Shown here: one piece after another, positions 1 to 64,000 of the stretch
How the letters are laid out: each line of letters starts with the position of its first letter
Numbering within the stretch: position 1 is the first letter of the stretch
NCBI RefSeq assembly: GCF_006345805.1
Contig: NC_043012.1
Coordinates: forward strand, 41,726,001-41,790,000
Source of the DNA: Octopus sinensis
Lineage: Eukaryota
Direction of reading: 5' to 3'
DNA length: 64,000 nt
Notes under the pieces: model-generated
Databases searched by the model: none
Told to the model about the DNA's origin: nothing
Seen by the model: the letters and a program-made list of their open reading frames with translations, nothing else
Position numbers and translations under genes: made by a program

Positions 1-1046
1 GTCAGTGCCATTTTTGTAATCGAAATACCAGCACCGTATACAATGTTTTCTTTTTAGTCATATGCCTTTGGGGAGACAAATCTTTGTTTCAGTTTTGCAT
101 GAATGAGCAACGAGTAAAAATATTGCCAGCAAACCAGGGCGGAGCAAGCAGACATTCATTTGTTGGAATATAGAACTTTTACTAACTAAAAGGCAAATGT
201 TTAAATAAAAACATTATATAACGCATTGGTGGTTCTACCAGCAAAATATCAACAAGCTATATAGAACTTACAGAGGACTTGTTGAAGTGACAGAGCTGAC
301 TCAGAGCACCCCAGATGTGACCGTCCTGCCTTTTTCCTGTGTTCAAGGGAGCTTTTTCTTCGGCAGTAAAGGAGGTGATTTAAGGGAACCTTTTTGGTTA
401 TATTTTCTAAACGTGATGTAAAGGGAATTTGACTGGTATTTCTAACAAATCCAGTAACTACATAAATGCTTCTTCACTGAGTCATGTGATTTAGTGGGGT
501 ATGGGGGAGTGGGGGGTGGATATGCAAATTTTTGGGTCAAAGGTCAAAGTAGTAACTTTATTACCGAAAAATGATAATAAAGTCTTTTCCTTGCACACCC
601 GACATCCTGCCTCCCAACCACCACACGTTTAAGGGTGGGGTGTGGGTTAAGTCGGGGATCAGGTGAGAGGAAGAGGAGGAGGGAGAGTTGTGGTGTAGTG
701 GTTTAGTTGTTAGTGACAAGTGAGTTGACAACCTGTCACTGGGTCGGCGGATCAGTCACACCTGACTGATTCTATTGCTTCTCAGTATATATACACTTTG
801 TGCGGCTAATCAGGCTTCTGCTTCGAAATAATCGTCATAGTCATTGTAGTCATCACCATCGCCACCACCACCACCACCACCACCACCATCATTATCATCA
901 TCATCATCATCAACGTTGTCATCATCTTCGTTAGCCTAACTTATTCATCTCATCAGTTTTGGACGCTTTCTGATCTTACACGCTGCCCTACCACTGACTA
1001 CGCAGACACGACTCCAGGAGCTCCAACAAAACCTGTGATAAAGAGA

Positions 1047-1126
<80 letters not shown>

Positions 1127-1136
1127 TAATAATAAT
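1047..1136. repeat. (AAT)n microsatellite
   Basis: Near-perfect AAT run; source of the poly-Ile ORF 945..1172. Confidence 0.95.
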
Positions 1137-1138
1137 CT

Positions 1139-1290
1139 GGAGTAGCTGTGTGGTAAGTAGCTTGCTTACCAACTACATGGTTCTGGGTTCATTCCCACAA
1201 CGTGGCATCTTGGGCAAGTGTCTTCTACTATAGCGTCGGGCCGAACAAAGCCTTGTGAGTGGATTTGGTAGACGGAAACTGAAAGAAAGT
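1139..1290 (+). mobile_element. tRNA-derived SINE, family A, 5' part
   Basis: Head with A-box-like GCTGTGTGGT and B-box-like GGTTCA; same sequence recurs at ~14772, ~33095 and ~52943. Confidence 0.8.
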
Positions 1291-1296
1291 GGAGTC

Positions 1297-1540
1297 TAAA
1301 AACTGAAACAATTCCTATCATAGTAGGCGCATTAGGCATGATAATAAACATTCAGACAAATGCATAACAAAAACACCAGGACTTATATAACATACAGAAA
1401 ATTGCACTACTTGGGCACTGCCCACATCCTACGCAAAACACTTTCAATACAGTAACCATAAGAGCATCACAGCAGACCATAGCACATACCCAAGGCACAC
1501 AGAGTTGTGCTCGGTAGTGAAGTGAAAGCACGCTATAATA
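1297..1540 (+). mobile_element. R4/Dong-like (RLE-type) non-LTR retrotransposon 3' end, copy 1
   Basis: Translates KTETIPIIVGALGMI...YNIQKIALLG/TAHILRKTLSIQ* with a frameshift, the typical C-terminus of R4/Dong ORFs; ends at a short TAATAA. Confidence 0.75.
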
Positions 1541-1787
1541 ATGGCAAGACTGTATGGCATGCCAGAAGGTAATGTAAAAGTGATGATACTAGTGGTGACT
1601 GGAGTGTTGAGTTCAATCCCATTGAAACTTCAACACTTCTTAAGGCAGCTGGAAATCCCATGCAAGATTGATGTCTTGCAAAAACAGCCTTATTGGGCAC
1701 AGCGCACATCCTAAGGAAAATATTATCTGTCTGTGACTTGACAGATGACTAAAGACTCTGCTGCATTTTTACCTACGCTGTGTTACG

Positions 1788-1790
<3 letters not shown>
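1541..1790 (+). mobile_element. R4/Dong-like 3' end, copy 2 (different subfamily)
   Basis: Translates LVVTGVLSSIPLKLQHFLRQLEIP...LQK/TALLGTAHILRKILSV; runs directly into (TAA)n. Confidence 0.75.
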
Positions 1791-1835
<45 letters not shown>

Positions 1836-1957
1836 GAAGAAGAAGAAGAACAACAACAACAACAACAACAGTAGTAGTAGTAGTAGTAATAGTAATAGTA
1901 ATAGTAATAATAATAATAATAATAGTAATAATAATAATAATAGTAATAGTAATAGTA

Positions 1958-1988
<31 letters not shown>

Positions 1989-2211
1989 TATAGTAGTAGT
2001 AGTAGTAGTAATAGTAATAGTAATAATAATAATAATAATATAGTAGTAGTAGTAGTAATAGTAATAGTAATATAATAATAATAATAATAAGAAGAAGAAG
2101 AAGAACAACAACAACAACAACACAGTAGTAGTAGTAGTAGTAATAGTAATAGTAATAGTAATAATAATAATAATAATAGTAATAATAATAATAATAGTAA
2201 TAGTAATAGTA

Positions 2212-2247
<36 letters not shown>

Positions 2248-2400
2248 GTAGTAGTAGTAGTAGTAATAGTAATAGTAATAATAATAATAATAATAATAGT
2301 AATAGTAATAGTAATAGTAATAGTAATAATAATAATAATAATAGTAGTAGTAGTAGTAGTAGTAGTAGTAATAGTAATAGTAATAGTAATAATAATAATA

Positions 2401-2431
<31 letters not shown>

Positions 2432-2438
2432 CGATGAC

Positions 2439-2477
<39 letters not shown>

Positions 2478-2497
2478 AATAATAATAATAATAATAA
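1788..2497. repeat. Compound trinucleotide microsatellite (AAT/AAG/AAC/AGT/ATG)
   Basis: Direct reading; the AAT-AAG-AAC-AGT block occurs twice. Confidence 0.95.
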
Positions 2498-2498
2498 T

Positions 2499-3000
2499 TG
2501 ACATCTTTATCAGACATGCTTTAATAGAATTAGATTTGGATACAACTTCTACAGCAAAACAATCAGCCATCTCGTGTGTATGGATGATCTAAAACTATTA
2601 CACTAAAAATGATAAACAGCTGGAAACATCACATATGGATTTACCAAAGAAATAAACATGAAATTTGGCTTAGAAAAATGTGACAAAGCAACCTTGAAGA
2701 GAGGAAAACTAGTTAAGAGTAGCAGCATAATACTAGATAAAGCAAATGAAATAAGAGGATTAGACCGAAGCCAGACATACAAATACTTAGGAATCAATTA
2801 ACTAGATACGATACAACACACACAAATGAAAGATAAGATAAGAAAGGAGTGCTTTAGACGAGTTAGATTAATACTGAAAACAGAGCTCAATGCGAAAAAC
2901 AAGATAATAAGTATCAACACTCTAGCCGTCCCAGTTATAAGTTAGAGCTACAATATCTTTAGCTGGACTATTAATGAACTAATCAAAATAGTCAGGAAAC
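2499..3000 (+). pseudogene. R4/Dong-like reverse transcriptase fragment
   Basis: ISHLVCMDDLKL (YMDD-type motif), MKFGLEKC, YKYLG, LKTELNAKNKIISINTLAVPVI; stops and frameshifts. Confidence 0.8.
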
Positions 3001-3139
3001 AGAGTCAGTAGAAGGTTGACACTAGCAGTCAGCACAGGGTTAGTGGAGAGTTTGAAGGACTATGGTCTGTGAGGGTCTTTTCTTGATCCCGGATTGCAGC
3101 TCCATTAAAAAGATGAGTTGTGGAAACTGAAAAGTTTAC

Positions 3140-3270
3140 GCTTCAGTCCGACCAGAGGACTGGGCAAGGTACAACGGTCAAGAGGTAAGTTATTAAAGCG
3201 GCGATGTGTACATTCGCCACCTCTGCTAGATTTCTTAGCAGGGATAGTTTCCTCTTAGCTCGGTCGAGGA
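3140..3270 (-). pseudogene. Tx1/L1-type LINE fragment
   Basis: Minus translation RKLSLLRNLAEVANVHIAALITYLLTVVPCP matches the fragment at ~41480-41570. Confidence 0.55.
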
Positions 3271-4339
3271 ATGAAGAACATTACAAAGGCATATTTTAAA
3301 AACAGGTGAATTGATATTAACATTTTTTTATCACGAACTGACTGTTGGAGCAAAGACTGTTGAAGGATGTCTACAATCCTTTCCTGAAAGCCCTCCAATA
3401 GTGTCTTCATAGACACCTTCACCCCCCCACACACACACCATTCTCCTTCGAACTCTCCACTAACCCTGTGCTGGCTACTAGTGTCAACCTTCTACTGACT
3501 CTGTTTCCTAACTGGCGGAGACTGTCTAGAAACATTCCGGATGTCAAACACACAACCTCGGTTTGCACTTTGGCCCATGACTGTTCAATCTGAGAGACGA
3601 ACTGAAGAAAGTCATGTCTCATCAGCGATGACTGCAGCTATTCACCATCCACGAAAATTCCTGGATAATAGTGCGTGCCTGCAAATTATCAGCTACAGTA
3701 CCCCTGGACACAAGTTTCCTCTTTATGGAGACCACCATATGTTGCTGATAACGGCACCACCACCATCAATTCCCATTTAACTTGCTTGCTAGCTCTACAT
3801 TAAAAATCGTTTCCATACCAGGAACGAGGCGTTCAATTTCCAGGAACTGAGCTCCCCTCAGGAGGAGCTGGATGACCACATTGTAAGGATATCACAAATT
3901 TGTGCTCTTTGTAATCAACAACCATTGCAGACACATTTCTGTGACCCTCACCGTCAAAGGAGTGAAAACTCTAAATACCATTTGGAAGACCAACTGAAGC
4001 ATAACCAAGTCCTGATTGACATATTTAGGAAATCCATTATTCGATATGTGTCGGGGTGTTTGGAGACTCCGAGGAAGACTGATAAATCCTCACACCTATC
4101 CTTTCTGTACAGTGTTCTCACACATCTGAAGTTGCGTTTAGGTTGCTATGCCAAACACCTATTAATATTGTTGAGGGAACCAGCCTCAAGATGTTGCCTT
4201 TATTGCTATTTATGTCGAGGACCACCAACTTCATGACTATGGAACATAATGACTACGAGGATTCGTTAGCAGAATAAGTGTTCATGGGATGGGTGGCTTT
4301 GGTAACCCACTCACATAAATTAATGCACACGCATAAACA

Positions 4340-4455
4340 TACGTATGTAAGTATATGCGTGTATGTAGTGTGTATGTATGAATTTATGTATGCATGTATA
4401 TATGTGTGTATGTGTGAATATAAGTAGGTAGGAGGATAGTTAAGTCGACAGGGTG

Positions 4456-4491
<36 letters not shown>

Positions 4492-4650
4492 GCATATATA
4501 TATATACATACATGCATGCATATATACATACATGCATATACATATACATACATGAATATATATATATATATATATACACACATACATGCATATATATATA
4601 TATATACATACATGCATATATATATACATGCATATACATATACATACATG

Positions 4651-4721
<71 letters not shown>

Positions 4722-4805
4722 ATATATAATATATACATACATACATACATACATATATATATATATACATACATACATATATATATAGATATATATATAT
4801 ATACA
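4340..4805. repeat. (TA)n/(TACA)n microsatellite
   Basis: Direct reading. Confidence 0.95.
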
Positions 4806-4835
4806 ATTTTTAAATTTATTTTATTTTTATTTTTA

Positions 4836-7060
4836 TCTAGTTTCAGCTCACAAGCTGTGGCCATGCTGGGGCACCGCCATTTGGTGTTGCTACATGATTT
4901 TACTTCACGAATGCTTTTTAGCAACTGCCATTTGGTGCATGAGAGAGTTCGATGCAGCTGCCCTCATCTGCACCTCCTGCCGTGAAGTTGGTTCCTCTGG
5001 GAAACCTGACAAGGAGAGATCCAGTTTTATTTTAAAGACATCTACATCCACCCCATGCAGGTCTCTTAGGTTCATCGGGAGGATATTGAAGAGCTGTGGG
5101 CCTCGGAAGCCCAGGCTATCACAGTATCTTGTCCTACATCTTGATGGCAAATTTGTAGTCCTTGGCACTATGCAGTGGCGCCCAAGTCCTTCTAGGATCT
5201 TCCAGATGTATATTATGGCATATCTTTCTCGCCTACGCTCTAAGGAATATAGTCTTAATCTCCTGAGTCTTTCCCAGTAGCTTATATGCTGCACAGAGGC
5301 TATCTTCTTCGTGTATCTTCGTTGGATCGCCTCAAGTTCTGTGATTAACTTGACACTGGATGGTGACCATAGCTGAGAGCAATAGTCAAAGTGGCTTAGG
5401 ACAAGTGTCCTCCAGAGGACCATCATGGTTTCCTGGTCTCTTGTTCTAAAGGTTCTAAGAATCCATCCGGTCAGCCGCCTACTTTTCATTGCCAATTTAG
5501 CAACATGCACATGAAAGGTTGCATCATCACTCATGTAAATACCCAGGTCTCGCACTGATTGTGCCTCTGGGATTGCAATCCCTCCAGGTCCAGTGTATTC
5601 ATTGGGTATTGCATTCAGTTTTGCATGCTGATAGCATAAAGCTTGAAACTTTTCAGTATTGAACTGCATGCTATTCTTTTCAGCCCACTTGTATATTTTG
5701 TCCAGCTCACATTGCAGGTGCTTAGTGTCTTCAGGGTTCTGTATTGCCTGTGAAACTTTTGTATCATCTGCATAACTTGTGATCGTGGCTCTCTGTGTGG
5801 CTGAGGGCATGTCTGAGAGGGCCATTATGAACAGTAGTGGTCCCAAAACAGTGCCCTGCGGAACACCGCTCACTATTTGCGTGTTAATGGAAGTGGCTAC
5901 TACCATCTGACTTCTATCCTTCAGAAAATCATGAAGCCATTCTCCCAGTTTTCCAACTCTGCCAAGATCACGCAGTTTGTGACATATCATTCCATGATCG
6001 ACTTTATCAAAGGCCTTTGCAAAGTCGAGATATATGACTTCCACATTAGAGTGGTTGAGCAGTCGTTTCAGCACCCAGTCATAGTGTAGTAGGAGCTGAG
6101 TTAAGCTGCTTCTTCCTGGTCGGAAACCATGTTGGGTGTCAGGCAGCAAGTCATTTTCTTCAAGGAAGGTGATTAGTTTCCTTCTGACTATTCGTTCCAT
6201 GACCTTGCTGATGTGTGAGGTCAGAGAGATAGGTCTGTAGTTCTTGGCCTCCGCTCTGCTACCTCCTTTATGAATAAGGCATATTTTACCTTCCTTCAGT
6301 TTTCTTGGAAGTTTGCCAGTTGCAAGGAAGCTCTGAAAGAGGAACTGCAGTGGTCTTGCTAGGACTCTCTTACATGCTTTTAGAAGGATTGCCGGGAATC
6401 CATCGGGGCCAGTACCTGAGATTGTTTTCATTTCATCTATAGCCTTTATTACATCGTCTTCCTTTATATTGTTGTAATCAATCATCGCTGCCTCTGATTT
6501 TATATCTGCAGTGGTAAAGAAGTCAGTTGGATTGCTGACTTGAAAATGCCCAAGGGGTGGAGTGAAAACACTCTTGAATTGCTCATTCAGTTTTTCACTT
6601 ATCCTCATTGGATTTCCTGTGAGTGTGCCATCCCTTTCAAGGAGTGGCCCTATCCTACAGTGCACCGTAGCTGTTTCTCTGGCATACCTGTAGAAAGCTC
6701 TGGGGTTAGATTTTATGTTGTCTATAGCCCAGGCTTCTTTGTCTGCTCTTTCCTTTTCATGGGAGAGTTGCAGACATTTTTCGATTTCCAACAGTTTTAT
6801 TTTTAGGCGGGACTTTTCACTGCTTTCAATTTGTTTGTTTCGGCGATTTGAAACTTTTCTACGCGTCTCATTAGAATTTTCCTCTCTCTGGGGATTTTGT
6901 TCTTGTGTACAGTGGCCTTTCTCTCTGGGACACATTTGTAGCATATGGCTTGCATTACAGACATGAATTGTTGAAGTTTCATGTCGATGTCTGGCGAGGA
7001 TAGACATTCAGGCCATTTTCCTGTTTGTCAATGAGGAAGCCTTCTTGGTTGTTCACCCTG

Positions 7061-7062
<2 letters not shown>
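4836..7062 (-). mobile_element. 5'-truncated CR1-group LINE; ORF2 reverse transcriptase (ORF 4905..7007)
   Basis: RT motifs NYRPISLTS, QHGFR, YLDFAKAFDKVDH, SGVPQGTVLGPLLF, YADDTK, VRDLG. The first ~48 aa of the called ORF are off-frame: the alternative frame KWPECLSSPDIDMKLQQF...KIPRERKILMRR resembles the linker of the copy at 62-64 kb, implying a frameshift near 6862. Confidence 0.9.
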
Positions 7063-7091
<29 letters not shown>

Positions 7092-7726
7092 ATTTATCGA
7101 CCTCTTCGGAATGTACGAGTACTGTACTTGGGTAGATTTTTCTCTTCCTGTCTCTCCAGGAACAATTCTTTACAGGAACAATTCTTGTGGTTAAAACTAG
7201 ATAGAGATGGACCGTGCTTCATGTACAAGTTTTGTGTGTGTATGCGTGTATGTGTGTTTGCGTACCTGCGTGTGTGTGTGCGCGCGCGCATTGCATCGTA
7301 AATACATGGCAACATTAAACGTACGCCATGGTATAAAACTGACATGACAAAACTGAATGTAAAGTATAACCCTCAACAGAAATTGTAACCAAGACACATT
7401 ACAACACTAATTAAACAATAGAGATTATCATACTAAATCAACATTATAATACTAAATACAGATTATAATACTAAATATAGAATATTAATGTAAGAAAATA
7501 TTATATAAAAAATAAAGCTCGTCCCACCGCTGTAAGCTAACAGCGCAACAACTCCACCACTTTTAATCCACTACCGCAACAACAGACCGCTACGACACCA
7601 CCACAACATCTAAACAACCCCGCCCCACCACCACCACACCGACACATCACCTCTCATAATATATAATTACGCCAAATAAATAAAAATTTCAATAATTACA
7701 ATAGACATATGCAAAACAATTCAACT

Positions 7727-7863
<137 letters not shown>

Positions 7864-8620
7864 TACTTTTAATCTGCATGTTTGTTACAATCACTTACCG
7901 ATATACACCTAGCGTCCCAGGGCGAGTGGAGGATAAGGGATGTTACAGAATGATTGAAAATTTGGGCTGAGGATGTTGTTGTTGTTGTTATTATTATTAT
8001 TGTTATTATTATCATCACTTTAATAAGGAAAAAAAAAAACAATATTAGAAATGTTTCAATGAAACAAAGCAACATTTTTACTATAAATAAACATTATAAT
8101 AATAAACAACGCTATGACGTTTAATTTAGACATTTATACAAAAGGAATTCTACAGGAGAATTGACAGTTAACTGTCTCCCGGAGGAATAGACCAAGTATT
8201 GTCCTGTAGACACATTAAATTAATTAAATGAGTTAGCTAGTACCCCTGGGGTGGGGGGGTCCTGTGACACGTGTCTTCTAAGGAACGTCTTTAGGGGGCG
8301 TTTCATGTCATTCTGAAGCCACACCAATTAGTCGTTTATCGAGTGTCTTGTAGTTTTGTTAGTTCGCCGCACACCACAAAAACCACCAATCTACGAACCC
8401 CACCCCCATCTTACCGTTACCTCAGCTCCTCATGATGCACAATACTACCACCTCATCACACGGGACTACCACACCACACGAGACTACTGCCACCACACCA
8501 CATCAACACGCCGTCACTGTTGCACGAGAAACTGAGACGCTACGAGTCCGGACAAAAAAACACAAATGCTTTCCACTATCAAAATACCAAACACCAAAAT
8601 AAACATTACATACATACATG

Positions 8621-8682
<62 letters not shown>

Positions 8683-8842
8683 CACACATATATGGACTTT
8701 TTCTATATTTCTGCTGAAGAGTTCCGCTCGAAATGTGAAATCCTCTTTCTTTTCTTTCCTTTCCTGTACTTATTCCACGTCCTTGCATTGTTGTCTTTTC
8801 TTGCGTATTCATATTTGGATTAACTCTGTCTGTCTGTCTATA

Positions 8843-10078
8843 CGAAGTCTGATCAATAAGCATCCGGATTGGTGCTATAGAAACAAAACCACAACGCATA
8901 CCAATTTAGCATTATATCTCCTTCGGAGCCGCACACTTAATCCACCGTTGTTTCCGTTGATGGAAGCATTTCTGGAACTCATTTTCTGGGATAACCAGCA
9001 GCTGCCTCGGCACATTTGATTTTTGGAAAGAGGAAAAAGTCGCAAGGGGCGAGATCTGGGGAATACAGTGGCTGTTGGACCTGGGGAATGCTGTGACTGG
9101 CCCAAAACTCCTACACACGCTGCACTGAATGGGCAGGTACGCTGTCATGGTGTAGTTGCCACTCACCGGACGCATTCAATTGTGACTTTTTCCAACGAAC
9201 AGCATCCCACAAACGCCGCAAAACGTCACCGTAGTACTCCTTATTTACTGTCTGACCAGGTGGAACATTCTCATGATGAACAATCCCCTTGTAGTCGAAG
9301 AAAACAGTCAACGGTGGCTTCATATTGCTTCAACTCAGTCGTGCTTTCTTCGGTCTAGGGGAGGTTGAGGTCTTCCACTGCGAAGACCGATCCTTTGTTT
9401 CGGGGTCATAGCCATAGATCTACGATTCGTCACCCGTTATGACCATTTTTAAAAGTTTTCACCGTTCTCGACATAATCAAGATCTTGTGCAACTGACTCC
9501 TGAGTGCCTTTTTGGTCAGCTGAAAGCAGTTTTGGAAAAAAATGAGCAGACACGCGACTTATACCCAAATCTTCAGTGATAATGGACTGAACTGAACCGT
9601 AATTAATCTGCACATCCTCTGATAACTCACGGATGATGATTCGACGATTTCCCTCACAGTTGCACGCACATCTGCAATATTTTCCTCAGTTCTGCTGGCT
9701 GCGGGTCTTCCAGAACGTTCGTCAATATCGACATTTTTTCGGCTATCTAGTAAACGTCTCAACCACCCGTACACTTGTGTGCGGCTCATACACTTTCTGC
9801 AAATTTGTGTAGGCCTCTGATCAGGTATCGTCAAGCTTTTGGCAAAATTTGATGCAGATTCTCTGCTCAACTTTTTCTGTCATGGTCAATGCGATGATCA
9901 CATGCTACACACGTTCCTTCCAAGCGCTGTAGTAAATAGTGGAAGTGAGCTACAAAAGTTAAAACTTAGTGCGCATGCACAGCAGAGTTCAAGGTCAATC
10001 TGTGTCAAGCGTCGTCACTCTGCGTGCTTTAGCTTCGTTACTATGGCAGCACTCCGGATACTTATTGGCCAGACCACT
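8843..10078 (-). mobile_element. Mariner DNA transposon, degenerate near-full-length copy
   Basis: Imperfect ~38-bp TIRs (CGAAGTCTGATCAATAAGCATCCGGA vs reverse complement AGTGGTCTGGCCAATAAGTATCCGGA) with TA at both flanks; transposase remnants ERSGRP, VFFDYKGIVH, WQLHHDSVPAH. Confidence 0.9.
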
Positions 10079-10111
10079 TATATACATACATGCATATACG
10101 CATGTATGTAT

Positions 10112-10162
<51 letters not shown>

Positions 10163-10252
10163 GTTCAGACATCTAAGTATATATGTATGTGTATATATAT
10201 ACACACATTCATACATCTGTGTATATATGTATGTATATATATATATATATAT

Positions 10253-10460
10253 AACGGGAAGCTTTATGAAAATAGACAAAAGACGAAGGCAGGTTTACGG
10301 AAATAAACAAAAGACGAAGGCAGGTGGAATACAAACAAACAATTGTATTAGTATGGCGCTCAGGAAATATAAATGAAACAAGTCTTTAACGTTTCGAGCC
10401 TACGCTCTTCAACAGAAAGATACACAGAGAAAAAAACACAGAAAGAAGGAGAGAAAAAAA
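10253..10460 (-). mobile_element. Penelope-pLTR-like short repeat with minimal hammerhead motif (10383-10420)
   Basis: Minus strand UCUUU-CUGUUGA-A-GAGC(GUAG)GCUC-GAAACGUU-AAAGA; second copy at 59256-59402. Confidence 0.6.
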
Positions 10461-10679
10461 ATTGTTCATGTTCTTCGTGTTGTCGCTATTAGTTTTATTA
10501 TTACTGTTTCAATTAATCGCATCAACAATTGTATTCTCCATGTCCACTAAGATATGTGATTGAAGTTATGACTAAATAAGAAATGCTATTATCATGAACG
10601 TACTTAAAGATCTTATTCTTGTTTTATTTCGTCATTTTATTCCTTTTCTGGCTATATTTTTGCATAAAGAAAAAGGTTA

Positions 10680-10990
10680 CGCCGGGCGAAATGCTTACGT
10701 TCTGAGTTCAAATTCCGCCGGGGTCGATAAATTAAGTACCAGTTACGCACTGGGGCCGATGTAATCGACTTAATCCGTTCGTCTGTCCTTGTTTGTCCCC
10801 TCTATGTTTAGCCCCTTGAGGGTAATAAAGAAATAGGTATTTCGTCTGTCTTTATGTTCAGAGTTCAAATTCCGCCGAGGTCGACTTTGCCTTTCATCCT
10901 TTCGGGGTCGATAAATTAAGTACCTGTTGCGTACTGGGGTCGATCTAATCGATTGCCCCCCCCCAAAAAAAAATTTCGGGCTTGTGCCTA
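10680..10990 (+). mobile_element. SINE family B (two partial units)
   Basis: GAGTTCAAATTCCGCCGAGGTCGACTTTGCCTTTCATCC core repeated across the window. Confidence 0.8.
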
Positions 10991-11588
10991 TAAGTTATTC
11001 TCTGACTAAACAGCTGACCCCTCAATATTTGTAATAGACTAGATTCCGCTGATGACAATCGAAGAGTAGACGCTGGTGCTAAACAAGGAGACGCTTCACG
11101 TCTACCAACATATGTTGTGTGACATTTACATCCGATTAGTTATGACTAAATTATATGGTCAACGTCTTTCTTACTGTTGCTGCTGTTGATGTTGATGACG
11201 ACGATGATGATGCTGTTGTTGACGATGACCAAATCACTCGCATCTGGGCAGCAAACAAGAAACAAAACCGAAAAACCTTTCTGAACTCCACTGCAAGTCA
11301 ATAAGATGCCGACGTTTGATTGGTTGACACGTCTCACACGTGATGTCGTCTTCTTATTCGGATGAAAAGACATCTCCCATGTCGATAAGTGAATATAATA
11401 TATACACCTATTGCTAGGTGTATATATAACTAGAAATTACACGGACATTTGTACATAGGTTCACACATACATACGCACATATCTTTTACTTGTTTCAGTC
11501 ATTAGACTGCGGTCATACTGGGGCACCGCCATAAAGAATTTTAGTCGAACGTAACAACCCTTGTACTTATTTTTTAAGAGTCTGCTAC

Positions 11589-11775
11589 AGACTACGATAA
11601 AGCCTGTACCTGGTCGCTTGGCCAACTGGAAATATCAGCCAATCTCCCTCAACACATACACTATTGTCTTAAAGTGCACTGAATTATGCTAAGCCCACGA
11701 TGGAGTCTACACCTGGTTACTCGGTCAAGTAGAAATAGCAATCTATTCTACCTCAAATCACACTAAATTTAATGG
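11589..11775 (+). repeat. 187-bp direct repeat, copy 1 (copy 2 at 13677-13863)
   Basis: Near-identical sequence 2088 bp apart. Confidence 0.9.
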
Positions 11776-12106
11776 TCACCAGGAAGTTGATACTGAAGGA
11801 TCCACAGACAACTGTTTATAACATGTGATGTTGTCCTGTAACAGGATGGGAAATAGTTGCCTTAAAATAAATGAGTAAATATATAAATATGTATACACAC
11901 ACACAAACATATGTATGTATGTGTGCATATATGTACGTACGTATTGTTTATATGGTTGGAATTATAGGAAATAACGGTGTTTTATGGGAAGTTATATTTA
12001 TATATATATATATATATATATATAATAATAAATATTAGGGAATAAATCCAAATTTACAGGGAAAAAAATCAGATTTATGATTAATCGATTTTTAGTAGTA
12101 AAATAT

Positions 12107-12258
12107 TATAAAATATTATTCGAGACAAAACCACTATTTTGCAAAACAAACAAGGAAGACTTAATCAATACAGACTATTTATTAAAATTTTATGTATTGA
12201 TTAAGTCTTTCCTTGTTTGTTTTGCAAATAGTGGTTTTGTCTCGAATAATATTTTATA
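12107..12258. repeat. Long inverted repeat (~66-bp arms, ~20-bp spacer)
   Basis: TATAAAATATTATTCGAGACAAAACCACTA...AATACA / TGTATT...TAGTGGTTTTGTCTCGAATAATATTTTATA. Confidence 0.9.
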
Positions 12259-12270
12259 TATATATATATA

Positions 12271-12314
<44 letters not shown>

Positions 12315-12347
12315 TATATACATATTATATATATATATATATTATAT

Positions 12348-12379
<32 letters not shown>

Positions 12380-12414
12380 ATATTATATATATTAATATAT
12401 ATATATATATATAT

Positions 12415-13094
12415 TGTTGTTGGCATCCTTTTTGTCTCGGGAGACAATGGAGTTGCGAATAAAGTAGTCTAGTCCGGCTTTTACATTTCATGTCCTGATA
12501 CATTTCCTGCTGTGGCTGTGTAGTCCTATCCTGGACAAACACTCCCTCTGGCAGGTACCGCAAATGTAGCGAAGACTGTTCCTGGCTGGTTGTAATGCCA
12601 TAGTTTCTTGGCATGGGTATGGGCCCCTATCCAGGGTTACGGGAAGGAGACAACCTTCAAAGAAATCCGGAGTGGAGCCCCGAAGGCGGTTTAGTGTTCG
12701 ACTCGACACTCTTCCGGCAGTTCCTGCAACCAAGCTGGTGCCAAACGTAATGCACTGCACTCCTTTGGACTACATCAGCAAGGTCGAGAGAGGAAACCTG
12801 ACGATTGGGCTACCTAGGACTTTCTTATCTATAGCCCAGGCTTGCGCAAAACTGGAGAGAACACTTCAGTGCTGCTGTAAAAAGCTGCAGAAACAACACG
12901 GGAGGTAACAGTCACGAGTGATAAGTCCATTCAGATTGGCGTAAAGTATGGGCTATACGGGTTACCTCTGACGGTGGGAGGGACCGCCGTGTCCTATTGT
13001 TTAGCTACAGCCCACCTCAAGCTGGGCAGCCCCCAGTTAATAAGGTGCTGACCCGCCACAGGCCGCCTGTTTCATTGGGTGCTTGAAGTTAAGA

Positions 13095-13097
<3 letters not shown>
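12415..13097 (-). mobile_element. RTE-clade LINE-derived element inserted in (TA)n
   Basis: Minus strand ends with the C2H2 motif CGTCQRECLSRIGLHSHSRKC, an RTE-type 3' UTR hairpin (TGTCTCCCGAGACA) and a CAACAA tail; orientation of the 12600-13097 part is uncertain. Confidence 0.7.
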
Positions 13098-13138
<41 letters not shown>

Positions 13139-13519
13139 ATGTATGTCATGTATATGTATATACACATACACATAAATGAGTGTGTACGTATACCTTAGGT
13201 AAATTTACAAAGCTAAACGATTGAAAGACACACCTTTGATGTCTTGTTTTTTTAGGTGAAACTGTGAAACCCACACCGACATACAAATAGAGGTGTGTAT
13301 GTGTACACACACATACACATACCTGTATACATGAATATAATACATACCACGGTACTGTTTTTTTCTTCTTCTTTCTCCTTTGTCCATTATATGTGTGTGA
13401 GAGTGTTGGGCGCAGCTCATTTTCTTCAACCCAAGCTCTCATAATTCTCTTCCTGTTTAATGAAGTGTTACATTACTTACAACAGATCATTCCTATCTTC
13501 CCACAAACACACCCATTAT

Positions 13520-14060
13520 TTCAGTTGTTAGAAATAGCAGCCATAATTTCCTGAAATCACACACAATACTCTCTTAAAGAGCATTACGGAGTCACTGTAT
13601 AGTGGCTCGATTCTCTGGAAATAGACAAATCTGCCTGGAAACACGTTATTGTCTTAAATTATATAGAATAATATAAAGACTACGATAAAGCCTGTACCTG
13701 GTCGCTTGGCCAACTGGAAATATCAGCCAATCTCCCTCAACACATACACTATTGTCTTAAAGTGCACTGAATTATGCTAAGCCCACGACGGAATCTACAC
13801 CTGGTTACTCGGTCAGGTAGAAATAGCAATCTATTCTACCTCAAATCACACTAAATTTAATGGAGTCTGCACGCTTGACCAGGTAGAAACAACAGCCAAA
13901 TCTTCTTCACAAAGTAGAAGAAATTGAATAAAGTAGATCTTGAGATTTACGAAAAAGGGATAGTCATGGCTGGAGAACCTTTGATTATCAGTTTACTGGA
14001 AGAAAGAAGACGCTGATTTGGAGATAAACAGCCAAAACCACCAATAACTACGAGAAGAAG
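13520..14060 (+). repeat. Old dispersed repeat with degenerate ~100-bp tandem subunits (AGAAATAGCAGCCAAATC motif); includes copy 2 of the 187-bp repeat
   Basis: Motif recurs at ~13530, 13618, 13717, 13820 and 13885; related pieces at ~330-480, 22620-22810, 46720-46920 and 50100-50540. Confidence 0.55.
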
Positions 14061-14701
14061 AAATATCAGAATATGTTAACTGACTTTCAGCACTTTCTTC
14101 AATACGAGGGTGGTATTGCGGTCAACGAAACATGAAAGTTAAAAGCAATATTATCACAAAGTATGCGGCAACCCTTTAGGTCAGTGACCCTTAAATTAGG
14201 GGTTAAAATAAAATTCTGTAAGGGTCATAAAAACAAAATCTGCTAATTTTAAGATATTTAATAAAATTTCAAAAGTTCCGAGATGCTTTTATGTAAGGGA
14301 GGGTAAAGAGGAATACAACGAAGGTTTTTGTGTATGATATTGTTGTGTGGTGCTACAGGAAAAAAAAACGTACTCAGTTGTGGAAACAAACAGGACTCTC
14401 CAGACACCACTGGTGTTAGAAAAGTACAGAAGAAATAGGACATCTCTGGACCATTGATAAGGAGTTTGAAAACCGAGAAGCCAAGACACGCTTTCAGTTT
14501 CATACCTATTATTATTGAGATAAGTTATGTGAACATACCTGGAACAAAGTGCGTTTGAATTTGTGTTCTTGGGGAGAGAATGCAATTCCCTAACTCGAAC
14601 ACTTACAAATGATAAAATGATCAGGATATCTGGGAGTAAAAAGTCTGCAACTTAAAGAATGATGAGGAAAATACACACACACACACACACACACACTCAC
14701 G

Positions 14702-14770
<69 letters not shown>

Positions 14771-14771
14771 G

Positions 14772-15500
14772 TGCAGGACTGACTGTGTAGTAAGAAGCTT
14801 GCTTTCCAACCATATGGTTCCGGGTTCAAGTTCCACTGCGTGGCACGTTGGGCCGACCAAGCCTTTATTTCTTTACTACCCACAAGGGGCTAAACACAGA
14901 GGGGTCAAACAAGGACAGACAAAGGTATTAAGTCGATTACATCGACCCCAGTGCGTAACTGGTACTTAATTTATCGACCCCGAAAGGAGGAAAGGCAAAG
15001 TCGACCTCGGCGGAATTTGAACTCACAACGTAACGCAGACGAAATACCGTTAAGCATTTCGCCCGGCGTGCTAACGATTCTGCCATTTCGCGGCTTATCC
15101 TTGTGAATGGATTTGGTTGACCAATCCTTGTGATTGGGCCGATCAATGAATGGGCCCATTCAATCCTTGTGAATGGGGTCTTCTGCTGTAGACTCGGGGG
15201 CCGACCAATCCCTGTGAATGGATTTGGTTGACGGAAACTGACATAGACTCGTCGCATGCGCATATGTATATATCTATGTGTGTGTAACTTTGAATATGTG
15301 TTTGTTTGCCACCACCGCTTTTCAACCGGTGTTGGTATGTTTACGTCTCCGCAACTTAGCGGTTCGGCAAAAGACCCATACAATAAGTACTAGGCCTAAT
15401 AAAAGTCCTGGGTCGATTTGTTCGGCTAAAGCCCTTCAAGGTGGTGCTCCAGCATGGCAGCAGTCAAATGAATGAAGCAAGTAAATAGATAAAAGTAAAA
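14772..15500. mobile_element. SINE family A (+) interrupted by a family B copy (-, ~14865-15090)
   Basis: A head at 14772-14860, reverse-complement B unit, then resumed A body and tail. Confidence 0.75.
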
Positions 15501-15526
15501 GATGTATATATATGTATATATATATG

Positions 15527-15571
<45 letters not shown>

Positions 15572-15579
15572 TATATATA

Positions 15580-18500
15580 TACTAAGCAATAAGGGTTTAG
15601 CAACGAATTGCCTTACCACATACCGAATTTAGAAATAGCAGTCAAAGGGTTATAGCTATTTCTTCTACTAAAAAGGGAGATCTCAGATAAAAACAGCAAT
15701 TGGAAGGCTGACACAAACAGGTAAGAGAGAATGATTAACTGCAATCTATCAAACATTTTTAAAGTTATCTACGGACGTACGTTTCGAAATCAAGTTTTTA
15801 GGAAAGCATAAGAATTAAATATTAAATATTAAATAATTCTATCTTACCGAAACTTCTTTTCTCTTCAGCGTAGAATACTATAATCATAAATGATTATATA
15901 TTGAATTTTGAGATACTAGGAGGCACCAACTCAACTCAGTATCAGAGCGAGCTAGAATCCGCAACTAGTATCACCGAATTCAAATTTGTGAATGAAACGA
16001 TTGTGTCAACAGCCCCTTCCACCCGCGTGTAGCCAAAACAAGATGCTGTGGTCATCTACTGAGATAAAATATGGTTATCCGTAATAATGAAGGGTGAAAT
16101 TAATTAATTTGGAATAATTATCAATTACACCAAGTAGTCTTCGGCATGTAAAAGCCTCATTCGAGGAAAATTTAAGTAATACTAAGCAATAAGGGTTTAG
16201 CAACGAATTGCCTTACCACATACCGAATTTAGAAATAGCAGTCAAAGGGTTATAGCTATTTCTTCTACTAAAAAGGGAGATCTCAGTAAAAACAGCAATT
16301 GGAAGGCTGACACAAAAGGTAAGAGAGAATGAATTAACTGCAATCTATCAAATTTTTAAAGTTATCTACGGACGTACGTTTCGAAATCAAGTTTTTAGGA
16401 AAGCATAAGAATTAAATATTAAATATTAAATAATTCTATCTTACCGAAACTTCTTTTCTCTTCAGCGTAGAATACTATAATCATAAATGATTATATATTG
16501 AATTTTGAGATACTAGGAGGCACCAACTCAACTCAGTATCAGAGCGAGCTAGAATCCGCAACTAGTATCACGAATTCAAATTTGTGAATGAAACGATTGT
16601 GTCAACAGCCCCTTCCCACCCGCGTGTAGCCAAAACAAGATGCTGTGGTCATCTACTGAGATAAAATATGGTTATCCGTAATAATGAAGGGTGAAATTAA
16701 TTAATTTGGAATAATTATCAATTACACCAAGTAGTCTTCGGCATGTAAAAGCCTCATTCGAGGAAAATTTAAGTAATACTAAGCAATAAGGGTTTAGCAA
16801 CGAATTGCCTTACCACATACCGAATTTAGAAATAGCAGTCAAAGGGTTATAGCTATTTCTTCTACTAAAAAGGGAGATCTCAGTAAAAACAGCAATTGGA
16901 AGGCTGACACAAACAGGTAAGAGAGAATGAATTAACTGCAATCTATCAAACATTTTTAAAGTTATCTACGGACGTACGTTTCGAAATCAAGTTTTTAGGA
17001 AGAAAGAATAAGAATTAAATATTAAATAATTCTATCTTACCGAAACTTCTTTTCTCTTCAGCGTAGAATACTATAATCATAATGATTATATATTGAATTT
17101 TGAGATACTAGGAGGCACCAACTCAACTCAGTATCAGAGCGAGCTAGAATCCGCAACTAGTATCACCGAATTCAAATTTGTGAATGAAACGATTGTGTCA
17201 ACAGCCCCTTCCCACCCGCGTGTAGCCAAAACAAGATGCTGTGGTCATCTACTGAGATAAAATATGGTTATCCGTAATAATGAAGGGTGAAATTAATTAA
17301 TTTGGAATAATTATCAATTACACCAAGTAGTCTTCGGCATGTAAAAGCCTCATTCGAGGAAAATTTAAGTAATACTAAGCAATAAGGTTTAGCAACGAAT
17401 TGCCTTACCACATACCGAATTTAGAAATAGCAGTCAAAGGGTTATAGCTATTTCTTCTACTAAAAAGGGAGATCTCAGTAAAACAGCAATTGAAGGCTGA
17501 CACAAACAGGTAAGAGAGAATGAATTACTGCAATCTATCAAACATTTTTAAAGTTATCTACGGACGTACGTTTCGAAATCAAGTTTTTAGGAAAGCATAA
17601 GAATTAAATATTAAATATTAAATAATTCTATCTTACCGAAACTTCTTTTCTCTTCAGCGCGTAGAATACTATAATCATAAATGATTATATATTGAATTTT
17701 GAGATACTAGGAGGCACCAACTCAACTCAGTATCAGAGCGAGCTAGAATCCGCAACTAGTATCACCGAATTCAAATTTGTGAATGAAACGATTGTGTCAA
17801 CAGCCCCTTCCACCCGCGTGTAGCCAAAACAAATGCTGTGGTCATCTACTGAGATAAAATATGGTTATCCGTAATAATGAAGGGTGAAATTAATTAATTT
17901 GGAATAATTATCAATTACACCAAGTAGTCTTCGGCATGTAAAAGCCTCATTCGAGGAAAATTTAAGTAATACTAAGCAATAAGGGTTTAGCAACGAATTG
18001 CTTACCACATACCGAATTTAGAAATAGCAGTCAAAGGGTTATAGCTATTTCTTCTACTAAAAAGGGAGATCTCAGTAAAAACAGCAATTGGAAGGCTGAC
18101 ACAAACAGGTAAGAGAGAATGAATTAACTGCAATCTATCAAACATTTTTAAAGTTATCTACGGACGTACGTTTCGAAATCAAGTTTTTAGGAAAGCATAA
18201 GAATTAAATATTAAATATTAAATAATTCTATCTTACCGAAACTTCTTTTCTCTTCAGCGTAGAATACTATAATCATAAATGATTATATATTGAATTTTGA
18301 GATACTAGGAGGCACCAACTCAACTCAGTATCAGAGCGAGCTAGAATCCGCAACTAGTATCACCGAATTCAAATTTGTGAATGAAACGATTGTGTCAACA
18401 GCCCCTTCCCACCCGCGTGTAGCCAAAACAAGATGCTGTGGTCATCTACTGAGATAAAATATGGTTATTCGTAATAATGAAGGGTGAAATTAATTAATTT

Positions 18501-21500
18501 GGAATAATTATCAATTACACCAAGTAGTCTTCGGCATGTAAAAGCCTCATTCGAGGAAAATTTAAGTAATACTAAGCAATAAGGGTTAGCAACGAATTGC
18601 CTTACCACATACCGAATTTAGAAATAGCAGTCAAAGGGTTATAGCTATTTCTTCTACTAAAAAGGGAGATCTCAGTAAAAACAGCAATTGGAAGGCTGAC
18701 ACAAACAGGTAAGAGAGAATGAATTAACTGCAATCTATCAACATTTTTAAAGTTATCTACGGACGTACGTTTCGAAATCAAGTTTTTAGGAAAGCATAAG
18801 AATTAAATATTAAATATTAAATAATTCTATCTTACCGAAACTTCTTTTCTCTTCAGCGTAGAATACTATAATCATAAATGATTATATATTGAATTTTGAG
18901 ATACTAGGAGGCACCAACTCAACTCAGTATCAGAGCGAGCTAGAATCCGCAACTAGTATCACCGAATTCAAATTTGTGAATGAAACGATTGTGTCAACAG
19001 CCCTTCCCACCCGCGTGTAGCCAAAACAAGATGCTGTGGTCATCTACTGAGATAAAATATGGTTATCCGTAATAATGAAGGGTGAAATTAATTAATTTGG
19101 AATAATTATCAATTACACCAAGTAGTCTTCGGCATGTAAAAGCCTCATTCGAGGAAAATTTAAGTAATACTAAGCAATAAGGGTTTAGCAACGAATTGCC
19201 TTACCACATACCGAATTTAGAAATAGCAGTCAAAGGGTTATAGCTATTTCTTCTACTAAAAGGGAGATCTCAGTAAAAACAGCAATTGGAAGGCTGACAC
19301 AAACAGGTAAGAGAGAATGAATTAACTGTAATCTATCAAACATTTTTAAAGTTATCTACGGACGTACGTTTCGAAATCAAGTTTTTAGGAAAGCATAAGA
19401 ATTAAATATTAAATATTAAATAATTCTATCTTACCGAAACTTCTTTTCTCTTCAGCGTAGAATACTATAATCATAAATGATTATATATTGAATTTTGAGA
19501 TACTAGGAGGCACCAACTCAACTCAGTATCAGAGCGAGCTAGAATCCGCAACTAGTATCACCGAATTCAAATTTGTGAATGAAACGATTGTGTCAACAGC
19601 CCTTCCCACCCGCGTGTAGCCAAAACAAGATGCTGTGGTCATCTACTGAGATAAAATATGGTTATCCGTAATAATGAAGGGTGAAATTAATTAATTTGGA
19701 ATAATTATCAATTACACCAAGTAGTTTCGGCATGTAAAAGCCTCATTCGAGGAAAATTAAGTAATACTAAGCAATAAGGTTTAGCAACGAATTGCCTTAC
19801 CACATACCGAATTTAGAAATAGCAGTCAAAGGGTTATAGCTATTTCTTCTACTAAAAAGGGAGATCTCAGTAAAAACAGCAATTGGAAGGCTGACACAAA
19901 CAGGTAAGAGAGAATGAATTAACTGCAATCTATCAAACATTTTTAAAGTTATCTACGGACGTACGTTTCGAAATCAAGTTTTTAGGAAAGCATAAGAATT
20001 AAATATTAAATATTAAATAATTCTATCTTACCGAAACTTCTTTTCTCTTCAGCGTAGAATACTATAATCATAAATGATTATATATTGAATTTTGAGATAC
20101 TAGGAGGCACCAACTCAACTCAGTATCAGAGCGAGCTAGAATCCGCAACTAGTATCACCGAATTCAAATTGTGAATGAAACGATTGTGTCAACAGCCCCT
20201 TCCCACCCGCGTGTAGCCAAAACAAGATGCTGTGGTCATCTACTGAGATAAAATATGGTTATCCGTAATAATGAAGGGTGAAATTAATTAATTGGAATAA
20301 TATCAATTACACAAGTAGTCTTCGGCATGTAAAAGCCTCATTCGAGGAAAATTTAAGTAATACTAAGCAATAAGGATTTAGCAACGAATTGCCTTACCAC
20401 ATACCGAATTTAGAAATAGCAGTCAAAGGGTTATATAGCTATTTCTTCTACTAAAAAGGAGATCTCAGTAAAAACAGCAATGGAAGGCTGACACAAACAG
20501 GTAAGAGAGAATGAATTAACTGCAATCTATCAACATTTTTAAAGTTATCTACGGACGTACGTTTCGAAATCAAGTTTTTAGGAAAGCATAAGAATTAAAT
20601 ATTAAATATTAAATAATTCTATCTTACCGAAACTTCTTTTCTCTTCAGCGTAGAATACTATAATCATAAATGATTATATATTGAATTTTGAGATACTAGA
20701 GAGGCACCAACTCAACTCAGTATCAGAGCGAGCTAGAATCCGCAACTAGTATCACCGAATTCAAATTTGTGAATGAAACGATTGTGTCAACAAGCCCTTC
20801 CCACCCGCGTGTAGCCAAAACAAGATGCTTGGTCATCTACTGAGATAAAATATGGTTATCCGTAATAATGAAGGGTGAAATTAATTAATTGGAATAATTA
20901 TCAATTACACCAAGTAGTCTTCGGCATGTAAAAGCCTCATTCGAGGAAAATTTAAGTAATACTAAGCAATAAGGATTTAGCAACGAATTGCCTTACCACA
21001 TACCGAATTTAGAAATAGCAGTCAAAGGGTTATAGCTATTTCTTCTACTAAAAAGGGAGATCTCAGTAAAAACAGCAATTGGAAGGCTGACACAAACAGG
21101 TAAGAGAGAATGAAAACTGCAATCTATCAAACATTTTTAAAGTTATCTACGGACGTACGTTTCGAAATCAAGTTTTTAGGAAAGCATAAGAATTAAATAT
21201 TAAATATTAAATAATCTATCTTACCGAAACTTCTTTTTCTTCAGCGTAGAATACTATAATCATAAATGATTATATATTGAATTTTGAGATACGGAGTGGC
21301 ACCAACTCAACTCAGTATCAGAGCGAGCTAGAATCCGAAACTAGTATCCCGAATTCAAATTTGTGAATGAAACGATTGTGTCAACAGCCTTCCCACCCGC
21401 GTGTAGCCAAAACAAGATGCTGTGGTCATCTACTGAGATAAAATATGGTTATCCGTAATAATGAAGGGTGAAATGAAATTAATTAATTTGGAATAATTAT

Positions 21501-22167
21501 CAATTACACCAAGTAGTCTTCGGCATGTAAAAGCCTCATTCGGGAAAATTTAAGTAATACTAAGCAATAAGGATTTAGCAACGAATTGCCTTACCACATA
21601 CCGAATTTAGAAATAGCAGTCAAAGGGTTATAGCTATTTCTTCTACTAAAAAGGGAGATCTCAGTAAAACAGCAATTGGAAGGCTGACACAAACAGGTAA
21701 GAGAGAATGATTAACTGCAATCTATCAAACATTTTTAAAGTTATCTACGGACGTACGTTTCGAAATCAAGTTTTTAGGAAAGCATAAGAATTAAATATTA
21801 AATATTAAATAATTCTATCTTACCGAAACTTCTTTTTCTTCAGCGTAGAATACTATAATCATAAATGATTATATATTGAATTTTGAGATACTAGAGAGGC
21901 ACCAACTCAACTCAGTATCAGAGCGAGCTAGAATCCGCAACTAGTATCACGAATTCAAATTTGTGAATGAAACGATTGTGTCAACAGCCCCTTCCCACCC
22001 GCGTGTAGCCAAAACAAGATGCTGTGGTCATCTACTGAGATAAAATATGGTTATCCGTAATAATGAAGGGTGAAATTAATTAATTTGGAATAATTATCAA
22101 TTACACCAAGTAGTCTTCGGCATGTAAAAGCCTCATTCGAGGAAAATTTAAGTAATACTAAGCAATA
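15580..22167 (-). repeat. Tandem array of 11 x ~598-bp non-coding units, each with a hammerhead ribozyme fold (retrozyme-like)
   Basis: ACTAAGCAAT unit starts at 15581, 16181, 16778, 17374, 17971, 18571, 19169, 19766, 20362, 20961 and 21559, with a terminal partial at 22157; (TA)n on both sides; no ORF of 60 aa or more lies wholly inside the array. Confidence 0.95.
15768..15874 (-). ncRNA. Type I hammerhead ribozyme with 76-nt stem II (unit 1; repeated in every unit)
   Basis: Minus strand: UCUACG (stem I) CUGAAGA [76-nt hairpin] GAAAC GUAC GUC^ CGUAGA (stem I'); predicted cleavage between 15774 and 15773. Confidence 0.8.
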
Positions 22168-23103
22168 TATATATATATAACAAAACTTACTTGGAGGAAA
22201 TGAAACGAAACGAAAACGAATCGAATCGACGCGAGGGCGCTCAGTCATACAATAGTGTAATAAATAAAATATATGCATACATACATACATATATGTACGT
22301 ACTTACATCTACATGTATATATACATGCATCATGCATATATAAATATATATACGTGAGTACAGGACACCACAAATAGACGTAGAACTCAACGAGAAACGA
22401 AAACGTAAAAACTACGTGGAAACGGACCTAAACGAAAAATACAGAGTACAAGACAAAATGGAGAGAGGAAGGGAGAGAGAGAGAGAGAGAGAGAGAGAGC
22501 TGTCGGTGATTTCTTCATGAAATTGAAGATGAATTCCCTGACAGTGACAGGGAGATAATCCATGAAAGTTAAAGTAAATTTACAGAATGTACGAGTTACT
22601 TCCCATGCCACACATTTTAATCCAATCGCGTTTAACTAATCCCTAAGTTAATCATGATCGAGCCAACGAATGATCAAAGACTCTCCAGCCATGACTCACT
22701 TCTCTATTTTAGGACCAGTATAACTACTGTACTAAATGTAGTTCTTTTTTATTTCTCAAGTCAGTGTTTGAATTTAGGTGCATTTCGCTGCTATTGTTAG
22801 CAGAGAGAATAGCCATGTAGAGTCACCGTCGTGGGTTCGATAGTAAATGAATACAAAGTACATTAAGTTCTTGTTGTCTACGGGTGGGTGAGGTCCAATT
22901 GACTACAAATCTAGGCTTGTACGATATCACATAAAAATAACGATTGCTATTGTTGTCGCCGCCGCCACCGCCGTTGTCGTTGTTATTCTTGTTGTTGTTT
23001 GTCTAATTTCAGGTCAGCTCTCAATGATCAAATCTAGAATTTAGAAACGTTCCTTTCATAGCCATTTTGTCTTATGAATGGAGGATGTGATTCTTTGAAG
23101 TGA

Positions 23104-23270
<167 letters not shown>

Positions 23271-24728
23271 CGTGTATAAGGTATTTGAGGACAGTTATAC
23301 ACTTACACAAAAATGACTCTTAGATACAGACAATAATGGTTTCTTACTAAAAAAATGGTTTTGAAGATAAGAATAAACATATTGATTCGACATTTTATTC
23401 AATAAAATATCCTTCAGCTTCAATAACGGCTTCTATGCGAAGTCTGAATCGCCTAGATGCCAGGATCGAGTGGTCTGTGTTCATATTGGACATATCTGAT
23501 TATGGAGGCTTTTAGGGATTCTTTGGTGTTATGAGGGTGCTCATTAACCTCTTTCTCAACTATGCTTCTTGCATAGTAGTCCAATGGATTGAGATCTGGG
23601 GGAGCTAGGAGGCCAAATGTTGGGGGTTATGTGGTCATGAATATTTTCCGCCATTCTTTCCTGCCTTGTGTGATGGTATCGAATCTTGTTGAATCGCATA
23701 AGGCCTTCCATTGCGTACATTAGTGATCCATGGCTTAACCACTGGATTCAGAACATCTATGTAGGCAGCAGATTTTACTCGAAGACCTTGTGGAAAGAGG
23801 TGAGGAGGCATCACATGTCCTTCATTGTTGACACCCCCCCCCCCTAAAACCATGGGGGTTGCAGGGAATTTTGTATGCATTACTCTTGGAACTCCTGAAG
23901 GGTCTGTACATAGCCATCTGTCATTTCTTCTGTTTACTTTCTGATCTTGATCAAAGATTTTCTCGTCTGAGAAGAACCAAAGGACATATTTCTCTTCTGG
24001 GTTTTTAAGTTTGTTCAGGGGTCTTTTAAGCGATTTTCCTTCACTGTTTCTGACATGAAATGACCTTTTCTCATCGTATAAGATTTGCATCTGATGTCTT
24101 TGTGGACAACATTTCGGATTGTTCCTTCTGACACATGGTGTTCTTTTGCAACCAACGTTCATGGATCTTCTGAGATTGTCATTAATGGTCAGCTTTTCTT
24201 GTTGAATAAATTCTGGTGCTCTAATAGTATCAGTGTGTCTACAATGTTTCTTGCGTTTTGATACTGACGATACACTTCCGTCTTTAGCTTCTAACTCTTT
24301 GCGAATTTTGTAGATTAAGGGTCTAGTGACTTTTAAAAATCGTGCTATCTCTAGATTGCTATGTTCAGCCTTTATAGTCACGATGACTGCGTGCCTTTTC
24401 ATTTCTTGTGTAATCATAGGGTCTGGCATTGATAATTCTGACATATAGAAAATATTGATAAATATGAGAGTCAAGACTATTGAAAAGGTTGCAAGACGCA
24501 ACGAAAATTTTAGGAAAATAAAAATAAGAAAAAAGTGGAAATTTTACCGGTGAGTGTGTTACATTATAAGGCACAAAAAGAAAATGACTGTCCCCAGACA
24601 CAACAGAATATGTTTCAACACACGAACTCATATAAAGAACCTTGCAAACCAAATACAAAAACGAAAAATAAATATGATGTTACAGTAAAATTAACATATG
24701 TCCTTAACTACCTTACGCATCCCACGTG
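23271..24728 (-). mobile_element. Tc1/mariner-superfamily transposon, probably maT/DD37D type, frameshifted (ORF 23635..24501)
   Basis: WFFSDEKIF, VNRRNDRW, QQDSIPSH, and downstream WPPSSPDLNPLDY in another frame; degenerate TIRs (TAAGGTA.TT.AGGACA) at both ends. Confidence 0.85.
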
Positions 24729-24734
24729 TGTATG

Positions 24735-24801
<67 letters not shown>

Positions 24802-25559
24802 TGACACACATTCTCACACACATCACGCACAAACATATACTCTGGCCAATTATGCACTCCCTTTGCCTTCAAGAATCACACAATTTTTATCACTCTCCAC
24901 TTCCGGTTAGTAATCCTTGGGTCATGTAACGACTCAGTTGCTTTCTCTCAGCTTCTTCCTTTTTAGCCACTTCTGTCGACTGTTTTCCTCAACCCGACGA
25001 AGAGCCATGCTCAACATGTAATATTTTTTATTCCTATTTTTCTTATCTAAAATTTTCACTATATTCACTGTGTGCGTCTGACTGACTATTGTTCTTTTTT
25101 GCTTCCCTTCGTTCTTGGATTTGCCGATATTATGGACTCTCTCGTCGGTTTCGAAGTATGAGTATCCGAGAACCCACTCTTTCTTTGTCAGTCATAATGC
25201 TTATATCGAATGTGACATTTAAGTCCCGCCAACGATTTACAAAAAAGCTCGCAGATCCTGCAGGTATGAGGATTACAGGTCAATGCAGGTGGTATATTCG
25301 CTTCCGTTTTCCTCCTTTGCCCTGCACTCCGAAGCCCTATAATGTTGGTTGCAACAAAGTTTCTAATACCGTTTTAACACAATGATCTCCATTTTCTTCG
25401 CCCCAAGGCCGTTCGCTCAGATTTGTTGTGAGCTAGCTTCATTTCTAAGAGTTTACTCATCAGCTTGTCCTTATATCTGAGCCATGGTCGACCGATATTC
25501 CTGTACCGACTCTCAAGCTTTGGGTATTCTTTCATCACTCATTCTGACCAGCCGAGCAC

Positions 25560-25890
25560 AATTGTGATTCCATAAGGAAGCTCTCGATTCCACCAATCTT
25601 ACACTTAGTAAATAGGTCGGCATTAAAAACTCTGTCTTTTAGTGAATGGCCGCAGATTGTCCTCAGACAGTCTTTGTGCAAGATATCTAGTTGGTTGATG
25701 TGTCATCTGTAGGGTATCCACGATGATTCTGAGCCATACAAGAGAGTAGTGAGAATGGCAGCTTTATGGACCTGCATTTTGGTGTCAAGTTTGATGTCCC
25801 TTTCCTTCCATAGCCGATGATGGAGTTTGCCAAATGCGTTGGTTGCCTTTGCAAGACGGTTGATGATTTCATCATCAAGAGAAGCGATCG
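25560..25890 (-). pseudogene. RTE-clade LINE fragment (post-RT region)
   Basis: SLDDEIINRLAKATNAFGKLHHRLWKERDIKLDTKMQVHKAAILTTLLYGSES. Confidence 0.8.
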
Positions 25891-25914
25891 AATTCACTTT
25901 ACTAACAAGATATG

Positions 25915-26164
25915 TAACGCACTTTCTGCAAATTTGCCTAGGTCTCTGAGCAGGTAACATCATGATAACTTTCATGCGACGATCACGCGCTACATACCTT
26001 CTTTTCAAGCACTGTTGTAAACAGCGGAAGTGAGCTAGAACGTTAAAACTTAGTGCGCATGTACAGCAGAGTTCAAGGTCTATCTTTGCCAAGCGGTTTT
26101 ACTCTGCGTGTTTTAGCTTCGTTACTATGGCAACAGTCCTGATACTTATTGATCATACCTCGTA
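25915..26164 (-). mobile_element. Mariner 5' end fragment (same family as 8843-10078)
   Basis: Homologous to 9790-10080 including the TIR. Confidence 0.8.
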
Positions 26165-26458
26165 GTTTAAAGCACTCACGTATAATGGATTAACACGCAA
26201 CACAGACACGAGAGAGGTAGAGGAGGGGAGAGAAAGAAAGACAGTGTGTGTTAGGGATGTTCGCAAGTCTGTATTCGTTTAAATAAACATATGGAAGATT
26301 TCAATAACGCATCCATCCTTTCACATTCTTGGAACTAGTTCTGTGACGTCACTCTTCTTGCACTTCCGTAGGAGTGGCGAGGTGAGTAAACTAGACTCTT
26401 AAAGGTTTATAGATGCTTCCTCTGGCCCCATTTTTACATGTACACAAACAAACACACA

Positions 26459-26492
<34 letters not shown>

Positions 26493-26514
26493 TTCTCCAC
26501 TAAAATATTTTCTA

Positions 26515-26570
<56 letters not shown>

Positions 26571-27256
26571 CATACACACACACATACGTACATTTACACA
26601 CACACACACACACACCACACACACACACACACACACATACATATTTACACAGGTTTGGCCAAAAGTTACCCGACAGTAAATCAACATTACATAAATAATT
26701 AATACTCAATTTCATTTATTCATTCCAATTATGAATGCTTAATAATTGAATGGTCTGAGTTAAAAATCATTGTTTTTTTTTCAACATTTGTCTATTTATT
26801 AGCGAAGTCTCATATAAAATAATTTTTTGCTTTAATCTTGGAATTAAATGGTTTTGATTTACTATCAATAAACTTTTGGCTAACCCTTTATATATACATG
26901 CGTACATACTTACATTCATATGTATGTATAAATTAAAAAGTCAATAAAAGAAAATGGAGAGGAAAAAATAAAAAGATGCTTGGTTCATCTTATTTGTATT
27001 ACAATTGCAAAAGTAATGCAAATTAAAATATTAAGAGACATAGCTGTAAGGACAAGAATAAAAGGAACCGGAACAAGTATAAAAGGAACTGCATCAGCAA
27101 AATAACCCCAAAATATATTCCACATATGTTTCAATATAACATTATTGGAGAATCATCAATAATTGTAACTTTTAAAGATGTAATAAGCGGTATATTGTTA
27201 GATCTCTTCAGGAAAAATAAGCACATTTTAATCTTTAGTCTGAGTCCTCAACTAAG

Positions 27257-27353
<97 letters not shown>

Positions 27354-27607
27354 ATTTGGTTGAATTCTGTACTTCAACTGAAGTGCCTAGTTAGGTCGAT
27401 CTAATCTGCCAACCCAAACAATATCTGGTGAATATCAGACTCTGTGCAGAAGTGATATTCTTGCAGTGTATGCAGTTAATACGACCCAACTTAGGGAAGG
27501 GACCCGCTCTTGTACACCTTTGTTACTCATTTATAGTACACATACACACATATATATACATACGTACATTTATACATACATACATACTACATACATACAT
27601 ACATACA

Positions 27608-27711
<104 letters not shown>

Positions 27712-27782
27712 ATTATATACATAAATACATAAATATATATACATAAATACATACACATATGTATATATATATATATATGTAT

Positions 27783-28892
27783 AATTAAAAATGAAGGTGT
27801 CTGAGAGACACCACCATGCCGAAATAGCAGTCGAAACTCTGACTATAAAAGCTACGTTAAATGTTCATATCGTACCATGAGATAAGACAGAGGGACAAAG
27901 TAGACAAGCAAAAGTTATTGAATAATTCAAGATCCAGGATTTCTGGTTTTGCTTTAAATAAGCTTTACCGTCATCGGTTGAATATATCAAGAGTACATAA
28001 ATACAGATATATATATATGCAGAACAAACGATATACTTACATATACGAACGTCCATACATACATACATATGTACGTATGCACACGGCCAGTTAAATCGCC
28101 CGCCAAAACACCCCATAAGCACGATATGGTTAAAATAAACACCGCAGTGAATATAATAACGAATTATATAAATTTATAAATGAGGATAATATCGATATTT
28201 AAATATCGATATTATCAAGTGGCCAGCATGGGAAAAAATACCGTACAAAGGTAATAATTTTTTACAATTAAAAATGAGGGTGTCTGAGAGACACCACCAT
28301 GCCGAAATAGCAGTCGAAACTCTGACTATAAAAGCCACGTTAAATGTTCATATCGTACCATGAGATAAGACAGAGGGACATATCGATATTATCCTCATTT
28401 ATAAATTTATATAATTCGTTATTATATAACACTGCGGTGTTTATTTTAACCATATCGTGCTTATGGGGTGTTTTGGCGGGCAATTTAACTGGCCGTGTGC
28501 ATACGTACATATGTATGTATGTATGGACGTTCGTATATGTAAGTATATCGTTTGTTCTGCATATATATATCTGTATTTATGTACTCTTGATATATTCAAC
28601 CGATGACGGTAAAGCTTATTTAAAGCAAAACCAGAAATCCTGGATCTTGAATTATTCAATAACTTTTGCTTGTCTACTTTGTCCCTCTGTCTTATCTCAT
28701 GGTACGATATGAACATTTAACGTGGCTTTTATAGTCAGAGTTTCGACTGCTATTTCGGCATGGTGGTGTCTCTCAGACACCTTCATTTTTAATTGTAAAA
28801 AATTATTACCTTTGTACGGTATTTTTTCCCTTGCTGGCCACTTGATAATATCGATATTTAAATATCGATATTATCCTCATTTATAAATTTAT
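27783..28892. repeat. ~483-bp unit present as 1.2 direct copies plus ~1 inverted, circularly permuted copy; carries a hammerhead fold
   Basis: 27783-28266 unit, restart 28267-28380, then reverse complement 28381-28892; flanked by TA repeats. Confidence 0.9.
28594..28652 (+). ncRNA. Hammerhead ribozyme candidate (U4C variant); second copy on minus strand at 27925-27983
   Basis: AUUCAA CCGAUGA C-GGU..GCUU/AAGC..ACC-A GAAA UCCUGGA UC^ UUGAAU. Confidence 0.6.
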
Positions 28893-29447
28893 ATATATGT
28901 ATATATATACGTACATACATACATATATACATTCATACATACACACAAACACGCACACACATGTACAGCTTTCCCCCTTCATATACATACACTACACGTG
29001 CTATCAACCACTGGTCAACTTCATGTAAGAGTACATTAAGGCATGGTGTGTCATGAACAGGAAGTAGAAAATGAGAAGCTGTTTCGTCCTAGAACGACCC
29101 TTATATTCTATTCTATTTCAATTTGTTTTATTTGCTGGGTTTGAATTAAGGGACAAGGTGCATGGTCTTCACAAACTCTGAAATTGATGTTATTATTTTT
29201 CCGGTTGCATCTTTATAGGTAAAAACATGACGAGTGGAGTGGATAAAGTTGTGGAGGATCGATGGGAGGAAGTGGTGGGTGTAGGAATGAGTGTGGATCT
29301 GAGGAGCAGGGATAGGACACTGCACAACACGAATTATCAGAAGGGAACTTAGAAGTGAACCAAGAGTATCTGAGGGTTAGTGGCACGAGATCAATCAACC
29401 CTGAGGAACAGAACCCGTTATAGTACCGGTAAAAAAAAATGACGGAA

Positions 29448-29451
<4 letters not shown>

Positions 29452-29523
<72 letters not shown>
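29452..29523. repeat. (AG)n microsatellite
   Basis: Direct reading. Confidence 0.95.
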
Positions 29524-29526
<3 letters not shown>

Positions 29527-32500
29527 TCTATGGAGCAGAATCCGGTGCGTATCAGTGAGTGGCTTTCTCTAAATCAGTCGAGTAGCCCTTCTCTGGATGT
29601 GATCCAAGATATGAAACATCCGGAGTATCGTCCCAGATGTGATATTCCATTAAGGCTTTCATCTGAATGTCGATAACTGTTGGAACTTGAAAAGAAAGGT
29701 CATTTGGAGAGATCATGAGTGTTTTGGTTGAGTGCTGCTCATGTTTAGTGGTTGAGTGATACTTGAGTTGAAAGCGGGCGACATTACACAATGATTTCGA
29801 AGTCTCTTTTCATGGAATCAATACAGGTTTGATATAGGACGTGAAAGAGTGGATGGTGCATAGTTGGGAAAATCAACGGAGCATGAAGAGGAATGTTATC
29901 TGTGTAAAACGGTGGTGCTAAATGTGACGGCAAATAAGTGATTATGTTTAGAGAAAGAGGCCTGGAGGCAAAAACCGAATCTAGACACACACACACACAC
30001 ACCAGAGTTGGTAGGGTGTGAGACAGAAAATGCTCCGTCAGCACGTTATCCTAATGAAAGCTGATAAGAAGCTTCTTGAATAAGAGACGAAATGACAGAT
30101 GGAGTCCATAGGCGGAAGATTCCAAAGGCAGACACTCACGCCAGACATAAGTGAAAGCTTTCTTGATGAAGATGTTAACATTACTTTTACCAAATTTCCC
30201 GAAGGTGAGAGTTCATTCGTGACTGAGAAAGGAGAGTATATTCCCAGTAGATTTGACTTCACACTAGTGACGGTGAAGAGAGAAAGATACCTTAAATTCT
30301 ATCCGCCCTCATCGTCACCAAAATCTGTTACTCCAGTAACTTCAATTGGTGCCTGAAACGACGTGAGATGTAATTTCTAAATAAAAACCTCAACCCTCAT
30401 AATCCATTCCAATCCATAAATCATTCAGACCATTGCACCAAATACATTTTCTCTATATTCTTACGGCAACTCATGAAAACTCCCAACTGCCCTGGCTCAG
30501 TACACTCGGTAGAAGCAATTTCAGCTTCTTCTCTAAACCCCAAATTTGGAACTTCAGACGATGCCATTCTTAATCGCACAACATCCCTTCCCCCGATGCC
30601 GCCTGAAAAAACCGCAACCGTTCTTTTTGGTTTCTTACCAAAAGTGTTGTTTCTTATTTTAGCACGAAGCCAGCAATTTTGAGTAGGAAGAAAAGTCAAT
30701 TCCAACGGCCCCAGTGCTCAGCTGCTACTTATTTCATCGACCCCGAAAGGATGAAAGCCAAATCTCGATCTTACTGGAATATAAATTCAGAGCATAAATA
30801 ACCGGAAGAAATGTCGCGAAGTATTTTGTCCGGTGTGCAAATACTTCAGCCAGGGCGTCACATTTACTTTGGTTCCTTAGCAAAAGAAGCTCGATCAATT
30901 TCACAGTTTCCTTTCTTTCGACATCAATAGTATTTCTACGAGCAACGACACCCCCATCACCCCATCCCTGCAACCTCCCCCAATCCCCCTATCCCCCATC
31001 CCTGCAACCTCCCATCCTTGCTATCCGCTTTACATCCGACTCTTCACTGCACATTCTCGGTCGGTATATATCCTCCAAATGTATCTTTCTCTTACCATGG
31101 CTACCACTCTTGAATACATACGGTAAGTGCCAAAATAGCCCCGGTTGCTTTAAATCGACATGGCCACCACTCCAGACACTGTCACTTCTATTAAATTACT
31201 CTCAAACACTTCGCCTCAAACTTAACCCTTAAACTCACCAAACCCTTTAACTTCTCAGTATTTGCAGGGTTACACCCCGATGTTCTGGAAACCCTAATAT
31301 TGGGTCTTGCTCTCAAGAGGGTTACCCTTTCTGAATTTGTAATTATTGTTGTCTCTACTAAGGGAATTTCTATGTGGTTGTCAGTAATAGCAACTAAATC
31401 TCCCTCCAATCCCTTCGTGCGGTCTTAAAAACAATAATATATTGGAGAACGAAAGTCTGGATTCCTTGCACAAATGAAAGACTTTGATGGGCATGGTAGG
31501 AACGCCTTGAATAGTAAGTTTGTAAGATTAGGGGAGAGCTGAGATTAAAAACAAGAACAACAACACCACCAACACCACCTCTGCCACTTCCATCCTCCAT
31601 CTCCCCATCACCGCACCACTACCAATAAGAACCTTCTACCACGACTAAATCCACTGATGTGAGCACCACATCTAATATCAACGCCACCGCCAACATTAAT
31701 ACTAGATAAAACAAACATCACCACCGTTACCACTGCGCCACCGCCGCCACCACCACCACCACCACCATCTCCACCATCATCATAATCATCATTATCACAA
31801 TCACCATCCCAACACACCACCACAACTGGTACATCCAACACCACGACCACCGCTCCTAACACCAGACATCTGCTAACCACCACAACTCCTCACCCCTGTT
31901 GGAATGACATTCCTCCCCCCCTCACCGTTTGTACTCTCTGCTTTCACTGCTCCCCAACCCAGCCACACAACTACCCAGACACACGACACACAGAAAGGCA
32001 TACCACCAAACACATCTTGTTAGTCCAGTCTGGCATTCTCCCCCCACACCTACGACATTGCCCAGCAACCACCACCACCGCCGCCGCCGTCGCTGTCACC
32101 ACCACCACCACCACCTTGTTCAAATCCACGCAGATTATCGACTGTAATGTGAGGCTTTAGTGTTGAAGGCCCTGTGTATAGGGTCAGCTGGTGTAAGCAG
32201 GAAGGCCCCTACTATTCTGGGGGCGAGGGATCAAATACAATGAACGGAGCAGGGCTCATCTGGGATCAACTCACAGCACGGAATGTCAACAAATCACACG
32301 TCACGTCTCCAGTGTGCGAGTGAGGCTTTAAGAGTGTTTATGTCAGTGTGTCAGTGTGTCGTGTGTGCGTTAGTATATGTTGCACAACCTAACTACTATC
32401 ACACACACACAAATATATGCATGTATATGTATGCGTGTGCTTGTGTGAGTGTGCATACGTAGGTGCGTGTATATAAAGCTGGTTTCAATCATTGGATTGC

Positions 32501-33013
32501 AGCCATCTTGGGAGACTTCCTTGAAAGGCCTTAGTCGAACAGTTTAACACATGGTTCCGCGTCGGGTTCTACTGCATGGCACATTGGGCAAGTATCCTCA
32601 GGTCGACCAAAGCTTTGTGACAGGGATTTGGTAGACAGAAACCGAGAAAAGCACGTTCTATGCACACACACACACACATACATATATATATCAAGTATGT
32701 ATGTATATGTGTGTGTGTGTGTGTAGTTGTGAATATATTCTCGACTTGTAATGAGCAATGAGGGGAGAGAGGTGAAGAGCAAGAAGGAAAAGGATGAAGA
32801 AAAAGAGGTGTAGTAGAGGGAGGTGGTGAAGGGAAGGAAGAAATATTTGTTCCCCTTCAAAACCATTCTTAACACCGTCTTTGGTTAGATTTAACCCACG
32901 TTTCTGCTGTTCAGTTATTTTTCATTTTTTCTTTCAAGATGGTGGCAGTGGTAGCGGTGTGATGTTGGAATTATCATTTAGTCTCAGGTCAGCCCTGACA
33001 GAGTAGATTTACG

Positions 33014-33077
<64 letters not shown>

Positions 33078-33094
33078 CTCACATATATATATAA

Positions 33095-33400
33095 GTTTGC
33101 TTCTCAACCACATGGTTCCGGGTTCAGTCACACAGGTGGCACTTTGGGCGAGTGCCTTCTACTATAGCCTCAGGCTATGAATGGATTTGGTAGACGGAAA
33201 CTGAAAGAAACCCGTCATATATATGTGTGTGTGTCTCTGTGTTTGTCTCTCCCTATCACCGCTTGACAACCTGTAACAGCGGTTCGGTTCGTTTTGATAG
33301 AATAAGTACGAGGCTTAAAAGGAAGAATCGGTTTGTCCGACTAAAAGTCTACAAAGCGGCGCTCCAACATGGCTGAAATAAGTAAAAGATAAAAGATATA
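33095..33400 (+). mobile_element. SINE family A, degenerate
   Basis: Matches 52943-53395. Confidence 0.75.
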
Positions 33401-33413
33401 TGTTTAAGTTTAA

Positions 33414-33463
33414 TTTGTCAAAATATTTTCGTCGCTAAAATCCGCGACCTGTTCACTGACAAA
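33414..33463 (-). ncRNA. Hammerhead candidate with G3-C8 swapped core
   Basis: UUUGUCA GUGAACA G GUCGC(GGAUUUUA)GCGAC GAAA AUAU UU^ UGACAAA. Confidence 0.5.
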
Positions 33464-33547
33464 GTCCGTGCTGCATAAAAGATATATGTATATATAAAAA
33501 CCTCTCTCTCTCATACAAGAGTTAAGGAATGGGATGGATAAAATCGG

Positions 33548-33631
33548 GGCTACATATGTTTCATAGCGAGCAGAACCTCAGAAGTGGTAAATATTCAAGC
33601 GAGGTGTGTACTGCAGACTACTCTTCAGGCC
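33548..33631 (-). ncRNA. Hammerhead candidate with 59-nt stem II
   Basis: GGC CUGAAGA [GUAG..GCAG..ACCUC / GAGGU..CUGC..CUAU] GAAAC AUAU GUA^ GCC. Confidence 0.6.
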
Positions 33632-33797
33632 AGGGATATCTTGATTAAATGAAAGTTTACATTGTGGCAAGGTGGTACGTGTTAATGCATGGTGTAAAAC
33701 AATGTAATCTTCTCTTCAGGGAAGTGAAGAAATGAAACTCGTCAATCAGACATTTTAACAGAAAATGATGGATGTGTATAGTGATTTATATCATAAA

Positions 33798-34025
33798 AGG
33801 CGGCGAGCTGGCAGAATCGTTAGCACGCCGGGCAAAATGCTTAGCAGTATTTCGTCTGTCGCTATGTTCTGAGTTCAAATTCCGCCGAGGTCGACTTTGC
33901 CTTTCATCCTTTCGGGGTCGATTAAATAAATACCAATTACACACTGGGGTCGATATAATCGATTTAGTCCTTTTGTCTGTCTTTGTTTGTCACCTCTATG
34001 TTTAGCCCCTTGTGGGCAATAAAGA
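33798..34025 (+). mobile_element. SINE family B, near full length
   Basis: tRNA-like head GGCGGCGAGCTGGCAGAATCG...GAGTTCAAATTCC and AATAAAGAA tail. Confidence 0.85.
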
Positions 34026-34639
34026 ATTAGATATAACGTCAGAGGCAGCCTATAGAAAGAGGAGGAATAAAGTAAGGAAAAGTTAAATAAATGAGAAGTA
34101 TATGACTATTTATATTAAATAAAACCTTATAAACTAGGAAAATATACATTTTTTAGCGAATGTTAAATATAAAAAGAAAATTAATGTTTAAATTATATAT
34201 AAGGATAGAGATTACTTATATGAACTAAAGGTGTGTTCTTGCCAATGTTTACATCGGTATGCACGCTCTACATGTGTTGGAAAAACCAATCCTAACCGTA
34301 TGTGAGTTGATAATAGAGTAATACCTATAAGGAAAATTCCAAAACGGGAATTGGTTGGGCAATAAGAAAAGCGAACCAGGTGCCTTGTGGTATTTTTACC
34401 AGCTTCTTTTCGTTGAAATCACGCCATGACCTGCTTGAACGCTTGTCTTAACCCGTTGCTTGGTTTAGCACCGTAACCTAGCAATTAGTGGACCAGGTCT
34501 TCGATTTGATGACACCTCTTCGTCTTTCACCCATCTACCGTGCCAGGGATCCACTAAAGGGTCACAAGAACTTCTTGCCTGATTAAAAGATAAAAAAAAA
34601 AACGACGATAAAGTGACTGAGTAGAGCATCCACGTTGGC

Positions 34640-35485
34640 GCCAAGGTAGATGAAAGTATGAGGGTGGTGGTTGTGAGTGAAGGGGCCAAGGATGATGAAG
34701 GTATGGTGGTGGTGATGGTTGTGAGTGAAAGGGCCAAGAGAGATGAAGGTATGAGGGTGGTGGTAGTGGTGGTGCTTGTGAGTGAAGGGGCAAGAGAGAT
34801 GAAGTTATGAGATGATGGTGATGGTTGTGAGTGAAGGGGTCAAGGGAGATGAAGGTATGAGAGTGGTGGTGGTTGTGAGTGAAGGGGCCAAGAGAGATGA
34901 AGGTATGAGATGATGGTGGTGGTTGTGAGTGGCCAAGGGAGATGAAAGTATGAGGGTGGTGGAGGTGGTGGTTGTGAGTGAAGGGGCCAAGGGAGATGAA
35001 AGTATGAGGGTGGTGGAGGTGGTGGTTGTGAGTGATGGGGCCAAGGGTGATGAAGGTATGAGGATGGTTGTGAGTGAAGGAGCCAAGGGGGATGAAGGTA
35101 TTAGTTGATGGTGGTGGTTGTGAGTGAAGGGGGCCAAGGGAGATGAAAGTATGAGGGTGGTGGAGGTGGTGGTTGTGAGTGAAGGGGCCAAGGGTGATGA
35201 AGGTATGAGGATGGTTGTGAGTGAAGGGGCCAAGGGAGATGAAGGTATGAAGGTTTTGGAGGTGGTGGTTGTGAGTGAAGGAGCCAAGGGAGATGAAGGT
35301 ATGAGTGGTGGTGATGGTGGTTGTGAGTGAGGGGACCAAGGGAGATGAAGGTATGAAGGTTTTGGAGGTGGTGGTTGTGGGTGAAGAGACCAAGGGAGAT
35401 GAAGGTATGAGGATGGTGGTGTTAGTGGTGGTTGTGAGGGAAGGGGCAAGGGAGATGAAGGTATGAGGATGGTGGTCGTGGTGGT
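34640..35485. repeat. Minisatellite, ~45-60-bp units (GGTTGTGAGTGAAGGGGCCAAGGGAGATGAAGGTATGA)
   Basis: About 16 variable units; source of the His/Pro/Thr-rich ORFs. Confidence 0.9.
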
Positions 35486-36085
35486 GCAAATGTCCCAATA
35501 CCTTCTGGTGTCTGTGCAAGAGAGATGAAATAACATCAAGTCTGTAAAAATCCACTCATAGAATTATTAGCAATCAATCGTTTTACCTATCGATTCAGTA
35601 TTTAGCAATGATCAATAAGTATGTCTGTTCGGTTTGCAAGTTTTCTTCGCAACAATGTCATTTGTTTCTCGGTTCGATTTCTACAGTAGCATCGGCCCCA
35701 TTTTCCGAAGAAGAAATTGGCGAAGCTATGTACAATCCCTCCAAATGGAGTATTGCCGTTGTTTAGTGAGGCACATAATAGATTGCTTTGGTTTAAAACG
35801 GCGCCAAAACCACCAACACTAAAAGCGTCACCACTGCCGTAACCGTCACCGCCGCCGCCGCCACCACCACCACCACCAACACAAATCCCTACCCTTTGAA
35901 TCTGTTTACTGGACTCCATTTACATGAAAATGTATCATTATGTAAATGTATATTTTTTTATATGTGAAGGAGTGTGAGTATATGCACTCATATGTATATA
36001 TATATGTTGTATTGTGGGTACGCACCCACACCCATGTGGGTATATGTGTAGACTGTGTTATATTATATGTGTAGACTGTGTTATA

Positions 36086-36212
36086 ATCTCCGAAGAGGCC
36101 TTGTGATATTTGTCTTAATGTCTCATTTATATCTATATATTGACCAACCATAAAGGGCTAATATTGGTAAAATGAGACATAATTATCGACATGGCCGAAA
36201 CAGCTGTAAGAT
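36086..36212 (+). ncRNA. Hammerhead candidate with 100-nt stem II (U4C variant)
   Basis: AUCU CCGAAGA GGCC..AUGUCUCAUUU/AAAUGAGACAU..GGCC GAAAC AGCU GUA^ AGAU. Confidence 0.6.
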
Positions 36213-36628
36213 CTAATTTATACTTATATTTATATTTACTTGTATTTATATTCTTTTTTATATATATTCTAATTATTATACAACATTACTCTTTTATGTA
36301 CACTTTTTTATGTACACTCCTTTATGTACACTGATTTGTTCTGCTTTTTATATTTAACCCTACAGTCTCTTATGTGGTGGTTTAATAAAGTATGTGATTA
36401 TCTGGTAATTGATATTTGAATTAGATGTATTTCTCTATTTTCTTATCTTGTGGTAAATTCTTATCTTTGTGGTAAATCATTTTACCTTTGCCCATATAAT
36501 ACAGTAAATGAATTGATTGCATCGCAATCATTAATATTTATGTATTAACTTTGTTGGGTACTTCACTAGCAGTATATTGGATATACGTTATCCCATAGAG
36601 GGTTGCATTTACAACCCCTATCTCAATT

Positions 36629-36663
<35 letters not shown>

Positions 36664-36868
36664 TGAAATGGATAAATGAATTATCTTGTTACGGATTATT
36701 CAAAATTTAACCGATACCTGGGTAGCAAAAATCACAACAGAAAAAACACGGTTGAGGTTACGACCATGGGGTGTCGCAACCGTGCCTTAGCGCGGATAAT
36801 TGAAGTTTTATATATTTAGTGAAGGGAAGAAATGGAGCTGAACGAAGATTCTACAAAATTCCTTTATA

Positions 36869-38039
36869 TCTCTTATTATAAAGGGCAGATTTTATCTGCC
36901 TCCCTTTGTAAGTTATAGAAATCTACAATATTGAATTTCTTCAATTACAATTTACCTAGCATTTTTAAGAGTAGAATGCATCGGGTTTTGCCAAGTCCAG
37001 TTTTTAAAATTTAAACTCCAATTAAGCAAAATTTACAGAAAACTCACATTCTGGTGTGTATGTCAAATGCTTTTCTTAGTCTGGTTTACAGTACACGCAA
37101 ACGCACACACACAGTGTGCAACGAATAAAGTGAAACTAGATGTAATATTTGTTTCTGTCTATCACGCTGATAGATACATGAGTAAAATGTATGGCAAGCT
37201 AACATATAAGAGTGAGTGAAAATGTTCTTGGAAGAGAGTAAATAGCGACAGAGTGATTTGAGGAAGACTAAACTGAAAGTATGAAACAGTGTTTATGTAT
37301 AAACAGACGACACTTATATAAACCCTTTCGTTACCAAACCGCCGGAATTTACTTATTCATATTTAAATGAGAATATCAGAGTAAATCTCTTTAGTACATT
37401 CGTGAAAACACGTATTATACTTCGTAAACACTTCAAATACAGTTTTGTACAAAATCGAAGTGTAATTTTAATTCCGTGAATTATGGGAGATTTTTTTTCC
37501 GAAATTTGTTCCTATTGTGTTTTCAAAATTTGTAATTCTGACAAAAAATGGATACGAATTTCATTATATCAAGCAGCGAGTCAGAATTCGAAGGATTTTC
37601 TACTGAAGACCTTCATAAATCTAACTATGACTGAAAAAAAAAGCATCTTTATATAAGAGTGAAGTTGTGTGTCTGTCTCCTACGATTTAGATTCGTAACT
37701 ACTCCCACATTTTGCGGTGCAGTTTAACCAAAAGCAGGTATCTTATAGTCGTGATTCATATCGAGCCCTTCTGGGTATTAGCGCGCGTCTACGATGAGTC
37801 TACGATTTTAAAAAAATTTACCATCATATTTTTCCATTTTAATGCATTTTTTTCGCTTTTATATAAGGGAAGTAACTCTCTAAAAATATCTACGATGTGT
37901 CAACGATTTAAAAAAAAATTTACCTTAATTTTTTTTCAATTTTTAATGCATTTTTTTGCTATTTTTTGGCTATAACTCTCTAAAATGCTTATATAGTTAT
38001 TTCCCTTACAACCCGAGCAACGCCGGGCGATACTGCTAG
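36869..38039 (+). mobile_element. Non-autonomous Helitron, copy 1
   Basis: 5'-TC, 3' hairpin CCCGAGCAACGCCGGG, CTAG terminus, inserted between A and T. Confidence 0.85.
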
Positions 38040-38143
38040 TATATATATATAGGGAGGGAGAGAGAGAGAGAGAGAAATGTGTCTATCTTCCTATCTATCT
38101 AACTATGCGTGTGTGCATGTATATATGTATATATATACTCACA

Positions 38144-39318
38144 TCTCTTATTATAAAAGGCAGATTTTATCTGCCTCCCTTTGTAAGTTATAGAAATCTA
38201 CAATATAGGATTTCTTCAATTACAATTTACCTAGCATTTTTAAGAGTAGAATGCATCGGGTTTTGCCAAGTCCAGTTTTTAAAATTTAAACTCCAATTAA
38301 GCAAAATTTACAGAAAACTCACATTCTGGTGTGTATGTCAAATGCTTTTCTTAGTCTGGTTTACAGCACACGCAAACGCACACACACAGTGTGCAACGAA
38401 TAAAGTGAAACTAGATGTAATATTTGTTTCTGTCTATCACGCTGATAGATACATGAGTAAAATGTATGGCAAGCTAACAGATAAGAGTGAGTGAAAATGT
38501 TCTTGGAAGAGAGTAAATTAGCGACAGAGTGATTTTAGGAAGACTAAACTGAAAGTATGAAACAGTGTTTATGTATAAACAGACGACACTTATATAAACC
38601 CTTTCGTTACCAAACCGCCGGAATTTACCTATTCATATTTAAATGAGAATATCAGAGTAAATCTCTTTAGTACATTCGTGAAAACACGTATTATACTTCG
38701 TAACACTTCAAATACAGTTTTGTACAAAAATCGAAGTGTAATTTTAATTCCGTGAATTATGGGAGATTTTTTTCCGAAATTTGTTCCTATTGTGTTTTCA
38801 AAATTTGTAATTCTGACAAAAAATGGATACGAATTTCATTATATCAAGCAGCGAGTCAGAATTCGAAGGATTTTCTACTGAAGACCTTCATAAATCTAAC
38901 TCTATGACTGAAAAAAAAAAAGCATCTTTATATAAGAGTGAAGTTGTGTGTCTGTCCCCTTCGATTTAGATTCGTAACTACTCCCACATTTTGCGGTGCA
39001 GTTTAACCAAAAGCGGGTATCTTATAGTCGTGATTCATATCGAGCCCTTCTGGGTATTAGCGCGCGTCTACGATGAGTCTACGATTTTAAAAAATTTACC
39101 ATCATATTTTTCCATTTTAATGCATTTTTTCGCTTTTATATAAGGGAAGTAACTCTCTAAAAATATCTACGATGTGTTAACGATTTAAAAAAAAAAATTA
39201 CCTTAATTTTTTTTCAATTTTTAATGCATTTATTTGCTATTTTTTGGCTATAACTCTCTAAAAATGCTTATATAGTTATTTCCCTTACAACCCGAGCAAC
39301 GCCGGGCGATACTGCTAG
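38144..39318 (+). mobile_element. Non-autonomous Helitron, copy 2 (near-identical to copy 1)
   Basis: Same termini and A|T site; 104-bp spacer between the copies. Confidence 0.85.
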
Positions 39319-39788
39319 TATGTATATATTTGTATCTATGCACACACAGTTATATATATATATGTATGTATATATATATGTGTATGTATATATATATATA
39401 TATATGTATATATATGAGTGTATGCACATATGTTGGTATATATATGTTTGTATGTATATATATATATATACATGCATGTATATTTGTGTGTATGTATATA
39501 TATATGTGTATGTAAATGTATATGTATATATGTCTGTATATACATATGTATATATATGTCTGTATATATATCTATGTATATATTTTTGTGCGTATATATA
39601 TATATGTGTATGTATATATGTATGTATATATATATATGTATGAATATATGTATGTATGTATATGTGTGTATGTATATATGTGTATGTATACACAAATGTA
39701 TATATGCGTGTATTTATATATATATGTGTGTGTGTGTGTGTGTATGTGTGTGTGTGTGTATGTATGTGTGTATGTATATATACATATA
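39319..39788. repeat. (TA)n/(TG)n microsatellite
   Basis: Direct reading. Confidence 0.9.
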
Positions 39789-39789
39789 C

Positions 39790-40200
39790 TGTCCCCATAG
39801 TAACGAAGCTAAAGCACGCAGAGTGAAGCCGCCTAGCAAAGAATAGACCTTGACTACTGCTGTTCATGCGCACTAAGTTTTTACATTCTAGCTCACTTCC
39901 GCTCGTTACGGTTCAATTCAGTCCATTATCACTGAAGATTTGGGTATGAGACGCATGTCTGCTAAGTTTGTACCCAATGCTTTCAGCTGACCAAAAGGAC
40001 ACTCGGGTTTCAGTTGCGCAATATCTCATTGATTGCGTCGAGAACGATGAAAATGGTTTGGAAACTTTGCGGAGGTCTCTGAGCAGGTATCGCCAAGCTT
40101 TTGGCAAAACTTGAGGCAGGTTCTCTGCTCATCTTTCTCTGCCATGGTCAGGCGACGATCACCCGCTACGGTAAACAGCGGAAGTGATCTAGAACGTTAG
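39790..40200. mobile_element. Rearranged mariner fragment (family of 8843-10078) with internal inversion
   Basis: 39790-40070 is the reverse complement of parts of 9450-10050, while 40073-40200 is co-oriented with 9810-9960. Confidence 0.75.
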
Positions 40201-40285
<85 letters not shown>

Positions 40286-40286
40286 G

Positions 40287-40318
<32 letters not shown>

Positions 40319-40339
40319 TATATAACGAAATTTTTGTGG

Positions 40340-40610
40340 AGGAGGCCAGTCGATTAGATCGTCCCCAGTACATAACTGGTACTTAATTTATTGACCTCGA
40401 AAGGATGAAAGGCAAAGTCGACCTCGGCGGAATTTGAACTCAGAACGTAAAAACATACGAAATACCTACTTCTTTATTACCCACAATGGGCTAAACACAG
40501 AGAGGACAAACAAGGACAGACAAACGGATTAAGTCGATTATATCGCTCCCAGTACGTAACTGGTACTTATTTAATCGACCCCAAAAGGATGAAAGGCAAA
40601 GTCGACCTCG
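40340..40610 (-). mobile_element. SINE family B (two partial units)
   Basis: Reverse complement of the B core. Confidence 0.8.
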
Positions 40611-40946
40611 CGAGTGTGTACGCGAGCGCGCATGTATAGCTAGCTAGACAGATATATAGATAAATAAACAAATAAATAGATGTCTATATACATACTTAGA
40701 AATGACAGTGGAAGTGGCCTAACGCCTCTTCACATTCCCATAGACATTCCTCATTGGACTATCGATCGAATAAATATTAATGCTTTCTTCGATGTAACGA
40801 GAGTGATGTGACTCAAGCACCACGTTTCAAGTCAAACGACTTCCTTGCCTAAAAGTTTTTAAGTACATTTTGCAAGTCGGTCATAAAAGACTATGGCTGG
40901 AAATATTTCTTCATGTTATATGAATGTACATATATGTATGTAAATA

Positions 40947-41355
40947 TCATCATCATCGTAATCATCATCATTTAACGTCTGCTTACCAAGTTGTTACGGG
41001 TTAAACCGTTCGACTCGGACCGGTAAGTCAGAGACCTGCACCAGTTTCCACACGTTTGCTGAGGTGTGGTTTGTTTGGCTGGATGCCCTTCCTAACGCCA
41101 ACCACTTTACAGAGTGTGGACTGGGTGCTTTTACGTGTCAATAGCACTGGCAATGACCACGAATCACTTAGCAAATCTCCAAAAACCTCAGTCACTTATG
41201 GACTCCGTGAGATTCAACAACCGAAGATCATATTTCACCATGTCCAACGTCCTCCTGGGTCCACCCATTACACAGGTTCACTCTACAATTAAAGATCGAC
41301 ACTTCTTTACGAAGCTGTCCTCAACCATACGCATCACATGACCATACCAGCGCCG
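40947..41355. mobile_element. RTE-derived element with RTE 3' coding remnant on the minus strand
   Basis: Minus translation RWYGHVMRMVEDSFVKKCRSLIVE; (CAT)n flank. Confidence 0.6.
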
Positions 41356-41384
41356 TCTTCCGACGGCATTGCACGGCGCTTGAC

Positions 41385-42527
41385 GGAAGGACAGGTTAAA
41401 TTGCTTGGAGTCTGGTTCGGTCTGAACTTCAAGGTGGATAAGAATTAGGTGATGAGCAGGGTGGCCAATCTCACCCAGAGAGGAAGCTGTCCCTGAAGGG
41501 TTAGGCGGAGGTGGCAGTTGCGTACATCGCTTTGGTCATCTAGTACCGCCTAACCGTCGTCTCATGCTCTGCTTCGTGGCTGATCAAGCTGGAGCACTTG
41601 CTCTTACAATTTCTATAGAAAGGACGAATTCTGCTCATCAGACTGTCCATCTGTTTGTAATCAACCGCTGAGTGGAGGACCGGGCATGCCGTGGCTAATG
41701 ATGCGCAGACACGTACTGATTCTGCTACATCTCCAGCGTTTTCTGAATGGTGAGTGGGTGTGGTCGCCGTTTGTCAGACAGGATTTTCCGCAGCTCATCA
41801 CATTGACGGCGCTACAGTCCTGGATAGGACAAGAAAAGTATTTGACACCCGGAGTGTCGGCAAGCACCCACAGCCTTCTGCAAGTCGGGCAATGGGTTGG
41901 TGGAGATTCCACAATGGAATTCTATAGGGGATTAATGGTGGGTAAGAACGACGTCCTCGGGTAACTTTAGGACAGATCCGGTTATCAGCCGAGTCCATCG
42001 TGAAGATTGTCCCATCGCCTTCCTTTGGCCGGGAAGGAACAGCAGTTTTCCTCTGTGTGGTGGCTATGGCGAAGGAGGTAGCGTGGTGGACGTGACTGAG
42101 CGGACTGAAGATAGATACTCTCCTCTTCGGCCAAGTCCTCATCGACTTTTTCAAGTTGCGCTTGAGAAGAGAAATGAGAATGGAGGGGGAAGAACTGCCT
42201 CACCCGCAGTATTTTTGTTGAAAGGTAAGTGAATGTAGTGAAGATGGCGCATGTGAAGGGGCCTACTCTGAACATTCGCTTGTAAACCAGAGGAGTTGAG
42301 AAAGAGAGAGGCCTCTGCTGAGATGCACCTGGAGGTGGGGTTTACCAAGATGTGTGGGGTGTCTCGGTTGTCCCTATGACGAACTCCCCCTTTGGAGAAA
42401 TTTTACTGTTTAATTTTATTGTCATTATTATTCATTTTATACTCGACATTGTGCTAAATCCCACTTGTCCCTTGTTTTCTATTGTCCCTTTTGCTTTTTG
42501 TTCGCCTGTTGTGGCCAATAAAGAAAA

Positions 42528-42530
<3 letters not shown>
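41385..42530 (+). pseudogene. Tx1/L1-type LINE 3' portion, degraded
   Basis: VKLLGVWFG, RKLSLKG*AEVA, GGPGMPWLMMRRHVL, EFYRGLMVG; ends in AATAAAGAAAA followed by (TTA)n. Confidence 0.6.
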
Positions 42531-42568
<38 letters not shown>

Positions 42569-43299
42569 TTATTATTATTATTATTATTAAGGCGGCGAAT
42601 TGGCTGAACGCTAGCATGCTGAGTAAAATGCTTAGCGGCATTTCGTCGGTTTTTACGTTCTGGGTTCAAATTCCGCCGAAGTCGACTTAGCCTTTTATTC
42701 TCAGAGAAATCTGGACTCAGAACGTGAAGACGGAAGAAATGCCTATTGTTTGGTCGAAAATTGGATGTTGTGGTTTTTAGAATTATAGGTACAAACGAAA
42801 AGAATTATGCTTTTGTTTTTGTCTTCACCTTCTTTGTGCTAGCTTCTCTGTGAGATAGAAACTGGAATCGCTTTTGATATTGTTATGGTATGTTTTATTA
42901 ATTTTTTCTGGACGTGTTGTGTGAAATAATTGAACAAGACAAAATCAAAAGCGAAACACAAAATTTCACTTACTACATCACGTGGCCAAAATGCAATGTG
43001 AATTATATTGGCCAAATGGGATCAAAATGAATTGAACGGGTTTGAGTACATAAACAACAAATCAAAGATTCATCTCTTAGAATGGTTCCATGTAGTGAGT
43101 ATATTTGTGCGGGCGGAAAATTTGAAATACCTCCTTTTTAAAAATAAAGAAAAGAATCAGCTACGAAAGGCATAAGAATTGTAAATCAGAAACGAACACC
43201 GGAAATATTCATCAGTGCTACAAATATCAACTTCCTCTATACAAAGTGCATCATAACACGTGTTTGCACAATACGAAGGTCTTCCAAAAGATTTTCTGA

Positions 43300-43660
43300 A
43301 GGTGGTAGAGGTGGTGATGGAGGTGGTGGCGGTGGTGGTGGTAATGAAGGTTGTAATGGTGATGGTGGTGATCTTGATGTTGGTGGTGGTGATGGCTATG
43401 TGTGTGTGTGGGGGGGTGATGGAGGTTTTGAGGTTGGTGGTGTTGGTAGTAGAGGTAGTGTTGGTGGTAATGGAGGTGGTGGTGGCAGTATTGGTGTTGG
43501 TGGTAGTGGTGGTGATCTTGTTGGTGGTGGTGTTGGTGGCGGGGGTGATAGTGGTGGCGGTCTTGGTGTTGGTGCTAGAGCTGATGATGGTGGTGGTAAT
43601 ATAGTGTTGATGTTTTTGTTGTTGGTGGAGGTGGTAACGTTGATGTTGTTGTAGTGGGGT
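43300..43660. repeat. GGT-rich low-complexity tract
   Basis: Direct reading. Confidence 0.85.
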
Positions 43661-44106
43661 TCAAGGTGGTGCTGTTTAGCCCTAAGTCAGATGTAACAAA
43701 CCAGAGTTATGATCAAAAGTGTTTTTGCTGTGATCTGAGCGTCTTTTATTCAGGCATAGTGCATCTAGAAGTAAATTAGTTGATGCGTCTCCAGCCGCGA
43801 CCACCACTAACACCATTACAACAACTATACTACAACTACCACCACCCATTCAACCACGGCAACGACCATCACCATCACCTGTCTACTCCCACCCCGCCAC
43901 CACTCACAACAACAACAACAACAATGAGAAAGAGAGAAAGAGAGTAAAGCCATTGTTGGTGTGTAGAGATGTCTTAGATAAATTCTTCACTGATTCTAAA
44001 TCCAGGTGGAATTTGTTTAAAAGCTTCTGATGGTGGTAGTGGTGGTGGTAGTCGCGGGGACTGTCTAAATATCAGTGAGTTTATGCGTCTGAGTGGTTTG
44101 CATGTA

Positions 44107-44144
<38 letters not shown>

Positions 44145-45952
44145 CTAATGAAGTCCTTTACATTTGCCAGAGAAACAACGGCAACTCGAATGAAATTCTC
44201 AAGGATTACGTAACGGCAGCTGAAGGAGAAAAAACATACCGTAACCGTGGCGACAGAAAGAGGGGCTGGAGGGAGGTCATGTTAATGAAGCTGGTAGTGA
44301 TGCAGTATTAATGAGAGTGGCGCTGGTTTGAGGCTAGTGCCAGATCAACCATAATTAAAGACGTTCCAGCTGTGACCACCCAGTCTTTTATTCAGTGTTT
44401 CTAGACCTACATTCTATCATATACCTTTTCTATTTTGAGACAGCAAAGAAGGGATTTGGTTGTTGTTTTTAGAAAATTGAGATGACACGAACAAACTCTC
44501 ATGGTGTCAGATCTTTACCTTTTTTTTTATCCGCTCAACCACAACCGCCGAGAGGATGAAATGCAGAGTTGACCTTAAAGATCCGAGACAAAACGCATTT
44601 TTACCAATGCTCTAATTCTGACAGCTCGTCGGTAGTTTTAATAATGGTGGCAATGGTGATGGTAGGACCTTGATAGTTTTTGAAATGGCCGTCGTGTTCA
44701 TGGTGGTGGTGGTGGTGGTGATGGTGGTGGTGGATTAGGAGTCATATATCTGTGAAAAGAGTGAGCAGGCGTTGTGAGCAGGCGTTGTGAAATACTGGAA
44801 TCTTGTATCAAATTGAAGTCATTGGATGGCGACTAGGAAATGAAGGTCACAGGGTCAAAATATTGGAACGAAGGTGACAGTGTCAGGACCACGACTTACA
44901 AAAAGAACTGAAAAACAGCAAATAATATCTCCAGTTCCTCACAGAACCAAAAGCAGTCAAAGATCAACAGTCAGGAAATCTTAGTCCTGCAACAGAAACA
45001 AAATACATTTTTCTTTTTATGAGACAAGGGAGATTACCGAACAAGCTTCAACTGACACACAATAGGTAGACCTATTTTGCTTTCGTTTGATTTTATTTCA
45101 AACGATAGCAAAATATCAGAATTTCACAAAAATGAAACACTTAAATTTTACGGACAAAAATATCGTGAATAAAGAAAACATAATAAATTCTTGCTAAAAT
45201 TTTATCGCAGAAAAATCAAGATTTTCCTTCCGACCAGTCTTCATACATATCGAAAATCTCATATACGAGTTTAATATTTTCCACAAAATATTTATGTAGA
45301 GGTGGCGAAAGAAATGTATGGAGGTGAGATGGTCTTTATAGATGTAGTGGAATCTCATATGAGATTTCCTGAAAAGATATTCTATAACAGACAAACAAGT
45401 AGAACCTTCATTGAATTAGTTAACTATTTAACCAATTGAATTGGTTAACTATTACCAATTAAATTTATTGCTTGCTTGGTTAGTCATTCAGTTAACTAAT
45501 CAATCAATAAGTTATGTTTATCAAAGTCCTTTGATCGCTATTCGCAACACTTTTAATGACAAGCCATTCTCTAATCCAGATCAAGAACCTTGCAAACGAA
45601 ATATAAAAACGAAAATTGATTTATGGTTTTAGAAAATGTACAATCCTAACAGAATCATCTCTTTATACAACAGTTCGCGCAATGATATAGAATCTATTTT
45701 ACCCTGATATCAACTTAGCTTTATACAATAGCTCACTCAATACAGATTTACATTTTACCAATAAAATAATACTTTTGTATCGAGGGTGTCCTTGTCTCGC
45801 ATGTGCTTTCATCTGACACCATGTACTGAAAGTAAAGCAGTTACATCACAAAAAACACATATTGACCACACAAAGACTATTATTTGGCACCAAAACTGTC
45901 GTCGCCACAAAACTTTTGGCCCTATAACAATTCTTAAGTGAGGTTAACAGTA

Positions 45953-46181
45953 CAGTTCTATATTTAAGAGATGAGGAATTATTTACGTTATTTGCATTTG
46001 ACCGATACTTGTCCTCCTCTTGTTTGTTGTTAACACAACGTTTCGACTGATATACCCTCCAGTCTTCATCAAGTGTCTTGGGGAAATTTCGAACCTGGGT
46101 TCTCATTCCTAATTAGAACCCAGGTTCGAAATTTCTTCAAGACACCTGATGAAGGCTGGAGGGTATATCAGCCGAAACGTA
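45953..46181. mobile_element. Palindromic Penelope-like insertion with 13-bp TSD and two inverted minimal hammerhead motifs
   Basis: GAGGTTAACAGTA at 45940-45952 and 46182-46194; inverted arms 46038-46103 and 46115-46180; CUGAUGA-A-GGCUG..CAGCC-GAAACGU. Confidence 0.75.
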
Positions 46182-47789
46182 GAGGTTAACAGTATTTGTA
46201 TTTTTGCCTGGTTAATGTGTTTTTCATGCTGTAATGTCTGTTAATTTTTAGTAATTTTTGATAAAAATGGTTCCTCAAACATCGTCAAATTAAAAGAGTG
46301 TTTTGGACTGAACAGTTTCCAGACCTAAATTCCTTTGAAAAATTATTGCAGGTCTTTTAGTCAACTGTGGAATAAATAAATAAACTTTTATAAATGATGT
46401 AAGCCTCATGTCGACTGGCCGTTTATTTGATTTAATTAACAAAGGAGAGAATCTTCTTGTTAGGTATTTATTTTTTTCGCGTTAGTGAAGTGAAAAGAAT
46501 AAAATATATAGTGTATATTTATGCGTTAATTTAATTTTCTTTTTCTTTTCTCTTTTCACTGCAGTTTTAGCGTTTTTAATATTCGTATACAGCCGCTGTT
46601 TCGGTGTGGTTGGATCTCTTCAGTAAGGAGTAACGAAAAATATCAGTGTCTAATAATCAGCTGAAAGTAAATCTTTATTTGTGGCACTTCATACAAGTAG
46701 ATGTTGTTGTTGATGATGATGTTGTTTAGCCCCAGTTATGTCCTACCCGAATAGATAAATGAACAAAGGCATTCCAGACATGATCGTCCCGTCTTATTTC
46801 AGTCATATTGAATCTAAGGCTACATTTTCGAATAGATTCTTTATTCTTAAGAATTTACACTGTATTTTGGTAGAGATGTGGCAGCTATTTGTGACAGGAT
46901 GACGGATTTTGTAGAATATTCTGTCTGGTACTATTGCAACAGTTACTAACAGTCAGGTCAAACTAAATAATTTTAATCATTAAAATAATTAATTTTAACT
47001 GTAGTTACGGTAAATTAATTAATTTTAATCACACTCTCGCTAAATAAATTGATTTTAACAACAGTTGTTAAGTTTTATTGTAAAATACAATTAAGCATGA
47101 GTTCTTAGCGTTTTAATGATTTCACTCATTGGAATGCGATCATGCTGGAGCACTGCCCTGTAGGGTTTTGTCGGTCATATATTGTTGCCAGTGCTTATTC
47201 TATCGTTCGCCTTTTGTCGAATTGCTATGTTACGGGTACGTAAACAAACCAACACGAGCTTTCAGACGTGGAAGGAATTTAGCAATTTTCTGCCATAATT
47301 TTGACTGCAGAGATTTAACAAAGATTTTATAAAAAGGATAATAAAAAAGTAATTTCAAATAATCAAAGTTTTCAATGTAATTACAATTAGAGGAATTGGC
47401 CGAAGATGGCTAGAATCCAACGGTTAAGTTCAGTAAAAGAATAAAAGAGTTAATATGAAAAGAAGTCTTTACCCGCGATGGTTGAAGTAAAGGGTACAAA
47501 GAATTAAGCATCAGCGATAGAAAGCTTTAAATTAGCGGCGAGGAATTGATGTTGGAAACGGTGAATATGAAATTTTTATTCTATATCGAGAGAATTGCTT
47601 GGAAATAATCATCAATTTTGATTAGGTAAAATTTAAAAAATACTTTTTGATTGTTTAATATGTAATTAGGTTGTGGGGATATAAAGAAACCAACACAGGT
47701 TGTCAAAAGAGAGAAACATAAAAATTTACATATTACTCACACAGACCCACATGTATGTTTGTATTTATGTGTGAATGTGTGTGTGTGTG

Positions 47790-47830
<41 letters not shown>

Positions 47831-47849
47831 TCACACACACACATATTCT

Positions 47850-48140
47850 TTTATTCTTTTACTAGTTTCAATCATTTGACAGCGGCGATGCTGGAGAAAA
47901 TCGACCCCAGGACTTATAACTTGAAGCGTAGTACTTATTCTATCGGTTTTTTAAACGAACCGCTAAGTTACAGGGACGTAAACACCGGTCGTCAAGCAAT
48001 GATGTCGGGACAATCACAAACACAAGGACACTCAGATAGATATGTAAATACACACACACACACATATATATATACGGCGGGCTTCTTTCAGTTTCCGTCT
48101 ACCTAATCTAGTCACGAGGCTTTGTTCGGCCTGAAACCAT
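47850..48140. mobile_element. SINE family A-related element (reverse orientation)
   Basis: Reverse complement of the 53040-53395 body; related pieces at ~11480-11575 and ~47110-47270. Confidence 0.65.
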
Positions 48141-48179
48141 ATGGCTGGGAAGGTTCTTTCTAAACAGCCACTCCTGCGC

Positions 48180-48249
<70 letters not shown>

Positions 48250-50728
48250 ACACATACACATATATGATATCGTGTGTCTGAAAGGGAGGGTAGCAACTTA
48301 AGAATCCATAGATTTATACATACACATGCACACACTCATACACACAGAAAGAGAGAGGGACTATAGAACACATACATACATGTACAATATACACACCCAA
48401 ATATTCAATTTATACTTTCATATACATTTGTAAATAGTGAATTCGCTATTTATCTGATGATGATGTGTGTGTGTGTGTGTGTAGAAGCATTATAATTCTA
48501 CAGATTTTGTTTTGTCAAAATTTGTTTCATGATCGTCAACTGGGACCAACCTTCTTTATACAGATACGTAATCATCATCACCATCATCATTATCAACAAC
48601 ACAGCAACTACTAAAAAAACCTGTTGATTGAAGATAAACTCGTTTGACAAATAATATCAACAAAAATGATGATGATGATGATGATGAGGAGGAGGAGGAG
48701 GAGGAAGAGGAGGGGGGTATAGAAAACTTATAATGTTGCTGATAGTGATGATGTTAATGATGATGTTGATGATGATTGGTGTTTAACTAACGGGTGGTTC
48801 AGCTATGATTAAATAATAATAATAATAATAATGACAATAATAATAATGGTGATAATAATTTTTTCTACCATAGGCAAGGAATTTGGTGTCTACTAACCTT
48901 AACGTTATCACTGCCATCATCACCATCACCACCACCACCACCAACCACCACCACCACTACCGTTAATAACAACAACAACAACAGCAACGTAATCATCATC
49001 GTTACCAACTACCCTGACACCGGCACGATTATGACTCCTCCTCCTATCGCCACCACAACTAACGCTCGTATCTCAACACCGCCAGTGCCACTTAAACCAC
49101 AACCATCTTAGGCCTGTCCCGAGTCCCAGGACTCATAAAGCAGGGGATTAACCCAGCTTCCATGGCATATGATTAAGATTACAGCACATCCTCACCCTGG
49201 ATGGGATGCTGATCCACCGCAGAGTTAACTTTCCGTCTATTACTGGAACTCATTTACGGGTGAGTGGAATGGAGCAACGTGAAATTGTTTTACCCAAGAA
49301 CAGAATACACTGCTCGATTCGGGAATCGAAACCACAGTCTTATAGTCAGTAGGTCAACCGCCTCTCACCAATATTAGCACCATTTAGCCCATCATTGCCA
49401 TATCACACATTTCTAAAGACCATCCTCTACACAGCAAATAGACAATGGAGATCCATCGGGACGTGTGTAAGTCAGCCTTTACTGCTGCAGCAAACATCCG
49501 CTTTCCCACAATCCCTGCCGCAAACAACACTTCCACAAGGCCATCTTAGCAACACTATTCCTCTCTAGATACACACTGCTTTATATAAACACTCACCTCC
49601 TCCCAAAACTCTCAATATACCGCAATAACATGATCCCGACATTTTCCCTGTCTCCACATCCCTCTCATCACATCCCTCTCATATTACTACAACAACATCC
49701 TAACAAGACAACAGATTCTACGCTGAATCGAGAGCAACAGATCAGTGAAATGAAAGTTAACATTTCTCCGTTTGACCGGATACAGAAGACATATTGGTGG
49801 TCACTAAGAAAGGGTGGAAAGGTCACTGGTCAGTGAGATGAGACAGAACACGTCTTGTTTGATGTTGATCAACAGAGACGCATTGGTGGATAGGGAGGAG
49901 GAGGAAAGAAAATTCAAGATGGTGAAAGAAGGTGTTTGCTTCTATTTTGTTTGAGATGTTGAAAGTGAGATGGTCAAACAAGAATCGAAACCGGACCGCT
50001 GTTTCGTTTACCTCATGTTCTATGCTATACATGATACAGTTTCAATAAATACTTTTAAAAAATTTTTCTTCCAAATTAAGAAACCCCTGCCCCACTACAT
50101 TTGGCACAAAAATTGGAACACCTGAACGCTAACTACAACCAGGTGAACTGAGCAAATGGTGAACAAATGACGGGATATTCATGGTTGGAACGCCTTTAGA
50201 CATAGGTCAGTCCAAAAAGAACTGACCTGAGAGTAAACAGCAAGAACGACAACAACAATAATTCATACTAACCAACAGAGAATTCCGCGTTCTTTTGTTT
50301 GAGCTGCTAGAAACAACAGCCAAATTTCTCTCAAATCACACATCCTACCCCAACCCCACCTCATAAAGAAACGAAGAGATTAGATAACCTGATCCCAGAC
50401 TTAATCCTAAGAAATAAAATTGACGAAAACAGTTTTCATAGTTCCCTGCCTGTAAGAAGGTAGGTTGGGCACGGTTGGACTTCATTTTCCCCATAAGTTT
50501 ACTCGTTCAGAGATCACTTGGGGTTGGACAGCAACAGCTACCAGTTTAAACCAGTTTTATTTTTTTATATTGGACTTTTTAAAAAACATTTTTTAGTCTG
50601 ATACACCAACGCCCTCACACCACCACCGCCAATAACAACAACAATAGCAATAGTAAAAAGGTAAAGAGAATCCACCTTTCCTTCAACACCACACCCTTGG
50701 ATCTCACCTACACCATTTCATAGAAGCT

Positions 50729-50846
50729 CTGTGTGTGTGTGTGTGTGTGCGTGTGTGTGTGTGCGTGTGTGTGCGTGTGTGTGTGTGTGTGTGTGCGTGT
50801 GTGTGCGTGTGTGTGTGTGTGTGTGTGCGTGTGTGTGTGTGTGTGC

Positions 50847-50904
<58 letters not shown>
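50729..50904. repeat. (TG)n microsatellite
   Basis: Direct reading. Confidence 0.95.
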
Positions 50905-51051
50905 TCGACCAATCAGCGTTCAGTTTTTATTGTCATTCAGCAAACACTGATTTAAGGGAAGGAGGGAGGGGAAAAGAATAAAAAGAAATCAAACAAAAAG
51001 CTCAAAAAGGTAATAAAAGAAAACGATATTTTTCGACAGACTCTAAATGGC

Positions 51052-51109
<58 letters not shown>

Positions 51110-51760
51110 CTGAAGAACAATGACGACAATGACGGGAGAGAGGAAGAAAGTAAAAGAGAAATATGAAGAGGAGAGCAACGAGGAAGAAGAAAGAAGTATG
51201 GGTGGTGGTGTTTTAAACAGGAATGTCCCCTGCTCCACCCTAATCTCTCTTTCTCTCCTGTCCTCTCTAATTTTGCTCTCTCTCTCTCTCCTTCCTCTCT
51301 GTCTCTCTTTCAAAGTTTTTATACCCAAACTCAACTTTAAACTAAATTTCAGATTGATTTTTTCCCCCTTCTACACCGGAGTGCGTAAACATTTCACTGC
51401 CCTTATTTTTGTTGTTGTTGTTGTTGTTGTTGCTGTTAGTGCAGCCGTTACTGGTGCAGTAAACTCGTGTTTACAATCGTGACCGCAGTTGAGACCACAA
51501 ACTGGAACTAATTAATAGCGGAATTAATTAATTATATTGTAAGTATTTCGCTCTTTCATTAACTGTCAACTACCCCCCTCTCTCTCTCCTTCCCCCTCTC
51601 TCTCTCCCTAATGTATATCTCTTCCTCTTTATTTTTGCTCTTTCATTTTTCCCGTTATTTTCCTTTATAAATCAATGTTTATGAAAAAGATATAATTCTT
51701 CAGATGTGATTAAATATTAAAATTTAATGATTTTATAATACATGTATATAAACCAACATA

Positions 51761-51809
<49 letters not shown>

Positions 51810-51827
51810 CACACACACACACACATA

Positions 51828-51868
<41 letters not shown>

Positions 51869-52215
51869 CACACACACACACACACACACACGTATGTACA
51901 CACATACATAACATTCATACATAAACAGACGCATTTTCTGTATATGTACGTACGTATGTATCTATGTATGTACGCATTAACGTATCATCTTTTCATATTT
52001 AAAATAAATTTACATTGTAAAAACAGCACGTGCAATTTCATTGTATCTGTGTGTGTGTAATAATTTGCTTTAATTATCATCCCTGACCCTCTGCCAAAAT
52101 TTAAAAACAATATATATATACATACACACATATATGCATATATATACGAATTTGCACACACACACACATATATATATGTATATTATACATATATGTGTGT
52201 ATGTGCGTATCTGTG

Positions 52216-52268
<53 letters not shown>

Positions 52269-52273
52269 CATAC

Positions 52274-52333
<60 letters not shown>

Positions 52334-52337
52334 TACA

Positions 52338-52503
<166 letters not shown>

Positions 52504-52555
52504 TATATATACATATATATGTATAAGGGTGAAAAGGAACATATAATATATATAT

Positions 52556-52713
52556 ATACAAAATTTAAAGGACTGACCACTAAAAGTGGACGGTCAACAT
52601 GCTAGATATAGACGTCAAAATCGCACACATTCTTCGTGGAAAATAGCGATTTTGACGTCTATATCTAGCATGTTGACCGTCCACTTTTAGTGGTCAGTCC
52701 TTAAATTTTGTAT
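52556..52713. repeat. Long inverted repeat (~68-bp arms, 21-bp spacer)
   Basis: ATACAAAATTTAAAGGACTGACCACT...AAAATCGC / GCGATTTT...AGTGGTCAGTCCTTAAATTTTGTAT. Confidence 0.9.
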
Positions 52714-52804
52714 GTAAACATATTTTAATCTTCGGATTTTTTTAATATGCTAGGCCACAGGTTTTAATTGATTAATATCAATTTCTACCCTTATTAAATT
52801 TTAA

Positions 52805-52857
<53 letters not shown>

Positions 52858-52860
52858 ATA

Positions 52861-52941
<81 letters not shown>

Positions 52942-52942
52942 G

Positions 52943-53106
52943 GTGCAGGAGTGACTGTGTGGTAAGTAGCTTGTTTACCAACCACATGGTTCCGGGTTCA
53001 GTCCCACTGCGTGGCACCTTGAGCAAATATCTTCTACTATAGCCTCGGGCCGACCAAAGCCCTGTGAGTGGATTTGGTAGACGGAAACTGAAAGAAGCCC
53101 GTCGTA

Positions 53107-53184
<78 letters not shown>

Positions 53185-53395
53185 TGTGTGTGTGTCTGTG
53201 TTTGTCCCCCTAGCATTGCTTGACAACCGATGCTGGTGTGTTTATGTCCCCGTTACTTAGCGGTTCGGCAAAAGAGACCGATAGAATAAGTACTGGGCTT
53301 AGAAAAGAATAAGTCCCGGGATCAAGTTGCTCGATTAAAAGCGGTGCTCCAGCATGGCGGCAGTCAAATGACTGAAACAAGTAAAAGAGTAAAAA
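52943..53395 (+). mobile_element. SINE family A, most complete copy, with internal TA/TG microsatellite
   Basis: tRNA-like head (A-box and B-box GGTTCAGTCC), body, and GTAAAAGA-repeat tail. Confidence 0.85.
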
Positions 53396-53830
53396 GTATA
53401 TATATATATTGGCTAAACTGGCAAAATGACCATTCCGAAATATAACAATATATATATATATATATATATAATATATATATATATATACCACACACACATA
53501 CATAAATATACATTTATATATAATATATATAATATATATATGCATGTATATGTATATATGTATGTATGTATGTATATATATATATATACATATACATTTA
53601 TATATATATATTATACATATTTGTATATATATATATATATATATATACATATACATTTATATATATATATATACATATATTTATATGTATGTATGTATAC
53701 ACACACACACACATACACACACACACACACATATATATATAATATATACATATACATTTATATGTAAATATATATATGCATGTATATGTATATATATATG
53801 TATGTATACATATACATATACATATACATT

Positions 53831-53863
<33 letters not shown>

Positions 53864-53947
53864 GTAAGTATGTATATATATATATTATATATATATATAT
53901 ATACATACATACATATATATTTATATGTAAATATATATTTATGCATG

Positions 53948-53983
<36 letters not shown>

Positions 53984-54049
53984 TGTATGTATATAGGTAT
54001 ACCCATATGGTCATACATAGAAGCATGAAGCCATCTATTTATAGACAGA

Positions 54050-54433
54050 CTAGCAGTATCGCCCGGCGTTGCTCGGGTTTGTTTCGACCCGCTGGAATTG
54101 GAATTTTTGAAAAGTAAAAATTTTGCATTATGTAGCTTCAAGTGAACATTTTTCTGGTTGAAATACACCGAAAAGTGGCGACACAAGTGAAAAAATCGTA
54201 AAAAATAGGGATATTCATAGAAAAAAGCACCTTTTTGATGTAAATAATTTTTGGTGTTAACATGGCCCGATTTGAATTTTATCTTCTACGGAAGGAAGAG
54301 CAACCCTTCTTCTATCATACTCTCAATTTTGGTCAACTTGCGCCGCAGGGTCTCGGAGGATATAGTGTTAGTTGAAGGTTACCAAACCTGGCGCACAGAC
54401 AACTTCAGCTTTATATAGAGAGAGATAACACAC

Positions 54434-54476
<43 letters not shown>

Positions 54477-54575
54477 TGTATGTATGTATGGATGTATGTT
54501 TGTATATATGTACATCTGTCCACTTCTTGCCATATTTTTATCCTTGTGTGGTGTGTGTGTGTGTGTGTGTGTAGG

Positions 54576-54638
<63 letters not shown>

Positions 54639-55776
54639 TCTTAGCTTACAATTTCTTTCTTTCAACAATTGACAACTGAAGTACGCTCGCAAATTAATAC
54701 TACCAAAACTTAGCGACAGAAAGTAAATTAAAAACCAATTTTAATTTATAAAATATAGAACAATAGCATCTACTCACCATATGTCAGTGAATTGTTGGTG
54801 TGTGTTTGCAAATGTGTTCGAATGAGAAAGAGAATTGTGTTTGGCGCCTTTTTTACTAATAACAAACACACACGTGTGTCTGTGTGTGCTTGAGTGTTTG
54901 TATGTAGTTGTTTTAAACGTTTGTGTTCGGCACTGTCATATATGTATATGTTTGCGTGTCTATGTGTCTGTGTGAGAGGAGTAAATCGTTATGTATTTAT
55001 TTCCTGTCTGTCTTTTAAAAATTTTTTTTTGAGGAGTGGTTTAAGCATTAAAAAGAGAAAGTAGCAGAATGTGTGATGTTGAACAAGAGTGGTAGAAAGA
55101 GAATATGATAGTGGTATACACTTGCAAAGAGAAAGTAGCAGAAAGTGTGGTAGGTTTAAGGTACACTTGCAAAGAGAAAGTAGGAGAAAGTGTGGTAATA
55201 GAAGGAGTAAAGCATTTGAAATGAGTAGTGGTTTAAGGTACACTTGCAAAGAGAAAGTAGGAGAAAGTGTGGTAATAGAAGGAGTGAAGCATTTGAAATG
55301 AGAGAGGGAAATCGTAAAATATTGAGTTTTCTCGAATTTTTGCTTAATTGGGGGTCAAATTGAAATAAATTTATATGCCATGACCCAATGGAATGTACTT
55401 CGAAAAATCATAGGTAAATTCCAATTGAAGGAATTGTGTGATGAGTAAATCGTTATGTATTTATTTGTTTCTATTTCCTGTGTATTTTTTTTGAGTAGTG
55501 GTTGAAGGTACACTTGCAAAGAGAAAGTAGGAGAAAGTGTGGTAATAGAAGGAGTGAAGCAGTTGAAATTAGAGAGGCAAATTGTAAAATATTGAGTTTT
55601 CTCGAATTTTTGTTTAATTGGGGGTCAAATTGAAAAAAAATTATATGCCATGACCCAATCGAATTTACTTCGAAAAATCATAGGTAAATTCCAATTGAAG
55701 AAATTCTATATTGTACAATTGTATTAAAAAGAAACATAGTCACAGGCAGAGAAAATCTGCTTTTTATCATAAGAGA
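54050..55776 (-). mobile_element. Non-autonomous Helitron, copy 3 (same termini, different interior with tandem duplications)
   Basis: CTAG plus the same 3' hairpin at 54050-54080; 5' TCTCTTATGATAAAAAGCAGATTTT at 55776; A|T site. Confidence 0.75.
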
Positions 55777-56089
55777 TAGATAGGTTTGTGGGAGGGAGAA
55801 AGGAATGAAGGAAAGAAAGAAAGGAAGAAAGAAGAAAGAAACTGAGGGAAAGCGAAGAAGAAAGTGATCATCTGAATGAGTTAGAGTATTTAAATACCCG
55901 GTAAAGTACTCAATACATGGTGAAATCTTTGTTTGTCCATTCAACTTTTTCCATCGGCTTGAAAGGCATTTTTGAGTTTCAGGTCATGGGAAATATTCCA
56001 GGTGAGACGTTTAAATGTGGTGGGACGCACGTGACAAGGGCGGCAACGGAGTGAATTTTCAGTTATGTGCATGTGCGCACACACAATAA

Positions 56090-56134
<45 letters not shown>

Positions 56135-56544
56135 TACACATACATACACACAGATTAGTAAGATCAACAACAACAAAAGAAAGAACTCCATCTGGTTAAG
56201 TGCTGGATTTCCAGGGCCGCCAATTGATGTTTCTGTATTTGTTAACCGTCTTTAATAAAGTGGAATCTTCGATGGGTCTTAATCAAAAAACTTTATTCAA
56301 TATACTGCAAACTGTAAATCCATTTATTATGAAATTAAGAAAATGAAAAATGAAAATGTAAATTTCTTTTCATACTTTTGGAACAATTTTGAAACAACAG
56401 AGTAACTTTAATAGAGTTTGATCTAAGCGGCCCCATGCCGACTCCATGCTGATTGCACGTTTAAGAAATGATTCTGTCTTTGGTTTTGTTGCATAAATTT
56501 ATAGATATTCATAACATTGCTTTATTATGGTGAAAATGTTATTG

Positions 56545-56915
56545 TAACTCTTTACGTTGTGAGTTCAAGTTCCGCCGAAGTCGACTTTGGTTTTATTTTT
56601 TGAGACCGATTAAAGTACTAGTCATGCACTGAGGTCGATACTACCACCTTAGCTCCTCCTCCTCATCCCTCAAAATTGTTCGCTTTGTACCTAAATCAGA
56701 ACTCGTTCAGCTAAGGATTCCAATTCAGTTTTCCACAGATAAATGTTTCTTCAAAGTGAAATGCTTTCATTTATTTCACTCAGGATTTGATGGCGGTCAA
56801 GCTGGCAGAATTGGTAAAGCATCAAATAAAATAATTTGTGATTTTTGTTCCGTTTCCTGAGTTCAAATTCCTCCGAGGTCAACTTTGCTCTTCATCTCTC
56901 AGGGGTCGATAAAAT
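56545..56915 (+). mobile_element. Two degenerate SINE family B fragments
   Basis: GAGTTCAA(G/A)TTCC.CCGA.GTC.ACTTTG cores. Confidence 0.6.
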
Positions 56916-59255
56916 TCAGAAAGCCATAACTAAGAGCCACACGGAGTACAGGGTCTACCATTCTCCACCATCCTAGGGTTGAACACGTTACCAGAATGTG
57001 TTACCGTGTGTCTTTGTCTTAGATGTCTATGTGTAGTTCAGACTGATATAATGTATGGAGCGCTGTATTATTGTATTATTGTGTTATCTCTTTTTACCAT
57101 CTGTTCAAATCCTGAAGTGATCAATTTCACTTTCATTCCCCACCCGGGGGTTCATGTTAACTTCTGTGATCGATGGAATCGAATATAGGTACAGTCCGTC
57201 ACCCAATAGCCAATATGTGGTCCCGTGCTCTGTTAGGAACCAATATTTATTAAGATAACCTTTAAGCTGTGGGTTCGATTCGAATCCAGCAACTTCGTGC
57301 AGAGTTAAGCGTGTGGGTAGAAAGTTTGCTTCGGAACTGCATGGTTTCGTGTTCAATCCTCCTTCGTGGCACATTGAACAAATGGCTTTGATAGTAGCTT
57401 AGAGTCGACCAGAACTCTGTGCGAAAAAAATTGGCCCACAGAAACCGTGTTGTGAGGTGGGACAGGACAGTTTCTGTCTCTGAGAGGTAGTCCTAAACCG
57501 TCACTCCGTTTAACTTCATCATCTGATTCTTAGGAATCTTAAACAAATCCCACCCATCCGATCTCAAGACAACTTAGCATTCACCTTTCTTCCACCAATC
57601 ATAGAGGCCTTGATAAAGATTATGGCCACACTCCTTCCTCTTCTGAACACGTCACCATAAAGAAGTACCAGTGAAGTATTGGGATCTCTTCCATGAACTA
57701 AACTTTGTCTCTGACAAATATTTGGTTTTATGTCAATGAAGAAATCAATTATTTCTTTTAGATATTCTAGTCTTAGAGTATCATCTGAATAGTTGGGACA
57801 GTGTGGTGTAAGACAAACAGATGAGCTTTCGACTATCATAATAGTGACAGTTTCTTTTTCTCATCTATGTAATAACATCCTTAGAGCAATCACACTCGGC
57901 CAACAGAGTAACAACGATAACGGTCGACCAGCAATACACGTGATGAGCTCTCTCTGATGGTGTAAGCCAGTCTGAACTCGTCGCCAACCTCCCGATATCT
58001 CCTCAGTTAACCGCAGTAAAACTCAGAAGATATAAAGCGACGCACTACACATCATTAGCGAGTGTAGACAGACCACACCCTACAAACCACACCTACATCA
58101 TCTACACACAATGAAGCTAAAATTCATAGAAATGAAAGTCCACCTGCATTGTTGTGGTGGCTAGTTCTCAGCGAGGTGGGGACGGGGTATATTTGTGAAA
58201 GTGGATCTGCGGGTCGCGACTCGTGGTTCGGCTGATTGCCAAATGTACCATGGGACTGATTGGTCAAAGTATCGTATTTCACAGCAAAAACAACGACTGC
58301 CACTACAGTTTCCACTACTACCACCACCATTACAGTAACAACAACAACAACAGCAAGCGTTATCATCACCAAGCCCAACCGTGCAACCACTAACGTTAAC
58401 TCTACCACAACTACCATCCTCGCTTCCCCCGCCGCCAACATTGCCAACACCACCATCACAACCACTACTGCCTCTTCCCGATCATCATCCTTTCCCCATA
58501 ACAACTATAAACGCCCCTCCAACGTCCCCCCCACCATCGCCACCACCACCGCTTATATCACCATCATCATCATCATTGTTATCGTCTCTTAGATCTCAGT
58601 AAAGTCAAGCCAACCATCTAACGCCCCTCCCGCCCCCCTTCTCATCAACTATGTACAATGTAAACTTGGCGGTGTTTGAAGGAAAATAACCAGCTTGCCG
58701 TGTTTTCATAGTATTTACACGTGCAAATAACAAGGGTCACCTTAGGCAATGGCGGCGGCGGCGGTGGAGGTGGTCGTGTAGGCTCTGAATCTTGTGTTAC
58801 TCAGGATGGTCGGTGTGGTAGGAGTATACATGAGTGTGTGTGTGTATATATATATATGAGTGCGTCTGTGTGTGCCTACGTGTATGTATGTATGTATGTA
58901 TGTATGTATGTATGTATGTATGTATGTATGTATGTATACATGCATTTATGTAATGTGACATTGTCTCAAAACAAATCGAAGAGCAGAAAGATGGCGTCGT
59001 CTTTAAACGGAATCTGGATATATTTCTTCAAGAGATCCCAGATAAGTCACCCATAACTGGATACAACTCACTCAACAAGAACTCCCTACTCGAAAGGGCC
59101 ATGATACCGCAAAATTTAATTTATGAAAGATTTAGCAAATCCTAACTGGTGGTGCTATTAAGTTCGATATGGCCTGGACCATTCTCTGATCGAAACATAT
59201 CCAAGCTTTATCTAAGTTTATATATATATATATATATATATATCTATATATATAT

Positions 59256-59402
59256 TCTGTGTTTTTTTTCTCTCTGTTGAAGAGCGTAGGCTCGAAACGT
59301 TAAAGACTTGTTTTTATTATATTTTCTGAGCGCCATACTAATACAATTGTTCGTTTGTTTCCACCTGCCTTCGTCTTTTGTCTATTTTCATAAAGCCTCC
59401 CT
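59256..59402 (+). mobile_element. Penelope-pLTR-like short repeat with minimal hammerhead motif (copy of 10253-10460)
   Basis: CTGTTGA-A-GAGCGTAGGCTC-GAAACGTTAAAGA at 59274-59306; flanked by (TA)n. Confidence 0.6.
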
Positions 59403-59412
59403 ATATATATAT

Positions 59413-59468
<56 letters not shown>

Positions 59469-59500
59469 ATATATATATACATAATATATATTATATTATA

Positions 59501-59542
<42 letters not shown>

Positions 59543-59624
59543 CATAATATATATATACATAATATATATATATATATACATAATATATATATATATATAT
59601 ATATACATAATATATATATACATA

Positions 59625-59691
<67 letters not shown>

Positions 59692-60254
59692 TATATATAT
59701 ATTATATATATAATATATATATATATGTATGTATGTATGTATTATGTATGTATGTATATGTATGTATGTATATATACATATACACATGATGGACTCTCCC
59801 GTCGAAATTGACGTAGGCGTGTTCAGCTTTTTGCAGGACGACCTCCACAAATAATTTGTTTGCAGTGGTCAAGTGTTCGTGCTGCACGTTAGCTTATTCC
59901 CTCCAAATTGACGTTGTCAAAGAATAGGTGCAGGGCACACCACGCTTCAGGTCTCGAATTTACCTTAAGGTGCAATGAAAACTCGCTGTTGGCGGCAGAA
60001 GCATCATTCATTTAGCATCGGACTTTATTTTAGCATGCGGTTGCCAGAAGAATATTGTTATTGATGAAGCCCAAAGACTTAGAAATATATATTTAGTCAC
60101 CACCCACCGCTGTTCGATGATTTTTGTCGACTACTGATATATTTCCGTATTTTTTTTTTGTAACATTGTACGTCTAAAAGAGATGTTTTCTAGCGACGAA
60201 TACTGCAGCTTATGAGGTTTTCAACATTATATATTCTTTACGTATAATACATAG

Positions 60255-60338
<84 letters not shown>

Positions 60339-61004
60339 TGTGTGTGTGTGTGCGTGTGTGTATATTTATATAGGTTTGTATATGTAGATATACCAAGTCA
60401 CAGTAAAGTGCGATATGCAACCAAAACCGGGCTCAAATCGTAAGCTCCACAATCCACTCCAGGGCCCAGTATAATAAGAGGTGAGGCACCAAACTAAAGC
60501 GCAGAGTATGAGCCAAATAATGGAAAAAAATTAATAAGTAGAATATAAGTGTGGTATTCAAAGCTTTATAAGACATAGAAGCGTTTCAGAAAAATGCCGA
60601 AATAAATAGCAAGCAGAAACATTATGTAATCATAAAAAATCACCTCACCAGTATTTATGGCGGGGAACTGATGAGGTGAAATATATGATTGCATGATGCT
60701 CTTACTTGCCGTGTAATTATTATAACCTGCTGGCCTTGTGCCAAAATTTGAAACTAATGTTCTTTCTAGCCTCTACTTCTGAGATGGAGGAAATTACGGA
60801 GAATAACTACATTAAACGACTTATTGCTTATAACACGTTGTATAATGTAATGCATGACAAATCCTAAAGGACGGTCACGGATAGAGAGCATTTCATCATA
60901 GGTTTGCTTCACAGTTTTGATGTTATGGGTGGAGAAGTAGAATATACTGCATATGACATCATCCATATACGTATTTATTCCTAATAACAGTGCGTTGGTA
61001 CATA

Positions 61005-61890
61005 TTGGGTCATCCCATAAATAATGCAGTTTCTTTCAACTGCATGAACTAAAAGTCGGAGGGGGCCAAAATAAAACTACCTGCATCAACTTGCTATAAA
61101 AGGAAGTAGTAATTGTACCTTGTCCTTATTCTTAGTGCTAGTTTTGTAGAGAGCAGTTCGATTTTAACAGTTATTTTTTCCAAAGTTATAATGGAAATGA
61201 CAAAGGAGCATATTCGGCATATTTTGCTTTATGAGTTCAATAAAGGCAACAACGTAATGCGAGGAATATTAATGCAGTATTTGAGGATCGGACAATAAGC
61301 GTAAGTGGTTTCATCCGAGCCGAAAACTACAGTCTAGAAGACGAGCCTCGTCCTGGAAAATACGCAGAACTCAAATAGGACGACCTGCAAACCCTGGTGG
61401 AACAAAAAGCTATCGTAACTTTTGAGGAACTAGCAGAGGAACAACCATTCATCAATACTTACGTGCCATCGCAAAACGACCATCTTTGATTTCAAGACGA
61501 AAGATGTTCTTCCATCAGGATGATGCTCTGCCACATACAGCGAGGATGACATTTCAAAGGTTGGAGCAGTTTGAATGGGAAACGATGCCACCCCCACCCC
61601 CATATCCGCCGGACATTGCCCCCATCTGATTATCATTTATTCCGCAGTCTTCAAAATCATTTGGACGGAAAAAATATGAATTCTGTAGACAAGGTCAGAA
61701 CTACAGGAGGAGTATTTTTCGTTACGGACAAGTTAATTTTGGAAGAGGGGCCTTACATGTCTACCAGATAGATGGAAGAGCATTGCGGAAAATGAAGGAG
61801 AGAATATTTTTAAATTAAAAACGAACTTTATCTTAATTTTGAAAAATTAAAGAAGTATAAAAAAACCGCATTATTTATGGGACGACCCAA
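61005..61890 (+). mobile_element. Mariner (DD34D-type) transposon, internally deleted
   Basis: TIRs TTGGGTCATCCCATAAATAATGCAGTTT / AAACCGCATTATTTATGGGACGACCCAA with TA flanks; remnants KEHIRHILLYEFNKG, FHQDDALPH, SDYHLFRSLQNHL. Confidence 0.9.
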
Positions 61891-61929
61891 TACATACAGT
61901 ATATATATATGCACACATACATATATACA

Positions 61930-62002
<73 letters not shown>

Positions 62003-62054
62003 CATACACACATACGTACAGACAGATAGATACATATATGTATACATATATATA

Positions 62055-63890
62055 CCTAATGGTTCTGATCCTAAATACGGATGCATAAAAGGCAATGGAT
62101 GCACCTTATTCCATCCTAAACTGTGCCAAATTTCTGTCTCACAAAGGATGTGCCTGAACCCAGAATGCAACCACCACCATCTGAAGAGCACAAAACGATC
62201 ACAGAATAAATATAAACAGGAACAGAGGAAATCTAGGATAACAACAAGAACAAAATACAACCACGTTTCCCCTCCCACAATCAAACAACGTAGACAGAAC
62301 CATGAAAAAACACCAAACAACGCCAACATGAAATATGTATCCTCTGACCAAGTGGCAAACCAAACAAGTAACTCTTTTTTACTGACATACCTAGAAAATA
62401 TGAAGGCCGACCTAAGCCAGGAGATCCAGCGAGCTATCACCAACCATCTATGCAAATCACAAGGACCACTCACCCATTACCAACTTCCCTTACCTCGACA
62501 TTCCTGTTAAATGTACGTGGCATCAACCCATCAATTATTGCCCAAAAATGGAAGATCCCATATATAGAGAGTTGGCTTGCCGAAATGGCACATTGCTTCC
62601 CTTTCTTTATCCTTACCGAGACTCACCTGAACAACACCCATATGGACGCAGAGGTGAAAATAAAAGATTTCACCATTGTTCGTGCGGATCGCACAGACCG
62701 AAATAAGGGAGGGACAGCCATCTTTATCCATGACTCCTTTTCACTTGATGCCAAGACATATTTTCCAATGGCTACTGTGAATCGGTATCACTATACAACA
62801 AAGCCAAGGACATAACCATTGTTGGTCTTTACAGGCCTCCCCAGGCACCTCTAAAGTACTTTGAAGAGTGCCTTAGCAAAGTCAAGTCCTTCCTTCGGAA
62901 GTACCACTCCGAAACATACTAGTGATGGGTGATTTTAACCTCCCTCATGTGAACTGGCCCACAAATACTCTGAAGTTAGGCAAGTGCTCTACATCAGATA
63001 GAGCAGCAGCAGAACTGCTCTTTAATCTGATGGATGAGTATTTCCTGACTCAGCTAGTGCTTGAACCAACGAGACAGAATAAAACGATCTTGGATCTGGT
63101 ATTGACCAATCACTCTAGCTACGTTCACAGTATTTCAGTCGAAAAAACTCTCCTCTCAGACCATGACATGGTACTCTGCAATCTTAATTCCCGACATATA
63201 AAAACCAAACCAGCCAATCCCACTCCATGGCACCCATTTGACCACATAAACTTCCACAAAGCGGACTGGGTAACAATCAGAAAGGATCTATCTTCCATCG
63301 ACTGGTCTTTTATTCTCAATTCCTCTCATATTGAGACCGCGTGGCAGCACTTTGAAAACATTGTCACCTATACATGCTCTAAACACGCTCCCAAGAAATC
63401 TACTAACACAAACAGAAATCGGCTCCCTAAAAAGAAAAAAAACACTCATCAGGCGCATCAAAAGACTCAACAAAAAAATCAACCAATTAAAATATTCTCA
63501 CACACAACATCCACATTCAACAACAATGAAAAGACTAGAGCTGGAAAAACTTCATCTGCAGACCAGCATGAAAACCTCCATTGAAAATTAAAGAGCTGTG
63601 GAGGAACAATGGGTAATCAAAAACATCAAACAGAACCCAAAAGTGTTCTATTCTTATGCAAATAAGCATAGAACCACTGTCTCACCCATTGGGCCATAGA
63701 TTGATGATAACGGCATTCCCCAACACGATGCTAAAGAAATGGCAGAAATACTGCAGAAACAATACTGCTCTGTCTTTAGTGTTCCCACTGATATTGACGT
63801 AAGGGAAACGAACGAAGTTGACTCCCAACACAAAATCTCAGACATAACCTTCACTGCCACTGACATCGTAGCAGCAATAAATGAGGTCCT
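62055..63890 (+). pseudogene. CR1-group LINE 5' half: ORF1 Cys/His-rich end, APE endonuclease and linker; frameshifted
   Basis: [16 protein letters not shown]...CLNPECNHHH; LLNVRGI, ILTETHL, GLYRPP, MGDFNLPHVNW, PTRQNKTILDLVLTN, LSDH; linker similar to that of the 4836-7062 copy. Confidence 0.85.
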
Positions 63891-64000
63891 GATAGATTTC
63901 CCGCTAGTCTCCTGAAGGGATGTAGATACCAACCTCTAGAGAAATTCGTTAGACGCAGGTTATATACCGAAACAGTTTCTATCCCAGTCGGTCATCCCGG

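Follow-up and report, generated by a model that had tools for sequence, protein, structure and literature searches.

The long-armed hammerhead motifs of this octopus genome are probably type I hammerheads located in the terminal repeats of Hydra-clade Penelope-like elements (PLEs) and in short non-coding repeats which these elements likely mobilise. Cutting is predicted for the dimer only, and their long stem II likely serves as a folding scaffold without contributing a new catalytic part. Judged from the sequences, they look like a real and abundant long-stem-II variant of the dimer-type PLE hammerhead, lineage-specific in appearance and with predicted activity.

Hammerhead motifs in the window

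The window, i.e., the whole stretch of 64,000 nt of Octopus sinensis DNA analysed in this study, contains the three motifs of this kind named in the original prediction. The first is found in unit 1 of a tandem array (15768..15874, minus strand), where a type I hammerhead has a 6-bp stem I (15874-15869 with 15773-15768), the core CUGAAGA (15868-15862), a rod-like 76-nt stem II (15786..15861) with helices of 4+6+2+3+7+2 bp, and the stretch GAAAC-GUAC-GUC (15774..15785), which holds the second core, the 8-nt palindrome A15.1-U16.1 and the cleavage triplet; the cut is predicted between 15774 and 15773. The minimum free energy (MFE) fold of the 76-mer has -13.8 kcal/mol (z -2.5), and the helices named for this arm in the original prediction match it. 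The second motif (33548..33631, minus strand) has its core at 33628-33622, a 59-nt stem II (33621-33563; fold z -1.33), GAAAC-AUAU-GUA at 33562-33551 and a proximal stem I of 3 bp. Both show the type I hammerhead core, i.e., CUGANGA, GAAA and a cleavage triplet with U16.1-H17. The third (36086..36212, plus strand) has the core CCGAAGA (36090-36096), a 100-nt stem II (36097-36196; fold z -4.04) and GAAAC-AGCU-GUA (36197-36208), and, given the U4C change, is a core variant of the type I hammerhead. CCGAAGA was found in 30 of 31 distinct copies fetched of the repeat family concerned (family 3) and CUGANGA in none of the 31; sister families of family 3 have CUGANGA.

All three arm lengths and positions in the original prediction were borne out. 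The common pattern that it had recognised, GAAAC followed by a 4-nt palindrome and GUH, is present in the three motifs, although the CCGAAGA first core of the third had gone unmentioned. That the stem sequences are unrelated agrees with blastn, by which no similarity was found between the three motif regions. The second motif lies in a family 2 fragment (33513..33692, minus strand) with 86-89% identity to other copies, and 33713..33719 (minus strand) marks another, decayed hammerhead belonging to the 53-59-nt group, of which it is the first core. The third lies in a family 3 copy (35933..36663, plus strand), which is the 5'-truncated 3' end of a Hydra-type PLE with (TA)n at its end.

With a relaxed descriptor allowing stem II of up to 200 nt, the window yielded 11 long matches with this type of loop, as against none from 200 local dinucleotide shuffles, so that the comparison proposed together with the prediction came out in its favour. 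Five further motifs of other sequence, with stem II of 26, 42, 53, 75 and 77 nt, were found in 40 arbitrarily placed 10-kb stretches (400 kb), as against 0.033 per shuffle (n=30).

Genome-wide abundance and detection

The pattern CUGANGA-G...Y-GAAAC-N4-GUH was counted in the 2.72-Gb assembly with the reversed pattern as control, for stem II of 8-27, 47-77 and 78-108 nt and with the stems unchecked. There were 21,448 matches against 130 reversed (165-fold) at 47-77 nt, 3,029 against 119 (25-fold) at 78-108 nt and 2,071 against 81 at 8-27 nt, and the ratio of long to short stem II was about 10:1 within the GAAAC-N4-GUH type. A looser short-stem pattern (GAAA-N4-UH, stem II 8-36) gave 88,925 matches against 31,861 in the control, an excess of about 57,000; since short minimal forms are in such large excess, long arms are in the majority only within the GAAAC-N4-GUH type and not among all hammerhead-like motifs. 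First-look candidates numbered 3,731 for family 2 (33628 motif) and 1,502 for family 3 (36090 motif).

The loci fetched contained 161 distinct motifs, which formed 47 clusters, some of them chance pairings, with stem II from 14 nt upward; lengths in this genome grade continuously from 14 to 105 nt, and the family 3 group occupies 82-105 nt. At least 24 families (stem II 39-105 nt, 66% A+U) passed a filter of stem II >=38 nt, a perfect palindrome and stem I >=3 bp. Across these 24 families the core boxes are kept, with N7 free to vary and the remaining core positions fixed, while ten different palindromes occur and the stems share no sequence. The first helix of stem II has at least 4 bp in 75% of them, as against 11% for the ends of mismatched families; in 16 of the 24 it runs for 4-7 bp and is then interrupted, its length ranging from 0 to 12 bp.

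The published descriptor allows a stem II of at most 7+10+7 nt (24 nt) and a loop 3 of 2 nt (PMC4209133 Fig. S7). With Rfam Hammerhead_1 (RF00163), the array motif scored 20.2 bits, under the gathering score of 34, and the 33628 and 36090 motifs gave no match; a whole-window Rfam search (E<=5) had no hammerhead among the 150 listed of 291 matches, nearly all of which were microsatellite look-alikes. The expectation that standard descriptors and models would miss these motifs held for the PMC4209133 descriptor and for the Rfam gathering score, while the long arm as sole cause did not hold: short-stem relatives are likewise missed by Rfam, and the failure therefore does not come from the long arm alone. 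As the roughly 24,000 above-control matches lie beyond the published descriptor and below the Rfam threshold, counts of hammerheads in genomes of this kind are probably too low.

Carrier elements

Judged by diagnostic motifs, the carriers of the long-arm motifs are Hydra-clade Penelope-like retrotransposons. The families belong to one element superfamily, and the suggestion of independent recurrence in unrelated repeats was not upheld. A family with a 55-nt arm and 18,624 first-look candidates lies 3' of a GIY-YIG frame: its motif stands about 600-640 nt past the stop in 10/10 long-frame Hydra loci and is also present upstream, on the same strand, in two of the ten (L217 and L219). In these two loci the motif flanks an 899-aa frame that has DKT, YRDD, CxxC and CxH as well as a C-terminal GIY-YIG lacking CCHH. 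The features of the Hydra clade, i.e., a C-terminal GIY-YIG without CCHH and with CxxC and CxH around E and N, were found in L217, L267 and L276, DKT being observed in the L217 family alone, and the reverse transcriptase (RT) motifs agree by eye with the published Hydra alignment (PMC8557442). The 899-aa frame differs from the Hydra clade of PMC8557442 in that RWK reads RWL and the CxCX5C linker is absent; L267 and L276 carry CxCX5C. The L217 element terminates about 70 nt beyond the predicted cut site; in the upstream copy, its terminal sequence carries on into the 5' UTR. A long Ser/Asn-rich insert was observed in the L217 frame (L217:2738-5434) at the site of the CxCX5C linker of other Hydra elements, and many of its relatives have about 700 aa.

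Family 3 extends upstream for at least 1.9 kb into a 348-aa Hydra-type frame remnant with CxCX5C, the stop of which lies 1,668 nt before the motif (L267). The 60-nt family likewise leads upstream to a Hydra-type frame (L276), and the 53- and 54-nt families lie 3' of Hydra-type endonuclease fragments. No coding parent was found for family 1 (the array) or family 2, which counts against the explanation preferred here. An inverted endonuclease fragment beside the family 2 copy L032 was rejected as the parent, since the motif follows in none of 14 other copies, and a fragment 3' of family 3 in L043 and L044 is on the far side of a (TA)n tract and was interpreted as an insertion of its own.

The Hydra frame goes unrecognised by Pfam; a Pfam GIY-YIG search yielded mainly other PLE families, and those examined had short or degenerate motifs. 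In one PLE family with a 781-aa frame (L131-L138, L140 and L150), the 3' UTR has a long hairpin, the GAAACAUGU palindrome and stem-I-like pairing and has no CUGANGA first core; it may be a long-stem hammerhead that has degenerated in a young PLE family outside the Hydra clade. A frame of 479 aa (L133:1674-3110, plus strand; also in L136), for which Pfam gave no match, overlaps the start of the 781-aa frame and could be an ORF1. In another PLE family, with a 775-aa frame (L137, L139 and L141), a short minimal hammerhead with an 18-nt stem II and GAAA-GUAC-UA was seen about 500-630 nt past the stop, with U4C in one copy.

Among Hydra-type elements on metagenome contigs (L281-L358), the descriptor matched in 36 of 78 loci and gave no match in 42. 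Stem II in these matches was 10-25 nt, except for two 155-nt matches within coding sequence, apparently chance; since the Hydra elements of other hosts have arms of 10-25 nt, long arms on such a scale seem to be specific to this lineage. Hydra-type elements were common in the metagenomes, where hammerheads with a 7-8-nt inner stem III and a stem II of up to 11 perfect pairs were observed. On viral contigs, stems were present in 0/31 pattern matches.

The 598-bp array

The family 1 array (15581..22167, minus strand) consists of 11 non-coding units, each of about 598 bp, together with a terminal repeat of 12 nt, and lies between (TA)n tracts, of which the one at its fixed 3' end (15505..15581) is the likely insertion target. 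All 11 units contain the motif and nine keep G10.1-C11.1, with a stem II of 76 nt in eight and 72 nt in one. Besides that of unit 1, the intact motifs are at 16371-16465, 16971-17061 (72 nt), 17563-17657, 18163-18257, 18762-18856, 19361-19455, 19958-20052 and 20554-20648, and the two without G10.1 at 21152-21244 and 21750-21843 (stem II 74 and 75 nt), all on the minus strand. The deletion in the latter two is next to an A run and may be an assembly error.

With non-coding tandem units that have one type I hammerhead each and are dispersed in the genome (946 first-look candidates, top copies 95-99% identical), the array fits a non-autonomous non-LTR retrozyme inserted in (TA)n, for which a circular form is predicted. 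Its insertion shows the features of PLEs, i.e., a fixed 3' end, 5' truncation, an inverted segment and a microsatellite target, and it ends 193 nt beyond the predicted cut site. Family 1 arrays show 5' truncation and end in (TA)n; among 21 of them, inverted arms were found in 11, and in 14 of the 21 substitutions were fixed across all scored units, which is equally consistent with an uncut multimer as template. One stem I pair has changed from U-A to C-G in six of the 21 arrays and to U-G in four, the 5' side alone never having changed, and the tip of stem II has drifted to give lengths of 69, 72, 76, 83 and 89 nt.

A second end type, 97-117 nt past the usual 3' end, was observed in L152, L156, L159, L162-L164 and L166-L170; it mostly concerns one arm of inverted insertions and is like the PLE 'tail', only longer. 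Part of the array unit is also present in contigs of 19 sequencing runs from four organisms, runs not on record as RNA.

Pairing and dimer folding

Pairing in stem I and stem II is supported by compensatory changes in the alignments. Among eight 53-55-nt relatives, both sides change in 8 of 25 pairs, six of these in proximal stem II, and the score was reached by 0/500 shuffles (relatedness being ignored); compensatory changes were likewise found at 7 of the 24 pairs predicted for the group of family 3 and at 4 of the 11 pairs named for that of family 1. The stem II rod was absent from the RNAalifold result on a gappy 4-sequence alignment of family 1.

The dependence on dimers put forward in the original prediction was supported by computed folding, in which stem III has a probability of 0.02-0.04 in the monomer for all five motifs folded. 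With a 2-bp stem III and a palindromic loop, the motifs are of the dimer type, and their stem III is calculated to be stable only between two copies, the double hammerhead being favoured over two active monomers by 11-16 kcal/mol. The MFE fold of the dimer included an intermolecular stem III in 5/5 and the full active fold in two (array and 33628); in the other three (36090, the 55-nt Hydra motif and L023), stem I was lost or half formed, and this counts against the preferred explanation. Among 40 matches not selected by their loop, copies of one family recurring, the palindrome was perfect in 30 (chance 6%) and in 37 with G-U allowed (chance 14%). The loop that closes stem II lies well away from the core, and no conserved internal-loop bases were seen among families. 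A CAUUY motif occurs 3' of the cut in 27 of the 40 matches, as against 8 upstream; it lies outside the ribozyme and, as a lead only, may be a recognition signal.

Relation to known hammerheads

The minimal hammerheads of PLEs, as described by Cervera and De la Pena (2014; PMC4209133), are alike in being type I, in their short stem I and palindromic loop III, in the dimer model, in their location in terminal repeats, in the inverted pairs and in the circle model. They have a helix II of 6-8 bp, usually with one additional nucleotide following A9 and a loop III of 2 nt, whereas the motifs studied here have a multi-helix rod of 39-105 nt, mostly no extra nucleotide, and a 4-nt palindrome between A-C and G-U. 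The Hydra-clade PLEs of Craig et al. (2021; PMC8557442) share with the carriers the C-terminal GIY-YIG without CCHH, DKT, CxxC and CxH, (TA)n targets and a hammerhead at the 3' end. In the Hydra rows of File S2 of that paper, however, stem II has about 11-23 nt, the octopus element included, as against the long arms here; a motif near-identical to this published short octopus motif is present among the 8-27-nt matches. The clade is called small in PMC8557442, whereas here one family by itself has 18,624 first-look candidates, i.e., a very large expansion within a clade described from few families.

Animal non-LTR retrozymes (PMC7229834; 10.64898/2026.07.22.740005) likewise consist of non-coding units in tandem, each with a single type I hammerhead, and have been proposed to derive from PLE terminal repeats (10.64898/2026.07.22.740005). 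The array differs from them in its 598-bp unit and 76-nt stem II. A long stem II is tabulated for the spike-moss elements PLE-X1_sMoe (9 bp and a 35-nt loop, 54 nt in all) and PLE-X1_sTam (29-nt loop) in PMC8557442 File S2; these differ in being two isolated plant-clade entries with an irregular stem III, and the rows give no family-scale or covariation analysis. The double hammerheads of newt satellite 2 and ASBVd (PMC6155905, PMC3088659) are alike in that a weak stem III is completed in the dimer, but the amphibian motif as described there has a canonical short helix II with loop-loop contacts, unlike the motifs here.

The 'distinct class' of the original prediction was not supported, because dimer dependence was already known, stem II is continuous from 14 to 105 nt and a 54-nt case in a plant PLE had been tabulated. 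Engineered hammerheads tolerate large insertions in stem II. Aptamers have been placed in this stem (PMC12192606), and a palindromic stem III of the dimer type is a known design of PLE and retrozyme hammerheads (PMC4209133, PMC6765202, PMC3088659 Fig. S8 legend). The 'long helix II' of PMC13725137 is 6-8 bp, and the portions of PMC10085705, PMC12192606 and PMC6962438 covered here hold nothing further on a long stem II. No description of the long rod at family scale was found in the literature searched, in which papers on PLE hammerhead dimers were partly covered. The 98-99% identical young arrays, the intact autonomous frame, the natural U4C family and the natural series of arm lengths make the role of hammerheads in PLEs directly testable.

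Proposed mechanism and alternatives

Dimer cleavage, circularisation and copying at (TA)n are favoured as the mechanism, following the model of dimer cleavage, circularisation and target-primed copying in PMC4209133. RT/GIY-YIG frames are followed on their 3' side by the motif in sense orientation, and complete copies also have it about 330 nt upstream. In a read-through transcript, the two copies would pair by the 8-nt palindrome to form a double hammerhead and be cut after GUH, and the resulting unit-length RNA would then be ligated into a circle. The anatomy of the insertions suggests that the Hydra protein would nick (TA)n, that priming would take place at a set position some 70-200 nt downstream of the cut, and that copying would proceed through the cut site, often for many rounds, to give tandem and inverted arrays truncated at the 5' end. 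L217 and the array run past the cut, where a cleaved linear RNA would stop, so that the template would be a religated circle or an uncut multimer. Stem II would form a stable local rod in AU-rich RNA that keeps CUGANGA beside GAAA before the partner comes, with its pairing under selection and its tip length drifting.

Some evidence stands against this mechanism. Animal PLE hammerheads had low activity in vitro (PMC4209133), and Xenopus dimers showed no cutting in 8/9 (10.64898/2026.07.22.740005). Family 3 has reached a high copy number with U4C in 30 of the 31 copies compared, so that its spread may not require the core to be intact; no source on how U4C acts was found in the literature searched. 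The fixation of U4C is also the main evidence that the motifs could be catalytically dead, movement proceeding via uncut multimeric transcripts and the palindrome and rods serving RNA dimerisation or being inherited relics. It is accompanied by the PLE family that keeps the hairpin and the GAAACAUGU palindrome without the first core, by the spread of Naiad elements without canonical hammerheads as reported in PMC8557442, and by cDNA that continues through the cut site. Such a loss of catalysis is nevertheless improbable, given that both core boxes are conserved in 24 families with unrelated stems, that N7 varies freely while the rest of the core is fixed, and that the sister families of family 3 carry CUGANGA. 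More improbable still is a mechanistically distinct ribozyme that would owe fast cleavage to an internal loop of the rod, or to the packing of two rods in the dimer, in place of the loop I-loop II contact. The first helix is indeed interrupted after 4-7 bp in 16/24 families, where the canonical loop II would lie, and stem I goes on past an internal loop in the folds, but no conserved loop nucleotides were seen among families and the helix length varies between 0 and 12 bp.

The distal rod could also be a second functional module which binds the Hydra reverse transcriptase or a host protein and sets the priming site or licenses parasites. Compensatory pairs that extend far from the core, the roughly tenfold predominance of long forms within the GAAAC-N4-GUH type, and the retention of the rod both in family 3, despite its core change, and in the non-coding arrays are in line with this idea; it seems unlikely, however, as the rods share no sequence and vary from 39 to 105 nt, 10-25 nt suffice for the Hydra elements of other hosts, and CAUUY, outside the ribozyme, is a better candidate for a signal. 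Eight Naiad entries in PMC8557442, two of them from cephalopods, are labelled 'HHR_half_core' and have cores 35-50 nt apart, for which the long-armed motif offers a candidate reading. In a bolder and equally doubtful extension, stem II in this lineage would now be a long handle by which the Hydra RT recognises circular templates, and which autonomous and parasitic copies, numbering in the tens of thousands, have in common; the 'half cores' of cephalopod and other Naiads would be the same long-armed ribozymes, and animal genomes would hold a large uncounted set of hammerheads; if this were true, the claim that Naiads lack hammerheads would need to be revisited.

Other repeats

Tandem arrays of other retrozyme families were observed elsewhere in the genome, one with a 14-nt stem II and a period of about 353 bp (G000:C1:148255725-148257169) and one with a 26-nt stem II and a period of about 548 bp (C1:122755272-122759593). 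Within the window, a decayed GIY-YIG fragment of a PLE is present at 42923-43138 (plus strand) and a minisatellite with a 54-bp base unit at 34642-35485. Judged by eye from translations, there are also a 700-aa LINE-type reverse transcriptase frame (4905-7007, minus strand), LINE endonuclease-like fragments (62372-63584, plus strand) and a transposase-like frame (23635-24543, minus strand).

Follow-up and report, generated by a model that had tools for sequence, protein, structure and literature searches.

How does a single insertion come to consist of a direct and an inverted copy of the same short repeat, each beginning and ending at a different point of the unit? This question is raised by a locus of Octopus sinensis (NC_043012.1) that lies within the 64,000 nt of DNA analyzed here (the window, to which all coordinates refer). 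Two head-to-head arms, which are 98–99% identical, are built from one unit of 482–483 bp and extend from 27783 to 28895. Positions in the unit (u) are counted along the reference unit U (28414–28895, 482 bp). The left arm (27783–28380, minus strand in the sense of the hammerhead described below, 597 nt or 1.24 units) runs from its 5' end at u267 through the unit junction to u381, and its 3' end lies at a fixed site A (u381–384), on (TA)n. The right arm (28380–28895, plus strand, 516 nt or 1.07 units) runs from its 5' end at u449, within a 32-bp palindrome, through the unit junction to u482, and its 3' end lies at a second fixed site, B (u about 478–482), also on (TA)n. The two 5' ends meet at 28380 with a 1-nt overlap. 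A first-pass annotation of this DNA had described direct plus inverted arms of a 483-bp unit, with the inverted copy crossing the unit junction, and the alignments agree: the direct repeat (27780–27897/28263–28380) has a spacing of 483 bp and an identity of 97.5%, the inverted matches (27783–28198/28794–28380 and 28165–28380/28895–28680) have identities of 98.6% and 99%, respectively, and the right arm does cross the junction. Most probably, the locus is an insertion of a 482-bp non-coding hammerhead repeat, which a Penelope-like (PLE) enzyme with RT and GIY-YIG domains copied in trans from an RNA template.

Several further features of the locus are relevant for this interpretation. A "tail" of about 100 nt that spans site A to site B (28795–28895, plus strand) is present only at the right end. 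A perfect 32-bp palindrome (28844–28875; second copy at 28185–28216) immediately precedes site B and contains a minor end site, B', and a 7-bp hairpin (28765–28781, plus strand; copies at 27796–27812 and in the second direct unit) immediately precedes site A. The target on the left is a (TA)n/(TACA)n microsatellite (27550–27782), and the right flank is a (TA)n-rich microsatellite (28891–28951). The final 12 nt of the left flank recur at 28891–28902, which makes them a candidate target duplication of 12–13 nt. The longest coding potential of the element is a 122-aa stop-free frame that runs through simple repeats, and no RT plus GIY-YIG open reading frame was found within the element. A read-through transcript of the locus is predicted to form one hairpin with a duplex of about 417 bp, shorter than the approximately 480 bp previously estimated.

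Each arm carries one type I hammerhead motif, in accord with the initial annotation of position and parts. A pattern scan of the whole window yielded exactly two motifs, with cores at 28600 (plus strand) and 27977 (minus strand), namely the motif of the right arm (28594–28652, plus strand, predicted cut between 28646 and 28647) and an identical motif in the left arm (27925–27983, minus strand, predicted cut between 27931 and 27930). The motif comprises a 6-bp stem I (AUUCAA/UUGAAU), a non-canonical CCGAUGA core (U4C), an interrupted stem II with one unpaired base on either side, the GAAA box, a palindromic stem III (AUCC-U-GGAU), and the AUC triplet. Because the loop of stem III is only 1 nt long, activity is predicted to need a dimer, as described for hammerheads of this stem III type (Cervera and de la Pena, 2014, PMC4209133). 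The minimum free energy fold of the monomer contains only stem I and a portion of stem II, and lacks the three-way junction (z −3.15). Rfam gave no hammerhead family match (no matches at all in one search, and none among the matches listed, 150 of 206, in another); this can be attributed to the variant core and stem II and does not count against the motif. A further candidate hammerhead, close to site A on the opposite strand, was rejected: in 48 aligned copies, it lacks both stem I and a CUGANGA box, and it is a plain hairpin.

To what extent the structure of the locus is idiosyncratic can be judged from the other copies in the genome. A search for the unit gave 2,183 candidates, 40 of which were scored, and 197 loci were collected by three routes: the best full-unit matches (30), the canonical-core pattern (30 of 158 matches), and end patterns (all 23 and 14 young matches as well as 70 of 79 and 30 of 158 older matches). 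After removal of 1 locus without a segment, 30 duplicates, and 2 segmental or unplaced copies, 164 loci remained, of which 104 have two arms head to head, 49 have a single arm, and 11 are of more complex structure, with end positions taken from BLAST boundaries accurate to about 5 nt. In the loci that had not been selected by their ends, 78 of 84 3' ends are located at A (u381–384), B (u482), or B' (in the palindrome before B), and the distance of about 100 nt between A and B holds across the family. Furthermore, 91 of the 104 two-armed loci pair one A arm with one B or B' arm, the others being A/A (2), B/B (1), or having one unclassified end (10). This partner rule is also apparent when only one end had been selected: the unselected partner of a selected A end was B or B' in 56 of 60 cases, and the partner of a selected B end was A in 11 of 14. 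Fixed 3' ends combined with the partner rule imply that the apparent permutation at the locus results from two fixed start sites plus random truncation. Thus, the arms do end at different points of the unit, A and B, as had been noted, but these points are not arbitrary; they are fixed family-wide. The mapping of end points over genomic copies that had been proposed as a check, carried out here for the 164 loci, showed that only the 5' ends vary and, unlike the 3' ends, are scattered across the unit.

Fixed 3' ends, a tail at one end, and an inverted 5'-truncated copy (adjacent in 104 of the 164 loci) correspond to published PLE anatomy and place the family in the class of non-LTR retrozymes or non-autonomous Penelope-like elements. 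Together with the (TA)n targets, these features bear out the Penelope-type insertion anatomy that had been recognized at first sight. TA repeats are present in 184 of 208 outer flanks, a number that is partly built into the end-selected patterns. Candidate target duplications were found at 5 of 79 loci versus 2.9 by chance, which is not above chance, and pure TA sequence hides duplications. The 5' flanks of the 49 single-arm loci have sequence in common in only two pairs. Insertion at TA, hairpins at both end sites, and the absence of demonstrable target duplication and of protein homology would be compatible with a DNA-level element (a MITE, a Helentron-like element, or a satellite spread by recombination) that carries a fossil ribozyme and became inverted via DNA repair. 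However, the ends are asymmetric, fixed at the 3' side and truncated at the 5' side, there are no fixed terminal inverted repeats, the 5' ends follow the ribozyme cut site, and the anatomy is that of the PLE loci of the same genome, so that we consider a DNA-level origin very improbable.

Judged by its sequences, the family appears to work like a non-autonomous PLE, and it has the structural features of both PLEs and non-LTR retrozymes. For the latter, a non-coding unit of about 150–1000 bp with a type I hammerhead is required, a range that includes the 482-bp unit. With the animal non-LTR retrozymes, as described in the accessible parts of the sources (PMC7229834; Li, Clavereau and Pollet, 2026, bioRxiv 10.64898/2026.07.22.740005), the family shares the non-coding, low-GC unit of a few hundred bp, the type I hammerhead with palindromic stem III, head-to-tail copies, and the co-occurrence with PLEs. 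In contrast to them, it consists mostly of sub-unit head-to-head pairs rather than long arrays, its young cores are U4C or C3U, and no pLTR homology was found. In the available text of Li et al. (10.64898/2026.07.22.740005), elements are termed active if they have two consecutive ribozyme-bearing units; with one ribozyme per arm, the present locus falls outside this definition, whereas such consecutive units are present at three other loci (L019, L026, and L030). With the EN+ PLE insertion units, as far as these are covered in the available text of Craig et al. (2021, PMC8557442) and Arkhipova et al. (2013, PMC3846280), it shares the partial tandem, the adjacent inverted 5'-truncated copy, the one-end tail, (TA)n targets, and palindromes at the inverted junction; it differs in the lack of an open reading frame and in a tail of about 100 nt instead of the published 30–40 nt. 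The minimal PLE hammerheads, in the portion of Cervera and de la Pena (PMC4209133) that was accessible, likewise have an unpaired base after A9, a long stem II, a dimer-requiring palindromic stem III, and opposite-strand pairs 100–700 bp apart; the interrupted stem II, the extra unpaired A before GAAA, and the U4C core distinguish the present motif from them.

The hammerhead fold is conserved among the copies, as the first-pass annotation had anticipated: in 59 aligned copies, 97.3% of cells are paired. A C-G to U-A double change in stem II was observed in 16 sequences (probably representing one event), in addition to wobble exchanges. No variation was seen in stems I and III, which, therefore, give no covariation and are uninformative. 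The more divergent subfamilies (82–89% identical to U) have the core CUGAYGA, for which there are 158 matches in the genome. Among the 38 copies closest to U, the core is CCGAUGA in 23, UUGA-type in 14, and canonical in 1. As far as the sequences allow this to be judged, the young subfamilies thus seem to bear weakened cores. U4C is a natural low-activity variant that, according to the consulted part of PMC3088659, lowers hammerhead activity in vitro and leaves enough activity in vivo for a viroid. An expansion with weakened cores would fit the dispensability of cleavage for insertion in vitro that is reported in the available text on a Penelope-type element (PMC11167929).

Which RNA served as the template can be approached via the lengths of the arms and the positions of their 5' ends. 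The median length of the end-selected arms is 144 nt, and only 3 of 173 exceed one unit, so that the present locus belongs to the long tail of the distribution. Across all arms, 39 of 257 are longer than one unit, i.e., contain head-to-tail copies, and 2 of 257 are longer than two. The 5' ends pile up next to the predicted cut: in the older set, which includes some CCGA cores (6 of 18), there are 66 arms at risk, and 32 of these terminate within the 33 nt on the 3' side of the cut; the corresponding figure for four flanking windows is 58 of 256 (p = 9e-5). The simplest reading is that cut RNA was the template. The pile-up is centered 6–17 nt 3' of the cut, where most of the stops occur, so that stalling of the RT at the folded ribozyme could also produce it. 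In the young set, 4 of 16 arms stop at the cut compared to the 32 of 66 in the older set, a difference that is not significant (p = 0.10). About half of the arms that reach the predicted cut site read through it, and 111 of 120 copies retain an intact cut-site word; this indicates that uncut multimers or circles were also used as templates. Stops at a second cut site further upstream (3 of 9) equal those in neighboring windows and are uninformative with respect to linear dimers versus circles.

At the locus itself, both arms cross the predicted cut and neither lies within the other, which implies a template longer than one cut monomer. The circular or multimeric template that had been proposed for it is, therefore, retained in this general form, while the arms look the same for a circle and for an uncut multimer. 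The subfamily's U4C core and the dispensability of cleavage in vitro for a Penelope-type element somewhat favor the uncut multimer. In the retrozyme model, cut RNA is ligated to a 482-nt circle, which would be the main template for both arms. The seamless read-through at the cut site (the 111 of 120 copies), arms of 2 to 4.7 units (L026, and L030 with 4.7 units), the similarity of the tandem units of L026 (0.3% difference from each other versus 4.8% to the nearest other locus), and the strong self-pairing of the unit (z −7.1, in part owing to simple repeats) would all agree with it, as would RNA circles, which, in the available parts of the sources, have been demonstrated in other metazoan retrozymes (PMC7229834) and suggested for PLEs (PMC4209133). 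However, a circle has no 5' end, whereas in the older set half of the arms have theirs just 3' of the cut; the arms rarely exceed one unit; and the closest subfamilies expanded all the same with CCGA (23 of 38) or UUGA-type (14 of 38) cores. Scattered ends, which the first-pass annotation had regarded as a sign of a circular template, are not what was found: the 3' ends are fixed and many 5' ends stop just 3' of the cut. Hence, a circle as the main template appears unlikely, although it deserves serious consideration.

The next issue is how the second arm is made. Near-perfect palindromic junctions were observed in about half of the end-selected loci, 44 of 91 loci have an A arm contained in the B arm, and the sequence directly after the predicted cut is a short palindrome. 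These observations would suit a fold-back or self-priming mechanism, in which one arm is copied from the other, either from hairpin-primed cDNA or by self-priming on an antisense template, as proposed in the accessible text of PMC3846280. Such a mechanism needs one arm to lie within the other, yet in 42 of the 91 loci, including the present one, neither does, which refutes it as the sole route and argues that both arms were templated from RNA. In addition, of 33 palindromic junctions, 8 have extra bases that derive from the A arm and 7 have extra bases that derive from the B arm, the other 18 lacking a spacer or being ambiguous, whereas a B-first fold-back allows extra bases of the B arm only; and the 5' pile-up tracks the cut site of the sense strand. 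Taken together, the family statistics weigh against self-priming as the sole route, and we consider copying of one arm from the other improbable.

If both arms are templated from RNA, a positional match of their 5' ends is of particular interest. In 32 of 67 end-selected loci, the two 5' ends are at most 15 nt apart (null 8.5; 0 of 20,000 shuffles), and the coincidence persists without the pairs in which both arms end near the cut (20 of 55, null 5.5). The shuffle retains shared stall sites, so that such sites cannot fully explain the coincidence; subfamily-specific stalls might add to it. Lock-step synthesis with equal arm lengths was rejected, as equal lengths (2 of 67, null 6.2) are not enriched. 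Private alleles common to both arms of a locus occur 9 times in 9,170 sites compared to 3 times in 18,081 for the nearest other arms; they could also stem from gene conversion or assembly polishing. At only 16 of 65 loci is the divergence between the two arms smaller than that from the nearest other locus. The positional 5' match and the shared private alleles suggest that the same RNA molecule often templates both arms. Five loci (L100, L103, L118, L134, and L208) are insertions in three pieces with internal jumps to other positions of the unit, which suggests that template switching is frequent.

The following sequence of events would account for the two arms. Tandem copies would be transcribed and the RNA partly self-cut, probably as dimers. 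The enzyme would nick both strands of (TA)n, thereby priming two cDNAs, one at the internal site A and one at B, often on one and the same RNA. Each cDNA would stop at the cut 5' end of the RNA or at a stall, and would extend farther if the RNA was an uncut multimer or a circle. Finally, the 3' ends of the cDNAs would be joined via a template jump or microhomology, yielding the head-to-head junction. Priming by both target strands and short microhomology at the inverted junction are also characteristic of L1 twin priming, where the arms cover different parts of one RNA; in the present family, by contrast, the arms overlap and start at two fixed sites. For PAc Poseidon in vitro, the available text of Frangieh et al. 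(2024, PMC11167929) describes a tail between two internal RT start sites, cutting of both target strands, and a dispensable ribozyme. The two internal start sites, the AT-rich target, and the position of the ribozyme upstream of the start sites match the present family. A rule of one site per arm and an account of the inverted junction were not found in the accessible text of that source, and it reports no RNA ends at the cut, whereas the genomic 5' ends of the present family cluster near it.

As a tentative generalization, on which we would place somewhat less than even weight, Penelope-type inverted structures might arise when both target strands are primed on one RNA at two dedicated sites, the trailing cDNA passes the leading one and displaces it, and the insertion is closed by a jump to the 3' end of the other cDNA; ribozyme-cut linear RNA would then be a real template, and lineages with weakened ribozymes would have kept jumping, with longer arms. 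According to the available text of Craig et al. (PMC8557442), the origin of the tandem and inverted structures of PLEs is undefined. A literature search that included few subscription papers found no published description of the present family or of the one-site-per-arm rule. The element class and the direct-plus-inverted anatomy are already in print, so that the locus itself is ordinary. The present analysis adds the 5' pile-up, the positional coincidence of the 5' ends, the non-nested arms, the weakened young cores, and an intact RT-GIY-YIG family whose end motifs are similar. The locus is useful as a short natural substrate, and the end statistics of the family (a single start site for each arm, 5' ends that agree in position rather than in length, stops close to the cut, and arms of which neither can be a copy of the other) yield sharp predictions for the in vitro PLE assay that is already in use.

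With regard to the enzyme acting in trans, a search of the genome for GIY-YIG gave 5,029 candidates, with 147 matches among the 150 scored, and there are intact frames of 775–781 aa with an RT domain (just below the Pfam cut-off) plus GIY-YIG at the C-terminus. Upstream of the endonuclease, these frames contain a CX4CxxC linker, which is described for the Neptune and Nematis types in the available part of PMC8557442. In an abundant PLE family (L061:174–3874 and related loci), which terminates on (TA)n at two sites some 40 nt from each other, a 479-aa upstream frame (no Pfam match) overlaps the 781-aa RT-GIY-YIG frame. The commonest PLE family has its ends on (TA)n at two positions separated by about 40 nt (used by 15 and 7 of 22 matches, with some loci double-counted); the first motif resembles site A, and a hairpin plus the second motif resembles site B. 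BLAST found no DNA homology of unit U to any of 30 GIY-YIG loci, out of the 147 matches, and 8 longer PLE stretches, and none of the 164 family loci continues into a PLE frame as one element (3 have PLE fragments, at least 200 nt away). Therefore, a partner is only suggested, by short AT-rich motifs, and the commonest RT-GIY-YIG family may be regarded as a candidate. A hammerhead scan of the 3' regions of related PLE loci (L031–L060) found none.

Several repeats related or adjacent to the family were also observed. At three loci (L116, L145, and G000:C5:16033000–16057000), entire two-armed insertions are duplicated in tandem or within larger repeats. A different short repeat with a hammerhead, whose stem I is 12 bp long, was found at L035 (near 174, minus strand) and L049:2250–2400; one occurrence has a CCGACGA core, and one is a head-to-head palindrome that follows (TA)n. 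Within the window, 15579–22167 is occupied by a 597-bp unit that is repeated head to tail in about 11 copies with a similarity of 98%. The end of this unit that abuts TA has a 15-nt block and the terminal motif in common with site A of the hammerhead family, and the repeat is likely to be a sister non-autonomous family; type I hammerhead scans of 15579–22167 found no motif. At 36868–39329, a unit of about 1275 bp is present in two direct copies with a similarity of 98%, and there are weak matches to it at 55593–55778. The minus strand of the window also contains a 700-aa frame (4905–7007), which we take to encode a LINE-like RT, a fragment that presumably derives from a Tc1/mariner-like transposase (23635–24543), and what we assume to be an endonuclease-like LINE fragment (62372–63584).
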